This document shows, in pieces, positions 1 to 64,000 of a DNA stretch of 64,000 nucleotides. This stretch comes from Escherichia phage CJ20: sequence record MT533174.1, one strand, 5' to 3'. How positions within the stretch are numbered: position 1 is the first letter of the stretch; each line of letters starts with the position of its first letter. Both the position numbers and the translations under genes were made by a program. The notes under the pieces are model-generated. The model made no database searches. It saw only the letters and a program-made list of their open reading frames with translations, and had not been told where the DNA came from.

Positions 1-1
1 C

Positions 2-499
2 ATTAAGTTCGGTGAAGCAACTCCGGCTGACCAGACTACCATGATGAAAGAGATGATTCATCGTGCAGTTGCGGTATGTAAAAACGAAGGCGTTGAAATC
101 GAAGACCTGAAAGTTGTTGCTGCTCTGGTTAAGCATAACTTCCCGGACCTGCGTAAGACAATTAACGAGCTTGACCGTTACTCTGCAAAGGGTGTTATCG
201 ATTCTGGTATTCTGAGTATCGTGACAAACAATCGCACGCCAATTGATGATGTGATTGATGCCCTTAAGGACCGTAACTTTAAAGTTCTCCGTGGTCTGGC
301 TCCTAAGCATGCAAATGATTATTCGAGCTTCATTGCAAAGCTGGCTGATGAAATGTATGGCAAACTGACTGGTGCAAGTATTATCCGCATGTATGAGATT
401 GTGGGTGAGAATAATCAGTACCATGGTATTGCAGCCAATACCGAAGTTCACTTGACTTACCTGTTTGCTCAACTGGCTGGGGAAATGAAATGGCTGTAA
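2..499 (+). CDS. 44: Clamp-loader large subunit gp44, C-terminal fragment (5' end outside window)
   Basis: Open frame from window edge to stop at 497-499; directly followed by gp62 and regA homologues in T4 order. Confidence 0.7.
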   Translation: MKFGEATPADQTTMMKEMIHRAVAVCKNEGVEIEDLKVVAALVKHNFPDLRKTINELDRYSAKGVIDSGILSIVTNNRTPIDDVIDALKDRNFKVLRGLAPKHANDYSSFIAKLADEMYGKLTGASIIRMYEIVGENNQYHGIAANTEVHLTYLFAQLAGEMKWL

Positions 500-1068
500 G
501 TCTCTTTGATGATGACGTTCAATTAAACGAACATGAGGTTGCGTGGAAATCACGCGACTTTAACAAAATTCAGGAATTGTCCGATTCATACAAAGAGAAA
601 GCAGAAAATGAATTGTTCGCGATTCTTAACGACATAACCGTTAGTAAAAAACCACGGAACCTGATTCAATCAGAAAACTACAATAAATTCTGGTTGGACA
701 ATGCATTGAGTCAACATGTTGATTGCATCATGCAGGTGAACGTGATGAACTTAATCGGTTCCGGGTTAACAGACCAGCAGCATTATAATTATTTGCTGCA
801 TGCAGTTCCGCAAGGCAAGCGTTATGGCAAATGGGCTAAGGCTGAACCGGATGTAGTCAACGTCCAGCTTGTGCTCAAGCTTTTAATGAAATATTATACA
901 ATTAATGCAGATGATGCTTTGATGTATATGGAAACATTGAAAGTCAAAGGTAGTCTTAAAGATGTTTTGAAAAAGACAAAAGGTCTGGTGACGGATGAAT
1001 TCTTAAAGACCGTTACCAGTAATGTGAAAGAACAAAAAGAAATTAAAAAACAAATATTGGAATGGTAA
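490..1068 (+). CDS. 62: Clamp-loader small subunit gp62
   Basis: 192 aa; close match to remembered T4 gp62 (LNEH.VAW, NLIGSGL, GKRYGKWAK, GLVTD.FLK.VT.NVKEQK); start overlaps upstream stop. Confidence 0.9.
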   Translation: MAVSLFDDDVQLNEHEVAWKSRDFNKIQELSDSYKEKAENELFAILNDITVSKKPRNLIQSENYNKFWLDNALSQHVDCIMQVNVMNLIGSGLTDQQHYNYLLHAVPQGKRYGKWAKAEPDVVNVQLVLKLLMKYYTINADDALMYMETLKVKGSLKDVLKKTKGLVTDEFLKTVTSNVKEQKEIKKQILEW

Positions 1069-1069
1069 A

Positions 1070-1438
1070 ATGATTGAAATTACATTAAAGCAACCTGAAG
1101 ACTTCCTGAAAGTTAAAGAAACTCTGACCCGTATGGGCATCGCAAATAATAAAGACCGTGTGCTGTACCAGAGCTGCCACATCCTCCAGAAGCAAGGTCG
1201 TTATTATATTGTTCACTTCAAAGAAATGCTGCGCATGGATGGTCGTCAGGTTGATATTGACGGCGAAGACTATCAGCGCCGTGATTCCATTGCCCAACTG
1301 CTCGAAGACTGGGGCTTAATTGCTATCAAAGAAGAAGAGCATAATGAATTGTTCGCAGTAACAAACAACTTCCGTGTTATCTCCTTCAAACAAAAAGACG
1401 ACTGGAAGCTCGTAGCCAAATATACAATTGGTAATTGA
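1070..1438 (+). CDS. regA: Translational repressor RegA
   Basis: 122 aa, same length as T4 RegA, near-identical N-terminus MIEITLK.PEDFLKVKETLTRMGIANNKD. Confidence 0.9.
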   Translation: MIEITLKQPEDFLKVKETLTRMGIANNKDRVLYQSCHILQKQGRYYIVHFKEMLRMDGRQVDIDGEDYQRRDSIAQLLEDWGLIAIKEEEHNELFAVTNNFRVISFKQKDDWKLVAKYTIGN

Positions 1439-1439
1439 T

Positions 1440-1655
1440 ATGAAGCATGAAATTGAAACATGTGAACGCCTTAAAGAAGTATACGGACTTTCCCCAACTC
1501 AAACTATTTTTGACCTTTCCGAAGAACTTCAAATAGAATTTCAAAAGGAACTCAATAAATTATTGCATCCTGGCCAGAGAGTCTTCCAGGCTATGGTTAG
1601 AACTAAAGATGAAAATGGTAATCCGACCATCGAACGTCGTACAATAGAAATTTAA
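1440..1655 (+). CDS. Hypothetical small protein (71 aa)
   Basis: ATG at 1440 one base after regA stop; ORF ends just before a strong terminator hairpin. Confidence 0.45.
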   Translation: MKHEIETCERLKEVYGLSPTQTIFDLSEELQIEFQKELNKLLHPGQRVFQAMVRTKDENGNPTIERRTIEI

Positions 1656-1660
1656 AGCAA

Positions 1661-1680
1661 AGGGACTTCGGTCCCTTTTG
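1661..1680 (+). terminator. Rho-independent terminator (AGGGAC-TTCG-GTCCCT + T run)
   Basis: Perfect 6-bp GC stem with TTCG tetraloop followed by TTTT, between small ORF and gene 43. Confidence 0.7.
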
Positions 1681-1740
1681 TAGTATAATAGCGTCAAGTC
1701 ATAAAACAAAAGTCAATCACTCGACTATAAAGGAAATCAA

Positions 1741-4455
1741 ATGCAAGAATTTTATTTAACTATCGAACAAATCGGTGACAACCTGCTCGAACGATATATT
1801 GACAAGAATGGTCATGAACGTGTTCGTGAAATCCCTTATGCTCCATGCTTGTTTATGCACGCCCGAGAAGACCAGGCTGCAAAGTATACAGACATCTATA
1901 ATAAAGGTTGTGTGAAAAAAGAATTCGATTCCATGCGTGATGCATCCCAGTGGATGAAGCGAATGAATGACATGGGTCTCGAAGCTATGGGTATGGACGA
2001 CTTTAAACTCGCATACTTGTCCGACCGTTACCCACACGAAATCAAATATGATTCAAGTAAAATCCGTGTTGCTAACTTCGATATCGAGGTGACATCTCCC
2101 GATGGGTTCCCCGAACCGTCTGAAGCACGTCACCCTATTGATGCCCTGACGCACTATGATTCGGTAGACGATAAATTCTATGTCTTTGACCTTTTGGACT
2201 CACCATACGCCACTGTGGAGCAATGGTCTATTGATATTGCTGCTAAGCTGCAGGAAGATGGTGGTGATGAAGTCCCGGAAGAAATCCTGGAAAAAATTGT
2301 TTATATGGCTTTCGATTCAGAAGAAGAAATGCTCCAGCAGTATTTGGTATTCTGGAACGAGAAAACTCCGGTTATGTTAACTGGTTGGAACATCGAGAAG
2401 TTTGATATTCCATATATCTACAACCGCCTTAAAAATGTATTTGGTGAAGCTACAGCAAAACGTCTGAGCCCGCATCGTCGTACAAAAGTTAAGGTCATTA
2501 ACAACGGCTTTGGTGAAGAACAAGAAATCATTCAGATTCTGGGTATCTCTGTTCTGGATTATCTGGACCTGTATAAAAAGTTCAGCTTCACAAACCAACC
2601 GTCTTATTCGTTGGATTATGTTGCGGAATCTGAACTGGGTGTTGGTAAACTCCCGTATGATGGCCCAATTTCTAAACTGCGCGAATCAAATCACCAGCGG
2701 TATATTTCTTATAACATCATCGACGTTTATCGTGTTGTGCAGATTGACCGTAAGCGGCAGTTTATTAACCTGAGTCAGTCAATGGGTTATTATGCAAAAA
2801 TGCAGATTCAGTCTGTATTCAGCCCAATCAAAACTTGGGATGCGATTATCTTTAACAGCCTGAAGACTCAAAACAAAGTCATTCCGGAAACCAAATCGCA
2901 TGTTCGTCAATCGTTCCCTGGTGCATTTGTTAAGGAACCTATTCCGAACGCATACAAATATGTAATGAGCTGTGACTTAACATCTCTGTATCCGAGCATC
3001 ATCCGACAGATTAACATCAGTCCAGAAACGATTGCCGGTTCATTTGCTCCAGCCCAGATGTATGAATACATCGCAGGAACTGCTGACCGTCCATCTGATA
3101 CATTTAGTTGTGCTCCAAATGGTATGATGTATTTTAAAGATGTTGCGGGTATTATTCCGACAGAAGTCACCAAGGTGTTTAATCAGCGTAAAGAACACAA
3201 AGGCTATATGCTTGCGGCTCAACGTAATGGTGAACTGATTAAGGAAGCTCTGCGTAATCCAGGAACTGGTACAACCGAGCCTGAAGTTGATTATCGTCAT
3301 GACTTTGATGACAATATGAAAACAACCTTGCATGGTCTGAATCAAACAGTCCTAAATGGTATGTTGTACAAAGCGCAGATGGAAGAAGTTGCAGGCATGA
3401 CCGCGCAGATTAACCGTAAACTACTTATCAACAGTTGTTATGGTGCTCTGGGTAATATCTGGTTCCGTTACTTTGACCTGCGAAATGCAACCGCGATTAC
3501 ATCTTTCGGACAACTTGCATTGCAGTGGATTGAGCGTAAAGTTAACGAATACTTCGATAGTGTTTGCGGGACAAGCGGCGAAACTTATGTGTTCTATGGC
3601 GATACTGACTCCATTTATATCCAGTGCGATAACCTGATTAAAAAGGTTGGTGGCGAATCTAAATTCCGCGATACAAACCACCTGGTTGACTTCATGGACA
3701 AGTTCGCGAAAGACCGTCTGGAACCGGCAATCGATAAAGCTTTCCGTGAGCTGGCTGAATACATGAACAACAAACAGCACCTTATGTTTATGGACCGTGA
3801 GGCGATTGCATGTCCTCCACTGGGTTCTAAGGGTGTTGGTGGGTTCTGGACGGCGAAGAAGCGTTATGCGTTGAACGTGTACGATATGGAAGGTACACGA
3901 TATGCTGTTCCGAAACTGAAAATCATGGGTCTGGAAACTCAAAAGTCGAGTACTCCAAAGGCATGTCAGAAAGCTCTGAAAGAATGTATCCGCCGTATGC
4001 TGCAAGAAGGTGAAGAATCTCTGCAGACATACTTCAAGGAATTCAATAAGGAATTTAATGAGCTTAACTACATGACCATCGCAGGTGTATCATCGGTTAA
4101 CAACATCCAGAAATATAATGAAGGCGGTTTCCCTGGATTTAAGTGTCCGGCCCATATCAAAGGTGTGCTTGCATATATGCGTGCAACTAAAGGTCTGAAG
4201 ACTGTTCCGCAAATCATGGAAGGGGAAAAGGTGTATGTACTTCCTCTTAAAGTCGGCAACCCGTTTGGTGAAACCGTGATTGCATGGCCATCTGGGATTG
4301 AACTCCCGATTGAAATCCGTGACCAGGTTCTGCAGTGGATGGATTACAGTGCCTTGTTCCAGAAGACTTTTGTTAAGCCATTAACAGGTTTCTCTGAAGC
4401 TGCAAAGGTTGATTACGAAAAGAAAGCAACTCTTTTTGATATGTTTGACTTTTAA
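1741..4455 (+). CDS. 43: DNA polymerase gp43 (family B)
   Basis: 904 aa; exonuclease motif FDIEV, polymerase motifs SLYPSII, YGDTDS; end-to-end similarity to remembered T4/RB69 gp43. Confidence 0.97.
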   Translation: MQEFYLTIEQIGDNLLERYIDKNGHERVREIPYAPCLFMHAREDQAAKYTDIYNKGCVKKEFDSMRDASQWMKRMNDMGLEAMGMDDFKLAYLSDRYPHEIKYDSSKIRVANFDIEVTSPDGFPEPSEARHPIDALTHYDSVDDKFYVFDLLDSPYATVEQWSIDIAAKLQEDGGDEVPEEILEKIVYMAFDSEEEMLQQYLVFWNEKTPVMLTGWNIEKFDIPYIYNRLKNVFGEATAKRLSPHRRTKVKVINNGFGEEQEIIQILGISVLDYLDLYKKFSFTNQPSYSLDYVAESELGVGKLPYDGPISKLRESNHQRYISYNIIDVYRVVQIDRKRQFINLSQSMGYYAKMQIQSVFSPIKTWDAIIFNSLKTQNKVIPETKSHVRQSFPGAFVKEPIPNAYKYVMSCDLTSLYPSIIRQINISPETIAGSFAPAQMYEYIAGTADRPSDTFSCAPNGMMYFKDVAGIIPTEVTKVFNQRKEHKGYMLAAQRNGELIKEALRNPGTGTTEPEVDYRHDFDDNMKTTLHGLNQTVLNGMLYKAQMEEVAGMTAQINRKLLINSCYGALGNIWFRYFDLRNATAITSFGQLALQWIERKVNEYFDSVCGTSGETYVFYGDTDSIYIQCDNLIKKVGGESKFRDTNHLVDFMDKFAKDRLEPAIDKAFRELAEYMNNKQHLMFMDREAIACPPLGSKGVGGFWTAKKRYALNVYDMEGTRYAVPKLKIMGLETQKSSTPKACQKALKECIRRMLQEGEESLQTYFKEFNKEFNELNYMTIAGVSSVNNIQKYNEGGFPGFKCPAHIKGVLAYMRATKGLKTVPQIMEGEKVYVLPLKVGNPFGETVIAWPSGIELPIEIRDQVLQWMDYSALFQKTFVKPLTGFSEAAKVDYEKKATLFDMFDF

Positions 4456-4457
4456 GT

Positions 4458-4487
4458 GTTTACAACGGCAATGGATTGCCGTATGAT
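4458..4487 (+). promoter_or_regulatory. Early sigma70-type promoter (GTTTACA -35, TATGAT -10) with a 6-bp hairpin in the spacer
   Basis: TTTACA 4459-4464, 17-bp spacer containing CGGCAA-TGGA-TTGCCG, TATGAT 4482-4487; upstream of imm. Confidence 0.5.
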
Positions 4488-4524
4488 TACCCCATCAACT
4501 GATGAATAACTTGAGGATATTAAA

Positions 4525-4767
4525 ATGGAAGCATTAATTGCGGGTACTGTTGTTCTTGGTGCAGGTTCTTTCTTCCTGGCTGCACTGGCATATTTTCTGC
4601 CGTGGATTATCGCGCTACTGCGTGGAACCAAAAGTAATTGCGGAATCTTCTTTGTTAACCTTCTGTTAGGTTGGACAATGGTTGGATGGTTTATTGCATT
4701 TATCTGGGCACTTGTTGCTGAACGTAAATCAAACGCACAAGTAATTATCATCAAGGAAGCAAAATGA
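4525..4767 (+). CDS. imm: Superinfection immunity protein Imm-like (two transmembrane helices)
   Basis: 80 aa with two hydrophobic helices; immediately downstream of gene 43 as in T4. Confidence 0.65.
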   Translation: MEALIAGTVVLGAGSFFLAALAYFLPWIIALLRGTKSNCGIFFVNLLLGWTMVGWFIAFIWALVAERKSNAQVIIIKEAK

Positions 4768-4907
4768 AGATAATTACAATTATTGTACTGATTGCATTTT
4801 TTAGTATGTCAATCTATTGGGCAATAATGACTCCACATATGATTCCAACTTTAATTTTGGGTTGGGTATTTTTGGGGCTCCAAGCTCGCTATGAATGTTT
4901 TAATTAG
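4764..4907 (+). CDS. Small membrane peptide (47 aa)
   Basis: ATGA overlap with imm stop; single hydrophobic helix; below ORF-track size cutoff. Confidence 0.35.
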   Translation: MKIITIIVLIAFFSMSIYWAIMTPHMIPTLILGWVFLGLQARYECFN

Positions 4908-4915
4908 GAAGCAAA

Positions 4916-5419
4916 ATGAAAAAGTTAGCTATCGCAGCTGTTATGCTGCTATCTGGTTGTGCTTACCAGGGTGATGTTGTTAATGCCAACGAGATTGGTA
5001 AAGCGCGAATTGCTGCAGACCGTCAGGTGCATAATGGTTCCTTTGATTTCAAAGGTGGTACTGGACTTATCTACAAACGCGACAACAATCAATGCGGAAA
5101 CAACTGCGCGAAATATGCTCAACAAGAAATTGAGTACAAACGCGAGCAAGCTGCGAAGCATGACGAAATCATTGCCAAGCTGGAAGCAGAAACCAAGCGA
5201 CAAAATGACCTGGATACTGTTAACCAGATTTCACAGGTCTGCATGTCATATATCAATATGCAGATAAACATCATGCGCGCAGAAGCTTATCAGGCAGCGG
5301 AGACGGGTTCTCCAAAAGCTAATGAGTACCGCGATATGTATCAGCGTTCTGCTCAAAACCGTCTGAGCTATATTAATAAATGTGTAGCTAAAGAGAAAGC
5401 ACGCCAAGGTATTAACTAA
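4916..5419 (+). CDS. Predicted lipoprotein, function unknown
   Basis: 167 aa; signal peptide ending in lipobox LLSGC; coiled-coil-like Lys/Glu/Gln-rich body; SD GGAAGCAAAATG. Confidence 0.6.
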   Translation: MKKLAIAAVMLLSGCAYQGDVVNANEIGKARIAADRQVHNGSFDFKGGTGLIYKRDNNQCGNNCAKYAQQEIEYKREQAAKHDEIIAKLEAETKRQNDLDTVNQISQVCMSYINMQINIMRAEAYQAAETGSPKANEYRDMYQRSAQNRLSYINKCVAKEKARQGIN

Positions 5420-5440
5420 ACAAACTGCGAGAAGAATATT

Positions 5441-5569
5441 ATGATTGGTATGTTATTGATTAGTCTATGGCTGTTGTCTGCATTTGGTATTGGGTTTATG
5501 TACTGGTGGGACAAACGCCAGACCCGTAAGATTGTTGAACGTGCAATTAATCGTGGATTCAATCGTTAA
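5441..5569 (+). CDS. Small membrane peptide (42 aa)
   Basis: ATG at 5441, hydrophobic N-terminus, basic C-terminus; short, no homology evidence. Confidence 0.3.
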   Translation: MIGMLLISLWLLSAFGIGFMYWWDKRQTRKIVERAINRGFNR

Positions 5570-5595
5570 TTGCTCTAAAAATACAGTGATATAAT
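5568..5595 (+). promoter_or_regulatory. Putative MotA-dependent middle promoter for uvsX
   Basis: MotA-box-like TTGCTCTAA (TGCTC 5571-5575) placed 19 bp before TATAAT 5590-5595. Confidence 0.4.
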
Positions 5596-5648
5596 TATCC
5601 TATCTTAAACCTGTGAGAAAAATATAATGGTGCCTATGGAAAAAATGA

Positions 5649-6827
5649 ATGTCTATTGCAGATTTGAAATCCCGTTTGATTAAAGCTTCTACATCCAAAA
5701 TGACCGCGACTCTTACCAAGTCCAAGTTCTTTAATGATAAAGATGTAGTTCGTACAAAAATCCCGATGCTGAACATTGCAATCAGCGGTGCACTAGATGG
5801 TGGCATGCAGTCAGGTTTGACTATTTTTGCTGGTCCGTCAAAACACTTTAAATCCAATATGGGTTTAACGATGGTCTCTGCATATATGAACAAATACCCC
5901 GATGCAATCTGTTTGTTCTATGATTCAGAATTTGGTATCACAGAAGCCTATCTTCGTGCAATGAAAGTTGACCCGGAGCGTGTTATCCACACACCAATCC
6001 AGTCGGTTGAACAATTGAAAGTTGATATGGTTAACCAGCTTGAAGCAATTGAGCGTGGTGAAAAAGTCATTATCTTTATTGACTCAATCGGTAACATGGC
6101 ATCGAAAAAAGAAACAGAAGATGCGATGAACGAAAAAGTCGTTGGCGATATGACTCGTGCTAAATCCCTGAAATCTCTGTTCCGTATTGTTACTCCATAT
6201 TTTAGCATCAAGGATATTCCTTGTGTCGCGGTTAACCATACAATCGAGACGATTGAGATGTACAGTAAAACCGTTATGACCGGCGGTACAGGTGTTATGT
6301 ATTCCGCGGACACCGTATTCATTATCGGCAAACGCCAGATTAAAGAAACTGGTAAAGAACTTGAAGGCTTCCAATTTGTTCTGAACGCCGAAAAATCTCG
6401 TATGGTCAAAGAGAAAAGTAAATTCTTCATTGATGTAAAATTCGATGGCGGTATTGACCCGTATTCTGGCCTGCTTGATATGGCAATGGAAATCGGATTT
6501 GTGGTGAAACCAAAAGTTGGTTGGTATAACCGTGAATATCTTGATGTTGAGACCGGTGAAATGGTCCGCGAAGAAAAATCATGGCGCGCAAAAGATACTA
6601 ACTGCACCGAATTCTGGGGCCCGCTGTTCAAACACGAACCTTTCCGTGATGCAATCAAACGCCATTACCAACTGGGTGCAATCGATAGCAATGCTGTTGT
6701 TGATGCCGAAGTTGATGCGCTTATTGCCTCCAAGGTTGAAAAATACACTGCTCCTGAAGGTAAGACAAAACCGTCCGCGGCAGATATCGAAAACGATTTA
6801 GATATGATGGAAGACCTTGATGAATGA
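5649..6827 (+). CDS. uvsX: UvsX RecA-like recombinase
   Basis: 392 aa; Walker A-like GPSKHFKS; strong similarity to remembered T4 UvsX. Confidence 0.95.
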   Translation: MSIADLKSRLIKASTSKMTATLTKSKFFNDKDVVRTKIPMLNIAISGALDGGMQSGLTIFAGPSKHFKSNMGLTMVSAYMNKYPDAICLFYDSEFGITEAYLRAMKVDPERVIHTPIQSVEQLKVDMVNQLEAIERGEKVIIFIDSIGNMASKKETEDAMNEKVVGDMTRAKSLKSLFRIVTPYFSIKDIPCVAVNHTIETIEMYSKTVMTGGTGVMYSADTVFIIGKRQIKETGKELEGFQFVLNAEKSRMVKEKSKFFIDVKFDGGIDPYSGLLDMAMEIGFVVKPKVGWYNREYLDVETGEMVREEKSWRAKDTNCTEFWGPLFKHEPFRDAIKRHYQLGAIDSNAVVDAEVDALIASKVEKYTAPEGKTKPSAADIENDLDMMEDLDE

Positions 6828-7161
6828 TATCGATTTATCTGATTTAGATAATTTCGAGAAAGATGCGGAGGGAGCTAAGGCTCCTTCTGTACCTTACTAC
6901 GAAAAAAGTTTGGAGATTATCCGGCAATCCATGGGAACTGTACGGCAGGAAATTCTGTTATCACTTCCCGATGGGTCCAGTCACATTGTGTACGTAACCG
7001 GAATTAAAATTGAACCATCTGGAAAAGTTTCAGTTGATTTCGGCACCCCTTCTGAAGACCGCAAAGCGGAGCTTGCTGTGCATGTAGAAAAGTGTGTTAC
7101 AATGCAAATACAAGATGAAATTGATAAAATTAAAATGAAAAAGAGGTGGTGGAAGTGGTAG
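6817..7161 (+). CDS. 40: gp40-like protein (head vertex assembly factor in T4)
   Basis: 114 aa ORF between uvsX and gene 41, the gene 40 position in T4; assignment by synteny and size only. Confidence 0.55.
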   Translation: MMNDIDLSDLDNFEKDAEGAKAPSVPYYEKSLEIIRQSMGTVRQEILLSLPDGSSHIVYVTGIKIEPSGKVSVDFGTPSEDRKAELAVHVEKCVTMQIQDEIDKIKMKKRWWKW

Positions 7162-8585
7162 AAACTATTTTATCCCAGCTACTCTTTAACAAGGAATATT
7201 TTGTTAAAGTCTGGCCATATCTGAATAACACATATTTTGAAAAGGGTCCTGCAAAGACCCTTTTTAATACGATTAACGAACACGTAAAAGAATATCAAGC
7301 GGTACCAACTAAGACTGCACTTGATATCGCGCTCGACAGTTCTGACCTTTCTGAAGTCGAATATGAAGGCACAAAGAAACTCTTAGGAGTCCTGGCCGAT
7401 ACTCCAGAAGACCAGGAATGGTTGGTTAAAGAAACCGAGAAGTATGTACAGAAGTCTGCGATGTTCAATGCCACATCCAGGATTATCGAAATCCAGAGTA
7501 ATGCCGAACTTCCGAAAGATAAACGTGATAAACGAATCCCGGATATTGGTGCTATCCCTGACATCATGCGCGATGCATTGTCTATCTGTTTTGACTCTGC
7601 TCTGGGCCATGACTGGTTAAACGATTACGAGGCTCGATTCCAGACTTATCTGAACAAATCGAAGAAGGTTCCGTTCCGTATTAACATCCTGAATAAAATC
7701 ACGAAAGGTGGAGTTGAGTACGGTACAGAGAACGTTTTACTGGCCGGGACAAACGTCGGGAAATCCCTTGGACTTTGTTCGTTAGCGGCTGACTATCTTC
7801 AGACTGGTCATAACGTTCTTTATATAAGCATGGAAATGGCTGAAGAAGTATGTGCCAAACGTATTGATGCCAACTTGCTGGATGTGTCTCTGGATGATAT
7901 TGATGAAGGTCATGTGTCATGGGCGGAATATAAAGCTAAGATGGAAAAATGGCGTGCTTCCGGGACTCTTGGGACTCTGAAGATAAAACAATATCCAACT
8001 GGCGGTGCTCATGCAGATACCTTCCGCGCATTGCTGAATGAGTACAAGCTGAAGCAAGGGTTTGTGCCGGATGTGATTATTGTTGACTACCTGGCAATCT
8101 GTGCAAGCTCAAGACTGAAAACGTTTACCGAAAACAGTTACGGCCTGATTAAGATGGTTGCAGAAGAACTTCGTGGTCTGGCTGTTGAGAAAAATGTAGT
8201 CCTGTGGACTGCAGCGCAGACAACCAGGGGCGCGAACGTTGCAGCTGAGATTGATATGGCTGACATCGCAGAATCCTTTGGTATTGCTCACACGGCCGAC
8301 TTTATGTTGGGTGTTGTTGAGACCGAAGAATTCGCTCAAATGGGTCTACAGTTAATCAAACAGCTTAAGTCTCGTTATGGCGATAAGAACTACTATAATA
8401 AATTCAAGATGGGTGTTAAGAAAGGCAATCAGCGCTGGTACGAGGTTGATGATGATTCAGCTCCTAAACAAGGCCCTACGGTTAAAGAAGCCACCGGTGA
8501 GATGAATCGCCAGGCTGAAATGAATAGACAAACCAGGGTCAACAGGAGCGACCTGGACGACCTTGCTGCTCAAATGAAATTCTAA
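7146..8585 (+). CDS. 41: Replicative DnaB-like helicase gp41
   Basis: 479 aa; Walker A GTNVGKS; N-terminus aligns with T4 gp41; start codon ambiguous (GTG at 7146 or 7155). Confidence 0.95.
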   Translation: MVEVVETILSQLLFNKEYFVKVWPYLNNTYFEKGPAKTLFNTINEHVKEYQAVPTKTALDIALDSSDLSEVEYEGTKKLLGVLADTPEDQEWLVKETEKYVQKSAMFNATSRIIEIQSNAELPKDKRDKRIPDIGAIPDIMRDALSICFDSALGHDWLNDYEARFQTYLNKSKKVPFRINILNKITKGGVEYGTENVLLAGTNVGKSLGLCSLAADYLQTGHNVLYISMEMAEEVCAKRIDANLLDVSLDDIDEGHVSWAEYKAKMEKWRASGTLGTLKIKQYPTGGAHADTFRALLNEYKLKQGFVPDVIIVDYLAICASSRLKTFTENSYGLIKMVAEELRGLAVEKNVVLWTAAQTTRGANVAAEIDMADIAESFGIAHTADFMLGVVETEEFAQMGLQLIKQLKSRYGDKNYYNKFKMGVKKGNQRWYEVDDDSAPKQGPTVKEATGEMNRQAEMNRQTRVNRSDLDDLAAQMKF

Positions 8586-8603
8586 AGACCTTCGGGTCTT
8601 TTT
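8585..8603 (+). terminator. Rho-independent terminator (AAGACC-TTCG-GGTCTT + T run)
   Basis: Hairpin starts at gene 41 stop, followed by TTTT. Confidence 0.65.
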
Positions 8604-8612
8604 CATTTAGAG

Positions 8613-8642
8613 GTTTACATCACCATAAAAAGGGTGTACTAT
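8613..8642 (+). promoter_or_regulatory. Early sigma70-type promoter
   Basis: TTTACA 8614-8619, 17-bp spacer, TACTAT 8637-8642; followed by leader motif CCATCAACTACTGATGAGGA 8647-8666. Confidence 0.5.
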
Positions 8643-8673
8643 TATCCCATCAACTACTGATGAGGATAATAAA

Positions 8674-8922
8674 ATGTTATTAGTTAATGTGCATTACCAG
8701 TTCAAATCTGAAGAAGCTCTCCAAAAGTATGCTGATATTTGTGAGCATAATAAAAGAACAGCTGCCATTGTTGGTCTGAAGCCTTTTAAAATTTTGGATT
8801 GCTCCTTGAACAGAGCAAGGCGCTGGTGTAGTGTTGCCTGTCATGCTTCAGTTGAAGGGAATGATTATTTTTTCATTACTTTCAATGCACAAGATTTTCA
8901 TTTAATTAATGAATTAAAATAG
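8674..8922 (+). CDS. Hypothetical protein (82 aa)
   Basis: ATG 9 nt after GAGGA of leader motif; Cys-containing; no homology recognised. Confidence 0.45.
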   Translation: MLLVNVHYQFKSEEALQKYADICEHNKRTAAIVGLKPFKILDCSLNRARRWCSVACHASVEGNDYFFITFNAQDFHLINELK

Positions 8923-8923
8923 T

Positions 8924-8951
8924 GTACAAGCCCCTTGTCTTAGGACATAAT
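8924..8951 (+). promoter_or_regulatory. Early sigma70-type promoter
   Basis: TGTACA 8924-8929, 16-bp spacer, CATAAT 8946-8951, then leader motif TGATTCCATACTGAG. Confidence 0.5.
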
Positions 8952-9001
8952 GATTCCATACTGAGTTACACAATAAACCAACTGTTAAAAAGGAAAACCA
9001 T

Positions 9002-9304
9002 ATGTTTAATCAAACCGACATGAATCGTTACTATTTTGGACAATTCGCTCGCCGTGATGAAAACTGTGCTGCTCTTATCGCATCAGGCATTCAAACTGGT
9101 AAATTAATAAAGCTCAAAAGCGATGTTCAACCTTCATCTGTTCGCAGCTCTCTTCGTGAGTATCTGCTTGCAGGCGGTGAAGTGTACGTCATCGCCGAAC
9201 CTTTTGTTAACGTGTGCGATGATTACACAATTAGTGTGACTGTTATGCACCCAACTACTGGGAAAATTCGTTGTCTGACTATGCACAACTATGAGTTGGC
9301 ATAA
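9002..9304 (+). CDS. Hypothetical protein (100 aa)
   Basis: ORF with own promoter and terminator; no homology recognised. Confidence 0.45.
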   Translation: MFNQTDMNRYYFGQFARRDENCAALIASGIQTGKLIKLKSDVQPSSVRSSLREYLLAGGEVYVIAEPFVNVCDDYTISVTVMHPTTGKIRCLTMHNYELA

Positions 9305-9311
9305 GTGAACA

Positions 9312-9334
9312 AAGGGGCTTACAGCCCCTTTTTC
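9312..9334 (+). terminator. Rho-independent terminator (AAGGGGCT-TACA-AGCCCCTT + T run) overlapping next promoter -35
   Basis: Perfect 8-bp stem, TTTTT tail; CTTACA in the hairpin is 17 bp before TATAAT 9341-9346. Confidence 0.65.
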
Positions 9335-9346
9335 TTATGTTATAAT
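9318..9346 (+). promoter_or_regulatory. Early sigma70-type promoter embedded in terminator hairpin
   Basis: CTTACA 9318-9323, 17-bp spacer, TATAAT 9341-9346, leader CCTATCAACTACTGGAG. Confidence 0.45.
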
Positions 9347-9372
9347 GACCCTATCAACTACTGGAGAATAAA

Positions 9373-9690
9373 ATGAAAACCATTGATTGCAAGGCAGAAT
9401 ACAAAGTTTATTATCATGGGTCAAGCTCTAATGCTGGAATCCAAAATATGCTTTGTCCTCCTGATGCAACTGGTGTTCTGTCAGAAGTTGGGCGTAAGAA
9501 AAATTTAGGGCGTGTGTTTTTTACTGAAGATATTGGTTTGGCGCGTATCTATGCAGGAAGAGCAGCTCGCTCATATGGAGGAGAACCCCGTCTTTATCGT
9601 GTGATTGCACCTGTTGACGTGGTTTGTTTAAATGATACTAAAGGCGCAACAGTTTATCACGCTGCCTGGGCGTTTTGTGAGGAAATCTAA
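9373..9690 (+). CDS. Hypothetical protein (105 aa) with ADP-ribosyltransferase-like motifs (YHGS and FTEDxGxAR)
   Basis: Motif FFTEDIGLARIYA mirrors SFTEDYGIARDFA of the ModA/ModB-type protein at 15854; ends at TAA directly followed in frame by next ATG. Confidence 0.5.
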   Translation: MKTIDCKAEYKVYYHGSSSNAGIQNMLCPPDATGVLSEVGRKKNLGRVFFTEDIGLARIYAGRAARSYGGEPRLYRVIAPVDVVCLNDTKGATVYHAAWAFCEEI

Positions 9691-9894
9691 ATGTATAAAT
9701 TAGAGAACGTAGTGTTTATTGGTTGGTTTGAAAATGGCAATATGTTTACCAAAGAAACTGCGCTGGATGTCAGTGACAAAAATATGATTGAATGGGTTAC
9801 AGTGCAGTATGCAGAAGTGAATAATGCGCTGGTTAAAGCCTTTGTTAATGATAATAAAGTTTTTGAATATGATTATCGTTCTAACGAAAAATAA
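9691..9894 (+). CDS. Hypothetical protein (67 aa); same frame as 9373-9690 across a single TAA
   Basis: ATG immediately after TAA 9688-9690; position and size compatible with a T4 61.4/dmd-type small gene, not verified. Confidence 0.45.
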   Translation: MYKLENVVFIGWFENGNMFTKETALDVSDKNMIEWVTVQYAEVNNALVKAFVNDNKVFEYDYRSNEK

Positions 9895-9896
9895 CA

Positions 9897-9928
9897 GTTT
9901 ACATCAAAGGGATAATGCTGTATATTAT
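9897..9928 (+). promoter_or_regulatory. Early sigma70-type promoter
   Basis: GTTTAC 9897-9902, TATATTAT 9921-9928, leader CCTATCAACTACTGAGGAG. Confidence 0.5.
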
Positions 9929-9954
9929 CCCTATCAACTACTGAGGAGATTGAA

Positions 9955-10248
9955 ATGAAAAAGTTATTAATCGCAGCAATTCTTACCGTAGCATCATGTG
10001 GTACAGCTCCAGTTACTGCTGGACTTGATAAAGACCTTTGTGAGTGGTCTATGACCGCCGACCAGACTGATGTTGAACATCAGATTTATGCTGATATCAT
10101 GAACATTACTAAACGTGACCGTCCAGATATGGTTAAAGAAGTATCTGACCAACTGGCTTCTGGTGACGTTATGCAGTATAACTATGTTCTGTATTGCGAT
10201 GCTTCATTTGACAACAGCAAGATTGTTCAATGGGTTACAGGTGAATAA
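9955..10248 (+). CDS. sp: Spackle-like periplasmic protein (signal peptide)
   Basis: 97 aa, same length as T4 Sp; N-terminal signal peptide; motif DKDLCEWSMTADQT recalled from T4 Sp; located between genes 41 and 61 as in T4. Confidence 0.55.
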   Translation: MKKLLIAAILTVASCGTAPVTAGLDKDLCEWSMTADQTDVEHQIYADIMNITKRDRPDMVKEVSDQLASGDVMQYNYVLYCDASFDNSKIVQWVTGE

Positions 10249-10249
10249 A

Positions 10250-10687
10250 ATGATTAACAGAACTTTAGTTATCAAAAAACTTCGTTGTAAAAATCAAAAT
10301 GCACAAGCATACAGGATGTTTTGGAGCGACGAAATTCAATACCTGGGTTATTTTCTTGTTGATAGTGATAATAGAATTACGTTTGCTCATAAACTTCTTA
10401 ACAAAGAATTAAACCATTGGCAAGAACTTATTGCGGTCAAGTCTAAATTATTTTCGCGCAATACAATGCACCAATTGGTTTATTTTTTCGCTGACGGTAT
10501 TCCCGACAAGGTTGAGTTTGACGGGTTTGAATTTAAAGACATCAACCCTGATAATGAATTGAATGACAGTATTGTTAATATGGGTATCCCTGACAAGTAC
10601 ATTAAAAACAGTCTTTTGAAACTTCTGGAAAATCCTGTTTATTCAGTTGACGACCAGATTTTTAATGCTTTCATGAAGCGAGATTAA
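10250..10687 (+). CDS. Hypothetical protein (145 aa) ending DDQIFNAFMKRD
   Basis: ATG 10250 after sp stop; 3' end is one copy of a 35-bp direct repeat. Confidence 0.45.
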   Translation: MINRTLVIKKLRCKNQNAQAYRMFWSDEIQYLGYFLVDSDNRITFAHKLLNKELNHWQELIAVKSKLFSRNTMHQLVYFFADGIPDKVEFDGFEFKDINPDNELNDSIVNMGIPDKYIKNSLLKLLENPVYSVDDQIFNAFMKRD

Positions 10688-10688
10688 T

Positions 10689-11045
10689 ATGAGTTATTAT
10701 AATTTTCTGAATTTTGAACTGGCGAGCAATAATGATGGTAATGCTCATTATGAATTTCGTGAGCCTCGGTTTAATCAGGCGATTGGTTATATTATCGTTA
10801 AAGATAATGTTATTATAAAGGCTCGCTCATTTATGGTAATGAGTGGACCTTATGAAGATACTCGTGGCTATCCATTTGATAAAAAGAATGTACGCGATTG
10901 TGCGGCATGGATAACCGGAAACCCTGAAATTGGGGTCATGATATCTACTGAAGCGAATGACATTCTGGAAGGGGTCGTCAAAGCTCAAGAACCGCCTACT
11001 GATATTGATGACCAGATTTTTAATGCCTTCATGAAGCGAGGTTGA
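10689..11045 (+). CDS. Hypothetical protein (118 aa) ending DDQIFNAFMKRG
   Basis: ORF exactly bracketed by direct repeats 10648-10682 and 11006-11040. Confidence 0.5.
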   Translation: MSYYNFLNFELASNNDGNAHYEFREPRFNQAIGYIIVKDNVIIKARSFMVMSGPYEDTRGYPFDKKNVRDCAAWITGNPEIGVMISTEANDILEGVVKAQEPPTDIDDQIFNAFMKRG

Positions 11046-11046
11046 T

Positions 11047-11268
11047 ATGTATGTTTTGACCCAATTCTCTAAAGCAATATATAGTTACCCTTGCCAGTGG
11101 GAAGTCTTTATTGATACCCCTTCGCCTAAGTATGGTGTTTTTGGGCGAGTAACTACGCAAGCTTACGTTGCGCGACCGACTAAACGTCAGATTCGTAAAC
11201 TTAAAAAGGCACATCGTCAATTGATTAAAAGAAGGGAACAATATGAGTGCAATGTGTACGGGCTCTAA
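11047..11268 (+). CDS. Hypothetical protein (73 aa)
   Basis: ORF in series with neighbours; basic C-terminus; no homology recognised. Confidence 0.4.
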   Translation: MYVLTQFSKAIYSYPCQWEVFIDTPSPKYGVFGRVTTQAYVARPTKRQIRKLKKAHRQLIKRREQYECNVYGL

Positions 11269-11434
11269 GATTTCGGTCTTCCAGATTTTTGAAGAATATG
11301 AAATCGTGTCGCAAGACCAAGAAGCAATCCATGTTATCGCTGATGATGGTGTTACCTGGATTATTCCGTTGTATCATGAAGACACTTATGAAGTGACTGA
11401 TGCAAATGGTGATAAAGCTATCTTCGTTGTATAA
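11243..11434 (+). CDS. Hypothetical protein (63 aa)
   Basis: Overlaps previous ORF by 26 nt; acidic; no homology recognised. Confidence 0.35.
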   Translation: MSAMCTGSKISVFQIFEEYEIVSQDQEAIHVIADDGVTWIIPLYHEDTYEVTDANGDKAIFVV

Positions 11435-11437
11435 ATA
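11430..11437 (+). promoter_or_regulatory. Late promoter box TATAAATA
   Basis: Exact T4 late consensus 17 nt upstream of ATG 11454 with SD AAGGGGG. Confidence 0.45.
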
Positions 11438-11453
11438 GCGGAAAGGGGGTGTT

Positions 11454-11621
11454 ATGAAAACATTCAAAGATTTTATCAACGAAGATATGGTTGCCGGTGA
11501 TGCAGGTGGAAACCCAACTAATATCGCAACAGGTACCACTTCCGGGGCAGTTGTCAATAAAGGCCCTGAACAAATCCCATCAAAAAAGCATAAGAATAAA
11601 GACGATAAACCTACAGTATAA
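11454..11621 (+). CDS. Hypothetical small protein (55 aa), Gly/Thr-rich with basic tail
   Basis: ATG 11454 after late promoter box and SD; followed by tetraloop hairpin 11620-11639. Confidence 0.35.
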   Translation: MKTFKDFINEDMVAGDAGGNPTNIATGTTSGAVVNKGPEQIPSKKHKNKDDKPTV

Positions 11622-11653
11622 TGGTCCTCCGGGGCCATTGAAATGAGGAAACT

Positions 11654-12682
11654 ATGTCATATATTGATAGAGAATTTGCAGTCAAAGCTTTATCGTATCA
11701 ACCACGTTACAGAGAAGTCACCGGGAGCACATTTAAGGCAAACTGTCGTTGTAAGGTTTGTGGTGACTCCCAGAAAGATTCGCACAAGGCTCGATTCTGG
11801 GCGTATACTAATCCGGCCGATGGCGCGGTTTACGTGAAATGTTTTAACTGTGACTACTCCACGCATATAAGCAAATACATAAAAGAGTTTGAGCCAGATT
11901 TACACCGGGAATATATGGTCGAGAAGTATAAGGAGAATGCATTTGGGCGGCAACGCACTGAAGTTGTCGAAACTCCGAAAGAACCAGAAAAAACTCCGGT
12001 TATTGAGCAGCTTGCTTTTTGTGAAAGACTCGATACTTTACCAGAAGCACATCCGATAGTTAAGTATGTAAAAAGTCGGTGTATTCCGAGCAATGTTTGG
12101 AACCGGTTATGGTTTACAAACCAATGGCCTGCATTAGTTAACTCCGTCAATCCTGGGACGTATAAGAATGAAACGAATGAGCCACGCTTGGTTATTCCTA
12201 TCTTCAACGGCAAAAAAGAAATCGAATCTTTCCAAGGACGAGCTCTTCGCAAAGATGCACCACAAAAATATATCACAATCAAAGCTCACCCAGAAGCTTC
12301 CAAAGTCTATGGCGTAGACAAGATTGACGAGCGCAAGCGTGTATGGGTAATGGAAGGTCCAATTGATAGTTTGTTTATCCCTAACAGCATTGCGATAACC
12401 GGTGGAACATTAGCATTGGAAGCCGTTCCTTATGCTGAAACCAGAGTATGGGTGATGGACAACGAGCCAAGACATCCGGATACGATTAAACGTATGAAGA
12501 AGCTCGTTGAAGCTGGCGAAGCTGTTATGTTCTGGGACAATGCACCATGGCATACGAAAGACATAAATGAGATGATTAAATCAGAAGGAGCAACCCCTGA
12601 ACAAATCGAATCATATATGGCCGATAACGTTGCTCAAGGGTTGATGGCGAGAATGCGACTTTCGAAGTACGCAAAAGTTTAG
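11654..12682 (+). CDS. 61: DNA primase gp61
   Basis: 342 aa; zinc-binding CRCKVCGDS...CFNC; TOPRIM-like region; matches remembered T4 gp61. Confidence 0.93.
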   Translation: MSYIDREFAVKALSYQPRYREVTGSTFKANCRCKVCGDSQKDSHKARFWAYTNPADGAVYVKCFNCDYSTHISKYIKEFEPDLHREYMVEKYKENAFGRQRTEVVETPKEPEKTPVIEQLAFCERLDTLPEAHPIVKYVKSRCIPSNVWNRLWFTNQWPALVNSVNPGTYKNETNEPRLVIPIFNGKKEIESFQGRALRKDAPQKYITIKAHPEASKVYGVDKIDERKRVWVMEGPIDSLFIPNSIAITGGTLALEAVPYAETRVWVMDNEPRHPDTIKRMKKLVEAGEAVMFWDNAPWHTKDINEMIKSEGATPEQIESYMADNVAQGLMARMRLSKYAKV

Positions 12683-12709
12683 GAAGGGATTCCGGTAAGT
12701 TCCACAGAA

Positions 12710-12741
12710 AAACATCATGGACTTTTTAGCCCATGATGTTT
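12710..12741. other. Stem-loop (10-11 bp stem AACATCATGG/CCATGATGTT, 10-nt loop)
   Basis: Perfect inverted repeat between gene 61 stop and the 3' end of a minus-strand ORF; possible bidirectional terminator. Confidence 0.4.
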
Positions 12742-12800
12742 CTTGTCTTTCTTACTGGTTAATTTCCAAATCTGATAGAATAATGTTCACATAGTTCCAC

Positions 12801-12998
12801 CTATATAAGGCCGATTAATGCCAGTGAAACATCTACAACCGATTCGAGTGCAATGACTGGTAATATAACACCATGTGTCAATGCAACAGGGGCAACAACG
12901 AAGTTCCAGAGTAGAACTAAACAGAGTATCGAAAGGACCAGAATCGTTCGCTTACGACTGCCTTTGATGGCTTGAATTAGACTAGATAGTTTGAGCAT
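12801..12998 (-). CDS. Small membrane protein (65 aa), opposite strand to surrounding early genes
   Basis: ATG at 12998 preceded by SD GGAGGATAT; two hydrophobic segments; CATAAATA late-like box 13015-13022 on minus strand. Confidence 0.4.
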   Translation of the reverse strand: MLKLSSLIQAIKGSRKRTILVLSILCLVLLWNFVVAPVALTHGVILPVIALESVVDVSLALIGLI

Positions 12999-13083
12999 AT
13001 ATCCTCCTTCCGTGTATTTATGCTTCAAACCAATATGATATAATTAACATACAAAATAACATGAATTGATAAGGAAAAATATA

Positions 13084-13602
13084 ATGGCTCATTTTAACGA
13101 GTGTTCCCAACTGATTGCTGGTGTTGATAAAGCTGAAGAAGCTTATGACAATGCGATTACAAAAGGTACTGACCCGCTGCAGATTATGCTTGATATGCAG
13201 AAATCATTGCAAGTTCGTCTGGCTACTGAAAAACCAGAATATAACTCACATCCAGATGAATTAGCTACTGCAGGTGATGTTGTTGCATGGCTTCGTAACC
13301 AGAAAGATTATGTCGACGACGAATTCCGTGAACTTCTGACTTCTCTCGGTGGTATGTCTAATGGCGAGAAAGCTGCATCAAGTTGTTGGAAGCCGTGGAA
13401 AGCACAACATGCTGAATTCCGTAATCGTCGTATTGATGAGTTGTCTCCTGAAGACCAGCTCGAAATTAAATTTGAGATGATTGATATCCTGCACTTTGTT
13501 CTGAATATGTTCCATGGTCTTGGTCTGTCAGCAGAAGAAATCTTTAAACTGTATTACCTGAAAAATGCCGAGAACTTTGCTCGTCAGGACCGAGGTTATT
13601 AA
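13084..13602 (+). CDS. 56: dCTPase/dUTPase gp56 (MazG-like)
   Basis: 172 aa; MAHFNEC start, DPLQ.MLDMQ, SPEDQLEIKFE..DI.HFVLNMF, ending NFARQDRGY, matching remembered T4 gp56. Confidence 0.85.
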   Translation: MAHFNECSQLIAGVDKAEEAYDNAITKGTDPLQIMLDMQKSLQVRLATEKPEYNSHPDELATAGDVVAWLRNQKDYVDDEFRELLTSLGGMSNGEKAASSCWKPWKAQHAEFRNRRIDELSPEDQLEIKFEMIDILHFVLNMFHGLGLSAEEIFKLYYLKNAENFARQDRGY

Positions 13603-13844
13603 TGCCTCGTTTAAATAAACGTCAGCTTAAGAAAGCTCGTAAGAAGCATATTAATGATATAATTGAAAACGCTAATGTTGAAATCTTTGTAGAACTCTTA
13701 GCCAATCAACTAAAAAATTTATCTAAACAAGAAATTGATATGAATATTGAAAATGCTAAAAATGTAATCGAAACTCATAAACTCATAATGTTTTTGCTCA
13801 AGCTACAGCCGAATACATTGCCAATCCTACTGCTGAAAATCTAG
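13602..13844 (+). CDS. Hypothetical protein (80 aa)
   Basis: TAATG overlap with gene 56; basic N-terminus, hydrophobic C-terminus. Confidence 0.4.
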   Translation: MPRLNKRQLKKARKKHINDIIENANVEIFVELLANQLKNLSKQEIDMNIENAKNVIETHKLIMFLLKLQPNTLPILLLKI

Positions 13845-13893
13845 CTAAAATGACTGAAGCCAATAAAGCAGTCCAAGCCGTCAAATTGTAAGT

Positions 13894-13901
13894 TATAAAT
13901 A
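13894..13901 (+). promoter_or_regulatory. Late promoter box TATAAATA for soc
   Basis: Exact T4 late consensus 30 nt upstream of soc ATG with SD AAGGAG. Confidence 0.6.
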
Positions 13902-13931
13902 CACCCATATTAAACAACAAAGGAGTTTAAT

Positions 13932-14165
13932 ATGGGTGGTTTCGTTAATATCAAAACCTTCACGCATCCAGCTGGTGAAGGTAAAGAAGTTAAAGGTACT
14001 GAGGTTTCAGTTCTGTTTGAGATTTATTCAAACGAGCACCGTATTGCCAATGCTCATTATCAGACTTTCCCTTCGGCCGTTGCAGCCTATACTACTGTAG
14101 TGACTGATGCAGCCGATTGGCGAACTAAGAACGCGGCGATGTTTACGCCGACTGATATTGTTTAA
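13932..14165 (+). CDS. soc: Small outer capsid protein Soc
   Basis: 77 aa; VNIKTF, AHYQTFPS, AAYTTV match remembered T4 Soc; late promoter upstream, terminator downstream. Confidence 0.75.
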   Translation: MGGFVNIKTFTHPAGEGKEVKGTEVSVLFEIYSNEHRIANAHYQTFPSAVAAYTTVVTDAADWRTKNAAMFTPTDIV

Positions 14166-14170
14166 TTATA

Positions 14171-14193
14171 GGGAACCTTCGGGTTCCCTTTTT
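14171..14193 (+). terminator. Rho-independent terminator (GGGAACC-TTCG-GGTTCCC + T run)
   Basis: Perfect 7-bp stem with TTCG tetraloop and TTTTT, right after soc. Confidence 0.75.
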
Positions 14194-14216
14194 GCTTTTA
14201 ATAGAGATGGTATAAT
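14191..14216 (+). promoter_or_regulatory. Putative MotA-dependent middle promoter
   Basis: TTTGCTTTTA (TGCTT 14193-14197) 18 bp before TATAAT 14211-14216. Confidence 0.35.
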
Positions 14217-14241
14217 TATCTCAACTACAGAGGAGAATACT

Positions 14242-14439
14242 ATGTTAAACCGTTGGATTAAACCGAACAAAACTTTAGACGAAGTTATTGCCCATGATGT
14301 ACATTTTAAGTATGGTCTGGGTGTGTTTGATGAGGTTGTCGTACACTCGTTCATGATGCACGATGATGATTCTTTAGAATTTAATATTGAAATCCGTTGT
14401 GATGATGGTAAAGTTGAATTTAAACGAGGTTTCCTATGA
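14242..14439 (+). CDS. Hypothetical protein (65 aa)
   Basis: ATG 14242 preceded by SD GAGGAG. Confidence 0.4.
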   Translation: MLNRWIKPNKTLDEVIAHDVHFKYGLGVFDEVVVHSFMMHDDDSLEFNIEIRCDDGKVEFKRGFL

Positions 14440-14795
14440 TTAGTTGGCTCAAGAATTTATTCAAGACTAAGCCGAATGAAGGTGTGGTTCCTGTTAGCCT
14501 ACCAGATGTCAAGCTAAGAGAATATGTTTACATGGGCGATGGTATGATGGAAGAAGTTCGTCGCCGACCAGAAAAAGCCGGTAATGTCGGACCAGGTGCA
14601 TTGCCATTGAATTCGAAAAAGTTAAAAGAGCATCTGGATTCAAGACGTTCTACAAGCCATGCCGATACTACACCGCATATTGATATGACTCCGATTGTGG
14701 TTACTGCGGCCGCTGTCAGTTCGTGGACTGGTGATTCGTCTTATTCCTCCTATGATTCAGGAAGCTGCGATTCGTCTTCCAGCTCGTGTGATTAA
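14436..14795 (+). CDS. Hypothetical protein (119 aa) with Ser/Cys-rich C-terminal tail
   Basis: C-terminus TGDSSYSSYDSGSCDSSSSSCD; no homology recognised. Confidence 0.5.
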   Translation: MISWLKNLFKTKPNEGVVPVSLPDVKLREYVYMGDGMMEEVRRRPEKAGNVGPGALPLNSKKLKEHLDSRRSTSHADTTPHIDMTPIVVTAAAVSSWTGDSSYSSYDSGSCDSSSSSCD

Positions 14796-14990
14796 ATGAG
14801 AATTACAAGTTGGCTTAAAGATTGGTTGGTTACTCCAGGGATTGATGATTCCTGGGTGGCCAGAGCCGAGGAAGAAATGCAGCGCGAAGCTGAAGAATGG
14901 GCGGCTACAGGGCTTAAAGTCATGCAGGAAAAGAAGACCGAAAGAGCTGCGCTTAAACTGATGCGTGATATCTACGGAGATAAATCATGA
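14796..14990 (+). CDS. Hypothetical protein (64 aa)
   Basis: ORF in series; Glu/Ala-rich helical-looking sequence. Confidence 0.4.
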
Positions 14991-15136
14991 CACAAGAAGA
15001 AGCTGAACGTCAGGCAAAAGAAGCACTGGATTTGCTTTTGAAAATTGGCAGTAAAATGATGGAAGAAAATGAAAAGTACATCAAGGAAAATAAAATTCCT
15101 GATGGTCCATTAGTTGGTAAGAGGAAATCATTATGA
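14987..15136 (+). CDS. Hypothetical small protein (49 aa)
   Basis: ATGA overlap with previous stop; below ORF-track cutoff. Confidence 0.3.
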
Positions 15137-15621
15137 AAGTATACGAATTAGAATTCTATGTCCGTGATTCGGCTGGGCAAACACGACTTTACGATGCTAC
15201 CGCATGTCTTATCATGGTTTACAATGGCATGGATTCGGTTACCGAATTGGAAACAAAATTAATGAACATGACGATGCCGGAAAACGTTATGCTGAAGGTA
15301 TTTCATAGAAAAAACGTTGATGTGGCTGAAGGGTGTCCGTTTACTGTTTCCGAAGCTCTACACATTAAAGGCTATCGTCACCCGGACCCATATGCAGAAG
15401 GTACTGCGGATATTTTCTATAAAGATAGAGATAAAATGGCCACTGAACGCCTTAAAGGTCGCACATATCTGATTTCCACTACCGACGACCTTGCTGAAGT
15501 TGAACGTCAGATTTGGAAGCACTTTGATATCGGCTTGCGCTTTACTTTAACAGAAGAAGCTATTCAAGATACTAAAATGCGTGCTCGTATGTATGGTTAC
15601 GGTCCGATTGGTGGTTACTAA
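15133..15621 (+). CDS. Hypothetical protein (162 aa)
   Basis: SD GAGGAAATCATTATG; lies in the T4 mrh/modA.x interval; not assigned. Confidence 0.5.
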
Positions 15622-15797
15622 TGGATTTATTTGAACTTTTTGAAGAGCCTAAAGCTCCCACAGAAGCCCGTGTGGACCTAGTTGACGAGCTTGATGCGAT
15701 TATACAGAAGCATGGTTTTAGTCTCCCGTTGGAAGTTCTACGCGACCTGGCCTCATATTACGACGACCCACCTCCATGGGCACCATGGAAACAGTAG
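15621..15797 (+). CDS. Hypothetical small protein (58 aa)
   Basis: TAATG overlap; acidic; below ORF-track cutoff. Confidence 0.35.
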   Translation: MDLFELFEEPKAPTEARVDLVDELDAIIQKHGFSLPLEVLRDLASYYDDPPPWAPWKQ

Positions 15798-15826
15798 TTT
15801 ACTTACTCCCCTCCTAATGACATAAT
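15797..15826 (+). promoter_or_regulatory. Early sigma70-type promoter
   Basis: GTTTAC 15797-15802, 18-bp spacer, CATAAT 15821-15826. Confidence 0.45.
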
Positions 15827-15853
15827 GGTCTTTCTTACAACAGAGAGGCCATT

Positions 15854-16414
15854 ATGAACATCATCAAATCTGATACCGAACCCAACCAGTTAAAATTTAG
15901 TGAAATGGAGATAGCTTCATTATTTGAATGCCGCACATCAAAGGTTGATAAGGCATTGCATTCAAACGTTAACTCAATCATCAAGTCAAGGTTATCTGTG
16001 CCTGATACAGTCTTGTATCGTGGGATTACCCAGCAAGAGATTGATTTGTTAGATGAAGCAAAAGAATCAATGCAACCTTTTGAATTTGGAAGGATAACCT
16101 CCTTTACAGAAGACTATGGTATTGCCAGGGATTTTGCCGCAATGGAATATGTGTCAAGGACTATCATCAGATTGAATCATACAAAAGCTTTTTGTTACCA
16201 TGATGCGATGCGCAAAATCGCGCTTGACGTTCCACTGGAATTCTTCAATACAGCTTCTGGTTCCGAACAGGCAGCAACGTTAAGACGTGAAGAATACATG
16301 GACATGATTGATTCTGAGCTTGAATGGTTTGTTCCAGTTGACCAGAAATTCGTGATAGTTGATGCTGGATTTGTTGGTGATTATTATGTTCTTGACTGTG
16401 TACAAGCACAATAA
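15854..16414 (+). CDS. ADP-ribosyltransferase, ModA/ModB family
   Basis: 186 aa; R-S-E type motifs LYRGIT, ITSFTED, ELEWFVPVD; first of a tandem pair; ModA versus ModB orthology not resolved. Confidence 0.7.
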   Translation: MNIIKSDTEPNQLKFSEMEIASLFECRTSKVDKALHSNVNSIIKSRLSVPDTVLYRGITQQEIDLLDEAKESMQPFEFGRITSFTEDYGIARDFAAMEYVSRTIIRLNHTKAFCYHDAMRKIALDVPLEFFNTASGSEQAATLRREEYMDMIDSELEWFVPVDQKFVIVDAGFVGDYYVLDCVQAQ

Positions 16415-16427
16415 GACATGTTAAGAT
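16399..16427 (+). promoter_or_regulatory. Early sigma70-type promoter
   Basis: TGTACA 16399-16404, 17-bp spacer, TAAGAT 16422-16427; followed by leader CCTATCAACTACTGATGAGGA 16431-16451. Confidence 0.45.
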
Positions 16428-16458
16428 GTTCCTATCAACTACTGATGAGGATAATAAA

Positions 16459-17073
16459 ATGCTGTACGCAAGTCACCAATTAGCAGAGTACATCAATGCA
16501 GTTAAATGTGAATATTTTCGTGAAAATACCCAGATTGAAATTGATGAAATTTACTCTGAGTTGGAACAGAGTACACTCTGGCAGTGTATGGAAAATAAGC
16601 CAGACACTATCCAGGAAACTTTGAACAAAATTATTCGTAAGAATTTGACTTCTGCTGTGCCTGGTAAGTTATATCGCGGGATTTCTAAGAAAACTTTGGC
16701 ATATCTTGAAACCGTAGGATGTGTTGGTGCTACGATTGAGTTTGACCGTGTAATGAGTTTCTCCAAAGATTTCAAAGTCGCACGTAACTTTGCTTCCTTT
16801 AGCTTCTATGGAACCAAAAATATTTTCTGTATTAATGATGCACCATTCGCATTTGATTATCAGGAAGCGATTTTTAAAATGATTTGTGCGGCACCTCCTG
16901 AAGAGTTCAATGGACTATATCCTGAAATAACTCGTTCTTCAAACTTGCAATTAGTAAATGATGAAGATGAGATGATGTTCCCTGCGGGAACTACGCTACG
17001 CGTGGACTCTATTGAGAGCATTTATAGATGGGAAGACTATAAATTATGGAATCTTTCCGTTCTTTCTTACTGA
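16459..17073 (+). CDS. ADP-ribosyltransferase, ModA/ModB family (second tandem copy)
   Basis: 204 aa; LYRGIS, MSFSKD, DEDEMMFPAG motifs; ATG 16459 with SD GAGGA. Confidence 0.7.
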   Translation: MLYASHQLAEYINAVKCEYFRENTQIEIDEIYSELEQSTLWQCMENKPDTIQETLNKIIRKNLTSAVPGKLYRGISKKTLAYLETVGCVGATIEFDRVMSFSKDFKVARNFASFSFYGTKNIFCINDAPFAFDYQEAIFKMICAAPPEEFNGLYPEITRSSNLQLVNDEDEMMFPAGTTLRVDSIESIYRWEDYKLWNLSVLSY

Positions 17074-17155
17074 AGTATTCTGGGTTAACAAAAGGCCAAA
17101 GACCTTAGAACCATTATACACAGTAAAAATAAAAGCGTTAAAGGTGAAAAAGTAG

Positions 17156-17183
17156 TGTACATAAAAGATGAATAGTGTATAAT
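17156..17183 (+). promoter_or_regulatory. Early sigma70-type promoter
   Basis: AGTAGTGTACA, TGTACA 17156-17161, TATAAT 17178-17183, leader TGATTTCATACTGAG. Confidence 0.5.
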
Positions 17184-17229
17184 GATTTCATACTGAGTTT
17201 TCAATCGTCCGTAAGATGAGAAAAATATC

Positions 17230-17976
17230 ATGACTTTATCAAAAACCAAAACGCTGAAAGTTAAACGTCGTCTGGAACACACTCAAGCTTCCGCTAAACG
17301 TCGCGGTAAGGACTTTAACCTGGATTTTAATTATCTGGTTAACATTCTTGACCAAAAAGTTTGTGCCTATTCTGGTGAAGCATTTAACAACTCTATTGAA
17401 GATGAGAAGTTATCATTAGAGCGTTTTAACAATGATATTGGTTATATCAAAGGTAATGTTATTCCTGTTAAAAAGAAATACAATACCATGCGTTCTGATT
17501 GGTCCCTTGATGAGCTTAAACAACGTCGTGATGATGTTGCTGTAAAAATTGCTCGCCCATCCGCCAAGAAGATTGAAAAGTTAAATCTGACTGCAGAGAA
17601 ATGGGAACAGATTAAAAAGTCATATACTCATATCAAGAACATCCAACACAAACGTGAGAATCGCGTTAAACATTATGCTCAAATGAGTAAATCAGAGCAG
17701 TCTAAAGAAAACCAATTAAAAATGGTTGCTCTGAAGGCTCGCATTGATGGTTCCCGTGTTGCGGAAGGTCATGAGCTTACTAAATTGAATGTATTGCTCA
17801 AAGGTAATGACTGGAAAGTTACCAAGAAATTAACTAATGCTGAAACGCTTTTTGATTGCTATGATAAAATCATTCAAGGTCTTGAGCGTTTTGAGAAGAT
17901 TGGTTTTATTGGTAAATTAAAACTGAAACGTGGTCTACCTTTGAACGCGTCAATTTTTAAACTGATTAGAGGTTAA
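17230..17976 (+). CDS. Lys-rich protein, Srd-like by position
   Basis: 248 aa basic protein between the mod genes and dda, where T4 carries srd; synteny and size only. Confidence 0.45.
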   Translation: MTLSKTKTLKVKRRLEHTQASAKRRGKDFNLDFNYLVNILDQKVCAYSGEAFNNSIEDEKLSLERFNNDIGYIKGNVIPVKKKYNTMRSDWSLDELKQRRDDVAVKIARPSAKKIEKLNLTAEKWEQIKKSYTHIKNIQHKRENRVKHYAQMSKSEQSKENQLKMVALKARIDGSRVAEGHELTKLNVLLKGNDWKVTKKLTNAETLFDCYDKIIQGLERFEKIGFIGKLKLKRGLPLNASIFKLIRG

Positions 17977-17980
17977 TGTG

Positions 17981-18277
17981 ATGTACTACGCATATGTGCT
18001 GGTTCACAAAGATAAAGATGGTTTTGAACGCCCATTGGAGTATGATGGAAAGGTTACCTTATACACCACAAAACCGGGCGCAGAGTATGAACTTGCCAAC
18101 TATTCATATACTACAAACCGCTATTTACGCATGGGACGTATTGAAACACGGTATATTCCCAGAAAATGGTGGTTTGATAAGCGGGAAACAAAAACTGTTT
18201 TTCCTACTGAAGAACACGCACGAGAATTGAAATTAGTTTTAGATACTTTATATGTTAAGCGAGTAAAATTGGCATGA
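17981..18277 (+). CDS. Hypothetical protein (98 aa), dda.1 position
   Basis: ATG 17981 (GTG 17978 also possible); immediately upstream of dda. Confidence 0.45.
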   Translation: MYYAYVLVHKDKDGFERPLEYDGKVTLYTTKPGAEYELANYSYTTNRYLRMGRIETRYIPRKWWFDKRETKTVFPTEEHARELKLVLDTLYVKRVKLA

Positions 18278-19602
18278 TTAAATTTGAAGACTTGAACACA
18301 GGACAAAAAGAAGCTTTTGATTATATCACTGAAGCTATTCAGCGACGTTCAGGGGAATGTATCACTCTGAATGGTCCAGCTGGTACAGGTAAAACTACTC
18401 TGACAAAATTTGTCATTGACCATCTGGTGCGTAATGGAGTTATGGGAATTGTGCTTGCTGCACCAACTCACCAGGCGAAAAAAGTTTTATCTAAATTGTC
18501 TGGTCAAACAGCGAATACAATCCATAGTATCTTGAAGATTAACCCGACCACATATGAAGACCAAAACGTTTTTGAACAGCGCGAAATGCCTGACATGTCA
18601 AAATGTAATGTTCTGGTTTGTGATGAAGCAAGTATGTATGACGGGGCTCTGTTTAAGATTATTCTTAACTCTGTTCCTGAATGGTGTACTATTCTTGGGA
18701 TTGGTGATATGCACCAGCTGCAGCCAGTTGACCCAGGAAGCACACAACAAAAGATAAGCCCATTCTTTACGCATCCTAAGTTCAAACAGATTCATCTGAC
18801 TGAAGTCATGCGAAGCAATGCTCCTATCATTGAAGTGGCGACAGAAATTCGTAATGGTGGCTGGTTCCGTGACTGTATGTATGATGGTCATGGCGTACAG
18901 GGTTTTACCTCACAAACCGCTTTAAAGGATTTCATGGTAAACTATTTCGGTATTGTAAAAGATGCTGATATGTTGATGGAAAACAGGATGTATGCGTACA
19001 CGAATAAATCAGTTGAAAAACTGAACAATATTATTCGTCGCAAGCTATATGAAACGGATAAAGCATTTTTACCGTATGAAGTCCTGGTTATGCAAGAGCC
19101 ACACATGAAAGAGCTGGAATTTGAAGGTAAGAAATTCAGCGAAACCATTTTTAATAATGGTCAGTTGGTTCGCATCAAGGATTGCAAATACACTTCCACC
19201 ATTCTCCGTTGTAAAGGTGAATCGCACCAGTTAGTGATTAATTACTGGGACCTGGAAGTTGAGTCAATTGATGAAGATGAAGAATATCAGGTTGACCGCA
19301 TTAAAGTTTTACCAGAAGACCAGCAACCGAAATTCCAGGCATATCTGGCTAAAGTTGCTGATACATACAAGCAGATGAAAGCCGCTGGTAAACGTCCAGA
19401 GTGGAAAGACTTCTGGAAAGCTCGCCGGACCTTCTTGAAAGTTCGTGCTCTTCCGGTTAGTACAATCCACAAGGCCCAGGGCGTTTCAGTGGACAAAGCA
19501 TTCATCTATACTCCATGCATCCATATGGCCGAAGCTTCATTAGCGAGCCAGTTGGCTTATGTTGGAATCACACGAGCGAGGTACGACGCATATTATGTAT
19601 AA
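18274..19602 (+). CDS. dda: Dda DNA helicase (SF1B)
   Basis: 442 aa; Walker A GPAGTGKTT, Walker B LVCDEASM; N-terminus matches remembered T4 Dda. Confidence 0.93.
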   Translation: MIKFEDLNTGQKEAFDYITEAIQRRSGECITLNGPAGTGKTTLTKFVIDHLVRNGVMGIVLAAPTHQAKKVLSKLSGQTANTIHSILKINPTTYEDQNVFEQREMPDMSKCNVLVCDEASMYDGALFKIILNSVPEWCTILGIGDMHQLQPVDPGSTQQKISPFFTHPKFKQIHLTEVMRSNAPIIEVATEIRNGGWFRDCMYDGHGVQGFTSQTALKDFMVNYFGIVKDADMLMENRMYAYTNKSVEKLNNIIRRKLYETDKAFLPYEVLVMQEPHMKELEFEGKKFSETIFNNGQLVRIKDCKYTSTILRCKGESHQLVINYWDLEVESIDEDEEYQVDRIKVLPEDQQPKFQAYLAKVADTYKQMKAAGKRPEWKDFWKARRTFLKVRALPVSTIHKAQGVSVDKAFIYTPCIHMAEASLASQLAYVGITRARYDAYYV

Positions 19603-19834
19603 GGTACATAAAGAAGATTTAGATAATCTTATCTACGGTATTCAGGACGCGGTTGAATTTTTCGAAGATAATCCGACTATCGTCGCGCAGGGTAATTACG
19701 TTTTACTGGAACTGAATCTTATTCGGAAACGTATGGCTGCGATTGAATATTTTAACAATGAAGAGCCAGGGATTTTTATCTCTGATTATGTTGCTGGTGA
19801 AATTCAGAAATTAAAAGAGATGTGCGATGATTGA
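19595..19834 (+). CDS. Hypothetical protein (79 aa)
   Basis: ATG 19595 overlapping dda stop; acidic. Confidence 0.4.
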   Translation: MYKVHKEDLDNLIYGIQDAVEFFEDNPTIVAQGNYVLLELNLIRKRMAAIEYFNNEEPGIFISDYVAGEIQKLKEMCDD

Positions 19835-20510
19835 TGCTATTATTGACTTTGAAACTCTGGGAAACGGCTCGAAGGGAGCCGTTATTGACCTGGCTCTGAT
19901 TACATTCGAATCTGACCCTGCTATTGTGGAATCATTCGAAACTCTGGTTAATCGCGGCAAACGTATTAAGTTCAGCCTCGAATACCAAAAAGGAAAACGT
20001 CTGTTTGATACAACAACCATGGGTTGGTGGAAAAAACAATCACCAGAAGCTCGTGTTAACCTGGCTTCTTCTGCGCATGATGTTGATACTCTGACCGGTA
20101 TCCAACAGGCGATTGACTATCTGAATGGCAATGGAATTAACAAATACGAAAGCCTTATGTGGTGTCGTGGAATGTCTTTTGACTTCCCATTGTTTGTTGA
20201 CCTTATCCGCGACCTACAGCGCAATGAGGGGATTCCTGAGCGTGAATTGAATACCTATGACCTGGAGCCGGTTGTATTCTGGAACCAGCGAGATATCAGG
20301 ACAGCCATCGAAGCCTTGTCACTCGTCCGTAAGATGTGTGAAACCCCATTACCGAAAGGGACTTTAGATGGATTTGTGGCGCACGATTCGGTACATGACT
20401 GCGCGAAAGATATTTTGATGTTGAAGTATGCCCAGCGCTATGCTCTTGGTTTAGATGAAGTTCCTTCCGAAGAAGATGCAGACCCGTTATCTTTACCGAA
20501 AAAACGATAA
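19827..20510 (+). CDS. dexA: Exonuclease A DexA (DnaQ-like 3'-5' exonuclease)
   Basis: 227 aa; N-terminal DFETLG exonuclease motif; synteny after dda. Confidence 0.85.
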   Translation: MIDAIIDFETLGNGSKGAVIDLALITFESDPAIVESFETLVNRGKRIKFSLEYQKGKRLFDTTTMGWWKKQSPEARVNLASSAHDVDTLTGIQQAIDYLNGNGINKYESLMWCRGMSFDFPLFVDLIRDLQRNEGIPERELNTYDLEPVVFWNQRDIRTAIEALSLVRKMCETPLPKGTLDGFVAHDSVHDCAKDILMLKYAQRYALGLDEVPSEEDADPLSLPKKR

Positions 20511-20517
20511 AAAGTAG

Positions 20518-20546
20518 TGTACAAGGCCAATGGAAAGAGACATAAT
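20518..20546 (+). promoter_or_regulatory. Early sigma70-type promoter
   Basis: AAAAAGTAGTGTACA, TGTACA 20518-20523, CATAAT 20541-20546, leader TCATCAACTACTGATGAGGA 20551-20570. Confidence 0.5.
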
Positions 20547-20577
20547 CATCTCATCAACTACTGATGAGGATAACAAA

Positions 20578-20835
20578 ATGATTACTTCTTTTGAAATTGG
20601 CCAACAATATGAAATGTCTGCTCTTCAAGCTGCTGAAGCAGGTCTGACTAAAGCGTTTGAATGTGCATTTGCAAATATTCGTGGTAAAATCTTTACTGTC
20701 AATAAAATTGCGGTATATGATAAAGAAACAGACATGAACAAAGGCATCTACCTGAACGTGTCAAATGCAAAAGGTCGTCGTGAAATTATGGTTGTACAAC
20801 CTAATCAACTGGCGATGTTCAATAAGGTTGCATAA
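20578..20835 (+). CDS. Hypothetical protein (85 aa)
   Basis: ATG 8 nt after GAGGA of leader motif. Confidence 0.45.
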   Translation: MITSFEIGQQYEMSALQAAEAGLTKAFECAFANIRGKIFTVNKIAVYDKETDMNKGIYLNVSNAKGRREIMVVQPNQLAMFNKVA

Positions 20836-21590
20836 TGAAACCAGAATTTATTGACTTTGATGTTGTAAGTATGTATGTTCGCCCAATTAAACCATTAAAA
20901 CTTGAGAAACAAAATATGACTATTGAAATTAACAAAACTTATCAACTGATTGAACCTATTATTCAAAACGCAGCTATGGTTTCTGGATATAATACTTTGA
21001 CTGATGCTTTAGGTGAAGGCGAATTTATTGTTGAAACTTTTGTAAAAAGTAACTGGTTTGATAAAGCATATATTCTACATGCACGTCGCCTTGATACAAA
21101 TGAAGTAGAAAAAATTATGGTTTATGAAGCTGAGATTGAACTCTTTAAAGAAGTTGAAGAAACTCCTATCAAAGTTGGTAAAACCTACCAGCTTATTGAA
21201 GATGATAGTCAATTTGGAAAGACTGTCGCAATGCATGCTGGTTGGCGTGTACTAAAAGGTATTTTTGGATTTACTCCATTTACCGTTAAAACAGTTAAGT
21301 ACCACAATCACCAAAGCATCTTTGAATTTACTGCAGTCAATGAATCAGGTGACAATCTTGAAGCTATCCTTTATCCGCGTGAATCTGTACTGCTGAAAGA
21401 AGTTAGCGAACTGGGTGACCCTGTTGACTTGCTGTGTAAACCAGTTCAAATCAAACGTCCATTTAATAGTTCCATTTGTGGTTGGGTAACAGACCAGTGG
21501 ATTGAAGATGGTGTTGAACTCCTGAACGTCGTCCATGCTGGTGAATTTACTGTTGTCCCACGTTCCATGGTTGTTGAAATTTTTAATTAA
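20835..21590 (+). CDS. Hypothetical protein (251 aa) with internal repeat and C-terminal DQWIEDGV domain
   Basis: KTYQLIE occurs twice; C-terminal 35 aa paralogous to C-terminus of ORF 21667-22158. Confidence 0.5.
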   Translation: MKPEFIDFDVVSMYVRPIKPLKLEKQNMTIEINKTYQLIEPIIQNAAMVSGYNTLTDALGEGEFIVETFVKSNWFDKAYILHARRLDTNEVEKIMVYEAEIELFKEVEETPIKVGKTYQLIEDDSQFGKTVAMHAGWRVLKGIFGFTPFTVKTVKYHNHQSIFEFTAVNESGDNLEAILYPRESVLLKEVSELGDPVDLLCKPVQIKRPFNSSICGWVTDQWIEDGVELLNVVHAGEFTVVPRSMVVEIFN

Positions 21591-21595
21591 ATTTG

Positions 21596-21624
21596 TGTAC
21601 ATACTCTTGGGACCAGAGTATAAT
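21596..21624 (+). promoter_or_regulatory. Early sigma70-type promoter with -10 inside hairpin loop
   Basis: TGTACA 21596-21601, TATAAT 21619-21624; hairpin GGGACC(AGAGTATAAT)GGTCCC 21609-21630. Confidence 0.5.
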
Positions 21625-21666
21625 GGTCCCACTGGAGAATAAACTTATTAACCAAGAGAGAAAATT

Positions 21667-22158
21667 ATGAAAGTTGAAGCTGGTGATATTGTACGTGTTT
21701 CTAAAGAATCTCGTTCTAAAGCTGCTGGTCGTTTTGTTGAGGTTGTGGGTCTTCGCACTAATTTAGTAGGTGGAATTAAAGAAGTTAAAGTGCGTATTAT
21801 TCCTAAACATGGTCATGCTGAAACTCAATTGGCTTATGTACATCCTAAATTCCTGGAATCAACTGAATTTACTGGATACATCGCTCCAGTAGTTGAAGAA
21901 GTTGAAACCATTGACCAGTCTCATGTTGGGGTTGATTTTAAATGGAAATTAGGTAAAGGTGTCTTTTTCGTTTCACCTAAACCGTTTGAATACAAGTGCA
22001 AGTATGGTCCGACTTATGAAACCACTAGTATGTCCGGTTACATCACCGACCAGTGGGTTGAAGAAGGCGTTAAGCTCTATAACATCGTGTTCCTTGGAAC
22101 CTTTAAGGTTGTTCCTGAGAGCTTTATCGTTGAGTATGCTGATATTCATTTTGCCTAA
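21667..22158 (+). CDS. Hypothetical protein (163 aa), C-terminal DQWVEEGV domain
   Basis: C-terminus GYITDQWVEEGVKLYNIVFLGTFKVVPESFIVE parallels GWVTDQWIEDGVELLNVVHAGEFTVVPRSMVVE of previous gene. Confidence 0.5.
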   Translation: MKVEAGDIVRVSKESRSKAAGRFVEVVGLRTNLVGGIKEVKVRIIPKHGHAETQLAYVHPKFLESTEFTGYIAPVVEEVETIDQSHVGVDFKWKLGKGVFFVSPKPFEYKCKYGPTYETTSMSGYITDQWVEEGVKLYNIVFLGTFKVVPESFIVEYADIHFA

Positions 22159-22204
22159 ATTATAAAAATGATAGGGTTTTTACCCTATCAATGAGGAGAA
22201 TATT

Positions 22205-22435
22205 ATGTTTAATGAAGATTGCGTGACCACTTCCCTGACCGCTGAAGAGTTCTGGGAAACCGCTGAAAGTGATAAAGTGATTGTTAAGAAAAATATCAAT
22301 GAATTTCTTTGCACCACTGATATCATTTATGTGTATGCGTATGAAGGTGCGGAATTACCTAGCTATGCACTGTTCCGCGAAGAATCAGAAGATGGTACAG
22401 ATTTTTGGAAGGAGACTTATCATGTTGAAATTTGA
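22205..22435 (+). CDS. Hypothetical protein (76 aa)
   Basis: SD GAGGAGAATATTATG; acidic. Confidence 0.4.
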   Translation: MFNEDCVTTSLTAEEFWETAESDKVIVKKNINEFLCTTDIIYVYAYEGAELPSYALFREESEDGTDFWKETYHVEI

Positions 22436-22796
22436 AACCGATAAATGGTATTATTTTAAAGATAATGTTGCTGAAAGCAGATTTCGTTTGTTATGCTCTG
22501 ATAATGATAATATAGCTGATGCTATAATCAATGGTGAAGGATTTAGACCAGTTGGAATTGAAGGCGGTGATGTATATCGGATAGAATTTTCGACCGGTGG
22601 AATGGAGAGAATATTCATAAAGGAAGATGAGCGTCGTTTCTTTGAAGAAGAAAAAGATGACGATACTGAAGACGAATGCGAAGACGCTGATGAAGCATTT
22701 GAACCAAGCGAATTCCCTTTGACTAAAATCACCATTTCTAATAACTCTGAAGCCTGGACCGTTTACCAGATGTTGAAAGCACACTTTAAGGAATAA
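22423..22796 (+). CDS. Hypothetical acidic protein (124 aa)
   Basis: ATG 22423 with SD GGAG; poly-acidic stretch EEEKDDDTEDECEDADEAFEPSE. Confidence 0.45.
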
Positions 22797-22797
22797 C

Positions 22798-22974
22798 ATG
22801 CCACTTTATGACTACAAATGCCAATCCGAAGACTGCGCGAAAGAATACGAAAAAATCAAGAAAATCTCTGAAAGGGATAATGATGTTTGCCCTGATTGCC
22901 ATCGGCTGGCTGTTCGGTTAGTCTCGGCTCCTAAACATGTTAATGGCGGTTTTTACGACCTGCTGACTAAGTGA
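22798..22974 (+). CDS. Small zinc-ribbon protein (58 aa)
   Basis: Two CxxC pairs (CQSEDC, CPDC) spaced as in FmdB-type zinc ribbons; TAACATG start. Confidence 0.45.
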   Translation: MPLYDYKCQSEDCAKEYEKIKKISERDNDVCPDCHRLAVRLVSAPKHVNGGFYDLLTK

Positions 22975-22980
22975 GAAATT

Positions 22981-23241
22981 ATGAAATACATTAATCGTTC
23001 TATTGCAGCGCTGGTGCTGGCGGTTTCATTGGCTGGTTGTACTGATGCAGATAATGCCATTCGTGTATTAGATGCAAACGGCTATGAGCAAATCCAAATC
23101 ACCGGTTATAACTGGTTGGGTTGCTCTGAAGATGATTTTCAGCATACTGGTTTTACGGCCGTAGGCCCAACTGGTAAGAAAGTTAAAGGAACTGTTTGTT
23201 CTGGATTGCTGTTTAAGAATTCAACCATCCGATTTGAATGA
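22981..23241 (+). CDS. Predicted lipoprotein (86 aa)
   Basis: Signal peptide with lipobox LAGC. Confidence 0.5.
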   Translation: MKYINRSIAALVLAVSLAGCTDADNAIRVLDANGYEQIQITGYNWLGCSEDDFQHTGFTAVGPTGKKVKGTVCSGLLFKNSTIRFE

Positions 23242-23248
23242 GGATATT

Positions 23249-23653
23249 ATGTTTAAAATTGGAAAGAGTTATCACATTAAAGATTTAGATGGCTTCCTTA
23301 AACATGTCGGTATGCCTGGTAGCATTTTGAACCAACAAGGAACCTCTATCATTGATTTGGTTACCACCAAAGAGTTTTCAGTCACTAAGATGGAAGCAAA
23401 TGTTGTTACGGAATTTAGTACTATCGATGGAACTGGATTTTCTTTCCATAGTCGTAATGGAACCGGTCTTATTTTTGGTGATGAATTTAAATATTTTGAA
23501 GAAACCCCGATAAAGGAATATGATTCTGAAATAACCGAACAGGAATCAAAAGAGGATATCGTTGTTACCGGTGGCGATGTTATTATTACGGTTAAAACTG
23601 AAGCCGGACGCCTACAAGCTATTAAAATGTTAGAGCAGCTTCGATTCAAATAA
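23249..23653 (+). CDS. Hypothetical protein (134 aa)
   Basis: ATG 23249 after SD GAGGA; terminator directly downstream. Confidence 0.45.
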   Translation: MFKIGKSYHIKDLDGFLKHVGMPGSILNQQGTSIIDLVTTKEFSVTKMEANVVTEFSTIDGTGFSFHSRNGTGLIFGDEFKYFEETPIKEYDSEITEQESKEDIVVTGGDVIITVKTEAGRLQAIKMLEQLRFK

Positions 23654-23672
23654 AAGGCCTTCGGGCCTTTTT
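23653..23672 (+). terminator. Rho-independent terminator (AAAGGCC-TTCG-GGCCTTT + T run)
   Basis: 7-bp stem with TTCG loop and TTTTT. Confidence 0.7.
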
Positions 23673-23696
23673 GCTTTAAAATATGTGACTTATAAT
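23669..23696 (+). promoter_or_regulatory. Putative MotA-dependent middle promoter for gene 39
   Basis: MotA-box consensus TTTGCTTTA (TGCTT 23672-23676) 19 bp before TATAAT 23691-23696. Confidence 0.5.
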
Positions 23697-23718
23697 ACCT
23701 CCATACACAAGAGGAAAG

Positions 23719-25551
23719 ATGATGATTAATAATGAAATTAAAGTACTCTCGGACGTCGAGCATATCAAAAAACGTTCCGGGATGTATATTGGTTCCAGTT
23801 CAAATGAAGCGCATGAGCGATTCTTGTTTGGTGAATATAAGTCCGTAAGCTATGTTCCTGGTATTGTAAAACTGATTGATGAAATTATTGATAACTCTGT
23901 TGATGAAGCAATTCGCACCAGTTTTAAATTTGCCAATAAAATTGATGTCCAAATTAAAGATAATCAGATTTCGGTTTCTGATAATGGCCGTGGTATTCCA
24001 CAAGCAATGGTTACAGACCAAAACGGTGAACAAATCCCTGGACCTGTTGCAGCATGGACTATTCCAAAAGCAGGTGGTAACTTCGGTGATGATGCTGAAC
24101 GTAAAACTGGTGGGATGAATGGCGTCGGGTCTTCTCTGACCAATATTTTCTCTGTATTGTTCACCGGGATTACTGCCGACGGCACAAATGAAATCACCGT
24201 TAACTGCTCCAATGGTATGGAAAACAAAGGTTGGTCTACCAAGAAATCTAAGGGTAAAGGCACAACTGTTATTTTTGTTCCGGACTTCAGTCACTTTGAA
24301 GAAAATAGCCTGTCCCAGATTTATCTGGATATTACATTGGACCGTCTGCAGACTCTTGCGGTTGTTTATCCGGATATTCAGTTTACCTTTAATGGTAAAA
24401 AGGTTGATGGCAATTTCAAGAAGTTCGCCAAGCAATTCGGAACCGAAGTTGTTATCCAGGAAACTGATACAGTATCGATGGCCTTTACGACCAGCCCAGA
24501 CGGTTTCCGTCAGTTGACTTATGTCAACAACATTCATACAAAGAATGGTGGACACCACGTTGAATGTGTTATGGATGATATCTGTGAACACCTTCAGCCG
24601 GCGATTAAGCGCAAATATAAAGGCATTGAGGTGACCAAGGCACGAGTTAAAGAATGTCTCACCATGCTTATGTTCATCCGCGATATGAGCAACATGCGAT
24701 TTGATTCCCAAACCAAGGAGCGATTGACTTCTCCGGCTGGTGAAATCCGAAATCACATTAAGATTGATGCTAAGAAAATCGCGCAAGCTATTCTGAAAAA
24801 TGAACCGCTGATTATGCCGATTGTTGAAGCTGCATTAGCCCGTAAATTGGCTGCAGAGAAAGCAGCAGAGACTAAGGCAAATAAGAAAGCTTCAAAGGCC
24901 AAGGTACAAAAGCATATCAAGGCCAACGAATGGGGCAATGATAAGTTGGAAACGACTCTATTCCTGACCGAAGGGGATTCTGCAACTGGCCCATTTATCA
25001 AGGTTCGCGACCGTGAATTGCAGGGTGCTTATCCATTACGGGGTAAGTTTAAAAACACATGGGGCCTGAAAGCTATTGACGTTATGAAGAACGCTGAAGC
25101 CTTTGATGTGTGTGCAATTACTGGATTAACGATTGGACAACCGGCCGAGAATATGAATTACCGAAACATTGCTATCATGACAGATGCGGATGTGGATGGT
25201 GTCGGTAGTATCTATCCATCGTTATTGGCGTTTTTCAGTAACTGGCCAGAGCTGTTCCATGAAGGACGAATTCGCTTTGTGAAAACTCCTGTTATTATTG
25301 CGCAGCTCAAAGATAAACAAGAATGGTTCTATTCTCTTCCTGACTATGAAGAAGCTAAGGATAAACTTCCGAAGCATACCATTCGATATATCAAGGGACT
25401 TGGTTCTCTGGAAGATTCCGAGTATAAACGTGTATTGCTTGAACCGGTATTCGAAGTTGTTCAATTGCCCGACAACTGGAAAGACCTGTTCGAAATGCTC
25501 TTCGGTAAAGATTCCCAGCAGCGTAAAGATTGGATGAATGCGACGTTATAA
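23719..25551 (+). CDS. 39: DNA topoisomerase II large subunit gp39 (GyrB-like), single uninterrupted ORF covering the T4 gene 39 + gene 60 regions
   Basis: 610 aa; ATPase motifs DNGRGIP, GG.NGVGSS; TOPRIM region; longer than T4 gp39 alone. Confidence 0.93.
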   Translation: MMINNEIKVLSDVEHIKKRSGMYIGSSSNEAHERFLFGEYKSVSYVPGIVKLIDEIIDNSVDEAIRTSFKFANKIDVQIKDNQISVSDNGRGIPQAMVTDQNGEQIPGPVAAWTIPKAGGNFGDDAERKTGGMNGVGSSLTNIFSVLFTGITADGTNEITVNCSNGMENKGWSTKKSKGKGTTVIFVPDFSHFEENSLSQIYLDITLDRLQTLAVVYPDIQFTFNGKKVDGNFKKFAKQFGTEVVIQETDTVSMAFTTSPDGFRQLTYVNNIHTKNGGHHVECVMDDICEHLQPAIKRKYKGIEVTKARVKECLTMLMFIRDMSNMRFDSQTKERLTSPAGEIRNHIKIDAKKIAQAILKNEPLIMPIVEAALARKLAAEKAAETKANKKASKAKVQKHIKANEWGNDKLETTLFLTEGDSATGPFIKVRDRELQGAYPLRGKFKNTWGLKAIDVMKNAEAFDVCAITGLTIGQPAENMNYRNIAIMTDADVDGVGSIYPSLLAFFSNWPELFHEGRIRFVKTPVIIAQLKDKQEWFYSLPDYEEAKDKLPKHTIRYIKGLGSLEDSEYKRVLLEPVFEVVQLPDNWKDLFEMLFGKDSQQRKDWMNATL

Positions 25552-25554
25552 ATA
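25547..25554 (+). promoter_or_regulatory. Late promoter box TATAAATA
   Basis: Exact consensus overlapping gene 39 stop, followed by 18-bp perfect palindrome and a small ORF. Confidence 0.4.
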
Positions 25555-25558
25555 GATA

Positions 25559-25576
25559 CGGGAGAATATTCTCCCG
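25559..25576. repeat. Perfect 18-bp palindrome CGGGAGAATATTCTCCCG
   Basis: Self-complementary sequence between late box and SD of ORF 25592. Confidence 0.6.
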
Positions 25577-25591
25577 CTACTAGGAGACAAT

Positions 25592-25744
25592 ATGACTAAA
25601 TACTGGATTACACTCGCTACCGGTGAATATGGTTTTCTCTGGGCAGAGAAAAAACCTTTGTTTGCAGAATTTGTAACAATCACGTGCGAAACCTGGGAAG
25701 GTGAAACTTTCATGGCGTATGGTCAGGTCTATAAAGTAGAATAA
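25592..25744 (+). CDS. Hypothetical small protein (50 aa)
   Basis: SD TAGGAGACAATATG; ends at terminator hairpin; below ORF-track cutoff. Confidence 0.35.
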   Translation: MTKYWITLATGEYGFLWAEKKPLFAEFVTITCETWEGETFMAYGQVYKVE

Positions 25745-25749
25745 AATTT

Positions 25750-25772
25750 GGTCTCCTTCGGGAGACCTTTTT
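25750..25772 (+). terminator. Rho-independent terminator (GGTCTCC-TTCG-GGAGACC + T run)
   Basis: Perfect 7-bp stem, TTCG loop, TTTTT. Confidence 0.75.
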
Positions 25773-25776
25773 ATTA

Positions 25777-25805
25777 TGTACAAGCCACAAAAAGTGTGTT
25801 AAGAT
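25777..25805 (+). promoter_or_regulatory. Early sigma70-type promoter
   Basis: TGTACA 25777-25782, 17-bp spacer, TAAGAT 25800-25805. Confidence 0.45.
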
Positions 25806-25822
25806 GTCTTTGAGGTGAAAAT

Positions 25823-26107
25823 ATGATTATGTCTGACGGAAGTTTAGTTAATCTGCAAAATGTCGCACGGTGTATTATGGAAGCAGGTCTAAGGAAGGTG
25901 CAGGGGCTCCCAGACAACGACAGGAAGCGAAGTTACTTGTTAGCTGTAAGAACAACAGCCATGAGCATTAAGGCTGGCCAGAAGGTCCCTGAGGAGCGAA
26001 TTGAAGCACTCCTTGCATTGATATACCATGACCAAGAACATAAAGCTACCATGCGTAGTATGAGAAAAATATTACAGGAGATTGGAAATGACGAACTTCA
26101 AAGTTAA
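25823..26107 (+). CDS. Hypothetical protein (94 aa)
   Basis: SD GAGGTGAAAATATG; no homology recognised. Confidence 0.4.
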   Translation: MIMSDGSLVNLQNVARCIMEAGLRKVQGLPDNDRKRSYLLAVRTTAMSIKAGQKVPEERIEALLALIYHDQEHKATMRSMRKILQEIGNDELQS

Positions 26108-26291
26108 TATGGAACTGTTTGATAAAGCTGTCCATAAAGAATACCGCGTTATCCAACGATTTTTTGATATAAGAGAAGCTGAAGAGTTTAAAGAACGCTT
26201 CAAAGAAATCCGTATTAAAATAGCTTCAGACACCGCAACAAAGGATGAACTTCTTGAAGTTGCAGAATTAATCAAACGTAACATAAAGTGA
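26082..26291 (+). CDS. Hypothetical protein (69 aa), rIIA.1 position
   Basis: Helical-looking Lys/Glu-rich small protein just upstream of rIIA. Confidence 0.4.
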   Translation: MEMTNFKVNMELFDKAVHKEYRVIQRFFDIREAEEFKERFKEIRIKIASDTATKDELLEVAELIKRNIK

Positions 26292-26298
26292 GAAAAAC

Positions 26299-28533
26299 AT
26301 GATTTTAGAAACTGAAAAGGAAACAATCCTTGGTAATGGTGCCAAGGCATCAGCATTCACAATCCAGGCATCTCCGAAGGTGTTTAAGATTCTGACCAGC
26401 GACCTTTATACAAACAAGGTGCGCGCGGTTGTCCGTGAGCTGATTACCAATATGATTGATGCTCATATGCTCAATGGCTGTCAGGATAAATTCATTGTGC
26501 AAGCTCCTGGTGAACTGGACCCACGTTTTGTATGTCGTGACTTTGGTCCGGGTATGAGTGATTTCCAGATTCGTGGTGATGAAAATACTCCAGGTCTGTA
26601 TAACAGTTTCTTTGCATCATCCAAGGCTGAATCCAACGATTTTATTGGTGGCTTTGGCCTGGGTTCTAAATCTCCGTTCAGTTATACAGAGACGTTTAGC
26701 CTGATTTCATATCATGATGGACAAGTTAATGGTTATGTCGCTTATATGGACGGCGATGGTCCACAGATTAAGCCAACCTTTAGCGAACCAATGAAACCTG
26801 GTGACCGCACAGGGATTGAAGTTGTTGTCCCAGTCGATAGTAATGATTTTGGTAAGTTCCGCTACGAGATTGCATATATCATGCGTCCATTCGCTGGACT
26901 GGCTGAAGTGCAAGGCGCTGGCGAAATTGAATACTTCCCGGAATTTGATGATTACTATGCTCCAGCGCGTATTAATTATAGCAGTCCAGAACGTTATGGA
27001 CTTTATGCAATTTATGGCGGAATTGTTTATCCGATTGGTGATGGTTACACCAAGAAAACCTGGATGACTGCCAAAAATGATGTTGTCTTTATTAAGTTCC
27101 CGATGGGTTCGTTGGATATTGCACCTTCTCGCGAAGCGTTATCACTGGACAAACGTACGGTCGCAAATATCGTTGAACGTATTGAAGCCCTTGATAAGAA
27201 AGTCATGGAAGACGATTGTAAGAAATGGCAGGAATCAGAATGTCTCCGCCATACATATCGCGAATTGCAGAATCTGAATTATGAAGCTCGTAATTTTCTG
27301 AAAGCTCGTAATGTTGAAACGAAATTTACGAAATCACAATTGACCTTTAATCAGATGTACGAAATGTTCGAGCTGGACAAAGACCTTATTAATGCCGGGG
27401 TTGTCTATGATATCTATCGTGACACTCGTCTGAAACGTCTGCGTAACGCAAGCTCAAGCTCGAACACAGCAAGTCTGACGAGCATGTTTGGTATTCAGAA
27501 TGATACCTTGAACATTGTTATTGACGATGTTAAAGGGCGAATTGCGATGATTCGTGGTATCAGTTCAATGTTGTATGATACCAGCGCAAAAGCTAAAAAG
27601 CTTATTGCATCTGGTAAAGTCCCGACTCGTCAGGGTAGTAGTCTACTGTTTGTTGACCCGACCAGCGAAATTCAAACACGGTTGATGGTTCAACTCCAGG
27701 AACGATTTGAAGGCGATACAGTTAATATCTATCGTACGTCTGAACTGACTGCCCTTGTAAAAGACTGGATTCCGGTTGCTGACCCGAAAGCGCGCGTTAA
27801 GTCAAAGACTCCATCATTGATTCGTTGGACTAAAACCAATGGTCGCTGGCAGTCTGTTGAAGAATTTACATGTGCAGCTGATGCAGAGGAAATCGATGGT
27901 TATGCTGTATTCATTAACCGCAGTAGCATTTCCCCGTTGAATCAAGAATATGGCACCACGACCTTCGGGACCCAGACATTGTGCAAACTGGCGAATCTGT
28001 TGGAAATCAATGAATTCTGTGTTATTCGTCCACAGCTTCAGAAAAAGGTTACCAAGCTGGCGCAGTGCGATTGTCTGATTGAAGCTGCAGTCAATCGTTA
28101 TGTGGAATTGATTGATGCGGTTGATGCAGACCAGTACATTGCCGCTTCAAGCCGTTCGCGTTATTATATTCCTATCCTGTCTGAATATGCAGAACTGAAT
28201 TTTATGTTCAAGTATTTTTATGCAAAAGATGTTCAGAAAGATGTGAATACTGACTATGCCGAACTAATGCAGTTCAATAAGTTCTTTGCTTATAACGCAT
28301 ATAACAGTGGAACGGTTGATAAGACCATGCAGGAAACGCTGGTCCTTTGTAATAAGATTTATGACGACCTGACCAAAAACGCTTCGGTAACAAGCGATAA
28401 AATGGTTTTTGAATTTGAAAAGAATCACCCGATTGTTTCACACTTTTTATATAACCGTAACGCTATGTCAACTGAACAAGTACAGAACGTTGCTCAAATC
28501 ATGAAGGCCGTGGAAGCGGCCAATAAGGAATAA
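26299..28533 (+). CDS. rIIA: rIIA protein (GHKL ATPase-like N-terminus)
   Basis: 744 aa; N-terminal motifs RELITNMIDA, DFGPGM, GGFGLGSK; followed directly by rIIB. Confidence 0.9.
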   Translation: MILETEKETILGNGAKASAFTIQASPKVFKILTSDLYTNKVRAVVRELITNMIDAHMLNGCQDKFIVQAPGELDPRFVCRDFGPGMSDFQIRGDENTPGLYNSFFASSKAESNDFIGGFGLGSKSPFSYTETFSLISYHDGQVNGYVAYMDGDGPQIKPTFSEPMKPGDRTGIEVVVPVDSNDFGKFRYEIAYIMRPFAGLAEVQGAGEIEYFPEFDDYYAPARINYSSPERYGLYAIYGGIVYPIGDGYTKKTWMTAKNDVVFIKFPMGSLDIAPSREALSLDKRTVANIVERIEALDKKVMEDDCKKWQESECLRHTYRELQNLNYEARNFLKARNVETKFTKSQLTFNQMYEMFELDKDLINAGVVYDIYRDTRLKRLRNASSSSNTASLTSMFGIQNDTLNIVIDDVKGRIAMIRGISSMLYDTSAKAKKLIASGKVPTRQGSSLLFVDPTSEIQTRLMVQLQERFEGDTVNIYRTSELTALVKDWIPVADPKARVKSKTPSLIRWTKTNGRWQSVEEFTCAADAEEIDGYAVFINRSSISPLNQEYGTTTFGTQTLCKLANLLEINEFCVIRPQLQKKVTKLAQCDCLIEAAVNRYVELIDAVDADQYIAASSRSRYYIPILSEYAELNFMFKYFYAKDVQKDVNTDYAELMQFNKFFAYNAYNSGTVDKTMQETLVLCNKIYDDLTKNASVTSDKMVFEFEKNHPIVSHFLYNRNAMSTEQVQNVAQIMKAVEAANKE

Positions 28534-28534
28534 T

Positions 28535-29509
28535 ATGTTTAATATTAAAGCTTTATCCAAATTTGACCAAAACCAGGTAGTTTCTCTTTATAAAACTGGT
28601 AATTATACCCAACAGGAACTAGCAGATAATTTCGGTGTATCGGTTGACACCATTCGCCGTGTTTTGAAAAATGATAAAGAATCAAAATTAGCTAAAACCA
28701 TTTCTGCATCACTGAAAGCAGCTGTTGGTGTGGCGATTAATGCTCCGGTGACAGTAACGGTTGAAGTCCCGGTTGTTGAAGATACAATCGGCGGAAGCCG
28801 CCCGGAAATCGTATGGAATGCATCAAGCAAATTCGTTTCCATCACTGAAGGTCGTACGGTCTGGAACGCAACAAAAGACCATAAACACTTTAATGATATT
28901 ATTCAGGCATTGATTGAATCTCGTTTTGATGATGCTATCGAGTTTATCTCAATCAAAGCTGCAGTACAAAAATATGTGAAAGGTGATGTGCGTATTGAAG
29001 GTGGTAGCCTGTTCTATCAGGGAATTGAACTGCGCTCTGGCCTGGTTACTCGTATCATTGATTCAATGCAAAATGGCGAAGACTTTGAATTCTATCTGCC
29101 ATTCCTCGAGAATCTCCTTGAGAACCCGAGTGAGAAAGCTGTACAGCGTTTGTTTGACTTCCTGGTTGCGAACGATATCGAAATCACCGAAGACGGTCAT
29201 TTCATCGCCTGGAAAATGGTTCGTTCAACCTACAAAGATTGCCACTCAAACACATTTGACAACAGCCCTGGCCAATATGTTAAAATGCCGCGCTCTCGTG
29301 TGAATGACAATGACGAACAGACCTGTTCAACTGGGTTGCATGTTTGCTCTAAAGGTTATATCGGAAGTGGTTTTGGTCATGGTGATGGACGCATCGTATC
29401 CTGTAAAGTTCACCCGCGTGATGTTGTAAGTATCCCGGTGGATTATAATGACAGTAAGATGAGGGTCTGTGGTTACCTGGTTCTTGATGATGTAACTGAA
29501 CAATTCTAA
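28535..29509 (+). CDS. rIIB: rIIB protein
   Basis: 324 aa; N-terminus with LYKTGNYTQQELADNFGVSVDTIRRVLKN matches remembered T4 rIIB. Confidence 0.9.
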   Translation: MFNIKALSKFDQNQVVSLYKTGNYTQQELADNFGVSVDTIRRVLKNDKESKLAKTISASLKAAVGVAINAPVTVTVEVPVVEDTIGGSRPEIVWNASSKFVSITEGRTVWNATKDHKHFNDIIQALIESRFDDAIEFISIKAAVQKYVKGDVRIEGGSLFYQGIELRSGLVTRIIDSMQNGEDFEFYLPFLENLLENPSEKAVQRLFDFLVANDIEITEDGHFIAWKMVRSTYKDCHSNTFDNSPGQYVKMPRSRVNDNDEQTCSTGLHVCSKGYIGSGFGHGDGRIVSCKVHPRDVVSIPVDYNDSKMRVCGYLVLDDVTEQF

Positions 29510-29542
29510 ATTAATCGGGGTTTCGGCCCCTAATGAGGCTTT

Positions 29543-29740
29543 ATGTTAGGTTTCCAAGCACGTGCAGTTGAAGAACATGACCAGCTGGTTTTGAAAATCA
29601 ATGCTCTTGAAGAATTTATTAAGGGCGGTGTTTTTGAAACTCTCGATGCTCGTCAACAAGGTCTTTTGATTGCACAACTTGACGCGATGGGCGCTTATGC
29701 TCATGTACTGGCAGTTCGTATCTCTTATTTTGGTGAATAA
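29543..29740 (+). CDS. Hypothetical protein (65 aa)
   Basis: ATG 29543; helical-looking; no homology recognised. Confidence 0.35.
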   Translation: MLGFQARAVEEHDQLVLKINALEEFIKGGVFETLDARQQGLLIAQLDAMGAYAHVLAVRISYFGE

Positions 29741-29743
29741 ATT

Positions 29744-30013
29744 ATGATTAAGCATTTCAATGTGTCAGACCGTGACATCAAAGTTTCAAATCTCCGGGGT
29801 CATCATTATGCAGGAATAGTTTACTGCGGTAAGCTCATCAAGCATGAAGGTGATGTTCACTATGGTTGGTTGGAATGTGATGAAGTAGTTGTTGGGGAAT
29901 TCCCTGACCCGGATTCTGATACATTTGATGCTAATGACCGTTTGTATTATGGCGAGCTTCACATCCGTGGAATCGTCGGTATCGATGAGGTCGTAAATGA
30001 TTCAGAAGAGTAA
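29744..30013 (+). CDS. Hypothetical protein (89 aa)
   Basis: ORF in series; acidic C-terminus. Confidence 0.4.
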   Translation: MIKHFNVSDRDIKVSNLRGHHYAGIVYCGKLIKHEGDVHYGWLECDEVVVGEFPDPDSDTFDANDRLYYGELHIRGIVGIDEVVNDSEE

Positions 30014-30590
30014 AACCTGGGAGCATCTGAAAAAGATGCCCTCCTTTCTTTATACAAAGGAAGACTTAAACCCCGAATCCCTGCAGAAGATTGTAGACAC
30101 GGCCAGGTATTCATTGCGTAAAGACCCAGGTCAGGACCGTGAGCAAGTCATGCAAAGATGTATGGTGGCCACAATGGCTGAACAAGCTATTGCTAAATGG
30201 ACTTCTGGTTTTTTATGTGGCGGCGACGAAGATTACGATAATCCTTATTCCTTTGCATTTGATGTAGTTTCGAAGGAAGGGGTAAGAATCGAAGTCAAGA
30301 CCCACCAGTCTGGTTCCAAATGGATATCCGTACACACTGGCCACCAGGGCGATTATCCGCATGGTTACGGGATTAATCTTGGTCCTTTTATGCAGCACAA
30401 GCTTGCTGACCTTATGATTATGCTCGATGTAAAAGAGACTCTCAAAGGTTATAGATTTAAACCAAAATTCCTTGCTGGGCCTGGTGCTTTCGTTCCTGAG
30501 TCTGGTCTTGTGCAGAAGTCACAAGGGGATGGCTGGTACCTCCGTTCTTGTTCAGAAGAAAAATTTCCCTATCACCGGTTTACAAGCTGA
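29997..30590 (+). CDS. denB: Endonuclease IV DenB
   Basis: 197 aa; LYTKE.LNP, MVATM.EQAIAKW, VKTHQSGSKWISVHTGHQG, NLGPF, GWYL motifs match remembered T4 endo IV; next to rIIB as in T4. Confidence 0.75.
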   Translation: MIQKSKTWEHLKKMPSFLYTKEDLNPESLQKIVDTARYSLRKDPGQDREQVMQRCMVATMAEQAIAKWTSGFLCGGDEDYDNPYSFAFDVVSKEGVRIEVKTHQSGSKWISVHTGHQGDYPHGYGINLGPFMQHKLADLMIMLDVKETLKGYRFKPKFLAGPGAFVPESGLVQKSQGDGWYLRSCSEEKFPYHRFTS

Positions 30591-30604
30591 ACCAACCGTG
30601 TAAT

Positions 30605-30634
30605 AATGTCCTCATACCAACAAATGAGGACATT
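30605..30634 (+). promoter_or_regulatory. Hairpin sequestering the ribosome-binding site of the downstream ORF
   Basis: Perfect 11-bp inverted repeat AATGTCCTCAT / ATGAGGACATT, 8-nt loop; GAGGA lies in the 3' arm, ATG at 30638. Confidence 0.5.
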
Positions 30635-30637
30635 ATC

Positions 30638-30913
30638 ATGGAACACGTTACTACTCACAACATCAAACAAATTCTTATCCAAGCACTCAAAAACAACAAC
30701 ATCAATTTTCCAACCCATGAAATTTTTGATGTGGCATTCAACGAAGTCCAGGGTCAAGTTGCATATTATGACGTTATCGTTTATCTTTCAGAATTTGAAG
30801 TCTACCACCTGACTGAAATTGCTTTCTATCTCTATCGTGGGACTGCAGATTTTACTGGGGTCGTGAATGCAGTTGGCGCATATAAAGAAGTTAAAGAACA
30901 AATGCACAATTAA
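30638..30913 (+). CDS. Hypothetical protein (91 aa)
   Basis: ATG 30638 four nt after the hairpin; no homology recognised. Confidence 0.4.
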   Translation: MEHVTTHNIKQILIQALKNNNINFPTHEIFDVAFNEVQGQVAYYDVIVYLSEFEVYHLTEIAFYLYRGTADFTGVVNAVGAYKEVKEQMHN

Positions 30914-30924
30914 TTAAAAAGTAG

Positions 30925-30954
30925 TGTACATCAGTATGGAGTCTAATGTATAAT
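30925..30954 (+). promoter_or_regulatory. Early sigma70-type promoter
   Basis: AAAAAGTAGTGTACA, TGTACA 30925-30930, TATAAT 30949-30954, leader TGATTCCATACTGAG. Confidence 0.5.
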
Positions 30955-30988
30955 GATTCCATACTGAGCTACTAACTGGAGAAACAAA

Positions 30989-31252
30989 ATGAAATTTAAA
31001 TTTTACTATGTCAAGCATAAAGTTACTGGGGAATTTGTTGCATTTACAACTTCATCCAATAATCAAGGTGATACTTTTACTTCATTGTTCTTATCCAGAT
31101 GGGATTCAGACCAGCCTTATTTGTCCACAAAAGAGCATCTTCAACGTATGGCGAAGGGCGAGCTAAACGATTCTTGGGATAATATTGTGAATAATTGTAT
31201 CAAGAAAGCTATCCAAGAAAATCAACTTGAAATCATTGAGGTGGAATTGTGA
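30989..31252 (+). CDS. Hypothetical protein (87 aa), tandem paralog A
   Basis: N-terminus MKFKFYYVKHKVTGEFVA; paralog of next ORF. Confidence 0.5.
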   Translation: MKFKFYYVKHKVTGEFVAFTTSSNNQGDTFTSLFLSRWDSDQPYLSTKEHLQRMAKGELNDSWDNIVNNCIKKAIQENQLEIIEVEL

Positions 31253-31515
31253 ATATTAAATTATATTACGCCAAGCACAAAGTTACAGGTATGGTTGTTG
31301 CTGCTATGTATGACGCGTCAGGTGATGGTGATGATGTTATTACAGAGTTATCTCTTTCTGATTGTAAATTTCTTCGCCCGTTGGTTGCATCAAAGCGTGA
31401 TTTAAAAAAGCTTATTGATGGTAAGCTGGACAATATTGATGGTATAGATATTTTTTATGACCTCCGCGTCGCATTGTCTGATGGATTGATTGAAATCAAA
31501 GAGGTGATATTTTGA
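31249..31515 (+). CDS. Hypothetical protein (88 aa), tandem paralog B, GTG start overlapping upstream stop
   Basis: N-terminus (M)NIKLYYAKHKVTGMVVA; GTGA start/stop overlap. Confidence 0.45.
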   Translation: MNIKLYYAKHKVTGMVVAAMYDASGDGDDVITELSLSDCKFLRPLVASKRDLKKLIDGKLDNIDGIDIFYDLRVALSDGLIEIKEVIF

Positions 31516-31607
31516 GCAGCAAAACCTGGTGTCTTATCTGGATGTTGTGTATCCCAGTAATTTGCGTTTGTTTTAGTTTATTATTAATGAAACTTGCATA
31601 AAAGAGT

Positions 31608-31635
31608 TGTACATCTCCGGTGGTTGTAGTATAAT
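31608..31635 (+). promoter_or_regulatory. Early sigma70-type promoter
   Basis: TGTACA 31608-31613, 16-bp spacer, TATAAT 31630-31635, leader CCTATCAACTACTGGAG. Confidence 0.45.
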
Positions 31636-31661
31636 GAACCTATCAACTACTGGAGATGATT

Positions 31662-31778
31662 ATGAAAAAGTTACTTAAAGCCATTTGGAACATGTTTGTG
31701 CTGTTTGTTGTCCTGAGCATTTTCCCAATTGTTTTTATGATTGACCATGTGCGTGTTTACTTTAACTATTTCTTTTGA
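31662..31778 (+). CDS. Small membrane peptide (38 aa)
   Basis: ATG 31662 after leader motif; one hydrophobic helix. Confidence 0.3.
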   Translation: MKKLLKAIWNMFVLFVVLSIFPIVFMIDHVRVYFNYFF

Positions 31779-31788
31779 GGATAATATT

Positions 31789-31995
31789 ATGAATTACAAT
31801 TCACACTTTCAGAAATCCAATCGTCGCTTTGACTTTATGTTCAAGTTTATTGTGGCAATGATTATCCTGATTTTCATTGGTGCCATTGCAATGATTGGTT
31901 TCCAGCTCTGGATTGCTGCTGAAGTATTCACACAAATCCAGGATAATGGTTTGAAGTCTGTTGTTGATGTAATTTGGAATGGAGTTAAGCAATGA
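31789..31995 (+). CDS. Small membrane protein (68 aa)
   Basis: SD GAGGATAATATTATG; central hydrophobic helix. Confidence 0.4.
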   Translation: MNYNSHFQKSNRRFDFMFKFIVAMIILIFIGAIAMIGFQLWIAAEVFTQIQDNGLKSVVDVIWNGVKQ

Positions 31996-32237
31996 AACTT
32001 TTTAAAGACATTGCAGTTGGTGAAAAATTTGTCCTGGGTAATGGTCAACAACTGATTCGCATTTCGCCTTTAATGGATTCAAATGAACATCCTGTGCGCA
32101 CTGAAAACTGTTTGGATTATCCTTTTTATCAGAAGCGTTTTGCAATTGAAAATAATACTGAGTGCTTCACAGTTGATGAACTGATGGAATCATCAGAAGA
32201 AGTTGACTTGTGGGATGGTGTGGTAGACCCTGAATAA
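31992..32237 (+). CDS. Hypothetical protein (81 aa)
   Basis: ATGA overlap with upstream ORF; acidic C-terminus. Confidence 0.45.
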   Translation: MKLFKDIAVGEKFVLGNGQQLIRISPLMDSNEHPVRTENCLDYPFYQKRFAIENNTECFTVDELMESSEEVDLWDGVVDPE

Positions 32238-32252
32238 ACTGAGGAAAATATT

Positions 32253-32597
32253 ATGTCTAAAGTATTTTTTGGTAATGCTAAAGTTATGTTCTTTAAACAG
32301 ATTAGCCTTCAGGAGGCGTCGGAGGCATTCAATCAAAGTATGATTCCTGACGTACATCCAAAAGTTATGACGAGTGCTGATTTCGTTTTCGTCCAAGACC
32401 CGGAAACAGGCTTTTATCGGTTCATTAAATTTCGTATGAGTATGGAGCCAGGTTATCATAGTGCTTACTACGTGAGTTATGAAAATGTTATCAAAGAATT
32501 GCGTAATACCTATAAGCGCGCTTTGACCCCGCTGAATAAGGTGTATAATGCTTCCTTTTATACGAGCGGATTTATTTTAGAACAACTTCAAAAATAG
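32253..32597 (+). CDS. Hypothetical protein (114 aa)
   Basis: SD GAGGAAAATATTATG; no homology recognised. Confidence 0.45.
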   Translation: MSKVFFGNAKVMFFKQISLQEASEAFNQSMIPDVHPKVMTSADFVFVQDPETGFYRFIKFRMSMEPGYHSAYYVSYENVIKELRNTYKRALTPLNKVYNASFYTSGFILEQLQK

Positions 32598-32626
32598 TGT
32601 ACATACTCTTGGGGTCAGAGTATAAT
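32598..32626 (+). promoter_or_regulatory. Early sigma70-type promoter with -10 inside hairpin loop
   Basis: TGTACA 32598-32603, TATAAT 32621-32626; hairpin GGGGTCA(GAGTATAA)TGACCCC 32611-32632. Confidence 0.5.
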
Positions 32627-32670
32627 GACCCCACTGGAGCACAAAACTTTAACTTACTGAGGAAATTAAT

Positions 32671-33120
32671 ATGACTACTTACATGACCCGTCGTGACGTA
32701 CTGAATGCTGGCGCTACCACTGTTGCTCACATCCATAATGGCAATTATGTTGCAGGGCGTCCAACTAAAGAAGCTATCGCCCAACCAGGTTTTTATTTCG
32801 TGGTCAAAGGTGAAGGCGAATCGCGTATTGTTGCCGCACGTTTTTATGTTGGTAACCAACGTTCACAACAAGGGTTTGACACTGTATTAAGTCACATCCG
32901 CAAACAGCGTTCACAACTGTCACGCACAATGGCGAACAATGGTGTTATCTATGAAGTCCTGTTTGTTCCAGTTTCTAAAATGAAACCCCTGACAACTGGT
33001 TATGGTAAAGGTCAAATTGCGATGGCGTTCACTCGCTCACATAGTTCTGATTGCCAGACCCTTTCAGAAATGAATCGCATGCTTGCTGATAACTTTAAAT
33101 TCATTCTGCAGAGCTATTAA
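32671..33120 (+). CDS. ndd: Nucleoid disruption protein Ndd
   Basis: 149 aa; [43 protein letters not shown] match remembered T4 Ndd. Confidence 0.8.
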
Positions 33121-33121
33121 T

Positions 33122-33202
33122 ATGAGTAATTTCCATAACGAACATGTGATGCAATGGCATCGTCATAATCTTAAATTAACTGGCGTCTTTGGACGCCCTT
33201 GA
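33122..33202 (+). CDS. stp: Stp peptide (26 aa)
   Basis: [11 protein letters not shown]...GVFGR matches remembered 26-residue T4 Stp; directly after ndd. Confidence 0.7.
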
Positions 33203-33209
33203 GGAAAAT

Positions 33210-33374
33210 ATGACATCAGTTTTTACTTTTATCTGGCTCGTAGCTGTTATCGTTGCTGTGACTCTTTTTGCTACAGGTGTATGGGTCCCAAGTACTCTTT
33301 TTGCAGGATTTATTTGCACATGGTTTGTACTGGATGCCTTAGTTAAATTTCTGGAATCAGCGGTTAATAAATGA
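33210..33374 (+). CDS. Small membrane protein (54 aa), Ac-like by position
   Basis: SD GAGGAAAATATG; two hydrophobic helices; sits where T4 has ac, between stp and gene 52. Confidence 0.4.
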   Translation: MTSVFTFIWLVAVIVAVTLFATGVWVPSTLFAGFICTWFVLDALVKFLESAVNK

Positions 33375-33511
33375 TTAAACAAATCTTGGGCTACTCGTTA
33401 GCCCTTGCTACCTTATTGGTAGCGCTGTATTATGGAGTTATGTTTGCATTAGTGCAGGTTGTGCTTTTTATTTCTGATGCTATAATGGCAGTACATTCAC
33501 TGATATGGTAA
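33371..33511 (+). CDS. Small membrane protein (46 aa)
   Basis: ATGA overlap; hydrophobic; below ORF-track cutoff. Confidence 0.3.
   Translation: MIKQILGYSLALATLLVALYYGVMFALVQVVLFISDAIMAVHSLIW
33461..33486 (+). promoter_or_regulatory. Putative MotA-dependent middle promoter for gene 52
   Basis: GTTGTGCTTTTTA (TGCTT 33463-33467) 18 bp before TATAAT 33481-33486. Confidence 0.4.
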
Positions 33512-33515
33512 AAAT

Positions 33516-34847
33516 ATGCAACTGAATAAACGTGATTTAAAAGACATTATTGACGTGGAAGCATTGTCATATGCTATCTACACTGTGGAAGGTCGTGCAA
33601 TCCCAAACATGATTGATGGTTTTAAACCAGTTCACAGATTTGTTATGGCGAGAGCATTAGACCTGGCGCGTGGTGATAAGAATAAATTCCATAAGGTTGC
33701 ATCCATCGCCGGCGGCGTGGCTGATTATGGTTATCACCATGGCGAAGCATCAGCGGAAGAAGCAACTTCTGGTCTGGTCGCAACATATAAAAATGAATAC
33801 CCCATGTTTGATGGGCAAGGCAACTTTGGTTCCAGAATGGTGCCAGAAGCATCATCAGCTCGTTATGTATTCGCAAGGGTTTCAAAGAACTTTTATAACT
33901 TGTTTAAGGATACAGAATATGCTCCGGTCCATCCTGATGAAGAACATAAGCCTCCTGCTTTTTATCTTCCTGTTATTCCTACTGTATTACTTAACGCCAC
34001 TTCTGGGATTGCTGTTGGCTTCGCTACTGATATTCTTCCTCATTCGTTCCAGGACGTCAAGGAAGCTGTTAAAGCTATCGTGGAAGGTCGTGAGCCGGTT
34101 GCTCCGAAAGTAAAATATCCAGAATTCCGTGGTGAAGTTGTTGAGCTGGAAGAGCCTGGTAAGTATGAGCTTCATGGCACGTACAAAATGACTTCCAGAA
34201 CTCAAATGGAAATTACTGAAATTCCAGTCCAATGGAACCTGGAAAAGTATACAAGTAAAATCCTGGACCCACTGGAAGAGAAAGGTTTTATCACCTGGAA
34301 AGATAACTGTGGCGAGCATGGTTTTGGGTTTAAGATTAAATTCCGCAAAGAATACAAGCTGGATGGTACTGAAGAAGAGAATCATGAGAAAATCATGAAA
34401 GACTTCGGTCTGATTGAGAAGCTCTCCCAGAACTTAACAGTGCTTAATCACAAAGGTAAACTGGCTGAATACACCAACACGCTTGACCTGATTCGCGATT
34501 TCGTTGATGTCCGTAAGACTTATGTCCAAGTGCGAATTGATAGTAAGATTAAAGAAACTGAAGCAGCATTTAAACTGGCCCGGGCGAAAGTTTTCTTTAT
34601 TAAAGAAGTGATTGACGGCAAGGTTGTTATCCAGGGGAAACCTCGTAAGAAGTTGATTGAGGAGCTCCAGGCAAGCGAAATATATGGTGAGTTTGCAGAG
34701 AAGTTAGTGGCGATGAACATCTACCATATGACCTCTGATGAAGCCAAGAAGCTTGCAGACGAAGCAAAGGCTAAGAAAGCTGAGCATGAGTACTGGAAGG
34801 CAACTGATGTTAAAACTGAATACCTTAATGACTTGGAGGCTCTATGA
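33516..34847 (+). CDS. 52: DNA topoisomerase II medium subunit gp52 (GyrA-like)
   Basis: 443 aa; N-terminal EGRAIPNMIDGFKPVHRF and later catalytic-Tyr region; matches remembered T4 gp52. Confidence 0.93.
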   Translation: MQLNKRDLKDIIDVEALSYAIYTVEGRAIPNMIDGFKPVHRFVMARALDLARGDKNKFHKVASIAGGVADYGYHHGEASAEEATSGLVATYKNEYPMFDGQGNFGSRMVPEASSARYVFARVSKNFYNLFKDTEYAPVHPDEEHKPPAFYLPVIPTVLLNATSGIAVGFATDILPHSFQDVKEAVKAIVEGREPVAPKVKYPEFRGEVVELEEPGKYELHGTYKMTSRTQMEITEIPVQWNLEKYTSKILDPLEEKGFITWKDNCGEHGFGFKIKFRKEYKLDGTEEENHEKIMKDFGLIEKLSQNLTVLNHKGKLAEYTNTLDLIRDFVDVRKTYVQVRIDSKIKETEAAFKLARAKVFFIKEVIDGKVVIQGKPRKKLIEELQASEIYGEFAEKLVAMNIYHMTSDEAKKLADEAKAKKAEHEYWKATDVKTEYLNDLEAL

Positions 34848-34938
34848 GCATAGAAAATGAATACGCAGTGATTTGTGCTGCTGTAGCTGGCCTGTTGATT
34901 GCCTGGGTTATTGGCAAAGTGATTGATTCTTAAAAACT

Positions 34939-34960
34939 AGGACCCTTCGGGGTCCTTTTT
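34939..34960 (+). terminator. Rho-independent terminator (AGGACCC-TTCG-GGGTCCT + T run)
   Basis: 7-bp stem, TTCG loop, TTTTT. Confidence 0.75.
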
Positions 34961-34974
34961 ATTTTAAAAAGTAG

Positions 34975-35003
34975 TGTACAATCCCCTTGACCTGATGCAT
35001 AAT
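34975..35003 (+). promoter_or_regulatory. Early sigma70-type promoter
   Basis: AAAAAGTAGTGTACA, TGTACA 34975-34980, CATAAT 34998-35003, leader TGATTCCATACTGAG. Confidence 0.5.
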
Positions 35004-35052
35004 GATTCCATACTGAGTTACAAACTGAATCACAAAAACTTTGGAGAATAAA

Positions 35053-35268
35053 ATGTTTACTGCACAACAGAATGAAGGTCAAGAATACATTAACGCTAAA
35101 TTCAAATCTAATAAAGAAGCTTGCTATTATTACTTTGACATGTTCAAACTGGCGAATTCTAAAGAAGAACGTAAACAAGCGATTGATGTTATTGTTTCTA
35201 CTTCCCATATGAAGCGTACTGTGGTACAATCATATGCATCCAATTACATGAAATCTATTAAGGGATAA
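35053..35268 (+). CDS. Hypothetical protein (71 aa)
   Basis: ATG 35053 after SD GGAGAATAAAATG. Confidence 0.4.
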   Translation: MFTAQQNEGQEYINAKFKSNKEACYYYFDMFKLANSKEERKQAIDVIVSTSHMKRTVVQSYASNYMKSIKG

Positions 35269-35270
35269 TT

Positions 35271-35879
35271 ATGAACAAGTTAAATTATATCGTTAAATGC
35301 TCCCAGAACGCTCTACACGAGACTGATGTCAATGCTCTGGTGTTTGTATACAAAAACAACTTTGTTCGTCCAGAGGTTGTTTTAGACCAGCAGAACACAT
35401 CAATTGATAGCGTACAGACATTGTTGAATAACAACTATGTTGAAGCTTCTGGTGATGGTTTGATGGTTACAGAAAAAGGTGTTGACCTTATTCTGGATGC
35501 GGCTGAACTTTGGGCAAATGAAAATAATCCTGACCTTCTGGAAGTAAAGAAGACAAGAACAAAACGCGGTGTGACTGATGAAATGGAAGCGACTGCAGAA
35601 TATATCAAAGAGCAATTGTTGTCCATTGGTATTGACTTTAAGAGCATTTCAGAAGACCGCAGTAATTTGATTGTGAAGTTCAAGCGTGTCAAGACATTAA
35701 AACAGATTGATGTGCGACGTGATGGTCAGATTCGCGTGCATGCGTATAATACTGAACAAAAGATAGTAAAACAGTTTACAGACGTGGGATTTAGCGTTAA
35801 AGTAGGTGGATTGAATACCTACATTGACAATCATATGTCAACTGAAAACATTCAACATGTTATTAACATCTTAAAGTGA
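35271..35879 (+). CDS. motA: Middle-transcription activator MotA
   Basis: 202 aa; position between genes 52 and asiA and motif SGDGL as in remembered T4 MotA. Confidence 0.75.
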   Translation: MNKLNYIVKCSQNALHETDVNALVFVYKNNFVRPEVVLDQQNTSIDSVQTLLNNNYVEASGDGLMVTEKGVDLILDAAELWANENNPDLLEVKKTRTKRGVTDEMEATAEYIKEQLLSIGIDFKSISEDRSNLIVKFKRVKTLKQIDVRRDGQIRVHAYNTEQKIVKQFTDVGFSVKVGGLNTYIDNHMSTENIQHVINILK

Positions 35880-35886
35880 GGAAATT

Positions 35887-36231
35887 ATGAATAAGCTGAA
35901 TATTGTTAATGAATTGCGTGCTTGTGTAGAACCTACTCAAGAGGGTTGGGATGTTTGGTATCATGGCGCTTATCTTGGAACTATTATCAAGGTCAAAGCT
36001 GGGTTATATTTAATCATTCGTGAAAATTCTGAATTCCCTAATGGAGTAGCTCCTGGTGGTATTCGCAAGAACTTCATGGCGGCAATTGGTGCCTTTGTTC
36101 CAGCAGCATATGAAGTATATAAAGCTGACTACAAAGAATACCAGGAATCACAACCAGTTATTCGCTCAATTGGTGTTAATAAAGCACAACAGAAAAGTCT
36201 GTGGCAACGTGTTAAAGGTTGGTTCAAATGA
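35887..36231 (+). CDS. Hypothetical protein (114 aa)
   Basis: SD GAGGAAATTATG; no homology recognised. Confidence 0.45.
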
Positions 36232-36716
36232 ATCCATTAAAAGGTAAAGAATTATCCTTTAAAGACCGTATGGCCTTATTGGATAAAGCTCTTTCTCGTG
36301 AAACTCCTGAAAGTCTCGCTGCTAAACTACAGGCATATGGTGATTACACTGAATATACAGAAGAGGATGTTTTAGAAGAGGTTCCTGAAATCTGTTGGCA
36401 GATTGCTCATTGGAACAACAATGAAAAATATCAGCGACGGATTGTGTGTGCTGCCAACCGCTTTAAGTTAAAAGATGGTGGGACTCTGGTTATTCCTGGT
36501 GCCAGACATTATTCCAAGGATATGGCAGAAGTGCTTGACCAGGTAAGTGATAAACTCGTGTCAGACCATGTTTGTGGTGACGACCAAGGATTTATTGACC
36601 AATACAGCAATTACTGGACCCGCGAAGAAGCAATGATTATTGCGACTTATGCAAATCAGGTGCGCATTGAACGTGGTGGCAGTGAGAAAGAACTTTATTC
36701 AGAGGACCTTTACTAA
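36228..36716 (+). CDS. Hypothetical protein (162 aa)
   Basis: ATGA overlap; contains VCAANR...[11 protein letters not shown]; no family assigned. Confidence 0.45.
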
Positions 36717-36994
36717 TGAACCTTAAACAACTCCAAATTGATGCGATTGAAAACCATATTAATCATATCAAACGTCTGAATACCATGATGGAAGAAAACT
36801 GGGGAACTTATGTTAACCAACCAGCTTGGGATGCCCTAGACCATGAATATATAAAGGATATTAGTGATAACACATATAGAGTTAGAGAAGGTCTGAAGCC
36901 CTTCCTGCGTGATATGTATATTGCGACTAATAAAGAAATTATTAGCTCTCTTGAATACCAATTAAGGAAATTGCATGAACAACCTGGTAGCTAA
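36716..36994 (+). CDS. Hypothetical protein (92 aa), Arn position and size
   Basis: Same length as T4 Arn and located upstream of asiA; assignment untested. Confidence 0.4.
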   Translation: MNLKQLQIDAIENHINHIKRLNTMMEENWGTYVNQPAWDALDHEYIKDISDNTYRVREGLKPFLRDMYIATNKEIISSLEYQLRKLHEQPGS

Positions 36995-37083
36995 ACACGA
37001 TTTCAATAAGGCGTCTGTCCATAAGGATAAGAAGAAAACCGAAATGCAGTCCAAACGCAAGCAGAAGCACAAGGAGAATCACT

Positions 37084-37248
37084 ATGAGTCATAACTTAGA
37101 GAACACCATCACTGGTCAGCGTACACGCGAGCAGGCTTGCTTTGAGGAATTCCTTGGAGCTGATTTTAAGTTCCAGGAACCAGTTGAACAGTTGTATCAG
37201 GAATATGTTGTACAGATGGAAAATCATGTGTACAACCCAGAGGAATAA
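37084..37248 (+). CDS. Hypothetical small protein (54 aa)
   Basis: SD AAGGAGAATCACTATG; acidic. Confidence 0.3.
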   Translation: MSHNLENTITGQRTREQACFEEFLGADFKFQEPVEQLYQEYVVQMENHVYNPEE

Positions 37249-37306
37249 TAGTACAATATCCCTACTGAATAATTGAATGTCTTATTGAATACTTGAGTAA
37301 ATTAAA

Positions 37307-37582
37307 ATGACTAAATTTGAAATCGTTTCTGAAATTGTTACTGTAACTTCAATTTTGATTAAAACCGACCGGGAAGATATTACGATGAAGCGTGATGTGT
37401 TTATCGCGTTTTTGAATGAGTTGGGATTGAGGAATGAGAATGGTAATGAGTTAAACAATGTATCGTTTAACAAGTTGTTTAAAAGTTTATCTGAAGATGA
37501 AATTGAACAAATCATTGAACAATTTAACGAAGGATTCGAAGATATACACCGTTATCTTATGATGTATACCTCCGGATTCTAA
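37307..37582 (+). CDS. asiA: Anti-sigma70 factor AsiA
   Basis: 91 aa; EIVTVTSILIK, FIAFLNE.G, EQFNEGFE..HRYL.MYT match remembered T4 AsiA. Confidence 0.85.
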   Translation: MTKFEIVSEIVTVTSILIKTDREDITMKRDVFIAFLNELGLRNENGNELNNVSFNKLFKSLSEDEIEQIIEQFNEGFEDIHRYLMMYTSGF

Positions 37583-38232
37583 CGTGTACGCCCGAGCGTA
37601 CGACCTGCTTGTCCACACATAGCAGAAAGCCTATCAAAACTAAGGTCGGGTTTTTGCTTATACCAGTACAACGAGACTGTGCCTGCGTAAACGTTTTCCA
37701 AATTAAAGAATGGGCAGCTGAACATATATTCGAAGCTGCTTTTTTTCTTTGTTGGTAAGAATACAGATTCCGTGCCGGATTCAAAATAATTACCATTAAC
37801 CCCCGCCAAATATTCTGCTGAAGTTTTATCTATTGGAAACCCACCCAAATTTTTTTCATCAACTGATTCAGGCAATATCCCCTCATACCCCACCATATCC
37901 ACAAAGTAGTTAAGGTTAGTTGGTCTAAAGGAATATATCGCCGTGAAGTCAGCTCCGCTTGACGAGTGGACTATCTGGATTTGCTCGATAGCTGCAATTT
38001 TAAATCTGTTATCCTGGTCTTGCCTTATCATTTCTGTGTACGAGGCGTATGAAGCATCCCTGTACGCATCTAAAATTGCATCACCTTTATACCAGATTAC
38101 CGCCATTAAAAATAATAGAACAATAACTAGTACCCGGGAAAAAACAACTTTCCCGGTCGCATTATCTTTAAAAATTCTATCAAGAAGTCCAAAAAGTAGG
38201 TCTGATAATGAAAATCCTACTTTTGGTTCCAT
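37579..38232 (-). CDS. t: Holin T
   Basis: 217 aa with single N-proximal transmembrane helix and large periplasmic domain; length and position as T4 t. Confidence 0.9.
   Translation of the reverse strand: MEPKVGFSLSDLLFGLLDRIFKDNATGKVVFSRVLVIVLLFLMAVIWYKGDAILDAYRDASYASYTEMIRQDQDNRFKIAAIEQIQIVHSSSGADFTAIYSFRPTNLNYFVDMVGYEGILPESVDEKNLGGFPIDKTSAEYLAGVNGNYFESGTESVFLPTKKKSSFEYMFSCPFFNLENVYAGTVSLYWYKQKPDLSFDRLSAMCGQAGRTLGRTR
37586..37601. other. Stem-loop GTACGC-CCGA-GCGTAC at the convergent asiA / t junction
   Basis: Perfect 6-bp inverted repeat 4 nt after asiA stop, inside the 3' end of t; no T run. Confidence 0.3.
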
Positions 38233-38250
38233 ACTTTTCTCCTTTAAAGA

Positions 38251-38258
38251 TATTTATA
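38251..38258 (-). promoter_or_regulatory. Late promoter box TATAAATA for t
   Basis: Reverse complement of tatttata 38251-38258; 18 nt upstream of t start with SD AGGAG. Confidence 0.6.
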
Positions 38259-38269
38259 ATACAGAAGTA

Positions 38270-39052
38270 TTACACACGGCTTCCGTGGATGGTTCCTACG
38301 TTCTGCCAAGAAGGAGCATTGCCTGTAACGGCTGCACCGCCGGCCCCACCGCCTGATGTTGAGACTTTCTTGCCCCAACCATTTCCCCCGGCAGCAGCTA
38401 CGTTACCACCATTACCGGCACCCCACTGTCCACCAGCGTTACCACCTGAACCAGCCGCAGTTAGAGACGCGTTACCACCCGGTTGATACCCAACGGAGCC
38501 ACCGAGTCCGAATGGACGGCCGCCACCACCACCACAGGTGGCATTAGTTGGCCATCTATTTTGCAATGATGCAGCGCCGCCGCCACCGCCGCCACCGGCG
38601 ATAGAACCATTATTACGAATACGGAGTTTAGTTCCGGCAGCGTTATGGATTGCTGTACCACCTGCTTGGCCTGCAGAACCATTGGTAGAACCGTTACCTC
38701 CTCGACCATAAACAGTTACACCGCTGTTAATAGTAAGCTGTATATACGCATTAGGTAAGTTGCTAGGGAATTCCAGGCAAGGGTTTCCTCTGCTGTTAGA
38801 TACTAAGTCACCAGTGATTGTAATAACCACTGGCGCACCACCTTGGGCTCTCATCCAGTTAATAAGGGAGTTTCTATCATAATTATGGTTGGCGCCTATA
38901 GATAGATAAATTTCTTTTGATTGTCCTGCCATCGAACCCATCCAACCCGGTACTGCAACTCGCACATCTCGCATTGCCGCATCCATCCAACGTTGTCCCG
39001 TTTCATCTACGGCAGATTGTCCAATCCAACCAGGAACACCTACAATTGCCAT
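38270..39052 (-). CDS. 38: Tail fibre adhesin gp38 (T2-type, glycine-rich motifs)
   Basis: 260 aa; conserved N-terminus MAIVGVPGWIG and several poly-Gly motifs separated by variable segments. Confidence 0.85.
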   Translation of the reverse strand: MAIVGVPGWIGQSAVDETGQRWMDAAMRDVRVAVPGWMGSMAGQSKEIYLSIGANHNYDRNSLINWMRAQGGAPVVITITGDLVSNSRGNPCLEFPSNLPNAYIQLTINSGVTVYGRGGNGSTNGSAGQAGGTAIHNAAGTKLRIRNNGSIAGGGGGGGAASLQNRWPTNATCGGGGGRPFGLGGSVGYQPGGNASLTAAGSGGNAGGQWGAGNGGNVAAAGGNGWGKKVSTSGGGAGGAAVTGNAPSWQNVGTIHGSRV

Positions 39053-39064
39053 TAAAAATCCTTA

Positions 39065-39080
39065 GAGGGCCGAAGCCCTC
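39065..39080 (-). other. Intergenic stem-loop GAGGGC-TTCG-GCCCTC between genes 37 and 38
   Basis: Perfect 6-bp stem with tetraloop just upstream of the gp38 SD; possible attenuator or mRNA processing site. Confidence 0.35.
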
Positions 39081-39083
39081 TTG

Positions 39084-42000
39084 TTAATTAAGTTTTGCTT
39101 CAAGTTCTTTAACTTTAGCCGACAGAGTTTTAACTGCTTCAATTAACAGAGCAACTTGTGCCTGGGTTGAAACGGTAAGAACTTTGTTACCTTTAATGTC
39201 GTCAACTTCACGAATAGCTTCAGGTAATACTTTTTCTAAACTCTGTGCAATAACACCTGCTTCGGTATGAACAACTTCGCCACCAATATAATCAGCTTTA
39301 TCATAGATTAAACCGTCTAGCTGTTCAACCTTATCAAGAGCATTTTCAATCGGTTTGAAGTTAGATTTCAAACGAATATCAGAACGAATATAAACGTTCG
39401 GGGCGTTAATATTCATATCCGAATAAGTATCACCTGACTGGAATCTCATGCGGCGGGCGGCATTAGTAATAATATCAAAAATACCGTCACCGCTCTGTTT
39501 AATACCAGTGTCATTATCACCGATTGCAATCGAGTTGCCACCAAGTGCGTTATTGATGTTAATACCAAATGAATTCATTTGATTAACACCAGATACAGTA
39601 GCGTTATTTAATACAAAGCGGTTAGCCCCGCCTGGAGTTTTTTCAAAGTAAGCAATATAGTTAGTTTCATCGGCAATTTCAATACGGTTACCGCGCGTAC
39701 CATCACCTGCATGAAATATACTCATATGTCTTGGATTAGCACCAGACTTATTAAAGTGAATATAACCATTATCTTTGATAACAATATCATTATAGAATGT
39801 GGCAAAGTCGCGAACAGATATGCCATTATTCATTGATACTTCACCAGTCGACAAGCTAATTGCGAAAGGACGTTTACTGTTCCAATCACCATTGACTGTA
39901 GCTGCGCCATCAGTAGCATTTTTATCTGTAAACAGAATATAAAAACTTCCACCGTCGTTTCGTAACATTGTAGCAACAGAACCAGTTTTATCATAGTTAC
40001 TTCTGATACGAATACCGGTTTGGTTATTAATAGCTATTTCAGAATCAGCTTCATAACGTTTTACTTTACCTGTGTCTACCAGGTTGTTAAGCATGTTAGC
40101 TACTTGGCCTTTAACATGATCAACTGGCAAAGAATCTACTGGGTTTTGAGTAGGACCAAAAGCGCCGATAACTTCTACGGTAGCATTATCAACTGCATGC
40201 CAGGTATAAGCTAATTGGTTGGCATAAGTACCAGATTCAACATAGACATCATATGTATTTCCTGAGGTATTAACTACAGCAATATCAGTAAGACCCGCAG
40301 CTGTTCTGGTATACATCACGGCGTTTAAACCTAATGGGCGGTCATTACCAGTACGAAGAACAATTTCTGTTATAGCACACTGCGTAAACAGTCCAGTATT
40401 AAATCCTTTACCACCAGTTACGGTAAATGAAGCAGTAGAAGTAGATTGTGGCATTGTTACTGTTGCAAACTTATACCATCCAGCAGTTGCACCGTATGTT
40501 ACAAATCCGGAATTGACCTTACGGTTTAATGTGGTATTCAAGTTAACAAAATTACCAGAACCACCTGTAATATTACCAGTTCTATCAAATCTGACTTGGC
40601 CTGCTATTAAATCGCGAGGTGAAATAAAATCACCGTTTTTAATAAATTCCCATCCAAAATCAGCGGTCTGTGGACCTGAAGAACCGTTATCTCCGCCACC
40701 ATGGTAATGAACTCGGAAATTACCATTATTAATTAAAGTCCCCAATGAATAGCAACCGTTACCTTGAACATAACGCTGTTTCAAAATCGGAACATATGTA
40801 CCAGTATCAGCTCTATCAATATTCATATAGAACGGCGCACGGACATTTTCATTATTCTGGGAAGCAAATGAACCCGCACCAGCTGGTCGAACTGCGTCAG
40901 TGCATTCGGCATCAATATACGATGCTTGTCCTATCTGCATACGGAAATTAGGAGAAATGCGACTATTACTAGTAACAACAACAAGTTTGCTATCATTGTC
41001 CACAGTAATCATATTACCGCCAGCTCCATCATCGCCTAACGTAACAGAATGGCGCATTTGTACCATACCATTATTAAGACTAATACTTAGCGGGCGGAGA
41101 TTACTTATTCCACCACTTTCACCAGCGTCTTTAGGAGTTGGAATAATATGCAATGCCGCTTCTGAACGACGGAAAATAGCACCGTATTCAGCGTTCCAAA
41201 TTCTTAATGCATCTGCTGTTCCACCAATTTTTACTTGTCCGGTAATAGAAGAACCACCACGAATAGTAGCCCCATTTTCAAAAGTAACGCCACCGCCAAA
41301 TGTACCTTTACCGGAAGCAGTAATATCACCAAGGCCTATGATATGGCCTGTTTCAACAGTTCCGTTAAACTTAAAGTTGACAGGTCCTATACCTCCGGCA
41401 ACGGCCGGATTTGTACGCTGGGCATAAAAATAATAACCTTGCGAATCTGATACTTCAAATACAGTTTCTCTGTTACCGCCGCCTGCATTAAATGAATTAC
41501 CCCAAGCTTTAAGTGTTACAGTGTTTTTGTTTTGACCGTTACGAAGACCTGCGTCCCAATTGATAGTTTTAGTACCATCAACACCAGAAGGCGCTTTAAA
41601 CGATAAAGCATTAGTATTATCATCACCATTTAAAAACAAGCCCGTACGCATAGAAATACGCTGGGTGGAGTTAATTGTTCCGTCCGCTCTAATAGCAACG
41701 CTATTGGAACCGGTTTTAATATCTAAAATTCCTGGTTCAACAATTAAACCTTCTGCCATACCAACAGCCATACGACCCGTGCCACGGAAATAGTGATACA
41801 TTTTAGAATTGCTGTTATAACCGATATGAGTCTGACCATCACCGTTATTATTACCATCAACCTCGGTACGCGCAGTAAACATTGCTTGGTTGTTATTTGG
41901 GAAATCCCAAGTAGAACCAGAATCTCGACTATAACCAACCATCAATTTTTTAGTACTATTAATACCGTTATTAAGAATAGTTGCAGATGAAATACCATTG

Positions 42001-43016
42001 GCCATTAAATCGATAACGCCGTCACGGACCCATTTAATACCTGTATCGTTATCACCAATGGCAATACCTATAGAAATAGCTGAATCTAATGGATAACGAC
42101 CATTTACGCCACTATCAGGAAGACCTACCGAAATAGATTTACCTGCAGTAATACGCCCACTAGTATCAAACGCCCATTGGAAAGATGAAGGCCCAATACC
42201 AGTCCACCAAGAAATTTCTTGTGGCTTACCTTTGCGACAATCAGCAATTTCATGGAAAATACTTGATGCACTTGATGCGCGTAATTTACGCAAATAGTTT
42301 AAACCGTTAGTAGTATCATCAGAACCATCAGCTGGTGGGTTATAAACCCAGGTCGGTAATGAAACCCAGTCATAGCCGATGTTGGCATTTGCAACAAATG
42401 ATTTTGTACTGAAATTAATATTTTTGGTAACAATTTCAGGTCCAGTGATAATACCGTTGGCCGAGTTAATATTACCCGAAGCCGAAATATTACCTGCGCG
42501 GACCTCAATATTGCCATTATCTACAATAAAACTACCATTACGATTAAAAGTCCAATATTTTGAATCACCCGCTTCATTAATATAATGGAATTTAAAACTG
42601 CCTTCGCTTACTAATGTACCTGCTGAAAAAGTGCCGTCTTTATAACGTTGCTTAATCAAAGGGTGATATTCTGATACTGAGGTAGTTGAACTCAAATCCG
42701 TAAAGATAGGTGCTTTAGTCAGATGTTGGTTTGCCCATGCGCCATTACCGGCGGTCTTAGGTAAAAATTCAATATATTTACCGGCATAAACAAATTGGTT
42801 ACCGTTAAGGTTAAATGTCCCATTTTGAAGAACATCCCCATCAATAGTTCCGCCTTTTGCAAAGCCCAAATCAATAATCTGTCCTTGGTCGGATTTAGTA
42901 AAAATAGTGCGGTCACGCAAGTTAATAGCCAGTTCGCCTTCATCTAACTGAGCTGCAGTAGGCTTGGCTCCTGGTGTTTTACTTCTTTTAAATTGTATCG
43001 ATTTTAAAGTAGCCAT
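39084..43016 (-). CDS. 37: Long tail fibre distal subunit gp37 with C-terminal intramolecular-chaperone-like domain
   Basis: 1310 aa; N-terminus MATLK.IQFKRSK and long internal blocks match remembered T4 gp37; last 100 aa resemble a self-cleaving chaperone domain (SDIRLK motif). Confidence 0.95.
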   Translation of the reverse strand: MATLKSIQFKRSKTPGAKPTAAQLDEGELAINLRDRTIFTKSDQGQIIDLGFAKGGTIDGDVLQNGTFNLNGNQFVYAGKYIEFLPKTAGNGAWANQHLTKAPIFTDLSSTTSVSEYHPLIKQRYKDGTFSAGTLVSEGSFKFHYINEAGDSKYWTFNRNGSFIVDNGNIEVRAGNISASGNINSANGIITGPEIVTKNINFSTKSFVANANIGYDWVSLPTWVYNPPADGSDDTTNGLNYLRKLRASSASSIFHEIADCRKGKPQEISWWTGIGPSSFQWAFDTSGRITAGKSISVGLPDSGVNGRYPLDSAISIGIAIGDNDTGIKWVRDGVIDLMANGISSATILNNGINSTKKLMVGYSRDSGSTWDFPNNNQAMFTARTEVDGNNNGDGQTHIGYNSNSKMYHYFRGTGRMAVGMAEGLIVEPGILDIKTGSNSVAIRADGTINSTQRISMRTGLFLNGDDNTNALSFKAPSGVDGTKTINWDAGLRNGQNKNTVTLKAWGNSFNAGGGNRETVFEVSDSQGYYFYAQRTNPAVAGGIGPVNFKFNGTVETGHIIGLGDITASGKGTFGGGVTFENGATIRGGSSITGQVKIGGTADALRIWNAEYGAIFRRSEAALHIIPTPKDAGESGGISNLRPLSISLNNGMVQMRHSVTLGDDGAGGNMITVDNDSKLVVVTSNSRISPNFRMQIGQASYIDAECTDAVRPAGAGSFASQNNENVRAPFYMNIDRADTGTYVPILKQRYVQGNGCYSLGTLINNGNFRVHYHGGGDNGSSGPQTADFGWEFIKNGDFISPRDLIAGQVRFDRTGNITGGSGNFVNLNTTLNRKVNSGFVTYGATAGWYKFATVTMPQSTSTASFTVTGGKGFNTGLFTQCAITEIVLRTGNDRPLGLNAVMYTRTAAGLTDIAVVNTSGNTYDVYVESGTYANQLAYTWHAVDNATVEVIGAFGPTQNPVDSLPVDHVKGQVANMLNNLVDTGKVKRYEADSEIAINNQTGIRIRSNYDKTGSVATMLRNDGGSFYILFTDKNATDGAATVNGDWNSKRPFAISLSTGEVSMNNGISVRDFATFYNDIVIKDNGYIHFNKSGANPRHMSIFHAGDGTRGNRIEIADETNYIAYFEKTPGGANRFVLNNATVSGVNQMNSFGININNALGGNSIAIGDNDTGIKQSGDGIFDIITNAARRMRFQSGDTYSDMNINAPNVYIRSDIRLKSNFKPIENALDKVEQLDGLIYDKADYIGGEVVHTEAGVIAQSLEKVLPEAIREVDDIKGNKVLTVSTQAQVALLIEAVKTLSAKVKELEAKLN

Positions 43017-43024
43017 AATGCCTC

Positions 43025-43684
43025 TTAATAATATCCAAAATCTTCAGATGTACCTCTAAGAACAACCTGGTCAATACGAGGAACGTGTTCGTTCAATGTA
43101 CCTGGGTTCCTAGATATGAAATTCGGGGCTGAAAGAACACCAGCCATAGATTGTATGTTACTATTATTTATTTGGACCTGTTTTGCGTTATCCACATCAC
43201 TTAATCCAACTTGTGCTTTTGACGGAGTATTCCCTGGAGAAAACACTCGACCTGATTCGTCTTTAATTTGACGACCAAGGATATCACCCATTACAGTAAG
43301 ACGGTTTGCACCTATAACAGTAGTCGGGTCGAAAATTACAAACGGTGTACCATCCGATGTCTCAAGACCCATACCTTTGCTCATTCTAAATGAGAAAGAA
43401 TATGTAGCAGACATCGGGGAGTTGTTTACTTTACGTCCTAATTTAACCCAATACCCATCAGTGTCTTTAAACTGTAAATCTTTATCAAACCCTACAGTGT
43501 TTAAATATGTCCCACCTGCTGCTTTAGAAACAAAGTCGTTATCTGCTGCTTGCGGTTTATTGAATTCTGTATATACTTTATATGTTTTGTAAAATAAATC
43601 ATTGCTTACGGGCGTCAACGGAAAATTGCCCTGGTGCCATATTACTGACCCGCCAGTCGTTGAGCCTACTCTTAAATCGGCCAT
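43025..43684 (-). CDS. 36: Long tail fibre subunit gp36
   Basis: 219 aa; N-terminus MADLRVGSTTGGSVIWHQGNFPL matches remembered T4 gp36. Confidence 0.9.
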   Translation of the reverse strand: MADLRVGSTTGGSVIWHQGNFPLTPVSNDLFYKTYKVYTEFNKPQAADNDFVSKAAGGTYLNTVGFDKDLQFKDTDGYWVKLGRKVNNSPMSATYSFSFRMSKGMGLETSDGTPFVIFDPTTVIGANRLTVMGDILGRQIKDESGRVFSPGNTPSKAQVGLSDVDNAKQVQINNSNIQSMAGVLSAPNFISRNPGTLNEHVPRIDQVVLRGTSEDFGYY

Positions 43685-43709
43685 ATTAGTTCCCCTTATT
43701 AGATAGGAG

Positions 43710-43717
43710 TATTTATA
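43710..43717 (-). promoter_or_regulatory. Late promoter box TATAAATA for gene 36
   Basis: Reverse complement of tatttata 43710-43717; downstream SD AAGGGG then ATG. Confidence 0.55.
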
Positions 43718-43719
43718 AC

Positions 43720-43741
43720 GAAAAAAGGACCCGAAGGTCCT
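43720..43741 (-). terminator. Rho-independent terminator after gene 35 (minus strand)
   Basis: AGGACC-CGAA-GGTCCT hairpin 43726-43741 with A run 43720-43725 on plus strand, i.e. T run downstream on minus. Confidence 0.65.
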
Positions 43742-44877
43742 TATTGTTTTTCTCTGAATTCCGCGGCAAATACGAATCCAGCTTGACTGGACCTTGTTGC
43801 ATTTTTATCATTCAATTGTGCAATGACATTACCCATATTACCTGGTTCTCCAGCCACAACCATTCTTATGCCGTTAATACCGATTTCTGCGGATTTAGCC
43901 TGTGTTTCTTGTCGAGCGATTTCTGTAAAGAAAATATTCCTTACTCCACCTTGTCCAGCAGCAACGGTCTTCCTTGCATACAATGTAAATCCATCAGCAT
44001 TCGGTGGAACAACAACATAACGTTCAAACGTCATCCATGCACCAGCCGGTGGACTTGCTTGACCTGTAGATGGGATATCATAATCGTTTGACTGAATCAT
44101 CGTCTGACCATTAAAGAATCGAACAGACATCTGAGTTGTTCCAAGGTCTTTAAGCGCCTGGTCATATGTCAGCTGAAACTTCAGGTAAAAAGTATCACCA
44201 GGGGCCATATTATAATCGGCCGCAGGAGTGATGGGAGAGTCTGTGGGGAAGCGTTTTATTTCTTGTGTACTATTACTATAATATGTGTTTCCGTCTTCCA
44301 CGACGCGCAGAGGGAATCCTGTGCCACCCACATCAGCAAAGTCGTCGTACACCATTTCCAATGGAGTCAATACATCTTCAACAGTTTTCCCGTCATTATA
44401 CAACACATGCTCTTTAACGATTGCATTTCGACCAGAGATATAAAAAGCCGAATACGAAGTATCAACTTGGTCAATCAACCACTTATCCGGAAATGCAGTC
44501 GAGCCGCGTGTTCTGAACCAATCAATTAAAGTTTGGGAAGCATTCAATTTCCCCTGCGATATCAAACAAACAATCCTACCCGCTGGAATGGAATTAATAT
44601 AAGTCACAAAGGCCTGTGAAATGACATCATAGTCTTTTGTGAAACCATAGTTTTTGGTTGCAGTGATTGTATTTGTTACTGGGTCAATCTCAATAAGGTT
44701 TAATCCATTTTGGAAGTTCTGAGGCCCGAAGGCCTCATCTTGAAACTTAACGTAGGGATAGTTTGGCGATTTGGTACAAGTCCCAGCAATCGACAATTTA
44801 TATCTTACTGCGTTATTTTCAGAAAGCACGGGAACTTGGACATATCCCTGTCCAAATTCAGCCATAAATCTTTCCAT
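43741..44877 (-). CDS. 35: Long tail fibre hinge subunit gp35
   Basis: 378 aa; between genes 34 and 36; size close to T4 gp35. Confidence 0.85.
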   Translation of the reverse strand: MERFMAEFGQGYVQVPVLSENNAVRYKLSIAGTCTKSPNYPYVKFQDEAFGPQNFQNGLNLIEIDPVTNTITATKNYGFTKDYDVISQAFVTYINSIPAGRIVCLISQGKLNASQTLIDWFRTRGSTAFPDKWLIDQVDTSYSAFYISGRNAIVKEHVLYNDGKTVEDVLTPLEMVYDDFADVGGTGFPLRVVEDGNTYYSNSTQEIKRFPTDSPITPAADYNMAPGDTFYLKFQLTYDQALKDLGTTQMSVRFFNGQTMIQSNDYDIPSTGQASPPAGAWMTFERYVVVPPNADGFTLYARKTVAAGQGGVRNIFFTEIARQETQAKSAEIGINGIRMVVAGEPGNMGNVIAQLNDKNATRSSQAGFVFAAEFREKQ

Positions 44878-44885
44878 AATACCTC

Positions 44886-47800
44886 TTATGGTGTATCAAT
44901 CCATTCGAATTTAACGGATTTAGTTACTGGGTCCGGAACAATACGTACGTTACCGATTCTTAACCAATCCCTGATAGTCAGGTTACTCATCGAAGCGTTA
45001 TCAGCAGGCAATGCACCAATATCCGACGGCTGAGGTGGGTTACCGCCATCAAAGACCTGAACAAAACCAGACCATGCGTTTTTGTTCTGCTGCCATGTAC
45101 GAGTCCAACGAGTGGTGCTTGCATTAGCAGTATTCGGATAAGTAATCCAGTCTTGATAGAGTGAATTCAGCGTGTTGCCAAACTGAGTCAATGTACCAGG
45201 TGATTTAACTTCTTCACCACGCTCCAAATAAGGCAGACCAGTTACTTCGTTAGTCTTTTCAACCATTTTGAAATAACCAGGGAATTGCTTATAAGTGGCT
45301 TCGTCATTAACGTCAACGGACCAGAAACCGGTATTATCTGCATTAGGTTTTCTAGAATAAAGGTCCGCAGGTTTAGTACCCTGAGAACGAATTCTCGAGT
45401 TAACAGTTAAACCACCCAAATTTATAGTAGCACCTTTGGCAATGATTAAGCTTTCACCAATCGTTACTTGGCCAGATGTATTACTAATAGCTAATGGTCT
45501 TAATCCGTTAAAGCCACCAGTCTGGTCATTTGCATTTGTAAGCATGAAATAGATGTTCGAGTTATCATTACGAATAAAGAACCCGTACTGTCCATTAATA
45601 GCTCTAAATGCGTTTGCACTATAGGTTATAAATTCACCTTGTGCAGTCACCGAACGTCCAAATGTTGCCGCACCATTAGCATTCAATGTTCCGGATGCAT
45701 TAACGTTAATCGGTTGAACTGTGCCGTTGATACTAAAAGTAATATTACCAAGATTATTCCGTTGCGAATAAAAGTGATTAGATGTTTCATCACCAACTTC
45801 AAACACGGTAGAACGAGTCGTATCCGAACCGCCACCATACTGGTTACCCCACACACGGATGCTCATTGACTGAACCGGGTTTGCACCGGATGCAGGACCT
45901 TTTTCGAAAACGATACGGGTCGGAGTTCCTGTGTTACGTATAGTAAATGTGGAGTTAGCAGCCAACGAGCCACCAAATTCACCGGTACCACCAGTCGCCA
46001 GCTGACCATCAACTCTTATGTTCTTTCTAAGGGTTAATGTACCTTCAACGATTTGGTCAATATCACGACGAATGAACTGCGTGCTATCCAGGTTATCCAG
46101 TTTATCCGAGTCTGCGGCTTTAGCTAAACGCGGCAGGAAGTTACCAAGGGTTTTGTTTAACTCATACGGAGAGATAGCATAGCTATTTTTCTCGTACAGG
46201 TCAAGAGCCTGGGTCGAACCTGCAGTTGCATTACCGACAAAAGTAATTGCACCTTCAGACATCTTAGCAAAGCCGCGGGTCGTCGTGGTTGCTGCCCATG
46301 TTGGTTCGGACTGCGCAATCCATTTCAGACTAACCGGAGAAACAGCCAGAACTGAACTTGTTCCTGCGATAGTTTCTGCGCGAGTAGCGATGCGAACAAT
46401 ACCTTCGGTGCCTTCTGTGGCTTTTTTCGACATCAACTTAAGCGGAGTAACGATTGTTTTATCGTCAGTACCAGTATTAACTTCAAGTTGAGTAGCCAGT
46501 CTTGCAGTGCCACGTTGAGTCTCATTTGCTTCAAGAATATTCAGCGTATAATGGTCCCAGAGCGTCCCTGTTTCTACTAAACCACTTGCTGCAATAACAG
46601 AAGTACGAGCAGTATTATTAAGTCTAGTTTTAATTTTTAATGGCGTTGCGATACGAGTATCATCAGTGCCAGTATCAAATTCTGATTGCGTAGCAATCTC
46701 GGCTATGCCGGATAATGATTCTGTTGCTTTACGGTCATTCAACGTTTTAGGAGTCACAGCTCTGGTATAATCGGTTCCGGCATTAGTTTCAGCCTGAGTT
46801 GCAATCTCGATTAAACCATGGTTTGAATCTGTTGCTCTGCGTGCACCTAATGTTTCCGGAGTCACGACCGAGTTACTGAATCCTGTATTTGTTGCCCCGG
46901 CGTTAACTTCTGACTGAGTAGCCAGATATACAGCACCTTGGTTATTCTGGTCAGCTTTATATTGGTCCAAAGCTTTCGGAGAAATTACCAGAGTGGTTGT
47001 ATTTTTATTATAAACGTTTGTCCCAACAGTTATACGGCTTGCTGCTGGAGTAGTCCCAGTAGTAGGAACATACTTAACGATACCAGATAAGCTTTCGGAG
47101 CCCTGACGAGCTTGTAGCTTGCGTGGAGTGATGATTGTAGTATCATCTATACCTGCATCAGTTTCTTGCTGTGTGGCGATTTCTGCGAGCCCACGTCTTG
47201 TTTCTGTAGCTGTACGTTCGTTTAACTTTTTCGGAGAAACGATAATATCATCCTGGAAAGCAAAAGTCGTATCCTGGTTCACCTGAGCAGTGTTAGCAAT
47301 TCGTGCAATACCACGACGTGATTCAGTAGCCACACGGTTAGCCAAAGTCTGCGGAGTAATTGCTAATTCTTTTTCAGGGTTATTTTCATGGTCAACGTTG
47401 GCCTGTGCCTGGTTAGCCAATGCAATAACACCCAGACGAGCACGGGTCAAATCATCCTTCGAGTCAACTCGTTCTACAGTCGGAACGTTTTGCGCAACAA
47501 CCCAATAGTTAATGTTCTTAACCGTATCTTCAAGATAACTTAATTCGATAACTGGCGTATAACTTATGTTACCATTGAAAGTCAAAGAGTCAACCAATAC
47601 CCATTCAGTATCCGGTGGATATTCCGAACGTTTCGGGAACTGGAGCAGCTGAACAGAAGACGCGATTTTATCAGTAGCCGAAGCTTTAATATTAACAGTC
47701 TGTGCCTTGCGAAGATAGTTCAGAGCAATCTTAACTACGTCCCCTGGACGAACACCCGTCGGAAGGTCGATGTTAATTGTCTGCGAGGTGTTGTTATCAT

Positions 47801-48785
47801 TACCGAACACGATAATACTTTCGTTTGACAGCAATTTCACACTGTCACGGATTACGCGCAGGCGAGTTTTGTTATCACCATCCCAAGTCACCCACAGTTT
47901 TTCAGTGGCATTATAAACGAAGAAGCCATCACCAGTTGTACGGAATTCCATACTGTGCTGACCCTGTTTACCCAGAGAGCTTGACTCGTCAAACGTTTCA
48001 ACATCCAGGTGATATAATGGCCCTAATCCATCTATGTCTACCGATTTGACAATATCACCTTGGTTAGCATACTTAGGAAGAACAAATGTAATTTTTTCTG
48101 CAGTCGTATAATGACGCATAATAAAATCTGATGCTTGAGTTCGATATTTACCAGAGCTTGGTTCAATTCTTATTCCGCGTTCTTCGTTACCGGCTTCCCA
48201 AAACTGCCATAAGCGGTTTGAAAAGATAAGCATGTTATAAGAGAACGGTTTTGTAATTAAAACTTCTGAATACTGATTACCAAAACGAACAATCTTTTGG
48301 TTACCTTGACCAGGTACGTTGCTCGATTGAACTTTGATTTCATTATAACCGGTATTACCACCGATATCTTTAATAACGATGGTATCACCATCAGTCGGGT
48401 TCGGGGGTAATGTAAATGTGGTAAAGCTTGCAGCTGAGTCGACCGCGATAAATTCCCCGGAATTAAGCTGACGAGTCGGAGATGCAACAGTTTCCCATTT
48501 CGGGTCAGTACGGGTTGCAGTCCAATATTGCTGAACAAATGAGCCAGCTGGTTCTGCGATTTCGCGTTGGGAAACCCAAATACGGTTATCATAGATAACT
48601 GCGAAGTTCTTTTTGTATCCACGCGTTGCATCATATTGTTGAACTGTGTTTTCTTCTATAAAGAAATCTACGTTAACGCCGTCTGACAAAACTGAGTAAT
48701 CAGCTTTAGCGACATTAATGACTTTCTCACCAGCAGCATCGAGACCGGATGTTGCTCTGAATGCTGGTTTTAAAATATCGGCCAT
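44886..48785 (-). CDS. 34: Long tail fibre proximal subunit gp34
   Basis: 1299 aa; extensive similarity to remembered T4 gp34 including C-terminus IGALP.DNA.M.NLTIRD.LRIGNVRIVPDPV. Confidence 0.95.
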   Translation of the reverse strand: MADILKPAFRATSGLDAAGEKVINVAKADYSVLSDGVNVDFFIEENTVQQYDATRGYKKNFAVIYDNRIWVSQREIAEPAGSFVQQYWTATRTDPKWETVASPTRQLNSGEFIAVDSAASFTTFTLPPNPTDGDTIVIKDIGGNTGYNEIKVQSSNVPGQGNQKIVRFGNQYSEVLITKPFSYNMLIFSNRLWQFWEAGNEERGIRIEPSSGKYRTQASDFIMRHYTTAEKITFVLPKYANQGDIVKSVDIDGLGPLYHLDVETFDESSSLGKQGQHSMEFRTTGDGFFVYNATEKLWVTWDGDNKTRLRVIRDSVKLLSNESIIVFGNDNNTSQTINIDLPTGVRPGDVVKIALNYLRKAQTVNIKASATDKIASSVQLLQFPKRSEYPPDTEWVLVDSLTFNGNISYTPVIELSYLEDTVKNINYWVVAQNVPTVERVDSKDDLTRARLGVIALANQAQANVDHENNPEKELAITPQTLANRVATESRRGIARIANTAQVNQDTTFAFQDDIIVSPKKLNERTATETRRGLAEIATQQETDAGIDDTTIITPRKLQARQGSESLSGIVKYVPTTGTTPAASRITVGTNVYNKNTTTLVISPKALDQYKADQNNQGAVYLATQSEVNAGATNTGFSNSVVTPETLGARRATDSNHGLIEIATQAETNAGTDYTRAVTPKTLNDRKATESLSGIAEIATQSEFDTGTDDTRIATPLKIKTRLNNTARTSVIAASGLVETGTLWDHYTLNILEANETQRGTARLATQLEVNTGTDDKTIVTPLKLMSKKATEGTEGIVRIATRAETIAGTSSVLAVSPVSLKWIAQSEPTWAATTTTRGFAKMSEGAITFVGNATAGSTQALDLYEKNSYAISPYELNKTLGNFLPRLAKAADSDKLDNLDSTQFIRRDIDQIVEGTLTLRKNIRVDGQLATGGTGEFGGSLAANSTFTIRNTGTPTRIVFEKGPASGANPVQSMSIRVWGNQYGGGSDTTRSTVFEVGDETSNHFYSQRNNLGNITFSINGTVQPINVNASGTLNANGAATFGRSVTAQGEFITYSANAFRAINGQYGFFIRNDNSNIYFMLTNANDQTGGFNGLRPLAISNTSGQVTIGESLIIAKGATINLGGLTVNSRIRSQGTKPADLYSRKPNADNTGFWSVDVNDEATYKQFPGYFKMVEKTNEVTGLPYLERGEEVKSPGTLTQFGNTLNSLYQDWITYPNTANASTTRWTRTWQQNKNAWSGFVQVFDGGNPPQPSDIGALPADNASMSNLTIRDWLRIGNVRIVPDPVTKSVKFEWIDTP

Positions 48786-48815
48786 GTGCTTTATCCTTAT
48801 TGATTGGTATACGTG

Positions 48816-48823
48816 TATTTATA
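48816..48823 (-). promoter_or_regulatory. Late promoter box TATAAATA for gene 34
   Basis: Reverse complement of tatttata 48816-48823; 30 nt upstream of gene 34 ATG with SD AAGGA. Confidence 0.6.
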
Positions 48824-48824
48824 T

Positions 48825-48852
48825 TGCTTTAAAAATTTTATGCTAATATAAT
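48825..48852 (+). promoter_or_regulatory. Putative middle or early promoter for rnh
   Basis: ATTGCTTTA MotA-box-like (TGCTT 48825-48829) then TAATATAAT 48844-48852. Confidence 0.35.
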
Positions 48853-48880
48853 CGAGTCAACTAATTGAACAGAGGTTCAT

Positions 48881-49825
48881 ATGAATTTAGATTTTTTACT
48901 CCCTGAAGAAGACCGTCAAAAAGATGGTTTTCAGTTACTCGATTTTAGTCAGCTCATCATGGCTGCAGCCTTCCAGGAATTCGGCAAAGACGCAGGCTTT
49001 CCGAAGGTAACAACTGCAATGACCCGCCACTTGGTGCTGAACTCTATCCGAAAAAATATCGTGCAGTTCAAGAAGCTCGGTTATACGATTCCAATTATTT
49101 GTGTTGATAACTCGAAGAATGGTTATTGGCGTCGAACGAAATCTTATTATTATAAGAAAAACCGTGCGAAAGCTCGCGAAGAGTCTCAATTCGATTGGGA
49201 AGGTCTACATGCTGCCATGCACATCATCATCGATGAAATGGAAAAACATATGCCTTACATCGTGATGAATATAGATAAAGTCGAGGCTGATGACCATATT
49301 GCAGTATTAACAAAATTGCTCACTGGTCTCGGTCATCCGGTTATGGTTGTTTCTTCAGATGGTGACTTTACCCAGTTGCATAAATTCCCTGGGGTGAAAC
49401 AATGGTCCCCGATGCAGAAAAAATATGTCAAAACTAAATCAGGCGATGCCCTTATGGATTGCGTGACAAAGGTTGTTAAAGGTGACAAAAAAGATAACGT
49501 GTCGAGCATCAAGGTTCGTGGTGATTTTTATTACACTCACGAAGAAGGTGAACGCACTCCACCGACACGTGCAGCCGAGCTTGAACAAATTGCGCTCAAC
49601 TATTACGACCATGACGTGCTGAAAACGCTTTTAACAGAAGAGCAATATAATAGATTCTGTGAAAACCAATTGTTGATTGATATGGACTTTATCCCAACGG
49701 AAATATCCGCTTCAATCTTAGAACGATATAATAACTACGTTATCCCAGCCAAAAGTAAAGTTTATCCTTACTTTGTTAAGTCTGGTCTGTCTAAACTAAC
49801 TGCAAACATTGCTGAATTTTATTAA
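48881..49825 (+). CDS. rnh: RNase H (5'-3' exonuclease, FEN-like)
   Basis: 314 aa; motifs IDFSQ, YWRR..YYYKKNR.KAREES, DKVEADDHIAVL, SSDGDFTQLHK match remembered T4 RNase H. Confidence 0.9.
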   Translation: MNLDFLLPEEDRQKDGFQLLDFSQLIMAAAFQEFGKDAGFPKVTTAMTRHLVLNSIRKNIVQFKKLGYTIPIICVDNSKNGYWRRTKSYYYKKNRAKAREESQFDWEGLHAAMHIIIDEMEKHMPYIVMNIDKVEADDHIAVLTKLLTGLGHPVMVVSSDGDFTQLHKFPGVKQWSPMQKKYVKTKSGDALMDCVTKVVKGDKKDNVSSIKVRGDFYYTHEEGERTPPTRAAELEQIALNYYDHDVLKTLLTEEQYNRFCENQLLIDMDFIPTEISASILERYNNYVIPAKSKVYPYFVKSGLSKLTANIAEFY

Positions 49826-49833
49826 GGTATATT

Positions 49834-50103
49834 ATGAAAGAGAAAAAAGTGAAAGTTGAATTTTGTCCTGATACTCATGGTGCTGAACTGGCCAAGCTGA
49901 TTAAAGCTGCTTCCGATACCAAATTAAAAATGGAAGCATATGCAGACGAAATTAAAGACCTTAAAGATAAGGCAAAAACTGAATTAGGCGTTGACGGTAA
50001 GATGTTCAATACACAGCTCGGCCTGTATCATAAAGGCACTCGTGAGCGTTTTGAAGATGAAAAAACCGAAGCTGTGGAGCTCTATGATGTCCTCTTTAGT
50101 TAA
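49834..50103 (+). CDS. dsbA: dsDNA-binding late transcription enhancer DsbA
   Basis: 89 aa, same size and position as T4 dsbA. Confidence 0.65.
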   Translation: MKEKKVKVEFCPDTHGAELAKLIKAASDTKLKMEAYADEIKDLKDKAKTELGVDGKMFNTQLGLYHKGTRERFEDEKTEAVELYDVLFS

Positions 50104-50377
50104 TTTTGATACACAGAAAACTGAATCGCCTTCTGGGGCGATTAGTAAGCAGCAAAACGGGCTTGATATTGAAGCCATGGTCGAGTCAACTGAAATGTCT
50201 TATCTGGAAGCTACAACTGCCTGGTTGGAAGAACGTGGAATTCCTGAGGGCAATTTTGCGCGATATATCCCTGCGGGAATCGTCGATAAGATTATGAATG
50301 AAGCATATGATGATAACCTGCTTCGTCCGAGTATGTCTCGTACACAGAAAACTAATACGCTGGACTTTTTGTTATGA
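50084..50377 (+). CDS. 33: Late transcription co-activator gp33
   Basis: About 97 aa from ATG 50084 (SD GGAG); between dsbA and gene 59 as in T4; start uncertain (50057 possible). Confidence 0.65.
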   Translation: MMSSLVNFDTQKTESPSGAISKQQNGLDIEAMVESTEMSYLEATTAWLEERGIPEGNFARYIPAGIVDKIMNEAYDDNLLRPSMSRTQKTNTLDFLL

Positions 50378-51042
50378 TTACGATTCGCATGCCTCCAAAT
50401 AACAACCGATATATAAATGGTAAATCAGTATACCAACTGTACTTATCCATCAAACAGCATTTTTCGGGTCGTTATGATATTATCAAATATAACTGGACCA
50501 TGCGAATCTCCGATAGTGCTTATCAAAAACGTCGCGATAAGTATTTTTTCGAAAAGCTTAGCGATAAGTACACTCTTAAAGAATTAACGTTAATATTCAT
50601 GTCAAACCTGGTTGCGAACCAGGATGCATGGATAGGCGATATAAGTGATGCCGATGCTCTGATATTTTACAGAGAATACATTGGCAGACTTAAAAGAATT
50701 AGACAAGTATACGAAGATGATATAAAGAACATCTATTACTTCAGTAAGAAAGTCGAAGTCAAATCGCTCCAAGAGATTTTCGAGTATAATACTAAAGTGA
50801 ATACAAGTTATATTTTCAAACTTCTCCAATCGAATGTTATCTCATTTGAAACGTTTTGTTTGCTTGATTCATTTTTAGGTATTATAAATAAACATGATGA
50901 ACAGACTAACGACTTGGTTTGGGAAAAGTATTCAACCAAACTAAATGCCTATAAGAAAATCTTAAATATAGATTCTCTTGAAGCTCGTAAATTGTTCATC
51001 GAGACCGTTAAAAACTGTCAAATAACGCTTCAAACACTTTGA
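50374..51042 (+). CDS. 59: Helicase loader gp59
   Basis: 222 aa; long identity runs with remembered T4 gp59 (NLVANQDAWIGDISDADAL.FYREYIGRLK, YYFSKKVEV, SYIFKLLQSN.ISFETF). Confidence 0.9.
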   Translation: MITIRMPPNNNRYINGKSVYQLYLSIKQHFSGRYDIIKYNWTMRISDSAYQKRRDKYFFEKLSDKYTLKELTLIFMSNLVANQDAWIGDISDADALIFYREYIGRLKRIRQVYEDDIKNIYYFSKKVEVKSLQEIFEYNTKVNTSYIFKLLQSNVISFETFCLLDSFLGIINKHDEQTNDLVWEKYSTKLNAYKKILNIDSLEARKLFIETVKNCQITLQTL

Positions 51043-51102
51043 AGTATAATTAATACGTAATCAAAACAACTGCTAAAAATCAAATAATCTAAGGAAAATC
51101 AT

Positions 51103-52014
51103 ATGTCTATGTTTAAACGTAAAAACCCTGCTGACCTGGCTGCTTCCCTTAACGCTCTTAAAGGTGGTTCTGGTTTCTCTTCTGACGATAAAAAAGAATG
51201 GAAACTGAAAGATACTGATGGCGTCGGCTCTGCGGTTATTCGTTTCCTGCCTTCTAAGAATGAAGAAAATCCATCTCCATTCATCAAGCTCGTTAACCAC
51301 GGCTTTAAAAATGCTGGTCAATGGTATATTGAAAACTGTACTTCTACTCACGGCGATTATGAAAACTGTCCTGTGTGTGCGTACATGAATAAGAATGACC
51401 TGTACAATACAAACGAATCCGAATATCGTAAACTGAAGCGTAATACTTCTTACTGGGCTAACATCCTGGTCATTAAAGACCCTGCTGTTCCGTCTAACGA
51501 AGGTCAAGTATTCAAATATCGCTTTGGTAAGAAAATCATGGACAAAATCAACCAGATGGTTGAAGTCGATGTTGACATGGGCGAAACAGCTATTGATGTA
51601 ACTTGTCCTTTTGAAGGTGCGAACTTCGTACTGAAATCTAAACTGGTTTCCGGTTATAAAAACTACGATGATTCCAAATTCATGAACCAGTCTGAAATCG
51701 CCGGCATCAATGATGAAGCATTCCAGAAAAAACTTTGGGACGACATGTCTGACCTGAATGAATTGCTGGTATTTAAATCTCTTGAAGAGAATCAGAAGAA
51801 ATTCTCTAAAGTAATGGGTACAGCTGCTCTCGGTGGTGCTGCTTCTAAAGCTGCTGCGCAAGCCGATAAACTGGGCGCTGACCTGGACGATTTTGATAAA
51901 GATATGGAAGACTTCACTTCCAGCAAACCTGCTAAGTCTGAACGCGCTGCGACTGCTCCAAGCACTCCAGAGCCTTCTGATGATGGTCTTGACGACCTTC
52001 TGGCTGGCCTTTAA
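51103..52014 (+). CDS. 32: Single-stranded DNA-binding protein gp32
   Basis: 303 aa; zinc site [10 protein letters not shown]; [26 protein letters not shown]; acidic C-terminus ending [11 protein letters not shown]. Confidence 0.95.
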
Positions 52015-52020
52015 TATAAG

Positions 52021-52042
52021 GGGACCTTCGGGTCCCTTTTTT
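52021..52042 (+). terminator. Rho-independent terminator (GGGACC-TTCG-GGTCCC + T run)
   Basis: Perfect 6-bp stem, TTCG loop, TTTTTT, 7 nt after gene 32 stop. Confidence 0.75.
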
Positions 52043-52057
52043 ATTTTCAAAAAGTAG

Positions 52058-52086
52058 TGTACAAGTCCTTTGAGCTAAGGCATAAT
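52058..52086 (+). promoter_or_regulatory. Early sigma70-type promoter
   Basis: AAAAAGTAGTGTACA, TGTACA 52058-52063, CATAAT 52081-52086, leader CCATCAACTACTGATAACAACTGAGGA. Confidence 0.5.
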
Positions 52087-52124
52087 GATTCCATCAACTA
52101 CTGATAACAACTGAGGAAATAAAA

Positions 52125-52487
52125 ATGGAAATCGGCAAAAAATATGAGTTCAATCCACATCGTATTAAATCTTTCATTGATATTAGTTCATCGAATGCTA
52201 GTATGGTCGACATCATCCAAGAAAATGGCGGTTGGTTTGAAGTTAAATCAATATCAAGTGCAGACGGCTATGATTATGTAACCGAAATCATTTGTGCTAA
52301 TGGTGCAATCTATAATGATGATGGCATGGGTGATGATTATTTTGAACTTAGTGAAGAAGAGTTTTATTGCTTCCGCGAATACTCCAGTTATGCAAAAACA
52401 CCTTCAGGGGCGGTTTCTATTAATTGTGTTGTGGATGCTAATAACGTCGACCAAATCATTGAACTTCTACAAAAAGCTTTCAAATAA
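52125..52487 (+). CDS. Hypothetical protein (120 aa), paralog of 52834-53202
   Basis: Shares G.Y, FI, DY, YFEL.E.EF..F.E spacing with ORF 52834. Confidence 0.5.
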   Translation: MEIGKKYEFNPHRIKSFIDISSSNASMVDIIQENGGWFEVKSISSADGYDYVTEIICANGAIYNDDGMGDDYFELSEEEFYCFREYSSYAKTPSGAVSINCVVDANNVDQIIELLQKAFK

Positions 52488-52489
52488 CA

Positions 52490-52520
52490 GTTTACAACGG
52501 GTCTATGGTTGAGATACTAT
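52490..52520 (+). promoter_or_regulatory. Early sigma70-type promoter
   Basis: GTTTACA 52490-52496, TACTAT 52515-52520, leader CCTATCAACTACATGAGGA 52524-52542. Confidence 0.45.
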
Positions 52521-52549
52521 AGGCCTATCAACTACATGAGGAAAATAAA

Positions 52550-52777
52550 ATGGCTAAAGTTAATATTGATATCGTTGATTTTGAATACACTTACGAAGTT
52601 ATCCGCAATCGTTATCCTTCTTTGTGTATGACTTACATTAAAGATACCCAATTCTTTAGTGTTCAAATTGAAGTCCAGGGTCCTCTTGAAGACCTTACCC
52701 GCTTTATGCAAAATGAATATTGCGAAGGGATGCACCCGGAAGACGCTAAATTTTATATGAATTTGATTGAAGCTTAG
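52550..52777 (+). CDS. Hypothetical protein (75 aa)
   Basis: ATG after leader motif; no homology recognised. Confidence 0.45.
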
Positions 52778-52833
52778 TATACAAACCAACGGGAACATGC
52801 TAATATGTTCCCAACTGAAATGAGGAAATTAAA

Positions 52834-53202
52834 ATGATGGAAACTGGTAAATTTTACGTATTAGACCCTGCTGCTAAAAAACAATTCATCGCTGGTAGTC
52901 CTGATGATAATTCGTGCATAGTCAAGCTGATGGAACAGCATGGCAGTTCCTTCAAAGTCCTGGATATGTGCTTTATTGATGGCGATTATTTTGTTGAAAA
53001 AGTTGAAATGAAAGATGGCACCATCCTGAATAGTATGGGGGATTCTGATGAGTACTTTGAACTCGCTGAATGGGAATTCTGTCACTTCCTGGAAGTTGAT
53101 GGCGATGCTCCTTATGTTGATACCCAAACCATTCATGTGCAGGTAAATCATAAAAATGCCGCAGAAGTCATTGCACTGATTAAAGCAACTTTTGGGGTCT
53201 AA
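52834..53202 (+). CDS. Hypothetical protein (122 aa), paralog of 52125-52487
   Basis: See 52125; SD GAGGAAATTAAAATG. Confidence 0.5.
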   Translation: MMETGKFYVLDPAAKKQFIAGSPDDNSCIVKLMEQHGSSFKVLDMCFIDGDYFVEKVEMKDGTILNSMGDSDEYFELAEWEFCHFLEVDGDAPYVDTQTIHVQVNHKNAAEVIALIKATFGV

Positions 53203-53458
53203 TATGACTAAAGATGATTTCCTGGATGCAGTAGAAAAAGCAAGCGAACAATTTGAAGTAATGGGTGTACGAGTTCATAAAGACAGAAATTATGGCCTCG
53301 ATGTTCAAACATACTCATTGTGGCTTGTTGGTGAACACAGTCTTGCAACCAATCTTGTTATGGGGGTTGATACTCATCCTTTATTAGTTAAGTTCAGAAG
53401 TATGGAAAAAGCCACCAAGGAAATGATTAAACTTGGCAAATGGCTTGATAAAATTTAA
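53192..53458 (+). CDS. Hypothetical protein (88 aa)
   Basis: Overlaps previous ORF by 11 nt. Confidence 0.45.
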   Translation: MGSNMTKDDFLDAVEKASEQFEVMGVRVHKDRNYGLDVQTYSLWLVGEHSLATNLVMGVDTHPLLVKFRSMEKATKEMIKLGKWLDKI

Positions 53459-53465
53459 AAAGTAG

Positions 53466-53494
53466 TGTACAACCAAATGGGGCTATGACATAAT
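53466..53494 (+). promoter_or_regulatory. Early sigma70-type promoter
   Basis: AAAAAGTAGTGTACA, TGTACA 53466-53471, CATAAT 53489-53494, leader TGGTCCCATACTGAG. Confidence 0.5.
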
Positions 53495-53531
53495 GGTCCC
53501 ATACTGAGTTACCAAATAACTGGAGAATAAA

Positions 53532-53771
53532 ATGAAATTACAACGTGAGAGCATCAAAGATTCAGAAGTTAAAGGTAAATGGTACTTCACAATCCAGGGT
53601 AACAATCCAGAAGCTCTGGAAAAAGCTGAACAAGCTTTGTGTGAAATGGGTTGGAAAGATGAGTGTGATGGTTGTCCTCTTTATGAAGATGGCAGCTCGT
53701 CTGGTTTCTGGATTCACCACTCTGATGTTGACCAATTTAAAGCTGACTGGAAAGTTGCTAAGAAAGCGTGA
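53532..53771 (+). CDS. Hypothetical protein (79 aa)
   Basis: SD GGAGAATAAAATG; contains CDGC. Confidence 0.45.
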   Translation: MKLQRESIKDSEVKGKWYFTIQGNNPEALEKAEQALCEMGWKDECDGCPLYEDGSSSGFWIHHSDVDQFKADWKVAKKA

Positions 53772-53781
53772 GGAAAATATA

Positions 53782-54119
53782 ATGCTTGCTGAATACACTT
53801 GTTTTGCTAAAGATGATGCACATCCTGAACTGATTCTTGAAGTTAAGGTTAATACTCTTGAACAAAAATTTGATTGGAGCCTTTACATCTATCCTAAAAA
53901 TAATATTGATGGTCCACAGAAATATACGCTTAATGACAAGTGCATTAGTGGTATCATTGGATATGGTACAAGTGAAAGCAAATATTCATTAGAAGATATT
54001 CGCCAATCACGTTGCGCGGTATCATATTTTGATACAGATACAATTAAACATCTTTACAAATTGATTCTCGATATTCGCAAAGATTTTACTGCCATTAAAA
54101 AGACAGTTAAGGAATTAAA

Positions 54120-54123
<4 letters not shown>
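53782..54123 (+). CDS. Hypothetical protein (113 aa)
   Basis: ATG 53782 after SD GAGGAAAATATA; the longer track ORF from 53545 overlaps the previous gene and is not used. Confidence 0.45.
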
Positions 54124-55785
<1,662 letters not shown>

Positions 55786-55845
55786 TGCAAATTCAAATTG
55801 CTGGCATTTTATTTTTGGTCGTAATGGTCAGACTTAACTTCCTTC

Positions 55846-55853
55846 TATAAATA
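55846..55853 (+). promoter_or_regulatory. Late promoter box TATAAATA upstream of nrdA
   Basis: Exact consensus 64 nt before nrdA ATG; followed by 9-bp-stem hairpin 55867-55896. Confidence 0.4.
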
Positions 55854-55866
55854 CGATTCCGCTCCA

Positions 55867-55896
55867 GGGGTCATGTGTTAGTATAAGCATGACCCC
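55867..55896 (+). other. Leader hairpin GGGGTCATG-(12 nt)-CATGACCCC
   Basis: Perfect 9-bp inverted repeat in the td-nrdA intergenic region. Confidence 0.5.
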
Positions 55897-55916
55897 ATTT
55901 TATAACAGAGGAAAAC

Positions 55917-58172
55917 ATGCAAGTACAAAAAAGTAGTGGCGTATCTCAAGATTTTGATGGCCAGAAAATTATTAAAGTTCTTTCCTGGTCATGTGAAGGA
56001 ACCAATATCGACCCGTATGAATTATACGAAACAATCAAACCACATCTGCGCGATGGTATGACTACTCGTGATATTCAGACGGTTATCATCAAAGTGTCTG
56101 CTGGGCTTATCTCGGTTGAAGAACCAGATTACCAATACGTTGCAGCGAAGGCTACGATGTTTGCTCTGCGTAAAGATGTTTATGGCCAGTTTGAGCCACG
56201 TTCTTTTATTGACCAGATTTCTTATTGTGTTAATGAAGGCAAATATGACCCGGAGCTGTTGTCAAGCTACTCGGCTGAAGAGATTACTTATCTGGAATCT
56301 CGTATCAAGCACGAACGCGATTTTGACCTGACTTATGCAGGCGCGATGCAGTTGAAAGAGAAATACCTGGTTAAAGATAAAACCACTGGGAAAATCTACG
56401 AGACTCCACAATTCGCTATCATGGCTATCGGAATGGCACTGCACCAGGATGAACCAACGGACCGTCTGAAGCACGTTTGCCGTTTTTATGATGCAGTATC
56501 CACTCGACAGGTTTCGTTGCCTACACCTATCATGGCGGGCGCCAGAACACCTACCAGGCAGTTCAGTTCCTGCGTGGTTATCGAAGCTGCTGACTCCCTG
56601 AAGTCAATCAATAAGACTGCCAATTCAATCATCGAATATATCAGTAAGCGTGCGGGTATCGGCATCAACGTTGGTATGATTCGTGCCGAAGGTTCGAAAA
56701 TCGGTATGGGTGAAGTCAAGCATACTGGTGTTATTCCGTTCTGGAAACATTTCCAAACGGCTGTTAAATCCTGTTCACAAGGTGGAATCCGTGGCGGCGC
56801 TGCTACTGCTTATTATCCTATTTGGCATTTGGAAGTTGAAAATTTACTCGTTCTGAAGAACAACAAAGGCGTTGAAGAAAACCGTATCAGGCATATGGAC
56901 TATGGTGTCCAGTTGAATAACCTGATGATGGAACGACTGGCCAAGAATGATTACATCACTCTGTTTAGTCCACACGAAGCTGGCGGTGAATTGTATTATT
57001 CATATTTTGATAACCCGGATAAATTCCGTGAGTTATATGAAGCCTTAGAAAAAGACCCGACAGTTCGTAAGAAACGTATCAAAGCAAAAGATGTATTTGA
57101 ATTATTCATGACCGAACGTTCCGGTACAGCCAGGGTTTATCCGCAGTTCGTCGATAACGTGAATGACTACACTCCGTTCATCCGCGATAAGGCTCCGATT
57201 CGTCAATCAAACCTTTGCTGCGAAATTGCAATCCCGACTACTGATGTGAACAGCGAAGACGCTGAAATCGGATTGTGCACCCTCTCTGCATTTGTTCTGG
57301 ATAGTTTTGACTGGCAGGACCAAGATAAGATTAACGAGCTAGCCGAAGTTCAAGTTCGTGCTCTTGATAATCTGTTGGACTACCAGGGTTATCCGGTTAA
57401 AGAAGCTCTGAAAGCCAAAAAACGCCGCAACCTGGGTGTTGGGGTTACTAACTATGCTGCATGGTTGGCAAGCAATTTCGCTTCCTACACTGATGCAAAC
57501 GATTTAACGCATGAACTGTTCGAGAGATTACAATATGGCCTTATCCGTGCATCAATCAAACTCGCCAAAGAAAAAGGACCTTGCGAATATTATTCAGACA
57601 CTCGTTGGGCTCGAGGCGAATTACCTATCGACTGGTACAATAAAAAGATTGACCAAATCGCAGCTCCAAACTACGTTTGTGACTGGGCGCAGTTGCGGGA
57701 AGACCTGGTTGCGCATGGCATCCGTAATAGCACATTATCAGCACTTATGCCTTGTGAGTCATCTTCCCAAGTTTCTAACAGTACAAACGGTATCGAACCT
57801 CCGCGTGGACCAGTCTCTATTAAAGAGTCAAAAGAGGGTTCCTTTAATCAAGTCGTGCCCAATATTGAGCACAATAAAGGATTGTACGATTACGCATGGG
57901 TGCTAGCTAAGCAAGGTAACAAACCTTATCTGACACAAGTCGCGATTATGTTGAAATGGATTTGTCAGTCAGCATCAGCCAATACATATTATGACCCGCA
58001 GAATTATCCGAAAGGAAAAGTTCCGATGTCAGTTATGCTTGACGACCTGATGTACTTCTGGTATTTTGGTGGAAAAAACCTTTATTATCATAACACTCGA
58101 GATGGTTCCGGAACAGACGATTACGAAATCGAAGCTCCTAAAGCAGAAGACTGCTCCGCCTGTAAACTTTGA
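55917..58172 (+). CDS. nrdA: Ribonucleotide reductase large subunit NrdA
   Basis: 751 aa; N-terminal ATP-cone; class I RNR active-site region NLCCEI. Confidence 0.95.
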   Translation: MQVQKSSGVSQDFDGQKIIKVLSWSCEGTNIDPYELYETIKPHLRDGMTTRDIQTVIIKVSAGLISVEEPDYQYVAAKATMFALRKDVYGQFEPRSFIDQISYCVNEGKYDPELLSSYSAEEITYLESRIKHERDFDLTYAGAMQLKEKYLVKDKTTGKIYETPQFAIMAIGMALHQDEPTDRLKHVCRFYDAVSTRQVSLPTPIMAGARTPTRQFSSCVVIEAADSLKSINKTANSIIEYISKRAGIGINVGMIRAEGSKIGMGEVKHTGVIPFWKHFQTAVKSCSQGGIRGGAATAYYPIWHLEVENLLVLKNNKGVEENRIRHMDYGVQLNNLMMERLAKNDYITLFSPHEAGGELYYSYFDNPDKFRELYEALEKDPTVRKKRIKAKDVFELFMTERSGTARVYPQFVDNVNDYTPFIRDKAPIRQSNLCCEIAIPTTDVNSEDAEIGLCTLSAFVLDSFDWQDQDKINELAEVQVRALDNLLDYQGYPVKEALKAKKRRNLGVGVTNYAAWLASNFASYTDANDLTHELFERLQYGLIRASIKLAKEKGPCEYYSDTRWARGELPIDWYNKKIDQIAAPNYVCDWAQLREDLVAHGIRNSTLSALMPCESSSQVSNSTNGIEPPRGPVSIKESKEGSFNQVVPNIEHNKGLYDYAWVLAKQGNKPYLTQVAIMLKWICQSASANTYYDPQNYPKGKVPMSVMLDDLMYFWYFGGKNLYYHNTRDGSGTDDYEIEAPKAEDCSACKL

Positions 58173-58210
58173 TATAATTATGCTCATGGATGAGCTATTG
58201 AGGAAATAAA

Positions 58211-59389
58211 ATGAGTACAGTTTTTAATACCACTCCAGTGGATGTTTTAGCTGAGCCGATGTTTTTTGGTTCAGGATTGGGGATTGCCCGTTATGATATC
58301 CAGCGCCATAAAGTTTTCGAAGAATTAACAGAAAAGCAATTATCATTCTTCTGGCGACCTGAGGAAGTAAACCTGATGATGGATGGAGCCCAATTTAATA
58401 AGCTTCCTGAACATCAACAAAATATTTTTACCAACAACCTGAAATACCAATCACTTCTGGATAGTATTCAGGGTCGTGCTCCAGCTGCAGCATTAGCCGC
58501 ATTAGTTTCTGACCCGAGTCTTGATACATGGATTCAGACCTGGACATTCAGCGAGACAATTCACTCTCGTTCTTATACGCACATAATGCGAAATCTCTAT
58601 ACGGACCCGGCGAAGGTATTCGACGAAATCCTGTTAGATGATGCAATCATGAAGCGTGCAGAATCCATTGGTCATTACTATGATGATGTTCTGAATAAAA
58701 CTCGTCAATGGCAAAACCAGATTGCTTTTGTTGAACTGGCCAAAGAAACTCCCGAAGCGGACGAACGTTTGGAACGAGCTATCAAACAAGAAGCTATCGC
58801 CAAACGAGTATTGATGAAGTCTCTTTATCTCTGCCTGCATGTTATTAACGCGCTGGAAGCTATTCGTTTTTATGTATCTTTTGCATGTACTTTCAACTTC
58901 CATAAGAACATGGAAATCATGGAAGGTAACGCGAAGATAATGAAGTTCATCGCCCGTGATGAACAGCTCCATCTTAAGGGGACCCAATATATTCTTCGTC
59001 AGCTGCAGACTGGTGTTGACGGTGACGAATGGGTTAAAATTGCTCACGAATGTGAAGCAGAAGCCGCAGCTATTTTCATGGAAGTCAATCGCCAGGAAAA
59101 GGAATGGGCTGTACATCTGTTTAAAGATGGTGGACTCCCCGGGCTGAGCGTCGAGATTCTTAACCGGTTCATCGATTACCTGACGGTTTCTCGTATGAAG
59201 CAATGTGGTCTCCCGTGTGAAATCGTGTTAGAATCTACTAAGCACCCGATTCCATGGATTCGCGAATATCTTAACTCTGATAATGTGCAATCTGCACCAC
59301 AAGAAGTTGAGTTGTCTGCTTACCTGGTAGCCCAGATTGACAATGACGTCGATGAGAATGTTCTTGCTGGTTTCCGTAAATATCTATAA
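58211..59389 (+). CDS. nrdB: Ribonucleotide reductase small subunit NrdB, uninterrupted
   Basis: 392 aa continuous ORF with di-iron ligand motifs; no intron. Confidence 0.93.
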   Translation: MSTVFNTTPVDVLAEPMFFGSGLGIARYDIQRHKVFEELTEKQLSFFWRPEEVNLMMDGAQFNKLPEHQQNIFTNNLKYQSLLDSIQGRAPAAALAALVSDPSLDTWIQTWTFSETIHSRSYTHIMRNLYTDPAKVFDEILLDDAIMKRAESIGHYYDDVLNKTRQWQNQIAFVELAKETPEADERLERAIKQEAIAKRVLMKSLYLCLHVINALEAIRFYVSFACTFNFHKNMEIMEGNAKIMKFIARDEQLHLKGTQYILRQLQTGVDGDEWVKIAHECEAEAAAIFMEVNRQEKEWAVHLFKDGGLPGLSVEILNRFIDYLTVSRMKQCGLPCEIVLESTKHPIPWIREYLNSDNVQSAPQEVELSAYLVAQIDNDVDENVLAGFRKYL

Positions 59390-59391
59390 GG

Positions 59392-59411
59392 AAAGGGCTT
59401 CGGCCCTTTTT
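59392..59411 (+). terminator. Rho-independent terminator (AAAGGGC-TTCG-GCCCTTT + T run)
   Basis: Hairpin 3 nt after nrdB stop, TTTT tail. Confidence 0.65.
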
Positions 59412-59415
59412 GCCC

Positions 59416-59826
59416 ATGAAACAAATCGCTGATGAATACAGTTTTATAAAATACGCGGAGTTAGAGTTAGTCGATGGTAAAATCCCTATCCTTACTCTCG
59501 CAAACAAGAAAAATGTTATCTATGCTATTTCAGTTGATGATGAACTAGTGTATATTGGTAAGACGAACAACCTTAAGAAGCGTATCAACTATTACCGGAC
59601 TGCGATTAACCGAATCGACCAGACGAGTGATTCAAACAAATCCCGGATGATACATGAAGCTTTACAAGAAGGTAAAAAGGTGGTATTCTATGCACGACAA
59701 TGTTTCAATCTGTCAATGACCAATGAACTTGGCACAATGTCAGTCGAAACGATGTCTCTGGAAGAGCCGATGTTCATCAAGCTTTTTAATCCCCCGTGGA
59801 ATTACCAACATAAGGTGAAGAAATGA
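59416..59826 (+). CDS. denA: Endonuclease II DenA (GIY-YIG)
   Basis: 136 aa from ATG 59416; VIYAI...LVYIGKT..L.KRINYYR GIY-YIG core; matches remembered T4 DenA. Confidence 0.85.
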   Translation: MKQIADEYSFIKYAELELVDGKIPILTLANKKNVIYAISVDDELVYIGKTNNLKKRINYYRTAINRIDQTSDSNKSRMIHEALQEGKKVVFYARQCFNLSMTNELGTMSVETMSLEEPMFIKLFNPPWNYQHKVKK

Positions 59827-60959
59827 TTGAATTATATGATAACTTAATGAAGCTTTGCGCCGAATCCGATAAAGGTAAGTTTTTCTATACGGATTTTGTT
59901 TCTCCATTTGAAACTAAGTTCCGCATCTTCAGCTATAACTATGCTTCCTATAGTGATTGGCTTCTTGATGATGCACTGGAGTGTCGTGGCATTATGTTTG
60001 AAATGGATGACAATGGTCCAGTTCGCATTGCTGCCCGTCCTATGGAAAAATTCTTTAATCTGGGTGAGAACCCAATGACCATGGACCTTAACCTTGATGA
60101 AGTTGTCCTGGTTACTGCAAAAGCTGATGGTAGCTTGGTTTCTACTTATATGGACCAGACCAATATTGCTTTTAAATCCAAAGGGTCAATTAAAAGCTCC
60201 CAAGCTGCTGAATCTCTGCAGGTGTTTAAACAACCGCACCGTGAAGCGTTCAGGGCTCGTGTGACTGAAATCACTGAAGCTGGTTATACATGCAATATGG
60301 AATATGTTGCACCAACCAACCGCATTGTTTTGCCTTACCAGGAACGTGACCTGATTTTACTGAACGTTCGTCATAATGAAACTGGCGAATATATTCCTTA
60401 TCCTGAGCTGTTCAAAGATGCTGCACTCCGTCCTTTCCTGGTTGAAGCATATGACCTGGTGAGCATTGAGAATGTTCGTGGTATGAAAGAGATTGAAGGT
60501 TTCGTCTACGAGCTGGCAAGTGGTCAGAAGTTCAAGCTGAAAACAGAATGGTATTGTGCTCTGCACCATACTAAAGACTCCATTAATAATAATGAGCGCC
60601 TGTTTGAAGTTGTTGTTGCCGGCGGCGCAGATGATGTTATTGCCATGTTTACTGGTGATGATTATGCTCGCGAAAAAGTTAATGCCTTTACCATTGTACA
60701 TCTGGATTATCTGTCTAATACGCTGGGATTGTTGCTTGATGCCCAGAAACAGTTAGCAGGAAAAGACCGTCGCGAGTTTGCGATTAAAGGTCAAGAGTTG
60801 TGTAAACCATACCCGGGATTGTTCTCCGTATTAATGAACACATATCAACGCCCGCAGGAAACCGAACAAACGATTGCTCAAATCAATAAAGTTTTCCTTA
60901 AAAATCATAAACTTTACATTCCGTCGGACTACCAAGCGGAAGTAATCCTTCCTGAATAA
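59823..60959 (+). CDS. rnlA: RNA ligase 1 RnlA (gene 63)
   Basis: 378 aa; nucleotidyltransferase lysine motif TAKADGSLVSTY; N-terminus matches remembered T4 Rnl1. Confidence 0.9.
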   Translation: MIELYDNLMKLCAESDKGKFFYTDFVSPFETKFRIFSYNYASYSDWLLDDALECRGIMFEMDDNGPVRIAARPMEKFFNLGENPMTMDLNLDEVVLVTAKADGSLVSTYMDQTNIAFKSKGSIKSSQAAESLQVFKQPHREAFRARVTEITEAGYTCNMEYVAPTNRIVLPYQERDLILLNVRHNETGEYIPYPELFKDAALRPFLVEAYDLVSIENVRGMKEIEGFVYELASGQKFKLKTEWYCALHHTKDSINNNERLFEVVVAGGADDVIAMFTGDDYAREKVNAFTIVHLDYLSNTLGLLLDAQKQLAGKDRREFAIKGQELCKPYPGLFSVLMNTYQRPQETEQTIAQINKVFLKNHKLYIPSDYQAEVILPE

Positions 60960-60970
60960 TAAAAAAGGGG

Positions 60971-60999
60971 TGTACAAGCCCCTCCTTTCTATACATAAT
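60971..60999 (+). promoter_or_regulatory. Early sigma70-type promoter
   Basis: GGGGTGTACAAGCCCC hairpin containing TGTACA 60971-60976, CATAAT 60994-60999, leader CCATCAACTACTGATGAGGA 61004-61023. Confidence 0.5.
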
Positions 61000-61030
61000 G
61001 GTTCCATCAACTACTGATGAGGACTAAAAC

Positions 61031-61264
61031 ATGTTAAACTTAATTACAAATGAAAGAGTTACACAGGCATATGGTGACAGTAATGACGGAATCTATGTCT
61101 ACAAGGGAGACCGCCGGATTGGTTTCATTACTGACCTGAAGGCCAAATTGTTAAAAGAACTGAAAGCTCAAACAGGTGATTCTGGGTTTAGAGCAAGAGC
61201 CAAAAAGAAAGATGAACGCCTGGGTGCCAACTCTTTTGGTCCCCGGGGTTACAACCGCTACTAA
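61031..61264 (+). CDS. Truncated paralog of the Alc N-terminus (77 aa)
   Basis: N-terminal 45 aa (GDSNDGIYVYKGDRRIGFITDLKAKL) parallel Alc (GDRHDGIYVYKGTKKIGLMTDLRKKL) encoded immediately downstream. Confidence 0.5.
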   Translation: MLNLITNERVTQAYGDSNDGIYVYKGDRRIGFITDLKAKLLKELKAQTGDSGFRARAKKKDERLGANSFGPRGYNRY

Positions 61265-61277
61265 TGAGGAAAATATT

Positions 61278-61781
61278 ATGGATATGCAACTGATTTCAAA
61301 TGAAATGATTGTCAATGAATATGGTGACCGTCATGACGGAATTTATGTCTATAAAGGGACCAAGAAAATTGGTCTCATGACTGACTTGCGGAAAAAACTC
61401 GCCTCCAATAAAAAGTTGAAGGCGAAACAAAAAGAATATCGCGATAAAAAATCAGAAGAGCGGAAAGAAGCACTGCATGAATCTGTTCCTGAAATGGTTG
61501 ACTTCTTAAAGAACCATTTGGTTAAATATGATGCAGAAGTGTTCATCAATCAGACCCAACCTAATGTGCATATCAATGGATGTGTTTGTTATGTTGTGGT
61601 TGAACCCCTGACACTTCAACACCGCCTGGGAATTAAACACCCAGTGTTAACCCAGGATGATATGGCGGATGAAGTTGGTAATCAGTTCCGCATTTCAGCA
61701 TCTGACAGTACAAATCACATCCTCCTGAATGGTTTATCCCAGGATGATATTGTTGAGGTAATCATCAAGTTATGCAAATAA
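61278..61781 (+). CDS. alc: Alc, inhibitor of transcription on cytosine-containing DNA
   Basis: 167 aa from ATG 61278 (SD GAGGA); position between rnlA and pseT as in T4; sequence recalled as Alc-like. Confidence 0.8.
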   Translation: MDMQLISNEMIVNEYGDRHDGIYVYKGTKKIGLMTDLRKKLASNKKLKAKQKEYRDKKSEERKEALHESVPEMVDFLKNHLVKYDAEVFINQTQPNVHINGCVCYVVVEPLTLQHRLGIKHPVLTQDDMADEVGNQFRISASDSTNHILLNGLSQDDIVEVIIKLCK

Positions 61782-62125
61782 GTAATCTCACTGCAGGGCT
61801 TATGCTCGCCCTGATAGTAACTGCTGGTAGTGGTTTCTATCTAAAAGCAAAAGTGGATAATCTCAAGACAGCGGTGGCGGAAGTCACCAAAGTCGCAGAA
61901 GATAATGCGAAAAATCTGCAATCAGTAAAAGACCAGGTTAATCAAATTAATCTCCTTGACCAACAGCGCCAGGAATATGTTGAACTCCTGCAGAAGGAAA
62001 ATGATAAACTTCGCGCAGATGCAAAACGTGCTAAGGTTGTGGCTGCGAAGCCTAAATTAGTTGAAAAACAGATTAATCAGTCATTTGATAAGTTCGCCCA
62101 GGACTTCCAGGAGCTCACCAAATGA
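61772..62125 (+). CDS. Inner-membrane spanin (i-spanin, pseT.3-like)
   Basis: 117 aa; N-terminal transmembrane helix then coiled-coil; followed by lipoprotein partner. Confidence 0.7.
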   Translation: MQISNLTAGLMLALIVTAGSGFYLKAKVDNLKTAVAEVTKVAEDNAKNLQSVKDQVNQINLLDQQRQEYVELLQKENDKLRADAKRAKVVAAKPKLVEKQINQSFDKFAQDFQELTK

Positions 62126-62412
62126 TGAAATCTATCATGGCAGTATGTTTGGCTATTGGACTCGTTTCATGCGCCCAGAAGCCCGTTGTGGAGCCCACAA
62201 TCCAAGTTCATCCTAATTGGCCTGTTGCATTGGCTGATTACAAACAGCAATGGGAAGTTAAGGTAATTGATGGTCAAGTCTGGGTTGGTATGCCTTTTGA
62301 AGCATCGCAAGAATTCAGGATTTGGATGAATGATGTAAAAAGGTATGTACATGACCAAAAAGGTATGTTATGTTATTATCGTTCTGAACTAAAAGAGGAA
62401 CGTTGCAAATGA
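62122..62412 (+). CDS. Outer-membrane spanin lipoprotein (o-spanin, pseT.2-like)
   Basis: 96 aa; signal peptide with lipobox LVSC; ATGA overlap with i-spanin. Confidence 0.7.
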   Translation: MMKSIMAVCLAIGLVSCAQKPVVEPTIQVHPNWPVALADYKQQWEVKVIDGQVWVGMPFEASQEFRIWMNDVKRYVHDQKGMLCYYRSELKEERCK

Positions 62413-62516
62413 TTGAGTCTTGTATCGATGGGTCGGATGTCATTCTATTTGGCTTTACATGCTTTTGTTTTGGAATCGTGCTTAGCATGTGTATAAATGG
62501 TATTTTTGGAAAGTAG

Positions 62517-62545
62517 TTTACAAACTCTTGGGAGCAGAGTATAAT
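62517..62545 (+). promoter_or_regulatory. Early sigma70-type promoter with -10 inside hairpin loop
   Basis: TTTACA 62517-62522, TATAAT 62540-62545; hairpin GGGAGC(AGAGTATAAT)GCTCCT 62530-62551. Confidence 0.5.
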
Positions 62546-62573
62546 GCTCCTACGGATTATAAAATTTGAGGAA

Positions 62574-63058
62574 ATGACTATGACATTACGTGATAACAGT
62601 TTTGTGGCTAAGCCTGAATACATTTCAGGTGTTAAATCCCCTGCATTACAAAAGCTCTTAAAATTAGGGTCCTGTGCAAGTACACCAATTGAAAAGAAGG
62701 CAACTTTTGATTTTGCTTGGGCTATGGTGGACGGTATTGATGTAGTAAGACAGGTAACTTTTTATGCTCCGGGCGCTATTAAGCCTTCGCAAATTATTAA
62801 TCTGGATGGAAGTAATTATATTACTATTCAGCATTGGTATCGTATGATGCGACCTGTTTGGGAATACCCGGAATTTATTGAAGAATACAATGAAAAAGAA
62901 CGTATTCGTGAGCTAGTAAAAAGTTTTGAATACGCGGCTAAACGCCATGGTCAAATGCAATCTGCCGCTGCACTTGGTGATGTTTCTGAAAGTGCAGCTT
63001 ATGAAACTGGTAAAATCCTTAAAACCTGTCGCGAAGAACTTTATAAGGAGCTTGGCGT

Positions 63059-63062
<4 letters not shown>
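62574..63062 (+). CDS. Hypothetical protein (about 162 aa)
   Basis: Start taken at ATG 62574 (or 62580) after SD GAGGAA; track ORF start 62544 lies inside the promoter hairpin. Confidence 0.45.

Positions 63063-64000
<938 letters not shown>

Follow-up and report, generated by a model that had tools for sequence, protein, structure and literature searches.

The stem-loop behind denB of Escherichia phage CJ20 as the probable hairpin of a PeSL-like early-promoter cassette, predicted to mask a translation start on read-through RNA

Promoter-early stem-loop (PeSL) cassettes are found in the hyperplastic regions of T4-type phages (Arbiol, Comeau & Krisch 2010, PMC2839356; Comeau, Arbiol & Krisch 2014, PMC4122927), and the consensus of the PeSL/T4 promoters is TTTACW-N17-TAYWAT (PMC4122927). 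The five published positions of the PeSL stem all lie upstream of the transcription start, and the stems are read as terminators or attenuators. Early promoters of T4 belong to the UP/-35/TGn/-10 type (PMC2988021), carry the consensus GTTTAC at -36 to -31 (PMC1524935), and are shut off 2–3 min after infection (PMC3014915); furthermore, a preference for C at positions -3 to -1 has been reported for the early promoters of RB69, RB49, and 44RR (PMC1524935).

A different arrangement, in which a hairpin sequestering the ribosome binding site (RBS) also holds a promoter in its 5' arm, has been described for T4 e, soc, 49, I-TevI, I-TevII, I-TevIII, and segB and for mobE of Aeh1 (PMC3014915, section 29; PMC2988022). 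For e, soc, 49, and I-TevI, experiments have established the masking mechanism (PMC3014915; PMC2988022), and the genes controlled through RBS sequestration “are all late genes” (PMC2988022). In the literature covered, which is incomplete, we found no paper on an early-promoter version of such a masking hairpin.

The locus considered here belongs to Escherichia phage CJ20 (MT533174.1), a T4-type phage of the VR7/SP18 group (genus Gaprivervirus); the window is the whole stretch of 64,000 nucleotides that was analysed. In this region, which is 97–100% identical to that of Escherichia phages 212 and DCP80, the gene order is rIIA (26299-28533), rIIB, denB.1, an ORF of the DUF7418 type, denB, and a series of small ORFs toward ndd. 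The cassette is placed where the conserved rIIA-rIIB-denB unit meets the variable block of small genes, and comprises, with its two flanking genes, the following features:

29997-30590, + strand: denB, coding for endonuclease IV (197 aa), with its TGA at 30588-30590 and 95–100% identity to annotated Gaprivervirus denB genes.
30559-30566, + strand: A-tract AAAAATTT, at about -55 to -48 and within the denB coding sequence; possibly UP-element-like, a weak assignment.
30578-30584, + strand: predicted -35 element GTTTACA, which fits the T4 early consensus.
30596-30641, + strand: full helix, formed by the 13-bp core and 5 outer bp, AUG included.
30596-30600 (CCGUG) and 30637-30641 (CAUGG), + strand: outer helix of 5 bp in the MFE fold, separated from the core by a 2-nt bulge, with the start codon paired.
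30599-30607, + strand: predicted extended -10 element, TGT (-15 to -13) plus AATAAT (-12 to -7, 30602-30607); of these, 30603-30607 also form the base of the 5' arm.
30603-30636, + strand: core hairpin, a perfect 13-bp stem (ATAATGTCCTCAT, 30603-30615, with ATGAGGACATTAT, 30624-30636) closing an 8-nt loop (ACCAACAA, 30616-30623).
30608-30613, + strand: discriminator GTCCTC (-6 to -1), complementary to the Shine-Dalgarno (SD) region and paired with GAGGAC (30626-30631).
30614, + strand: predicted +1 (A30614), seven nucleotides after the -10 box according to the promoter geometry; A30616 is the alternative.
30626-30630, + strand: SD sequence GAGGA, inside the 3' arm and seven nucleotides before the AUG.
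30638-30913, + strand: downstream ORF (91 aa), homolog of VR7ORF288c and member of phrog_17571 (unknown function).

The inverted repeat is real and bigger than first described. An earlier note on this DNA had reported a perfect 11-bp stem at 30605-30634, and the sequence AATGTCCTCAT-accaacaa-ATGAGGACATT agrees with that description letter for letter, including the GAGGA in the 3' arm; the pairing is indeed perfect, but it extends over 13 bp. The spacings given there, 4 nt from the arm to the ATG and 15 nt from the denB stop to the hairpin, become 3 nt (ATG at 30638-30640) and 14 nt before 30605, respectively; the core stem itself begins 12 nt past the denB stop and the outer helix 5 nt past it. 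The 46-nt element (30596-30641) has a folding energy of -22.0 kcal/mol (z = -6.2), with 0 of 200 shuffles as stable, and its 101-nt context (30560-30660) one of -27.8 kcal/mol (z = -6.0), again with no shuffle equally stable.

Perfect inverted repeats of at least 10 bp with loops of 3–12 nt occur three times in the 64-kb window versus a mean of 0.65 in 100 dinucleotide shuffles of it, and those of at least 13 bp twice versus a mean of 0.01. The other two repeats of at least 10 bp are a terminator-like hairpin and the classical hairpin of soc. At 12710-12741, just past ORF 11654-12682, lies a perfect 11-bp repeat (AAACATCATGG/CCATGATGTTT) with a T-rich tail behind it, which resembles an intrinsic terminator. 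The Rfam scan of 30300-31100 assigned no family, the only hit being sub-threshold (18 bits versus a gathering score of 60) and on the other strand. The loop ACCAACAA was also considered as a repeated element of the window and discarded (8 matches versus 3.7 expected).

The 5' arm of this hairpin is shared with a conserved, predicted early promoter of the T4 type, which the earlier note had overlooked. The combination of TTTACA, 17 nt, and AATAAT with TGn gave 10 of 12 matches in the promoter scan; on the + strand of 29400-32400, it is the joint-best match and the only one with 10 of 12 in which a TG precedes the -10 box. The -35 box falls within the last codons of denB (CGG TTT ACA AGC TGA, ...RFTS*), while the -10 box retains A at -11 and T at -7 and has A instead of T at -12. 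Since the placing of GTTTAC (-36 to -31), A (-11), and T (-7) is that of the T4 consensus, the predicted transcription start falls on A30614. With this numbering, the 5' arm (30603-30615) would consist of -10 box, discriminator, and the two bases that are transcribed first, while the loop would correspond to the beginning of the leader and the 3' arm to the SD sequence and the spacer, with the AUG joined to the structure via the outer helix. According to the folding analysis, an RNA from -35 to AUG+6 reaches -28.0 kcal/mol, and one from the predicted +1 only -2.0 kcal/mol (z = +0.8), no better than its shuffles. No late promoter (TATAAATA) was found in 30500-30700, nor any middle promoter with a MotA box at the site; for the T4 counterpart, regulatory features are annotated neither in NC_000866 nor in AF158101.

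The locus shares most of its traits with PeSL cassettes. It is intergenic and combines a predicted early promoter of the sigma-70 type at a gene end, conforming to TTTACW-N17-TAYWAT, with a stable stem-loop (13 + 5 bp), and it lies in a hyperplastic region, the T4/PST denB-ndd interval being the region of Fig. 6A of the PeSL papers. Moreover, an SD sequence and a start codon (GAGGA 30626-30630, ATG 30638) of a gene with no assigned function stand at its 3' end, and the layout is repeated (the census of early-type promoters counts about 15–20 cassettes in the window) and placed at gene-replacement junctions between phages. Unlike the published stems, however, the one described here straddles the predicted +1, and it contains no polyG/polyC tract. 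Given that the stem straddles the start and that its 3' arm consists of SD, spacer, and AUG, the predicted consequence is translational.

In this respect, it resembles the T4 e/soc class, in that the SD and/or AUG would be sequestered, according to the predicted fold, on a long RNA initiated upstream, and a promoter in or at the 5' arm would give a shorter RNA lacking the inhibitory strand, provided that the +1 is where we predict it. The proximal promoters of that class are late (TATAAATA), whereas the present one is predicted to be of the early sigma-70 type, and expression is therefore predicted to be immediate-early rather than late. An intrinsic terminator would also have a stable hairpin soon after a stop codon; here, in contrast, the stem is rich in A/U and lacks a U-tract behind it, and its 3' arm is formed by the translation initiation region (TIR). 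We infer that the element combines two known kinds, the PeSL cassette and the promoter-in-hairpin logic of T4 e and soc, with an early promoter in place of the late one.

Reading into the element is expected from its genomic context. The interval between rIIA (26300) and 30579 contains no T4-type early promoter, so that denB has no promoter of its own in the sequence scanned upstream of 30579, and no convincing + strand terminator was found from rIIA to 30600; for this reason, transcripts of the rIIA-denB unit would be expected to run through into the hairpin. Upstream of rIIA, at 25750-25767, a strong terminator-like hairpin (GGTCTCC-TTCG-GGAGACC, the same in both directions) is followed by a T-run; the rIIA-denB transcription unit probably begins there.

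Homologs of the downstream ORF were retrieved from 34 phage records, all from the group to which the window belongs (Gaprivervirus wherever a genus is given); Pfam gave no hit for the protein and PHROGs no function, and the labels “MafI” and “HNH-like” attached to it in two GenBank records are unsupported. In phage fDHCT2 (L003, about 1060-1080), the ortholog carries a 16-nt deletion causing a frameshift and is unannotated; the upstream promoter and the hairpin, with one U.G pair, are kept. Farther downstream, the adjacent small ORFs 30989-31252 and 31249-31515 overlap at stop and start and are paralogous, both belonging to phrog_2390 (unknown function); as VR7 has a single copy there, a tandem duplication or an indel took place.

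Our preferred reading, to which we assign a probability of roughly 60%, is that the hairpin is the stem-loop of a PeSL-like early-promoter cassette, in which RNA arriving by read-through is masked and promoter-proximal RNA is translatable. It builds on the helix, the promoter motif, the overlap of the two, their conservation, and the compensatory changes of the stem between genera. According to this reading, the polymerase would start at about A30614, and the resulting mRNA (5'-AUACCAACAAAUGAGGACAUUAUCAUG), being devoid of the 5' arm, would be freely translated right after infection. Transcripts entering from rIIA-rIIB-denB would carry both arms and form the helix of about -22 kcal/mol, in which SD and AUG are masked, so that the ORF would not be initiated; a ribosome terminating at 30588-30590 would reach only the outer helix. 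The same structure may, in addition, have a role in attenuating the denB message upstream of it or in protecting the 3' end of that message. ORF 30638-30913 would, as a result, be expressed solely from its own early promoter, insulated at the level of translation from upstream transcription, and, given the shut-off of early promoters within 2–3 min, its expression would be confined to the immediate-early period.

These predictions bear on the proposal of the earlier note that the SD of this gene is buried and that the gene stays silent until the structure is opened or cleaved. The predicted fold agrees with the burial, and adds the AUG to it, for any RNA with both arms. The waiting, on the contrary, would be unnecessary: the conserved promoter in the 5' arm predicts a separate leader, itself predicted to be unstructured, and thus the downstream gene most likely has a leader of its own without the 5' arm. 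The note's further suggestion, that the hairpin can end or stabilise the denB message, is taken up below among the other readings.

The phylogenetic distribution of the cassette was analysed in 54 loci with DenB relatives (47 IMG/VR contigs plus GenBank phages). TTTACA-N17(16)-TAnnnT is present at or just past the denB stop in 51 of these T4-like loci, T4 included, and the gene that follows varies, with at least 14 unrelated N-termini among the loci (e.g., ndd.6 in T4). A strong helix is found in Gaprivervirus and in the Klebsiella/Enterobacter lineages with the closest DenB (Marfavirus, Kanagawavirus, and relatives). The DNA similarity with the Klebsiella phages extends past denB as far as about 30630, within the 3' arm; in the Klebsiella/Enterobacter phages, the stem TAGTACTCCT/AGGAGTACTA(TA) replaces ATAATGTCCTCAT/ATGAGGACATTAT in the same place, with a nearly unchanged loop (ACACCAACAA) and different downstream genes. 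The hairpin is thus tied to the end of denB and to the promoter, since the phages that keep it have exchanged the gene behind it.

Pairs were compared across genera by tabulating individual folds instead of the MAFFT alignment; counting from the latter was set aside because MAFFT matches the SDs by sequence, so that the pairing register is displaced from one lineage to another. With the -10 box as anchor, the folds share ten pair positions; at six of them, both sides have changed and Watson-Crick pairing is kept, a pattern that comes from few independent lineages and that can partly be explained by a 1-nt shift of the anti-SD register. Shuffling the -10 box and the discriminator alone abolishes the stability in all these cassettes (p <= 0.005 for most).

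Within the genus, four out of five stem substitutions among 12 Gaprivervirus genomes retain the pairing as G.U or A-U: C30597U (C-G to U.G), G30598A (G.U to A-U), C30613U (to U.G), and A30630G (U-A to U.G). The fifth, U30615C, opens the top pair, and one further change lies in the loop. These substitutions would fit a constraint acting on the + strand RNA, where alone G.U-compatible changes are meaningful, even if the events are too few for significance.

Other lineages keep the promoter in a different setting. In Karamvirus-like phages, it is the promoter spacer (CTCCGTTAG) that pairs with the SD (CTAACGGAG), and T4, Mosigvirus, Dhakavirus, and the Acinetobacter phages have little or no such helix after denB, from which it follows that the helix is inessential. 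The loci L094-096 share an identical 3' half (TACTAT AGACTAGAAATCAACTAACGGAG) with L092, L093, L099, and L100 and differ from them in the promoter spacer; only the latter four can pair the spacer with the SD, and L094-096 have no helix, which looks, from the sequences, like recombination within the cassette. A pattern scan of IMG/VR with TCCT-N(2-3)-ACCAACAA-N(1-2)-GAGGA gave 62 loci; those relevant come only from genome-length (~170-kb) T4-like contigs, and the others are chance intragenic matches.

The cassettes of the window do not all follow one design. Cassettes of the classical PeSL kind, whose SD is free and whose stem is located either in the spacer or around the -10 box, are present at 4459, 30925, 32598, 52491, and 53466, and six cassettes pair the sequence before the start with the TIR, the clearest, apart from the one after denB, being those at 15798, 31608, and 8614; the stem sequences differ between all the cassettes of this genome. 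Those that bear on the comparison, together with the soc hairpin, are as follows:

8614: cassette with pairing between the pre-start sequence and the TIR, -13.9 kcal/mol.
13902-13938: soc hairpin, a perfect 14-bp stem (CACCCATATTAAAC/GTTTAATATGGGTG) with the SD (AAGGAG) in the loop and the AUG (13932) in the 3' arm.
15798-15860: cassette of the modB homolog, TTTACT, 17 nt, CATAAT; CAUAAUGGUCUUUCU and AGAGAGGCCAUUAUG pair over 15 bp (-20.8 kcal/mol, z = -6.8).
30925-30972, + strand: next cassette, TGTACA, 18 nt, TATAAT (30925-30954); the stem 30926-30943/30955-30972 (GTACATCAGTATGGAGTC/GATTCCATACTGAGCTAC) encloses the -10 box, and the SD of ORF 30989 is free.
31608-31665: cassette of the ndd.4 homolog, in which the spacer (CAUCUCCGGUGG...) pairs with the SD region (...CUACUGGAGAUG), -24.8 kcal/mol.

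The late promoter TATAAATA (13894-13901) stands directly 5' of the soc hairpin, and ORF 13932-14165 codes for Soc (Pfam, E = 7e-18). This hairpin, the sole other perfect repeat of at least 13 bp in the window, is the textbook case of the mechanism and an internal control. In the 15798 cassette, the -10 box CATAAT is complementary to AUUAUG, and -10 box and discriminator pair with SD and start; the gene that follows (ORF 15854-16411) codes for a ModB homolog (34% identity, E = 1e-24). The layout is the same in T4 modB (L130, about 13130-13185, minus strand), whose stem has diverged, TATGAT-AGCUUCUG/CGGAGGCUAUCAUG (-18.0 versus -1.4 kcal/mol). Likewise, the gene after the 31608 cassette codes for an Ndd.4 homolog (61% identity), and an analogous spacer-SD helix (-20.9 kcal/mol) precedes ndd.4 in T4 (L069, about 2765-2807, minus strand). 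In the early promoters across the window (e.g., 8923, 34975, 52058, 53466, and 60971), the discriminator and initial transcribed sequence follow the consensus nnYCCnAT(C/A)AACTAC.

The same structure might have been produced, or be used, in other ways. Lying so close to the denB stop (12 nt to the core stem), the stem-loop could act solely as a terminator, an attenuator, or a 3'-end stabiliser of the rIIA-denB message, its overlap with the SD being incidental; a terminator or attenuator role was proposed for PeSL stem-loops, one of which, placed before lacZ, cut expression as much as rrnB T1 did (Arbiol et al. 2010, PMC2839356). We consider this restricted role unlikely, as no U-tract follows the stem (CAUGGAACACG; tail CAUGGAACAC), the terminator scan makes no call, just 5 of the 13 core pairs are G-C, and the 3' arm coincides with SD, spacer, and AUG here, in modB, and in the Klebsiella/Enterobacter homologs, which a pure terminator does not need; termination is, in any case, compatible with masking and does not exclude it. 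The burial of SD and AUG could also mean that there is no internal promoter at all, the ORF being read only from the polycistronic denB RNA once ribosomes or helicases have melted the helix or RNase III or RegB has cut it. This is very improbable: the conserved promoter overlaps the 5' arm, and a ribosome stopping at 30588-30590 would reach the outer helix alone. The helix of 13 + 5 bp is, besides, shorter than typical RNase III substrates. As for RegB, its targets in T4 are GGAG motifs of early translation initiation regions (PMC3014915), but the SD of this gene is GAGGAC, without the GGAG/U motif of that enzyme.

An explanation at the level of DNA, namely a recombination hot spot or cruciform for PeSL-type exchange, or an operator at which a dimeric protein would shut off the promoter, would account for several features: the homology with the Klebsiella phages breaks in the 3' arm (at about 30630), at least 14 different genes follow the cassette across phages, L094-096 resemble recombinants in which another promoter spacer was joined to the same 3' half, and in the PeSL literature, crossovers have been mapped between the -10 box and the SD/ATG. 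Recombination, however, would find sufficient shared sequence in promoter and SD without any palindrome, the G.U-compatible substitutions point to RNA, and a common DNA-binding protein is unlikely because the stem sequence differs in every cassette of the genome; in our opinion, an explanation of this kind has quite a small chance of being correct. The helix might, finally, be a functionless by-product of composition, inasmuch as C-rich discriminators and A/T-rich -10 boxes are complementary to G-rich SDs and AUUAU(G) starts. In keeping with this, non-cognate promoter/TIR pairs likewise pair and many lineages, T4 among them, have no helix at the site; the permutation test of cognate versus non-cognate pairs was not significant (p about 0.11), an outcome that, like the non-cognate pairing, we attribute to the generic complementarity of C-rich discriminators (PMC1524935) and G-rich SDs. 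On the other hand, perfect 13-bp stems turn up about 100 times less often under shuffling than is observed, the stem persists across genera despite changes on both sides, and the layout recurs at the orthologous modB and ndd.4 of T4, so that a mere by-product seems rather unlikely.

If the masking of read-through RNA and the translation of promoter-proximal RNA are as proposed, a single element of 60 nt would shut translation on the upstream message, start a new message, and free the ribosome site, and the expression of every small early gene would hinge only on the promoter in front of it. T4-like phages could in this way be able to swap early genes of unknown function, often toxic (e.g., the one for the ADP-ribosyltransferase ModB), at such junctions without upsetting dosage or timing. 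The hairpin logic of T4 e and soc would be extended from late-only to early-only genes, and the conserved C-rich discriminators of T4-type early promoters would be given a testable reason. From the point of view of annotation, a strong RBS hairpin in a T4-like phage should not be labelled as a terminator or a translational repressor until an embedded promoter has been looked for.

More tentatively, and with less confidence than we place in the cassette itself, many -10/discriminator (or spacer) segments of early promoters may have been selected as anti-SD/anti-AUG sequences, so as to constitute a general “early-only” translational gate in T4-like phages. In that case, modB, ndd.4, and the post-denB ORFans would be translated from their own immediate-early RNA and never from delayed-early or middle read-through, and there would be a sequence-level basis both for immediate-early-only expression and for the plug-and-play insulation of shuffled cassettes.

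Follow-up and report, generated by a model that had tools for sequence, protein, structure and literature searches.

Two lines of earlier work bear on the intergenic elements described here. Promoter-early stem-loop elements (PeSLs) have been described in RB49/phi1 (Arbiol et al., 2010; PMC2839356) and in PST/T4 and nt-1/KVP40 (Comeau et al., 2014; PMC4122927). They join an A/T-rich tract to a strong sigma-70 promoter, carry a Shine-Dalgarno sequence (SD) and ATG at their 3' end, and contain a stable G(N)-loop-C(N) stem-loop that lies in the promoter spacer or overlaps the -10 box; they are intergenic, repeated, alike over about 100 bp and located next to indels or gene replacements. Promoter and attenuator activity in reporter assays and the formation of mini-circles also count among the PeSL traits. 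Independently, the T4 motB leader has served as a model substrate of RegB/S1 under the name 'motB RNA' (Durand et al., 2006; PMC1702504). Cleavage of T4 motB mRNA by RegB at GGAGUAUAAAA takes place in vivo and in vitro, and primer-extension stops have been reported at the motB promoter (PMC1702504). In addition, the T4 leaders of gene e, soc, 49 and I-TevI provide a precedent for masking of the ribosome-binding site by a promoter-bearing hairpin (PMC3014915).

We analyzed 64,000 nucleotides of Escherichia phage CJ20 (MT533174.1; this whole stretch is the window), which belong to a VR7/SP18-like T4-type coliphage (Gaprivervirus). A strict promoter/hairpin cassette occurs here in three near-identical copies, all on the + strand, at 21596, 32598 and 62517, exactly where the initial annotation had reported three elements of about 35 bp. 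The respective downstream genes are motB, ndd and a small ORF leading to pseT. The features of the three copies are as follows.

21575 to 21595, + strand: A/T-rich tract of copy 1, 5' of the -35 box.
21588 to 21590: stop codon of motB.1, upstream of copy 1.
21596 to 21624, + strand: early promoter of motB (copy 1), TGTACA at 21596-21601, 17-nt spacer, TATAAT at 21619-21624, predicted +1 at A21631.
21608 to 21631, + strand: 8-bp hairpin of copy 1, UGGGACCA/UGGUCCCA with loop GAGUAUAA, -13.9 kcal/mol as RNA.
21634 to 21644, + strand: RegB/S1-type motif of copy 1, GGAGAATAAAC, 10/11 matches to GGAGRAYARAA, in the leader and not at the SD.
About 21656: actual SD of motB, GAGAG, followed by the ATG at 21667.
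32595 to 32597: TAG stop codon of the ORF upstream of copy 2, abutting the -35 box.
32598 to 32626, + strand: early promoter of ndd (copy 2), TGTACA at 32598-32603, 17-nt spacer, TATAAT at 32621-32626, predicted +1 at A32633.
32610 to 32633, + strand: 8-bp hairpin of copy 2, UGGGGUCA/UGACCCCA, -13.9 kcal/mol as RNA.
32636 to 32646, + strand: RegB/S1-type motif of copy 2, GGAGCACAAAA, 10/11 consensus matches; the ATG of ndd is at 32671.
62517 to 62545, + strand: early promoter of copy 3, TTTACA at 62517-62522, 17-nt spacer, TATAAT at 62540-62545, predicted +1 at A62552.
62529 to 62552, + strand: 8-bp hairpin of copy 3, UGGGAGCA/UGCUCCUA, with one G.U pair, -11.6 kcal/mol as RNA.
62554 to 62564, + strand: GGAU-type RegB-like motif of copy 3, GGATTATAAAA, whose A-rich tail is that of the T4 motB site; ATG at 62580.

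Each cassette is intergenic and occupies the approximately 85 bp that separate the upstream stop codon from the ATG of motB, ndd or a VR7-gp239-like ORF, the latter being followed by a gp238-like ORF and then pseT. The layout is uniform: an A/T-rich tract (ttgaaatttttaattaaattt in copy 1, ttcaaaaatag in copy 2 and tatttttggaaag in copy 3), a near-consensus sigma-70 promoter, an 8-bp stem, a GGA(G/U)nAYAAA motif, approximately 20 nt, the SD and the ATG. The promoter boxes match the sigma-70 consensus at 10 of 12 positions with a 17-nt spacer, in agreement with the earlier designation of the element as a promoter. Within the shared frame, TGTACA or TTTACA is followed by a spacer made up of ACTCTT, a variable 6-nt arm and AGAG, then by TATAAT and 6 nt complementary to that arm; the two arms read GGGACC/GGTCCC, GGGGTC/GACCCC and GGGAGC/GCTCCT in copies 1 to 3, with a single G.T at the outer position in copy 3. 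The 5' arm is thus located in the promoter spacer, the -10 box forms the loop and the 3' arm occupies positions -6 to -1 relative to +1, which for all cassettes is predicted from promoter geometry. A pattern search revealed no further strict copy in the 64-kb window, a covariance model added two diverged members (52773-52819 and 53461-53508), and no Rfam family was found across the whole window at the gathering threshold.

The CJ20 cassettes are of the PeSL type, an element type already described, and reveal no new kind of system. They share the A/T tract, the sigma-70 boxes with a 17-bp spacer, the stem, the intergenic site, the repetition and the association with indels, and the comparison with PeSL shuffling cassettes made in the initial annotation holds for the architecture, the length of about 85 bp and the adjoining gene replacements. 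Direct inspection of 68 kb of RB49, a part of that genome, showed that the PeSLs found there are laid out alike and pass through the same series of A-U, G.U and G-C. The differences concern the -35 box, which is TGTACA/TTTACA in CJ20 versus TTGACA in PeSLs, the ACTCTT...AGAG spacer frame of CJ20, and the position of the stem: the PST/T4 PeSLs have been described with stem-loops upstream of the promoter, whereas the stem of CJ20 and T4 motB encloses the -10 box. Indeed, the early promoter of T4 motB is itself a strict copy of the cassette (TTTACAAACTCTTGGGACCAGAGTATAATGGTCCCGTGGAGTATAAAA) at the orthologous position, and copy 1 of CJ20 is its orthologue. The GGAG plus A-rich motif of T4 motB (GGAGTATAAAA) is placed as in the CJ20 cassettes, where the candidate sites are GGAGAATAAAC, GGAGCACAAAA and GGATTATAAAA. 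The PeSL shuffling cassettes and the RegB/S1 site of T4 motB are hence parts of one element that has been treated in two literatures which do not cite each other on this point.

The initial annotation had further claimed that the arms differ between copies and stay complementary. The pairing of these arms was borne out, while their length was revised: folding gives a stem of 8 bp rather than 6, U-GGGNNC-A with U-GNNCCC-A, enclosing the 8-nt loop GAGUAUAA (-13.9, -13.9 and -11.6 kcal/mol for copies 1 to 3; z about -4). The check proposed along with that claim, a catalogue of copies with a statistical test for covariation, was carried out on 38 copies from relatives, 18 of them distinct, collected with a pattern that placed no constraint on the arms. 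Standard pairs occupy all 144 cells of the 8-bp stem in the 18 distinct cassettes, three stem pairs have changed on both sides, and none of 500 shuffles reaches the observed score. Slid controls pair in just 35-53 % of cells. In an enlarged set of 26 distinct rows, 99.5 % of the cells are paired and five pairs have changed on both sides. Arm complementarity is almost never present in unrelated database matches to the same flanking words. As an informal null only, 154 chance matches came from one metagenome and one viral scan run with arms of 7 N. That ACTCTT and AGAG do not vary in the alignment is partly a product of the search pattern. An alternative spacer hairpin, ATACTCT/AGAGTAT, is complementary, never appears in the minimum-free-energy structure and is invariant, so that variation cannot speak to its pairing.

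The compensating base changes that preserve pairing of the hairpin are real. Single-step intermediates can be followed at one orthologous locus, the motB promoter, where the arms are GGGACC/GGTCCC in the window and T4, GGGGCC/GGTCCC in VR25 and VR26, GGGATC/GGTCCT in L021, a further relative, and GGGGTC/GACCCC in VR20 and SP18. Since the copies are a mixture of paralogues and orthologues, they represent few independent compensatory events, at least 4-6. Their relatedness is plain, and the apparent covariation could also reflect a history in which a few hairpin variants arose once and spread by duplication or gene conversion of whole cassettes, with no selection on the structure. The arms at the motB locus of VR20 and SP18 equal those at the ndd locus, which is consistent with short-patch conversion between copies, and this could account for the arm switch seen there among relatives. 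Nevertheless, every variant still needed matched changes in both arms, and four Watson-Crick types occur at one stem pair and two at others with G.U as the only intermediates seen. Unrelated stems at 9898, 30925 and 31608 and in RB49 behave alike, and the enrichment of stems enclosing the -10 box (see below) is independent of the copy family. We thus regard an origin by copying alone as very improbable.

The initial annotation had left two levels of action side by side, read-through RNA and DNA. On the sense strand, the 17 non-Watson-Crick cells are without exception G.U, in six distinct classes, and none is A.C. Because these pairs would be A.C on the other strand, sense-strand RNA is favored over a DNA cruciform, and we argue for selection on the sense-strand RNA of read-through transcripts. 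It should be added that G.T is the least destabilizing mismatch in single-stranded DNA too, which weakens the strand argument. A small sample from RB49 comprises four perfect stems, one with G.T and one with a terminal T.C. A text-word check of Arbiol et al. (2010; PMC2839356) found neither compensatory change nor a sense-strand G.U bias.

The cassettes are located at gene-replacement and indel junctions, as would fit an inverted repeat that acts as a cruciform or single-strand hairpin, is targeted by recombination or a nuclease and drives PeSL shuffling. Pairing on both strands, which a cruciform or palindromic recombination site requires, is however not found, as the 17 G.T cells of the + strand become A.C on the - strand; in copy 3 the outer pairs are lost there and only 6 pairs form. 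Folded as DNA, the cassette hairpins are weak (-5.4 to -7.5 kcal/mol), and arms of 8 bp with an 8-nt spacer are unfavorable for cruciform extrusion. Moreover, homologous recombination requires only the similarity over about 85 bp and no stem, and arms that have diverged between copies even break up this homology. Action at the DNA level is therefore, in our judgment, improbable, and of the two levels named in the initial annotation the RNA retains the better support.

The enclosure of the -10 box by a stem is not confined to the strict copies. A strong stem surrounds this box in 7 of the 16 early-type promoters of the window, versus 0.55 expected (P about 8e-8). Besides the strict cassettes, the window has the following stem-bearing promoters.

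9898 to 9932, + strand: early promoter whose -10 box is overlapped by a 10-bp stem, AGGGAUAAU/AUUAUCCCU.
30925 to 30972, + strand: early promoter of the same architecture and different sequence, with a 13-bp stem, UCAGUAUGGAGUC/GAUUCCAUACUGA, around the -10 box (z = -4.9).
31608 to 31658, + strand: early promoter of the same architecture 5' of an ndd.4-like ORF, with an 18-bp stem around the -10 box and the SD GGAG in the 3' arm.
52778 to 52812, + strand: diverged cassette member with TATACA, 17-nt spacer, TAATAT and the stem GGGAACAUG/UAUGUUCCC at 52791-52812, upstream of an ORF starting at 52834.
53466 to 53502, + strand: diverged cassette member with TGTACA, 17-nt spacer, CATAAT and the stem UGGGGCUAU/AUGGUCCCA, which has two G.U pairs.

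In the L007 orthologue of the promoter at 9898 the stem is kept via a switch from G-C to A-U. Early promoters that lack such a stem are often preceded directly by a canonical terminator (34975, 52058) or carry a stem around the -35 box (60971). Most early promoters of CJ20, some stemless ones included, carry a C-rich CCY just before +1, and the position of the stem is bound to promoter geometry. Both features accord with a purely promoter-based constraint, in which contacts with RNA polymerase (open-complex lifetime, DksA/ppGpp) shape the spacer and a G+C-rich discriminator and the complementarity is a by-product or tunes DNA melting. Yet this constraint leaves the matched changes of spacer arm and discriminator at three to five positions unexplained, as well as the G.U bias. 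In addition, the stems of RB49 PeSLs can sit wholly within the spacer, and the T4 ndd.1/ndd spacer has a hairpin in the same place, followed by GGAGUAGAAAA and the same SD-ATG as CJ20 site 2, with no recognizable promoter. The form that invokes the discriminator and DksA is unsupported by the study of T4 early promoters in which no discriminator motif was tied to the DksA effect (PMC6024815). We see little chance that promoter function alone accounts for the arms. The analysis rather shows that the stem-loop of PeSL-type cassettes is more than the by-product of a promoter packed beside a G/C-rich repeat, and the upkeep of pairing by compensatory change with a sense-strand (RNA) signature narrows the roles the stem can have.

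What the hairpin does we infer from its position. With the 3' arm at -6 to -1 and the 5' arm upstream of +1, RNA started at the cassette's own promoter would not contain the hairpin, as the initial annotation had deduced from the same geometry. Because such RNA lacks the 5' arm, the hairpin would act in read-through transcripts coming from the upstream gene. We consider it probable that the cassette is a PeSL-type control unit of early genes whose hairpin works as RNA in these read-through transcripts, where it would most likely mark a transcript boundary. One possibility is that it weakens or stops read-through, as did one RB49 PeSL stem-loop in a reporter assay; this stem-loop, which is located wholly in the spacer, is the sole one for which terminator activity was tested experimentally (PMC2839356). 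After a cut by RegB or another RNase 2-3 nt downstream, it may also protect the upstream message from 3'-to-5' exonucleases as a hairpin at the 3' end. No usable genome-wide maps of T4 RNA ends were found in the literature.

Like Rho-independent terminators, the cassettes have a G+C-rich stem-loop where a gene ends, but they differ from them by the lack of a U-tract. None of the three stems is followed by one (3' flanks ACUGGAGAAU, ACUGGAGCAC and ACGGAUUAUA) and the terminator scan makes no call, so that the usual rules do not predict intrinsic termination. Elsewhere in the window, canonical UUCG-tetraloop terminators with T-runs are present at 25750 and 34939.

The T4 leaders of gene e, soc, 49 and I-TevI resemble the CJ20 cassettes in that a promoter is embedded in hairpin-coding DNA, and consequently long and short transcripts fold differently in both. 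Translational insulation of this type has T4 precedent (PMC3014915) and is predicted for the neighboring cassette at 31608, which fits the class: its SD lies in the 3' arm, and folding gives it a probability of being unpaired of 0.55 in own-promoter and 0.00 in read-through RNA; the T4 ndd.4 promoter has an analogous stem. The T4 leaders, however, have late or middle promoters and mask the SD or AUG, whereas in the focal CJ20 copies the SD stays unmasked and it is the RegB motif that is predicted to be masked. Here the SD lies 20-25 nt past the stem and its predicted accessibility hardly changes (probability of being unpaired in own-promoter versus read-through RNA: 0.69 versus 0.64, 0.62 versus 0.55 and 0.37 versus 0.48 for copies 1 to 3). 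We hence hold masking of the SD to be quite improbable as the role of the hairpin in the three strict copies.

A conserved GGAGnAUAAA sequence stands immediately 3' of the hairpin, in the general form GGA(G/U)nAYAAA at +4 to +14. It matches the RegB/S1 consensus GGAGRAYARAA at 10/11, 10/11 and 9/11 positions in copies 1 to 3 (10/11 for copy 3 if GGAU is allowed). Copies 2 and 3 (the latter GGAU) deviate at positions that are important according to Durand et al., and in the motif of copy 2 positions 5 and 7 are C, a base rare or absent there in cleaved T4 RNAs (PMC1702504). The regB gene is located outside the window and is annotated as AVV66_gp115 in the close relative VR26. Since nucleotides 5' of GGAG are reportedly dispensable for RegB/S1 in vitro, the hairpin does not belong to what RegB recognizes, and in the RegB literature examined we found no discussion of it.

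In the predicted fold, the conserved CUCU pairs with the GGA of the RegB motif and so lengthens the stem. The predicted probability of GGA being unpaired is 0.49, 0.60 and 0.32 in own-promoter RNA and 0.10, 0.06 and 0.09 in read-through RNA of copies 1 to 3. Both sides of this extension are invariant, and it has no covariation support. Secondary structure inhibits RegB (PMC3014915). If CUCU pairs with GGA, read-through RNA would accordingly be shielded from RegB, and locally initiated RNA would expose the site. It is conceivable, though unlikely, that the promoter-embedded hairpin sorts two RNA populations of one gene for RegB-dependent decay. Read-through RNA would fold the hairpin together with CUCU:GGAG and be RegB-resistant at this place or, if cut, yield an upstream message capped by a 3' hairpin, while own-promoter RNA, having no 5' arm, would expose the RegB site at +4 and enter rapid decay by RegB, PNK and RNase G/E. 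Should this be the case, the -10 box in the loop would be the device by which promoter choice decides the fate of the mRNA.

The three strict and two diverged copies within 64 kb, with paralogous BLAST matches that span 80-87 bp, may supply the homology for recombination by which a downstream gene is swapped between relatives. Comparison of genomes is consistent with such exchange: the cassette at site 3 precedes three different genes in the window and in the relatives L022 and L005, and VR26 and the window differ by the presence of a cassette core of about 55 bp between the same two genes. Likewise, the gene 3' of the cassette at 30925 varies among close relatives, and an ORF indel is found there.

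The window derives from a T4-type coliphage that is VR7/SP18/VR26-like (Gaprivervirus, Straboviridae). Early transcription runs along its + strand, which carries gene 43, dda, dexA, motB, rIIA, rIIB, denB, ndd, 52 and motA in this order, followed by tail-fibre genes on the opposite strand and then by gene 32, nrdAB, alc and pseT. The three promoter-hairpin cassettes of the initial annotation were all found as described, and the annotation of close relatives assigns each to a gene:

Promoter-hairpin cassettes, with arm pair, RNA energy of the minimal hairpin, predicted +1 and RegB-type motif
Copy 1, 21596 (+): motB promoter, motB.1 upstream; GGGACC/GGTCCC; -13.9 kcal/mol; A21631; GGAGAATAAAC
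Copy 2, 32598 (+): ndd promoter; GGGGTC/GACCCC; -13.9 kcal/mol; A32633; GGAGCACAAAA
Copy 3, 62517 (+): promoter of a VR7-gp239-like ORF, the first of a run toward pseT; GGGAGC/GCTCCT; -11.6 kcal/mol; A62552; GGATTATAAAA

In each copy a -35 hexamer (TGTACA or TTTACA) and the -10 hexamer TATAAT flank a spacer of 17 nt, which reads N-ACTCTT, then a variable arm of 6 nt, then AGAG; another 6-nt arm, complementary to the one in the spacer, comes after TATAAT. Paralogous similarity among them spans 80-87 bp, from stop codon to ATG, and a fuzzy search of the 64-kb window with up to 4 mismatches found no further strict copy. The arms pair as initially described, but by folding the stem measures 8 bp instead of 6: the T preceding the 5' arm pairs with the A following the 3' arm, and A of AGAG with the last T of TATAAT, around a loop of 8 nt (GAGUAUAA). 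The RNA hairpins reach a z of about -4, and their DNA counterparts have roughly half the stability. The 5' arm lies upstream of each predicted +1, so that hairpin RNA can only arise by read-through and is absent from own-promoter RNA, as had been proposed. Read-through transcription across the cassettes is indeed expected, since a co-oriented upstream gene stops a few bases before each of them.

IMG/VR was searched by a pattern fixing only ACTCTT and AGAGTATAAT, leaving both arms free. The scans returned 35 related copies which, together with the three of the window, make 38 copies, 18 distinct sequences and about eight loci. In an ungapped alignment of the 18 distinct cassettes, counted over the 8-bp helix, 144 of 144 cells are standard pairs and three pairs have changed on both sides (G-C/A-U; A-U/G-C; C-G/G-C/U-A). 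None of 500 shuffles reached the observed pairing score, slid registers are paired in just 35-53 % of cells, and arm complementarity is almost never seen where unrelated database sequences contain these flanking words. The arms are compensated throughout this catalogue, which supports the claim that their covariation reflects a selected structure; the observation holds up statistically, and its first interpretation was essentially right. Searching with a covariance model of this alignment retrieved more copies, including T4, SP18 and VR20 sequences and two diverged copies in the window. In this enlarged set, which is fitted to that model, pairing holds in 99.5 % of 204 cells, five pairs have changed on both sides and the most variable pair occurs in all four Watson-Crick types. 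Because the copies are orthologues and paralogues, only a small number of double substitutions (perhaps 4-6) are independent, and short-patch conversion from the ndd copy could account for the arm switch at the motB locus. At two other early promoters with stems of unrelated sequence, pairing is kept via a G-C to A-U switch (9898, in the relative L007) and the sole arm change produces a U.G pair (30925).

The non-Watson-Crick cells, 17 in total, fall into six distinct classes; read on the + strand, every one is G.U or U.G and none is A.C. At the motB locus, the starting state GGGACC/GGTCCC (window, T4) and the doubly compensated state GGGGTC/GACCCC (VR20, SP18) are accompanied by both single-step G.U intermediates, GGGGCC/GGTCCC in VR25 and VR26 and GGGATC/GGTCCT in the relative L021. 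For pair 2, which switches from G-C to A-U, the intermediate GGGAGC/GCTCTC occurs in L006 and GAGAGC/GCTCTC in L183 and others. With a prior that a transition from a Watson-Crick pair yields G.U or A.C equally often, the G.U:A.C ratio of 6:0 (about 0.016, one-sided) is suggestive of selection acting on the sense strand. On the - strand the 17 cells would read A.C, and copy 3 forms only 6 pairs there. Arms of 8 bp with an 8-nt spacer also make a poor cruciform geometry. Of the two levels initially proposed, read-through RNA and DNA cruciform, the G.U bias and this geometry thus favour sense-strand RNA as the selected form and speak against the cruciform.

The suggested likeness to shuffling cassettes of T4-type genomes, the promoter-early stem-loops (PeSLs), is borne out. 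PeSLs of RB49 and phi1 combine an A/T-rich tract with a sigma-70 consensus promoter and have a Shine-Dalgarno (SD) sequence and start codon at the end; their conservation extends over about 100 bp, and they cluster in hyperplastic regions and adjoin indels. The PeSL211/210 stem-loop cut lacZ expression like a strong terminator, PeSL-PeSL recombination yielded mini-circles, and PeSL-like sequences were already noted in JS98 (Arbiol et al., 2010, PMC2839356). The T4/PST ndd.4/ndd.5 region was discussed by Comeau et al. (2014, PMC4122927). In the 68 kb of RB49 inspected, many early promoters have an identical layout, e.g., GGGAGTAT...ATACTCCC round the -10 box, and their stems form a series of GGGAGTA/TACTCCC, GGGGGTA/TACCCCC and the G.U intermediate GGGGGTA/TACTCCC. 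The stem of PeSL211/210 takes up the spacer, and TATACTACAC comes after it; as in the window copies, a canonical U-tract is absent. Junctions between window and relatives are of the PeSL type. Window, L022 and L005 each have a different gene after the site-3 cassette (three in all), the break lying at the SD-ATG edge, and the genes downstream of the 30925 cassette differ among the window, VR20/VR25 and VR26. Between the same two genes, VR26 (L020, 802-847) carries a cassette core of ~55 bp, whereas the window at about 32225-32252 retains CCCTGAATAAAC alone, apparently a remnant of a 3' arm and RegB-like motif. All PeSL features checked are present in the window cassettes, and the element belongs to this described class. 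In the window, the 30925 cassette is followed by tandem paralogous small ORFs at 30989-31252 and 31249-31515 (+; MKFKFYYVKHKVTG... and VNIKLYYAKHKVTG...); VR20 and VR25 have one copy only, VR26 an unrelated gene.

The PeSL class and the T4 promoter and RegB site orthologous to the element were already known. Added here are the compensatory evolution with its sense-strand G.U signature, the 8-bp stem, the stem enrichment across early promoters and an adjacent RegB-type site that links the PeSL and RegB literatures. All copies share the motif GGA(G/T)nAYAAA, 2-3 nt past the stem, which matches the consensus GG*AGRAYARAA of the RegB/S1 endoribonuclease site at 10/11, 10/11 and 9/11 positions in copies 1, 2 and 3 (10/11 for copy 3 allowing GGAU). 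The T4 motB early promoter is a strict cassette copy (TTTACAAACTCTTGGGACCAGAGTATAATGGTCCCGTGGAGTATAAAA). In T4, RegB cleaves the motB mRNA efficiently in vivo at a GGAG, the minimal substrate in vitro has GGAGUAUAAAA at its end, nucleotides 5' of the GGAG are dispensable, and primer-extension stops lie at the motB promoter (Durand et al., 2006, PMC1702504). GGAGUAUAAAA is the exact motif of T4's cassette copy, and regB is annotated in VR26. Since other consensus matches in the window mostly represent normal translation-initiation regions, with the form GGAGAATAAAATG, the cassette motif looks like an SD-plus-spacer unit minus the ATG; the true SD of the focal copies is 20-25 nt beyond it. The combination of a hairpin and a RegB-type motif behind it can also occur without a promoter, as in the T4 ndd.1/ndd spacer (L232, T4 164300-167200). 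There, a stable hairpin unrelated in sequence to the cassette stem (GGCCGTG-tgtattca-TGCGGCC) is followed by TT (UU), GGAGUAGAAAA / GGAGTAGAAAA and the same SD-ATG as in copy 2, and the spacer has no recognisable promoter, -35 or -10 box. It is the promoter-less counterpart of the cassette.

Beyond the established anatomy, covariation, strand bias, PeSL membership and orthology to an experimentally studied T4 promoter and RegB site, the stem may serve as a boundary element in read-through RNA. According to a review of T4 mRNA decay, 3' exonucleases gain entry where RegB cuts; a stable hairpin lying 2-3 nt before the cut would thus be in a good position to shield the message upstream of it. By partition-function folding, the GGA of the motif in copies 1, 2 and 3 is unpaired with probabilities of 0.10, 0.06 and 0.09 in read-through RNA vs 0.49, 0.60 and 0.32 in own-promoter RNA. 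Since RegB is inhibited by RNA structure (PMC3014915), promoter choice could set RegB sensitivity, a speculative model whose pairing partners are invariant and without covariation support. A canonical intrinsic terminator was rejected, the U-tract being absent while true terminators lie elsewhere in the window:

UUCG-tetraloop terminators with T-runs
25750-25767, called on both strands
34939-34956, called on both strands
about 52020-52040

Early-type promoters (exact TGTACA or TTTACA, 16-18 nt spacer, at least 5/6 match to TATAAT) number 16 on the + strand. A stem enclosing the -10 box (minimum-free-energy structure, at least 6 pairs, energy <= -10 kcal/mol) occurs in 7 of the 16 vs 0.55 expected from flank shuffles (P about 8e-8). 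The stem lies inside the spacer at 4459 and round the -35 box at 60971-61031 (+; GGGG-TGTACAAG-CCCC), and the stemless promoters 34975 and 52058 each have a canonical UUCG-tetraloop terminator directly upstream. The rule in this genome is therefore stem-loop plus early promoter, with the focal copies as one sequence family under it. SD masking was rejected by folding for the three focal genes, whereas in the neighbouring cassette at 31608-31658 (+), which precedes an ndd.4-like ORF, a stem of 18 bp surrounds the -10 box and includes the SD GGAG in its 3' arm. The probability of this SD being unpaired drops from 0.55 in own-promoter RNA to 0.00 in read-through RNA, a predicted complete masking that would follow the logic of T4 gene e/soc; the T4 ndd.4 promoter has an analogous 13-bp stem with the SD within the 3' arm. 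At 60971-61031, the predicted accessibility of the downstream-gene SD is 0.12 in read-through RNA vs 0.52 in own-promoter RNA.

Other repeated elements accompany early promoters. The leader motif ATCAACTACTG has 8 exact + strand copies in the window (8649, 9353, 9933, 16434, 20553, 31642, 52093 and 61006) vs 1.3 expected. Every copy stands just past a -10 box and CCY, and most continue into (ATGA)GGAKAATAAAATG. This leader is also found in the T4 denB/ndd.6 spacer, and its variant ATCAACTATG in the ndd.5/ndd.4 spacer. A third recurring type of leader, (G)ATTCCATACTGAG, comes immediately after the -10 box of several early promoters (8950, 17190, 30960, 35005 and 53500, +). Being identical to its reverse complement, the -35 hexamer TGTACA also yields promoter calls on the - strand, e.g., 32574-32603 (-). 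At 37210-37240 (+), two TGTACA at 37229 form a TTGTACA...TGTACAA hairpin with a weak promoter downstream.

Follow-up and report, generated by a model that had tools for sequence, protein, structure and literature searches.

In the window, i.e., the whole 64,000-nt stretch of Escherichia phage CJ20 DNA analysed here (MT533174.1), genes 37 and 38 very probably encode the receptor-recognition module at the distal end of the long tail fibre in a T-even phage of T2 type, not of T4 type. We hold this reading with high confidence on the strength of domain content, conservation of the catalytic motif, solved or processed homologues, the fold predicted for gp38 and the mosaic make-up of the locus, and no evidence contradicting a T2-type module was found. 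The design as such was already known in the 1980s, and its structure has been solved; the arrangement of a gp37 chaperone domain with gp38 is textbook knowledge (Drexler 1986, Tétart 1998, Trojet 2011, Dunne 2018). What appears to be new, judged from sequence comparison, are the receptor-contacting loops of gp38, a variant not found among sequenced phage isolates.

Both ORFs of the module lie on the minus strand. The gene order is g34-g35-g36-g37-g38-t, with g37 and g38 flanked by g36 and the holin gene t, whose product contains the Pfam domain Phage_holin_T. The backbone is a Gaprivervirus-like T-even genome. The stop of g37 and the start of g38 are separated by a gap of 31 nt.

39084..43016, minus strand: gene 37, distal long-tail-fibre subunit precursor, 1310 aa (ORF; Pfam Gp34_trimer and Peptidase_S74; aligned to VR20, T2 and other gp37)
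38270..39052, minus strand: gene 38, T2-type tail-fibre tip adhesin, 260 aa (Pfam GP38 and Gp38_N; PDB 6F45_D and 9V85, by sequence and predicted fold)
39064..39081, minus strand: C(UUCG)G tetraloop hairpin in the g37/g38 gap (dG -13.4 kcal/mol, z -2.3)
43710..43717, minus strand: T4-late-promoter-like TATAAATA, upstream of g36 (position only)

By its position, the last element is a candidate start of a late g36-g37-g38 transcript; it occurs eight times in the window versus 4.8 expected, i.e., not above chance.

The product of g38 matches two Pfam profiles above their curated cut-offs (25 in both cases), GP38 (PF05268; E 2e-82, 276.7 bits) and Gp38_N (PF21721; E 7.6e-17, 61.5 bits), as a T2-type adhesin does, and its gene adjoins a g37 ending in an S74 domain, the neighbour characteristic of such adhesins. 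It is 84-88% identical to gp38 of the T2/VR20 type, and sequence searches relate it to the solved gp38 structures 6F45_D (E 1.4e-45) and 9V85 (E 1.7e-47). An AlphaFold model of the monomer, computed without gp37 (pLDDT 93.2, pTM 0.86), predicts the fold of solved gp38 proteins, which consists of attachment domain, beta-helix and polyglycine-II sandwich; Foldseek aligned it with S16 gp38 (6F45_D, TM 0.84) and the receptor-binding domain of PP01 gp38 (9V85, TM 0.80/0.93), and beyond these two returned no match below E 4. The identity of gp38 as a T2-type tip adhesin with a conserved N-terminus, asserted in the preliminary description of this DNA, is borne out by these similarities and by the agreement of the model with solved gp38.

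38927..39052, minus strand: attachment domain at the N-terminus of gp38 (aa 1-42), containing W9, W22 and W37 (Pfam Gp38_N)

Within this domain, W9 and W22 do not vary among 51 gp38 homologues, in keeping with the conserved Trp 'prongs' that serve gp38 attachment (PMC7917993), and all three residues align with Trp of S16 gp38. The Gly content amounts to 11% over aa 1-115 versus 34% over aa 116-260.

The position of g38, right after g37 and before t, is shared with T4. In a T4-type arrangement, gp38 would be an assembly chaperone outside the virion and the C-terminus of gp37 would bind the receptor. We consider this vanishingly improbable. Neither of the two marks of the T4 type was found: gp38 is without similarity to T4 gp38 (BLASTP E 45) and falls into the adhesin family PF05268, and gp37 gave no match to Collar or Phage_fiber, the domains found in the T4 tip, but ends in an S74 domain. 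As a control, Pfam placed S74 at aa 1243-1300 of T2 gp37 and found Collar and Phage_fiber without S74 in T4 gp37. Furthermore, gp37 has a single relative in the PDB, the S16 complex of gp37 with gp38 (6F45), in which three chains of gp37 accompany one of gp38.

With 1310 aa, gp37 indeed exceeds its T4 counterpart (1026 aa; NC_000866) by about 280 aa, as described beforehand, and this size is normal for the T2 type, where gp37 lengths range from 1288 to 1341 aa. Its C-terminal sequence, ...SDIRLKSNFKPIE...AQVALLIEAVKTLSAKVKELEAKLN, had been taken for a self-cleaving chaperone segment of roughly 100 aa. The Pfam S74 match, the Ser-x4-Lys spacing, the alignment to 6F45 and a motif shared with T2 all argue for this assignment.

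39087..39383, minus strand: gp37 aa 1212-1310, predicted Peptidase_S74 intramolecular chaperone domain; Ser1212 and Lys1217 at its start, followed by a helical tail (Pfam PF13884; 6F45_A alignment)
39381..39386, minus strand: predicted autocleavage site R1211/S1212 (motif NVYIR/SDIRLK; aligned to the S16 and fPS sites)

The PF13884 profile matches aa 1212-1268 (E 7.5e-15, 55.4 bits), above its curated cut-off of 22 and at the extreme C-terminus of a fibre protein; from S1212 to the end of gp37, 99 aa remain. Weak matches of the domain include MYRF and another tail fibre, and aa 1154-1308 align with the S16 gp37 tip (6F45_A, E 5e-11). The domain starts with the Ser-x4-Lys motif S1212-D-I-R-L-K1217, which is conserved in eight gp37 proteins and aligns with SDRRIK of S16. 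By analogy to endosialidase NF and T5 pb1, we take Ser1212/Lys1217 to be the catalytic dyad. T2 and six further gp37 proteins, VR20, dhaeg and IME08 among them, carry NVYIR/SDIRLK unchanged, and this motif corresponds to the fPS site DVYIR^SDGRLKI (PMC7917993).

Since the Pfam match spans just aa 1212-1268 of the 99-aa tail, the domain might also be a relic that stays on gp37 or is cut off by a host protease, with gp38 attached otherwise. This is highly improbable, as Ser-x4-Lys and the whole SDIRLKSNFKPIENAL stretch are kept in eight gp37 proteins that diverge strongly elsewhere. Moreover, the gp37 of T2, whose site is identical, is proteolytically processed according to the account of Drexler 1986 given in PMC3157838, and S16 gp37 autocleaves at the aligned position, DLNVS^SDRRIKK, as PMC7917993 relates from Dunne 2018.

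A self-cleaving domain suggests the following working of the module. The 1310-aa protein would be made as a precursor, whose C-terminal 99-aa S74 domain would aid the folding of three chains into the fibre and would then be self-removed by Ser1212/Lys1217 autoproteolysis after R1211. Cleavage would expose the trimer end ...NVYIR, where one gp38 would dock via its Trp-bearing N-terminal domain in a presumed 3:1 assembly. The glycine-rich motifs of gp38 would build the polyglycine-II sandwich displaying four variable loops, which probably contact an outer-membrane protein of the Escherichia/Shigella host.

Compared with VR20, gp37 divides into three parts ahead of the chaperone domain.

40617..43016, minus strand: VR20-like (Gaprivervirus) shaft, gp37 aa 1-800 (50-aa blocks 82-100% identical to VR20 gp37, most of them 90-100%)
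39567..40619, minus strand: gp37 aa 800-1150, distal-shaft segment, foreign to the VR20 backbone (36-72% identity to VR20)
39384..39566, minus strand: gp37 aa 1151-1211, fibre tip and predicted gp38 docking end, ending ...NAPNVYIR (92-100% identical to VR20)

The prediction of a docking end is taken from S16 (PMC7917993). The best matches of aa 800-1150 are found in Mosigvirus AV109/AV114 (85%) and K3-type Tequatrovirus (76%). At the nucleotide level, positions 38900-39500 are 94-100% identical to VR20, and positions 38250-38550 just 53-74%. The module is thus a mosaic, rebuilt via recombination: the interface pair, composed of the gp37 tip with its chaperone domain and the gp38 N-terminus, is nearly identical to VR20 (about 100% for the gp37 tip and gp38 N-terminus), and gp37 aa 800-1150 and gp38 aa 160-260 derive from outside the VR20 backbone. 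One metagenome contig carries the gp38 allele again, at 95%, next to another gp37 shaft. For basic biology this carries small weight; it is a natural example of cassette exchange in which the interface pair is kept and the loops are swapped.

Being the second departure from the VR20 backbone, with best matches in other genera, the segment of aa 800-1150 might bind as well, e.g., to LPS or O-antigen, so that the module would hold two host-range determinants; its replacement is the pattern expected under host-driven selection. We regard such a role as quite unlikely, for Pfam found no binding domain in the segment, mosaic shafts with no known receptor function are the rule in T-even fibres (PMC3157838), and published g38-only swaps changed the porin receptor completely (preprint 10.64898/2026.04.02.716166). 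The divergence of the segment could be mere hitch-hiking.

Recognition by gp38 leads to its C-terminal half, where the alignments reveal five conserved glycine-rich motifs with four variable segments between them, the arrangement of Trojet 2011. The motif boundaries are our own delineation on conserved alignment columns.

38690..38710, minus strand: glycine-rich motif 1, YGRGGNG, aa 115-121 (conserved columns)
38603..38689, minus strand: variable segment 1, aa 122-150 (alignments)
38573..38602, minus strand: glycine-rich motif 2, IAGGGGGGGA, aa 151-160 (conserved columns)
38537..38572, minus strand: variable segment 2, aa 161-172, ASLQNRWPTNAT (alignments)
38507..38536, minus strand: glycine-rich motif 3, CGGGGGRPFG, aa 173-182 (conserved columns)
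38423..38506, minus strand: variable segment 3, aa 183-210, the most divergent part of gp38 (alignments)
38399..38422, minus strand: glycine-rich motif 4, GAGNGGNV, aa 211-218 (conserved columns)
38357..38398, minus strand: variable segment 4, aa 219-232 (alignments)
38321..38356, minus strand: glycine-rich motif 5, SGGGAGGAAVTG, aa 233-244 (conserved columns)
38273..38320, minus strand: conserved C-terminal motif NAPSWQNVGTIHGSRV (alignments)

Just downstream of glycine-rich motif 3, DNA identity to the compared T2-type g38 alleles collapses, with 41-49% nucleotide identity to these seven alleles over g38 nt 541-570. Variable segment 3 (HVS3) differs from the T2-type sequences, T2 included, by a 3-aa deletion and a 1-aa insertion.

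The DNA encoding these motifs has a G+C content of 0.54 at 38250-38749, versus approximately 0.39 in the surroundings, and contains short direct repeats, e.g., 21-nt copies at 38333, 38513, and 38570. Both features, put forward in the preliminary description as a means of loop exchange, are real; the number of repeats, however, stays within the range of 1000 synonymous-codon shuffles of the same gp38 protein, with the observed counts reached by 176 shuffles for 8-mers, 303 for 10-mers, and 442 for 12-mers. The intragenic G-rich repeats of g38 are no more than Gly coding yields. The documented mechanism is homologous exchange between g38 alleles of different phages at conserved glycine-rich motifs, and not between repeats inside one gene. 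The mosaic pattern found here is compatible with such inter-allelic exchange. In T6 gp38, single deletions of HVS1-3 or GRM2-4 gave no viable phage (Trojet 2011).

The gp38 cassette (aa 160-260) was compared by MAFFT alignments and blastn. It is approximately 70-73% identical to T2-type alleles and 93% identical to one uncharacterised metagenomic protein, the sole close relative. Among 50,697 phage records, blastn revealed none above 74% nucleotide identity over the HVS2-HVS4 cassette, and therefore a receptor is not assignable; an exact look-up returned no recorded gene with precisely this gp38 product. Tblastn with gp38 extends no further than aa 173, the Gly-rich half being masked by BLAST. 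The nearest relative of the cassette, at approximately 70%, is the T2 type, and the T2 receptors are FadL/OmpF (PMC8594841). However, in relatives the exchange of one HVS3 residue can suffice to turn OmpF use into OmpW use (preprint 10.64898/2026.04.02.716166), and 70% identity therefore predicts little. That gp38 loops determine the receptor is established (PMC3157838, PMC12032242, preprint 10.64898/2026.04.02.716166); the initial claim that they set host range is accordingly right for the primary receptor, but too wide for host range as a whole, in which the gp12 short tail fibre and its LPS receptor also matter (same preprint).

An assignment to RB49-type loops, suggesting OmpA, was rejected: the real RB49 and GEC-3S gp38 loops are T6-like and unrelated to those found here. 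Two database proteins (P0004 and P0007) have a short HVS3 like the present gp38 and N-termini 99% identical to RB49; they are themselves chimeras, and therefore the RB49 receptor is not transferable. Recognition of a receptor beyond the known gp38 set (Tsx, OmpA, OmpC, OmpF, OmpW, FadL) by the HVS2-HVS4 cassette is conceivable, though unlikely; the allele would then be a new specificity module, ready for use. As an uncharacterised loop allele, it is usable for receptor-specificity tests or for training or challenging phage-therapy receptor-prediction models.

Among known systems, the nearest sequenced genome is that of Escherichia phage vB_EcoM_VR20 (Gaprivervirus); the flanks of the module are approximately 95% identical to VR20/SP18. 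Identity to VR20 is mostly near-complete over gp37 aa 1-800 and amounts to 92-100% over gp37 aa 1151-1310 and the first 50 codons or so of g38; gp37 aa 800-1150 and the 3' half of g38 are replaced. T2 has the same gene order and the same domains (S74; GP38 and Gp38_N) on a Tequatrovirus instead of a Gaprivervirus backbone. T2 gp38 is 84% identical overall, 91% over aa 1-115 and approximately 70% over aa 160-260. In T2 gp37 the cleavage site is identical and the chaperone domain 74-84% identical, whereas the shaft is largely unlike ours, with 16-60% identity in many blocks.

Salmonella phage S16 (PDB 6F45) offers the architecture predicted here: a gp37 tip, a chaperone domain that autocleaves, and a gp38 monomer built on the polyglycine-II sandwich. 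The residues preceding its cleavage site are DLNVS versus NVYIR, and its gp38 is approximately 43% identical to ours, with differing loops; S16 reportedly binds Salmonella OmpC. PP01 gp38 (9V85) has the same predicted fold (rmsd 1.3 Å over 217 columns) and matches in sequence over aa 40-260 at approximately 49% identity, and again the variable loops differ. T4 shares the late tail-fibre operon position and Gp34_trimer homology in the N-terminal part and mid-shaft of gp37; unlike here, its gp37 tip is a receptor-binding needle and its gp38 an unrelated 183-aa assembly factor. Finally, the Peptidase_S74 domains of endosialidase tailspikes, the T5 L-shaped fibre pb1 and MYRF have in common PF13884, Ser-x4-Lys and a C-terminal position after a trimeric fibre. 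In these, removal exposes the binding tip of the fibre itself, whereas here cleavage would make a docking surface for a separate adhesin, gp38 (PMC7917993).

The window carries a T-even long-tail-fibre operon on the minus strand, followed by the holin gene t, and the coordinates, lengths and quoted residues in the preliminary description of g37 and g38 are all exact. The features are as follows.

Long-tail-fibre operon and associated elements
48816-48823, minus strand: T4-late-promoter consensus TATAAATA, just upstream of g34
44886-48785, minus strand: g34
43741-44877, minus strand: g35, hinge protein gp35
43725-43742, minus strand: C(UUCG)G-tetraloop hairpin, 7 bp, g35/g36 intercistronic gap
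43710-43717, minus strand: TATAAATA, just upstream of g36
43025-43684, minus strand: g36
39084-43016, minus strand: g37, 1310 aa
39064-39081, minus strand: C(UUCG)G-tetraloop hairpin, 7 bp, g37/g38 intercistronic gap; -13.4 kcal/mol, z -2.3
38270-39052, minus strand: g38, 260 aa
38251-38258, minus strand: TATAAATA, just upstream of t
37579-38232: holin gene t, next after g38

Both hairpins resemble the stable UUCG hairpins of T4 intercistronic regions. The positions of TATAAATA, which with eight occurrences in the window (4.8 expected) is not above chance, suggest g34-g35, g36-g37-g38 and t as candidate late transcripts. Gene t (minus strand) and asiA (plus strand, 37307-37582) are convergent and overlap by 4 nt at 37579-37582, as annotated in phage VR20 and relatives. 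In gp35, aa 57-128 match the Pfam family ILEI (interleukin-like EMT inducer, PF15711; 38.2 bits, cut-off 27), and gp35 of a metagenome contig (L008) has the same precomputed match.

Both flanks are approximately 95% identical to the Gaprivervirus phages VR20 and SP18, and the window thus stems from a Gaprivervirus-like Escherichia/Shigella phage. For g37-g38, the best record is again VR20, which at 91% identity spans only 75% of this region, and no record covers at least 80%. Hence, the module is a divergent spot in a conserved backbone.

The proposal that gp38 is a T2-type tip adhesin is supported by Pfam matches (GP38, E 2e-82; Gp38_N, E 7.6e-17), by 84-88% identity to gp38 of T2, VR20, fDHCT2, dhaeg, AnYang, IME08 and dhabil, and by its predicted fold. 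Among solved structures, it matches gp38 of Salmonella phage S16 (E 1.4e-45 to 6F45_D) and the receptor-binding domain of PP01 gp38 (E 1.7e-47 to 9V85); similarity to T4 gp38 is absent (E 45). An AlphaFold2 model computed from a 51-sequence alignment (mean pLDDT 93.2, pTM 0.86) superimposes on 6F45_D (TM 0.84) and 9V85 (TM 0.80/0.93, rmsd 1.3 Å), and no other structure matched it below E 4. Residues W9 and W22 are invariant in 51 homologues and, together with W37, pair with Trp residues of S16 gp38; such conserved N-terminal tryptophans are described as prongs inserting into the gp37 tip (PMC7917993). In the 6F45 complex, a single gp38 chain accompanies three chains of gp37, in keeping with the monomeric gp38 cap described in PMC12032242. 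In alignments, four hypervariable segments (HVS) are parted by five glycine-rich motifs (GRM), which we delimited ourselves at aa 115-121, 151-160, 173-182, 211-218 and 233-244 (GRM1-5).

The chaperone-type domain proposed for the gp37 C-terminus was recovered as Peptidase_S74 ("chaperone of endosialidase") at aa 1212-1268 (E 7.5e-15, 55 bits, Pfam cut-off 22). It starts at S1212-DIRL-K1217 with the Ser-x4-Lys spacing of the family, extends over 99 aa to the protein end and closes with a helical heptad-like tail. As controls, T2 gp37 gave S74 at aa 1243-1300, and T4 gp37 (1026 aa) gave Collar and Phage_fiber domains without S74. The sole solved gp37 relative is the S16 construct of 6F45 (aa 1154-1308, E 5e-11), in which SDRRIK pairs with SDIRLK. 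The stretch NAPNVYIR|SDIRLKSNF(K/R)PIENAL is invariant in eight T2-type gp37 proteins with very different shafts, that of T2 included. T2 gp37 is reported to undergo proteolytic processing (PMC3157838, citing Drexler 1986). As described in PMC7917993 (citing Dunne et al. 2018), the last 113 residues of S16 gp37 autocleave at DLNVS^SDRRIKK, uncovering the gp38 docking surface; the same source gives DVYIR^SDGRLKI as the corresponding site of fPS phages. The S74 domain, the conserved site and the S16 precedent together lead us to predict a gp37 cut after R1211, leaving a mature protein of 1211 aa. Elsewhere in gp37, IAIGDNDTGIK(W/Q)..DG(V/I).D is present twice, at aa 320-328 (42033-42059, minus strand) and aa 1165-1173 (39498-39524, minus strand), the second copy lying just ahead of the fibre tip and pairing with the S16 gp37 tip in 6F45. 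A Gp34_trimer match (PF21446) at aa 514-645 (41082-41477, minus strand) reflects homology of the mid-shaft to the gp34 C-terminus, likewise found in T4 and T2 gp37.

Compared with VR20, gp37 is 82-100% identical over aa 1-800 (mostly 90-100%) and 92-100% over aa 1151-1310, but only 36-72% over the distal shaft (aa 800-1150; 39567-40619, minus strand), which best matches Mosigvirus AV109/AV114 (85%) and K3-type Tequatrovirus fibres (76%). Apparently, this is a second recombination tract of the module, foreign to the VR20-like backbone. The other tract lies in g38.

DNA identity to VR20 around g38
39500-38901: gp37 tip, chaperone domain, first approximately 50 g38 codons; 94-100%
38900-38551: g38 middle; 76-92%
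38550-38251: GRM3 to g38 stop and intergenic; 53-74%
38250-38051: inside gene t; 90-98%

At the protein level, aa 1-159 of gp38 are 86-98% identical to the T2/VR20-type group, while the loop cassette (aa 160-260) reaches only 70-73% with T2-type alleles, HVS3 lacking 3 aa and having 1 aa inserted; over gene nt 541-570 (HVS3), identity to the seven T2-type alleles in the comparison is no more than 41-49%. The 311-nt cassette has no match above 74% identity among 50,697 phage genomes, and no record of the exact gp38 protein was found. Among 5.8 billion clustered proteins, a single cluster is closely related: P0001, from the Logan assembly of SRR30884462 (95% overall, 93% over aa 160-260). Its adjoining gp37 shaft is quite different, which implies that adhesin allele and shaft move separately. 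The gp37 tip and the gp38 N-terminus, the predicted interacting pair, are kept together although their neighbours on both sides have been replaced, in agreement with the "lock-and-key" linkage of subtypes that Trojet et al. pointed out.

The preliminary description attributed loop exchange to repeats in G-rich DNA. The Gly-motif DNA is indeed G+C-rich (0.54 versus approximately 0.39 around) and holds short imperfect direct repeats, e.g., 21-nt copies in GRM5, 3 and 2, but these do not exceed what Gly coding yields: when synonymous codons were shuffled with the protein kept, 176, 303 and 442 of 1000 trials had as many repeated 8-, 10- and 12-mers. Thus, the repeats are a by-product of Gly coding. 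According to PMC3157838 (citing Tétart 1996 and 1998), loops are exchanged when g38 alleles from different phages recombine homologously at or close to the conserved motifs. Identity falls just after GRM3 and returns around GRM5 and the gene end, and such putative breakpoints are in keeping with this inter-allelic route. In T6 gp38, single deletions of HVS1-3 or GRM2-4 gave no viable phage (PMC3157838).

For CJ20 itself, the analysis shows which domains are present, the catalytic motif, the homology, the predicted fold and how the genes are arranged. By analogy with published homologues, the chaperone domain would aid gp37 trimer folding and then self-excise, whereupon gp38 could dock, its variable loops touching an outer-membrane protein. 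The nearest characterised relative of the cassette is T2 (approximately 70% identity), the receptor of which is classically OmpF. PMC8594841 names FadL. Swapping the distal g38 half from HVS2 onward suffices for a change from Tsx to OmpA (preprint 10.64898/2026.04.02.716166; loops also PMC12032242, PMC3157838), and one HVS3 substitution turns OmpF into OmpW specificity (same preprint). Because of the approximately 70% identity and such single-residue switches among gp38 adhesins, the T2 receptor is only a weak lead. We consider it improbable that the cassette is aimed at a receptor outside the known gp38-adhesin set. An apparent link of the loops with RB49 (OmpA) was discarded because RB49 and GEC-3S themselves have T6-like loops. 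P0004 and P0007, database proteins with a short HVS3 like that of the window, are among Krischvirus-type gp38 chimeras that combine a 99% RB49-like N-terminus with variable loops of the T2/window family (compared with RB49, L011, and GEC-3S, L010); they represent a further loop-cassette exchange across genera.

The module differs from the T4 type, as gp38 is unrelated and gp37 has S74 in place of Collar and Phage_fiber. In every feature testable by sequence or model, it belongs to the T2-type gp37/gp38 adhesin system, and its gp37 C-terminus to the S74 chaperone-domain family. The arrangement is already known in detail; novelty is confined to the allele of the loops and to this specific mosaic.

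Follow-up and report, generated by a model that had tools for sequence, protein, structure and literature searches.

The stretch of DNA analysed here (the window, 64,000 nucleotides) belongs to a T4-like member of the genus Gaprivervirus (SP18/VR7/VR20 group), and a 1.1-kb query placed around the feature under study matched 33 phage records over its full length at 92.7–98.5% identity. The region shares its neighborhood (rnlA, alc, and pseT.3) with the alc locus of T4, which carries an early promoter at the equivalent position. Between rnlA and alc lies a short open reading frame, ORF77 or alcB, whose product is referred to here as AlcB. The features of the locus are the following:

55917–58172, + strand: nrdA
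58211–59389, + strand: nrdB
59410–59826, + strand: denA-like GIY-YIG gene
59823–60959, + strand: rnlA
60966–60983, + strand: stem-loop AGGGG-TGTACAAG-CCCCT, G+C-rich and terminator-like, just past the rnlA stop, with the promoter −35 box in its loop
60971–60999, + strand: early sigma-70-type promoter (−35 TGTACA at 60971–60976, 17-nt spacer, −10 CATAAT at 60994–60999; 9/12 consensus positions matched)
61000–61030, + strand: 5′ leader of ORF77 and putative start of duplication copy 1 (core ATCAACTACTGATGAGGA at 61006–61023, Shine-Dalgarno (SD) sequence GAGGA at 61019–61023, and a small CAUCA/UGAUG hairpin)
61031–61264, + strand: ORF77 = alcB, ATG to TAA (stop included), 77 aa, truncated Alc paralog
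61031–61165, + strand: codons 1–45 of ORF77, the Alc N-terminal module (helix 7–14, beta-hairpin 22–32, and the start of the long helix)
61166–61261, + strand: codons 46–77 of ORF77, a basic, Gly-rich tail, predicted to be disordered and apparently remodelled from the Alc long helix
61246–61277, + strand: second leader copy, GGGTTACAACCGCTACTAATGAGGAAAATATT, where duplication copy 2 putatively starts; the final five ORF77 codons (GYNRY) and the stop lie in it, as does the SD of alc
61278–61781, + strand: alc, the putative parent gene, 167 aa, full-length inhibitor of host transcription; codons 1 to ~72 (61278 to ~61493) would form duplication copy 2
3′ of alc, + strand: pseT.3 and pseT.2 (Rz-like spanins)

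ORF77 encodes a fragment-type paralog of Alc and not an Alc orthologue. Its product aligns with the Alc encoded downstream at 48% identity over 64 positions (BLASTP, E = 2e-16). The Pfam ALC profile (PF17527) recognizes it with 42.5 bits (cutoff 25, E = 7e-11) through profile positions 3–62 of 177 only; the downstream alc product reaches 166 bits over positions 1–176 of the same profile. The full-length Alc architecture, in which an N-terminal module (N-module), a long helix, and a C-terminal alpha/beta domain are joined in about 165–170 aa, is not present in ORF77. Compared with the 167-aa Alc of T4 (alc/unf, PF17527), the 77-aa product is missing the C-terminal domain entirely and the long helix for the most part. 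Homology is confined to the N-terminal ~60 residues of the T4 protein, and the new basic, Gly-rich tail bearing NSFGP is found in ORF77 only. These results bear out a preliminary description of this DNA, which had placed a truncated paralog of Alc, its tail basic and diverged, between rnlA and alc; residues 46–77 are indeed basic and rich in glycine (pI 10.5, 8 Lys + Arg, and 5 Gly). The likeness to Alc, placed at that stage in the first 45 residues, is real and extends further than was stated: with BLASTP and Pfam it is detectable to about residue 63, the last stretch being a weak resemblance (KKKDER vs. KKSEER).

As a gene, alcB is not new. It has already been annotated in relatives and is represented in PHROGs, as a truncated variant of a known family, and nothing in the present results points to an unusual mechanism. 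The 77-position profile phrog_17715 matches ORF77 from end to end (positions 1–77, E = 2.9e-53), and the alcb product of Shigella phage SP18 (YP_003934864) is 100% identical to the ORF77 protein. The SP18 annotation of 2010 described alcb as “similar to N-terminal region of bacteriophage JS98 Alc” and named the full-length gene “alca”; the same gene is entered as VR7ORF243c in phage VR7. The alcb records offer a similarity-based name only (“inhibitor of host transcription”), and a literature search turned up no functional work on alcb or on the duplication of alc in Gaprivervirus. What is new here concerns the origin of alcB, the selection acting on it, its tail motif, and its distribution. 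Two peculiarities of the public records were encountered in this region. In the entries of pEC-M719-6WT.2, vB_YenM_P8, and DCP80, alc is called from an upstream GTG (61176–61781, 189 aa) and overlaps ORF77 in another frame, which is an annotation artefact. In the record of phage 212, the product names look shifted by one gene.

According to Kashlev et al. (1993), as cited in PMC8076793 and PMC7824862, Alc terminates RNA polymerase elongation on dC-DNA and not on modified DNA, and the host beta subunit is needed for this activity. Structures were modelled as monomers with AlphaFold2, using a 24-sequence alignment for Alc. The Alc model (pLDDT 92.5) comprises a helix at residues 8–15, a beta-hairpin at 23–33, a 47-residue helix at 34–80, and a C-terminal alpha/beta domain at 87–166. 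In the ORF77 model the N-module is kept (pLDDT about 90 over residues 11–40), the helix is shortened, and the tail has pLDDT values below 50 (residues 52–62 and 65–77), which suggests that it is disordered. All N-terminal residues that are invariant in the family (I6, G16, D20-G21-I22, G32, and D36-L37 in Alc numbering) are retained in ORF77 and in its divergent short paralogs. Comparison of the ORF77 model with viral structures by Foldseek returned Alc-family members only, with the N-module in no other context. A sequence search of the PDB with Alc found no relative, and the tail of ORF77 matched no known family or fold in Pfam, PHROGs, or Foldseek.

Of all parts of Alc in Gaprivervirus, the C-terminal domain that is missing from AlcB is under the strongest constraint (pN/pS 0.018), and it would appear to be needed for Alc activity. 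Phage T4GT7 has been described as a strain with a spontaneous alc mutation (PMC12115623). Its alc, which is unannotated in the T4GT7 record (KJ477686), differs from that of T4 by G36D and H115R. Aspartate is the family consensus at position 36 and H115 lies within the conserved HRLGI motif, and H115R is the likely inactivating change as judged from the sequence.

Upstream of ORF77, the early-promoter-like site and the recurring leader that had been pointed out before are both in place: TGTACA and CATAAT are separated by 17 nt, and the leader core ACTACTGATGAGGA occurs in four exact copies in the window (seven at up to two mismatches, against 0.34 expected). The consensus match alone is a weak indication of a promoter, since the scan finds such sites barely more often than in shuffled sequences (11 vs. 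7.8); it is the position that lends support. An early promoter of the GTTTAC type also follows the rnlA stop in T4, where GTTTACAAG ... TATAGT lies between rnlA and alc, in two metagenomic lineages (L014 and L016), and in the metagenomic relative L017, which is free of the duplication described below. In addition, the promoter at 60971–60999 is nearly invariant among 13 relatives. Folding gave −10.2 kcal/mol (z = −2.3) for the hairpin at 60966–60983 and placed the small CAUCA/UGAUG hairpin of the leader directly before the SD.

The promoter had been described as ORF77's own, a reading that does not hold: because T4 and L017 carry an early promoter at the equal place before alc, and alc has no promoter motif of its own inside ORF77, it is best taken as the ancestral alc promoter, now shared by both genes. 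The alc start lies 13 nt past the ORF77 stop, and the gap measures 10–13 nt in all three lineages (this one, L014, and L016). Within ORF77, no sigma-70-like site on the + strand, MotA box, or late-promoter motif was found that could serve alc. Given the 13-nt gap and this result, ORF77 and alc look like one early bicistronic unit. Forced translational coupling through a sequestered alc ribosome-binding site was also considered and is ruled out, as folding placed that site and the alc start in unstructured RNA (z = +1.3).

The simplest model for the origin of ORF77 is a tandem duplication of ~247 nt that took in the alc leader and ~72 codons. In the DNA alignment, the 32 nt before the ATG of ORF77 and those before the ATG of alc are identical at 21 positions in a fixed register. 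Upstream of the SD, 13/19 nt agree in the same manner (binomial P = 1.3e-4), a match equalled by only 17 of the 63,980 19-mers of the window. The offset from copy to copy is 247 nt. This geometry accounts for where ORF77 ends, because its last five codons and its stop fall in the second leader copy; the stop TAA abuts TGAGGA, which serves as the SD of alc. Descent of ORF77 from alc would then run to about codon 72, and the duplication geometry makes the tail a probable remodelled descendant of the Alc long helix, with no frameshift involved. The word “inserted”, used at first for the position of the ORF, is thus better replaced by tandem duplication including the alc leader, given the 13/19 agreement upstream of the SD (P about 1e-4). 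A neighbour-joining tree built from residues 1–62 (no bootstrap values) places the short forms in one clade outside the Alc proteins of their own genomes. Because they group in this way, a single ancient duplication is indicated, and neither repeated events nor ongoing conversion. alcB would accordingly go back to a single birth, in an ancestor shared by Gaprivervirus and the two related metagenomic lineages.

For the analysis of selection, the region was aligned from 13 relatives and the window, giving 14 sequences. ORF77 is intact in 14/14 of them, has no internal stops, and occupies the same position in all 13 relatives, where its start codon, SD, and promoter are conserved as well. Across the 14 sequences, mean pN/pS is 0.117 for ORF77 and cannot be told apart from the values of alc (0.120) and the rnlA C-terminus (0.105); pseT.3 was left out of this comparison owing to a frame or alignment problem. 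The tail of ORF77 has a pN/pS of 0.047, with ten polymorphic codons that vary synonymously only vs. two that change an amino acid, and at codon 72 two nucleotides differ without altering the encoded Arg (CGG to AGA).

In the phage collection, tblastn found 33 records with a match of at least 90% identity and 34 with a match over at least 80% of ORF77; about 760 further phage records match ORF77 through their single Alc only. Both metagenomic lineages, whose Alc is 75–77% identical, carry an ALC-family ORF of 77 or 78 aa between rnlA and alc, 10 nt upstream of alc, and in a lineage whose Alc is 63% identical, alc comes next after rnlA with no short copy. Comparison with relatives, which had been proposed as a check on presence or absence, therefore finds the gene in 13/13 relatives and the two metagenomic lineages and shows it to be absent beside the more distant Alc. 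The divergent short proteins are about 45% identical to ORF77, so that AlcB changes much faster than Alc between lineages (45% vs. 76% identity). Across four divergent short sequences, 27 columns are invariant, including the family-wide N-module residues. Those in the tail are G52, F53, R63, G65, N67, S68, F69, G70, P71, and N75, and they define the motifs GF (52–53), G-x-NSFGP (65–71), and a terminal N-[KR]-[FY]. The short-form tails have a pI of 10.5–11.6 and contain 5–7 glycines, whereas the corresponding Alc segment has none.

An exhaustive phmmer search with ORF77 against 1.84 billion representatives returned 11 matches. Six of these are long (645–1414 aa, with 3–12 matched stretches) and were set aside as repeat or compositional artefacts; the four that were scanned matched many unrelated Pfam families, with almost no stretch significant by itself. 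A 63-aa match (P0032) was tried as a candidate second short family and turned out to be a truncated T4-type Alc. Searches for short-paralog patterns in IMG/VR and JGI metagenomes yielded Gaprivervirus-type copies only, and on this sampling alcB appears confined to Gaprivervirus and its near relatives. A separate observation concerns an ENA metagenome contig (P0002) on which ORF77 is 75 aa long: it keeps 95% identity over residues 1–55 and then runs out of frame, through either genuine loss or faulty assembly.

Sequence diversity is distributed unevenly around the junction of the two genes. Positions 61243–61460, which cover the 3′ end of ORF77 and alc codons 1–60, exist as two divergent haplotypes in Gaprivervirus genomes. 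pS is 0.33 for alc codons 1–60 vs. 0.065 for codons 61–167, and 13/60 Alc residues differ. This pattern points to a tract of mosaic recombination whose end lies within alc. The alc N-terminal haplotypes assort freely with AlcB variants: all four combinations occur among the relatives, with no co-variation. That the divergent Alc N-terminal allele came from ORF77 by gene conversion was considered and discarded: it is closer to the Alc of the L014 lineage than to ORF77, and ordinary mosaic recombination fits it better.

Taken as a whole, the evidence argues that AlcB is under selection and is a real functional gene. Our preferred reading, to which we assign a probability of roughly 55%, is that AlcB is a selectively maintained small early protein, a co-expressed Alc N-module that tunes Alc-dependent shut-off. 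Sequences and models show that AlcB is homologous to Alc, stems from one duplication whose geometry can still be read, has been under purifying selection, is encoded beside alc, and contains only part of the Alc domains; from these findings we infer the expression of AlcB, its binding partner, and the direction of any effect on Alc. In this proposal, the upstream copy would have kept the N-module of Alc, that is, the short helix, the beta-hairpin, and the start of the long helix, while the remainder of that helix turned into a basic, Gly-rich, probably disordered tail with NSFGP. AlcB and Alc would be made together from the ancestral alc early promoter. Because the whole C-terminal domain is missing, AlcB most likely cannot itself terminate transcription. 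It would act through the binding target of the N-module, either host RNA polymerase or Alc itself, since AlcB keeps exactly the part of Alc in which its only family-wide invariant residues are found and lies just ahead of Alc on the same putative transcript. AlcB could then tune shut-off by Alc, as a competitor or a partner made alongside it, and its basic tail, rich in glycine and aromatic residues, may contact nucleic acid. The role of a modulator or decoy of Alc, suggested in the preliminary description, is plausible. A tight AlcB–Alc pairing is disfavoured by the free assortment of their alleles together with the faster change of AlcB. Among plant transcription factors, some short paralogs have lost all of a larger regulator except its interaction domain and target that regulator or its partners; they are known as microProteins or small interfering peptides. 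Like them, AlcB is a truncated paralog with one module retained that would be co-expressed with its parent, and the comparison is meant as an analogy only.

A serious rival, possible though we would not bet on it, is that AlcB has become an independent, neofunctionalised small early protein in which the N-module is only a fold or docking piece, the function resides in the NSFGP tail, and Alc is not modulated at all. Binding to nucleic acid or the nucleoid, or to some other host protein, would be possible roles. The tail is the most constrained part of ORF77 within the genus (pN/pS 0.047), its motifs are invariant across divergent lineages and absent from Alc, and its composition (pI 10.5–11.6, with 5–7 Gly vs. 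0 Gly in the ancestral Alc helix) has been remade; the lack of co-variation between AlcB and Alc N-terminal alleles points the same way. Yet a protein freed from Alc would hardly be expected to retain every family-invariant residue of the N-module or to remain in tight bicistronic order with alc in three lineages, both of which argue for an Alc-linked role, and the tail has no known family or fold that would lend such a function substance.

The remaining explanations dispense with the protein, and both conflict with the selection on its amino-acid sequence. If alcB were maintained purely for an effect in cis, as a leader ORF whose translation brings ribosomes to the alc start or stabilizes the mRNA, the abutment of its stop on the alc SD and the gap of 10–13 nt in all lineages would find a ready explanation. 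This is nevertheless quite improbable in view of a pN/pS of 0.12, the synonymous CGG to AGA exchange at an Arg codon, and amino-acid motifs that are kept between lineages whose DNA has diverged. Moreover, the alc start is unstructured and has a good SD of its own, leaving no obvious need for coupling, and T4 and other relatives express alc without such an ORF. The least credence of all is given to a non-functional remnant of a recent partial alc duplication drifting towards loss, an option raised in the preliminary description. The copy is partial, it is restricted to a narrow clade, and a frameshifted version exists on P0002. Purifying selection (pN/pS 0.117, with the frame intact in 14/14 sequences) and deep conservation reject it: a length of 77–78 aa and the NSFGP motifs have been kept where Alc itself diverged by about 25%, and the start codon, SD, and promoter are conserved.

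The gene content of the genus provides a further lead. Gaprivervirus is reported to lack the hmC-forming enzyme (dCMP hydroxymethylase) and to keep alc, denB, denA, and dCTPase, and an unknown DNA modification has been proposed for it (PMC12115623, PMC8056088); among the Tevenvirinae coliphage genera tabulated in PMC12115623, it is alone in lacking this enzyme. Between gene 43 and uvsX, T4 has the order imm.1-imm-42-beta-gt-segA. The corresponding place in the window, 4455–5649 (imm.1–segA in T4), contains the following genes:

4525–4767: imm homologue
4764–4907: 47-aa membrane ORF
4916–5419: 167-aa lipoprotein-like ORF, with no Pfam match

No homologue of gp42 (dCMP hydroxymethylase) or beta-gt was found anywhere in the 64-kb window, and its gene content agrees with the published lack of an hmC pathway in the genus. 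Alc without gene 42 has also been reported for other phages, e.g., the Acinetobacter phages ZZ1 and 133 (PMC8056088). Such Alc-positive, gene-42-less phages appear to have no second alc copy, as the number of additional tblastn places about equals the Gaprivervirus record count. A tie between AlcB and a changed DNA chemistry is attractive but unproven. Its strongest version holds that AlcB is a dedicated Alc regulator, an antagonist or a specificity adaptor, which evolved in the one Tevenvirinae lineage to have lost the hmC pathway while retaining alc, denB, and dCTPase, and which takes the N-module site on RNA polymerase or on Alc. We regard this version as unlikely. If it were true, AlcB would temper or retarget Alc, so that phage DNA could still be transcribed when transcription of host DNA is stopped, and a phage “microprotein” controlling a transcription terminator would have been born by tandem duplication of the 5′ end of that terminator's own gene.

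The locus has wider interest. Alc is a classic host shut-off factor, and a natural fragment consisting of its N-module could be a tool to separate Alc functions; binding of AlcB to RNA polymerase or to Alc would identify the role of that module. The restriction of alcB to a clade reported to lack the hmC pathway, yet retaining Alc, suggests a testable link between Alc regulation and the proposed DNA modification. The mechanism is inferential, but the origin and regulation of alcB can be stated with confidence, and they make it a clean, datable gene birth in a T4-like genome, by tandem duplication of a leader and a 5′ coding region.

The regulatory region upstream of alcB has counterparts elsewhere in the window. 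An early promoter (GTGTACAAG ... −10), the invariant 18-nt leader ATCAACTACTGATGAGGA, and a spacer near TAAtAAAATG precede four genes on the + strand, at 8653, 16438, 20557, and 61010. This four-copy arrangement could be a mobile regulatory (PeSL-like) cassette or a shared translational control element. PeSL (promoter-early stem-loop) cassettes of T4-type phages were reportedly described by Arbiol and colleagues in 2010. In the passages of Comeau et al. 2014 (PMC4122927) that deal with them, they combine a stem-loop with an early promoter. As in a PeSL, the stem-loop of the window stands directly 3′ of the preceding gene, together with an early promoter and between genes. The cassette is also repeated at several early genes and adjoins a difference in gene content, which may parallel the PeSL copies whose recombination is associated with gene-content plasticity. 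Unlike the PeSL case, the rearrangement seen here is a probable tandem duplication that starts in the leader, downstream of the promoter, and no PeSL–PeSL exchange; the conserved 18-nt leader is likewise absent from the description of PeSLs in those passages. Within the window, the promoter and leader recur four times, but the arms of the stem-loops differ, and the duplication junction falls in the leader.
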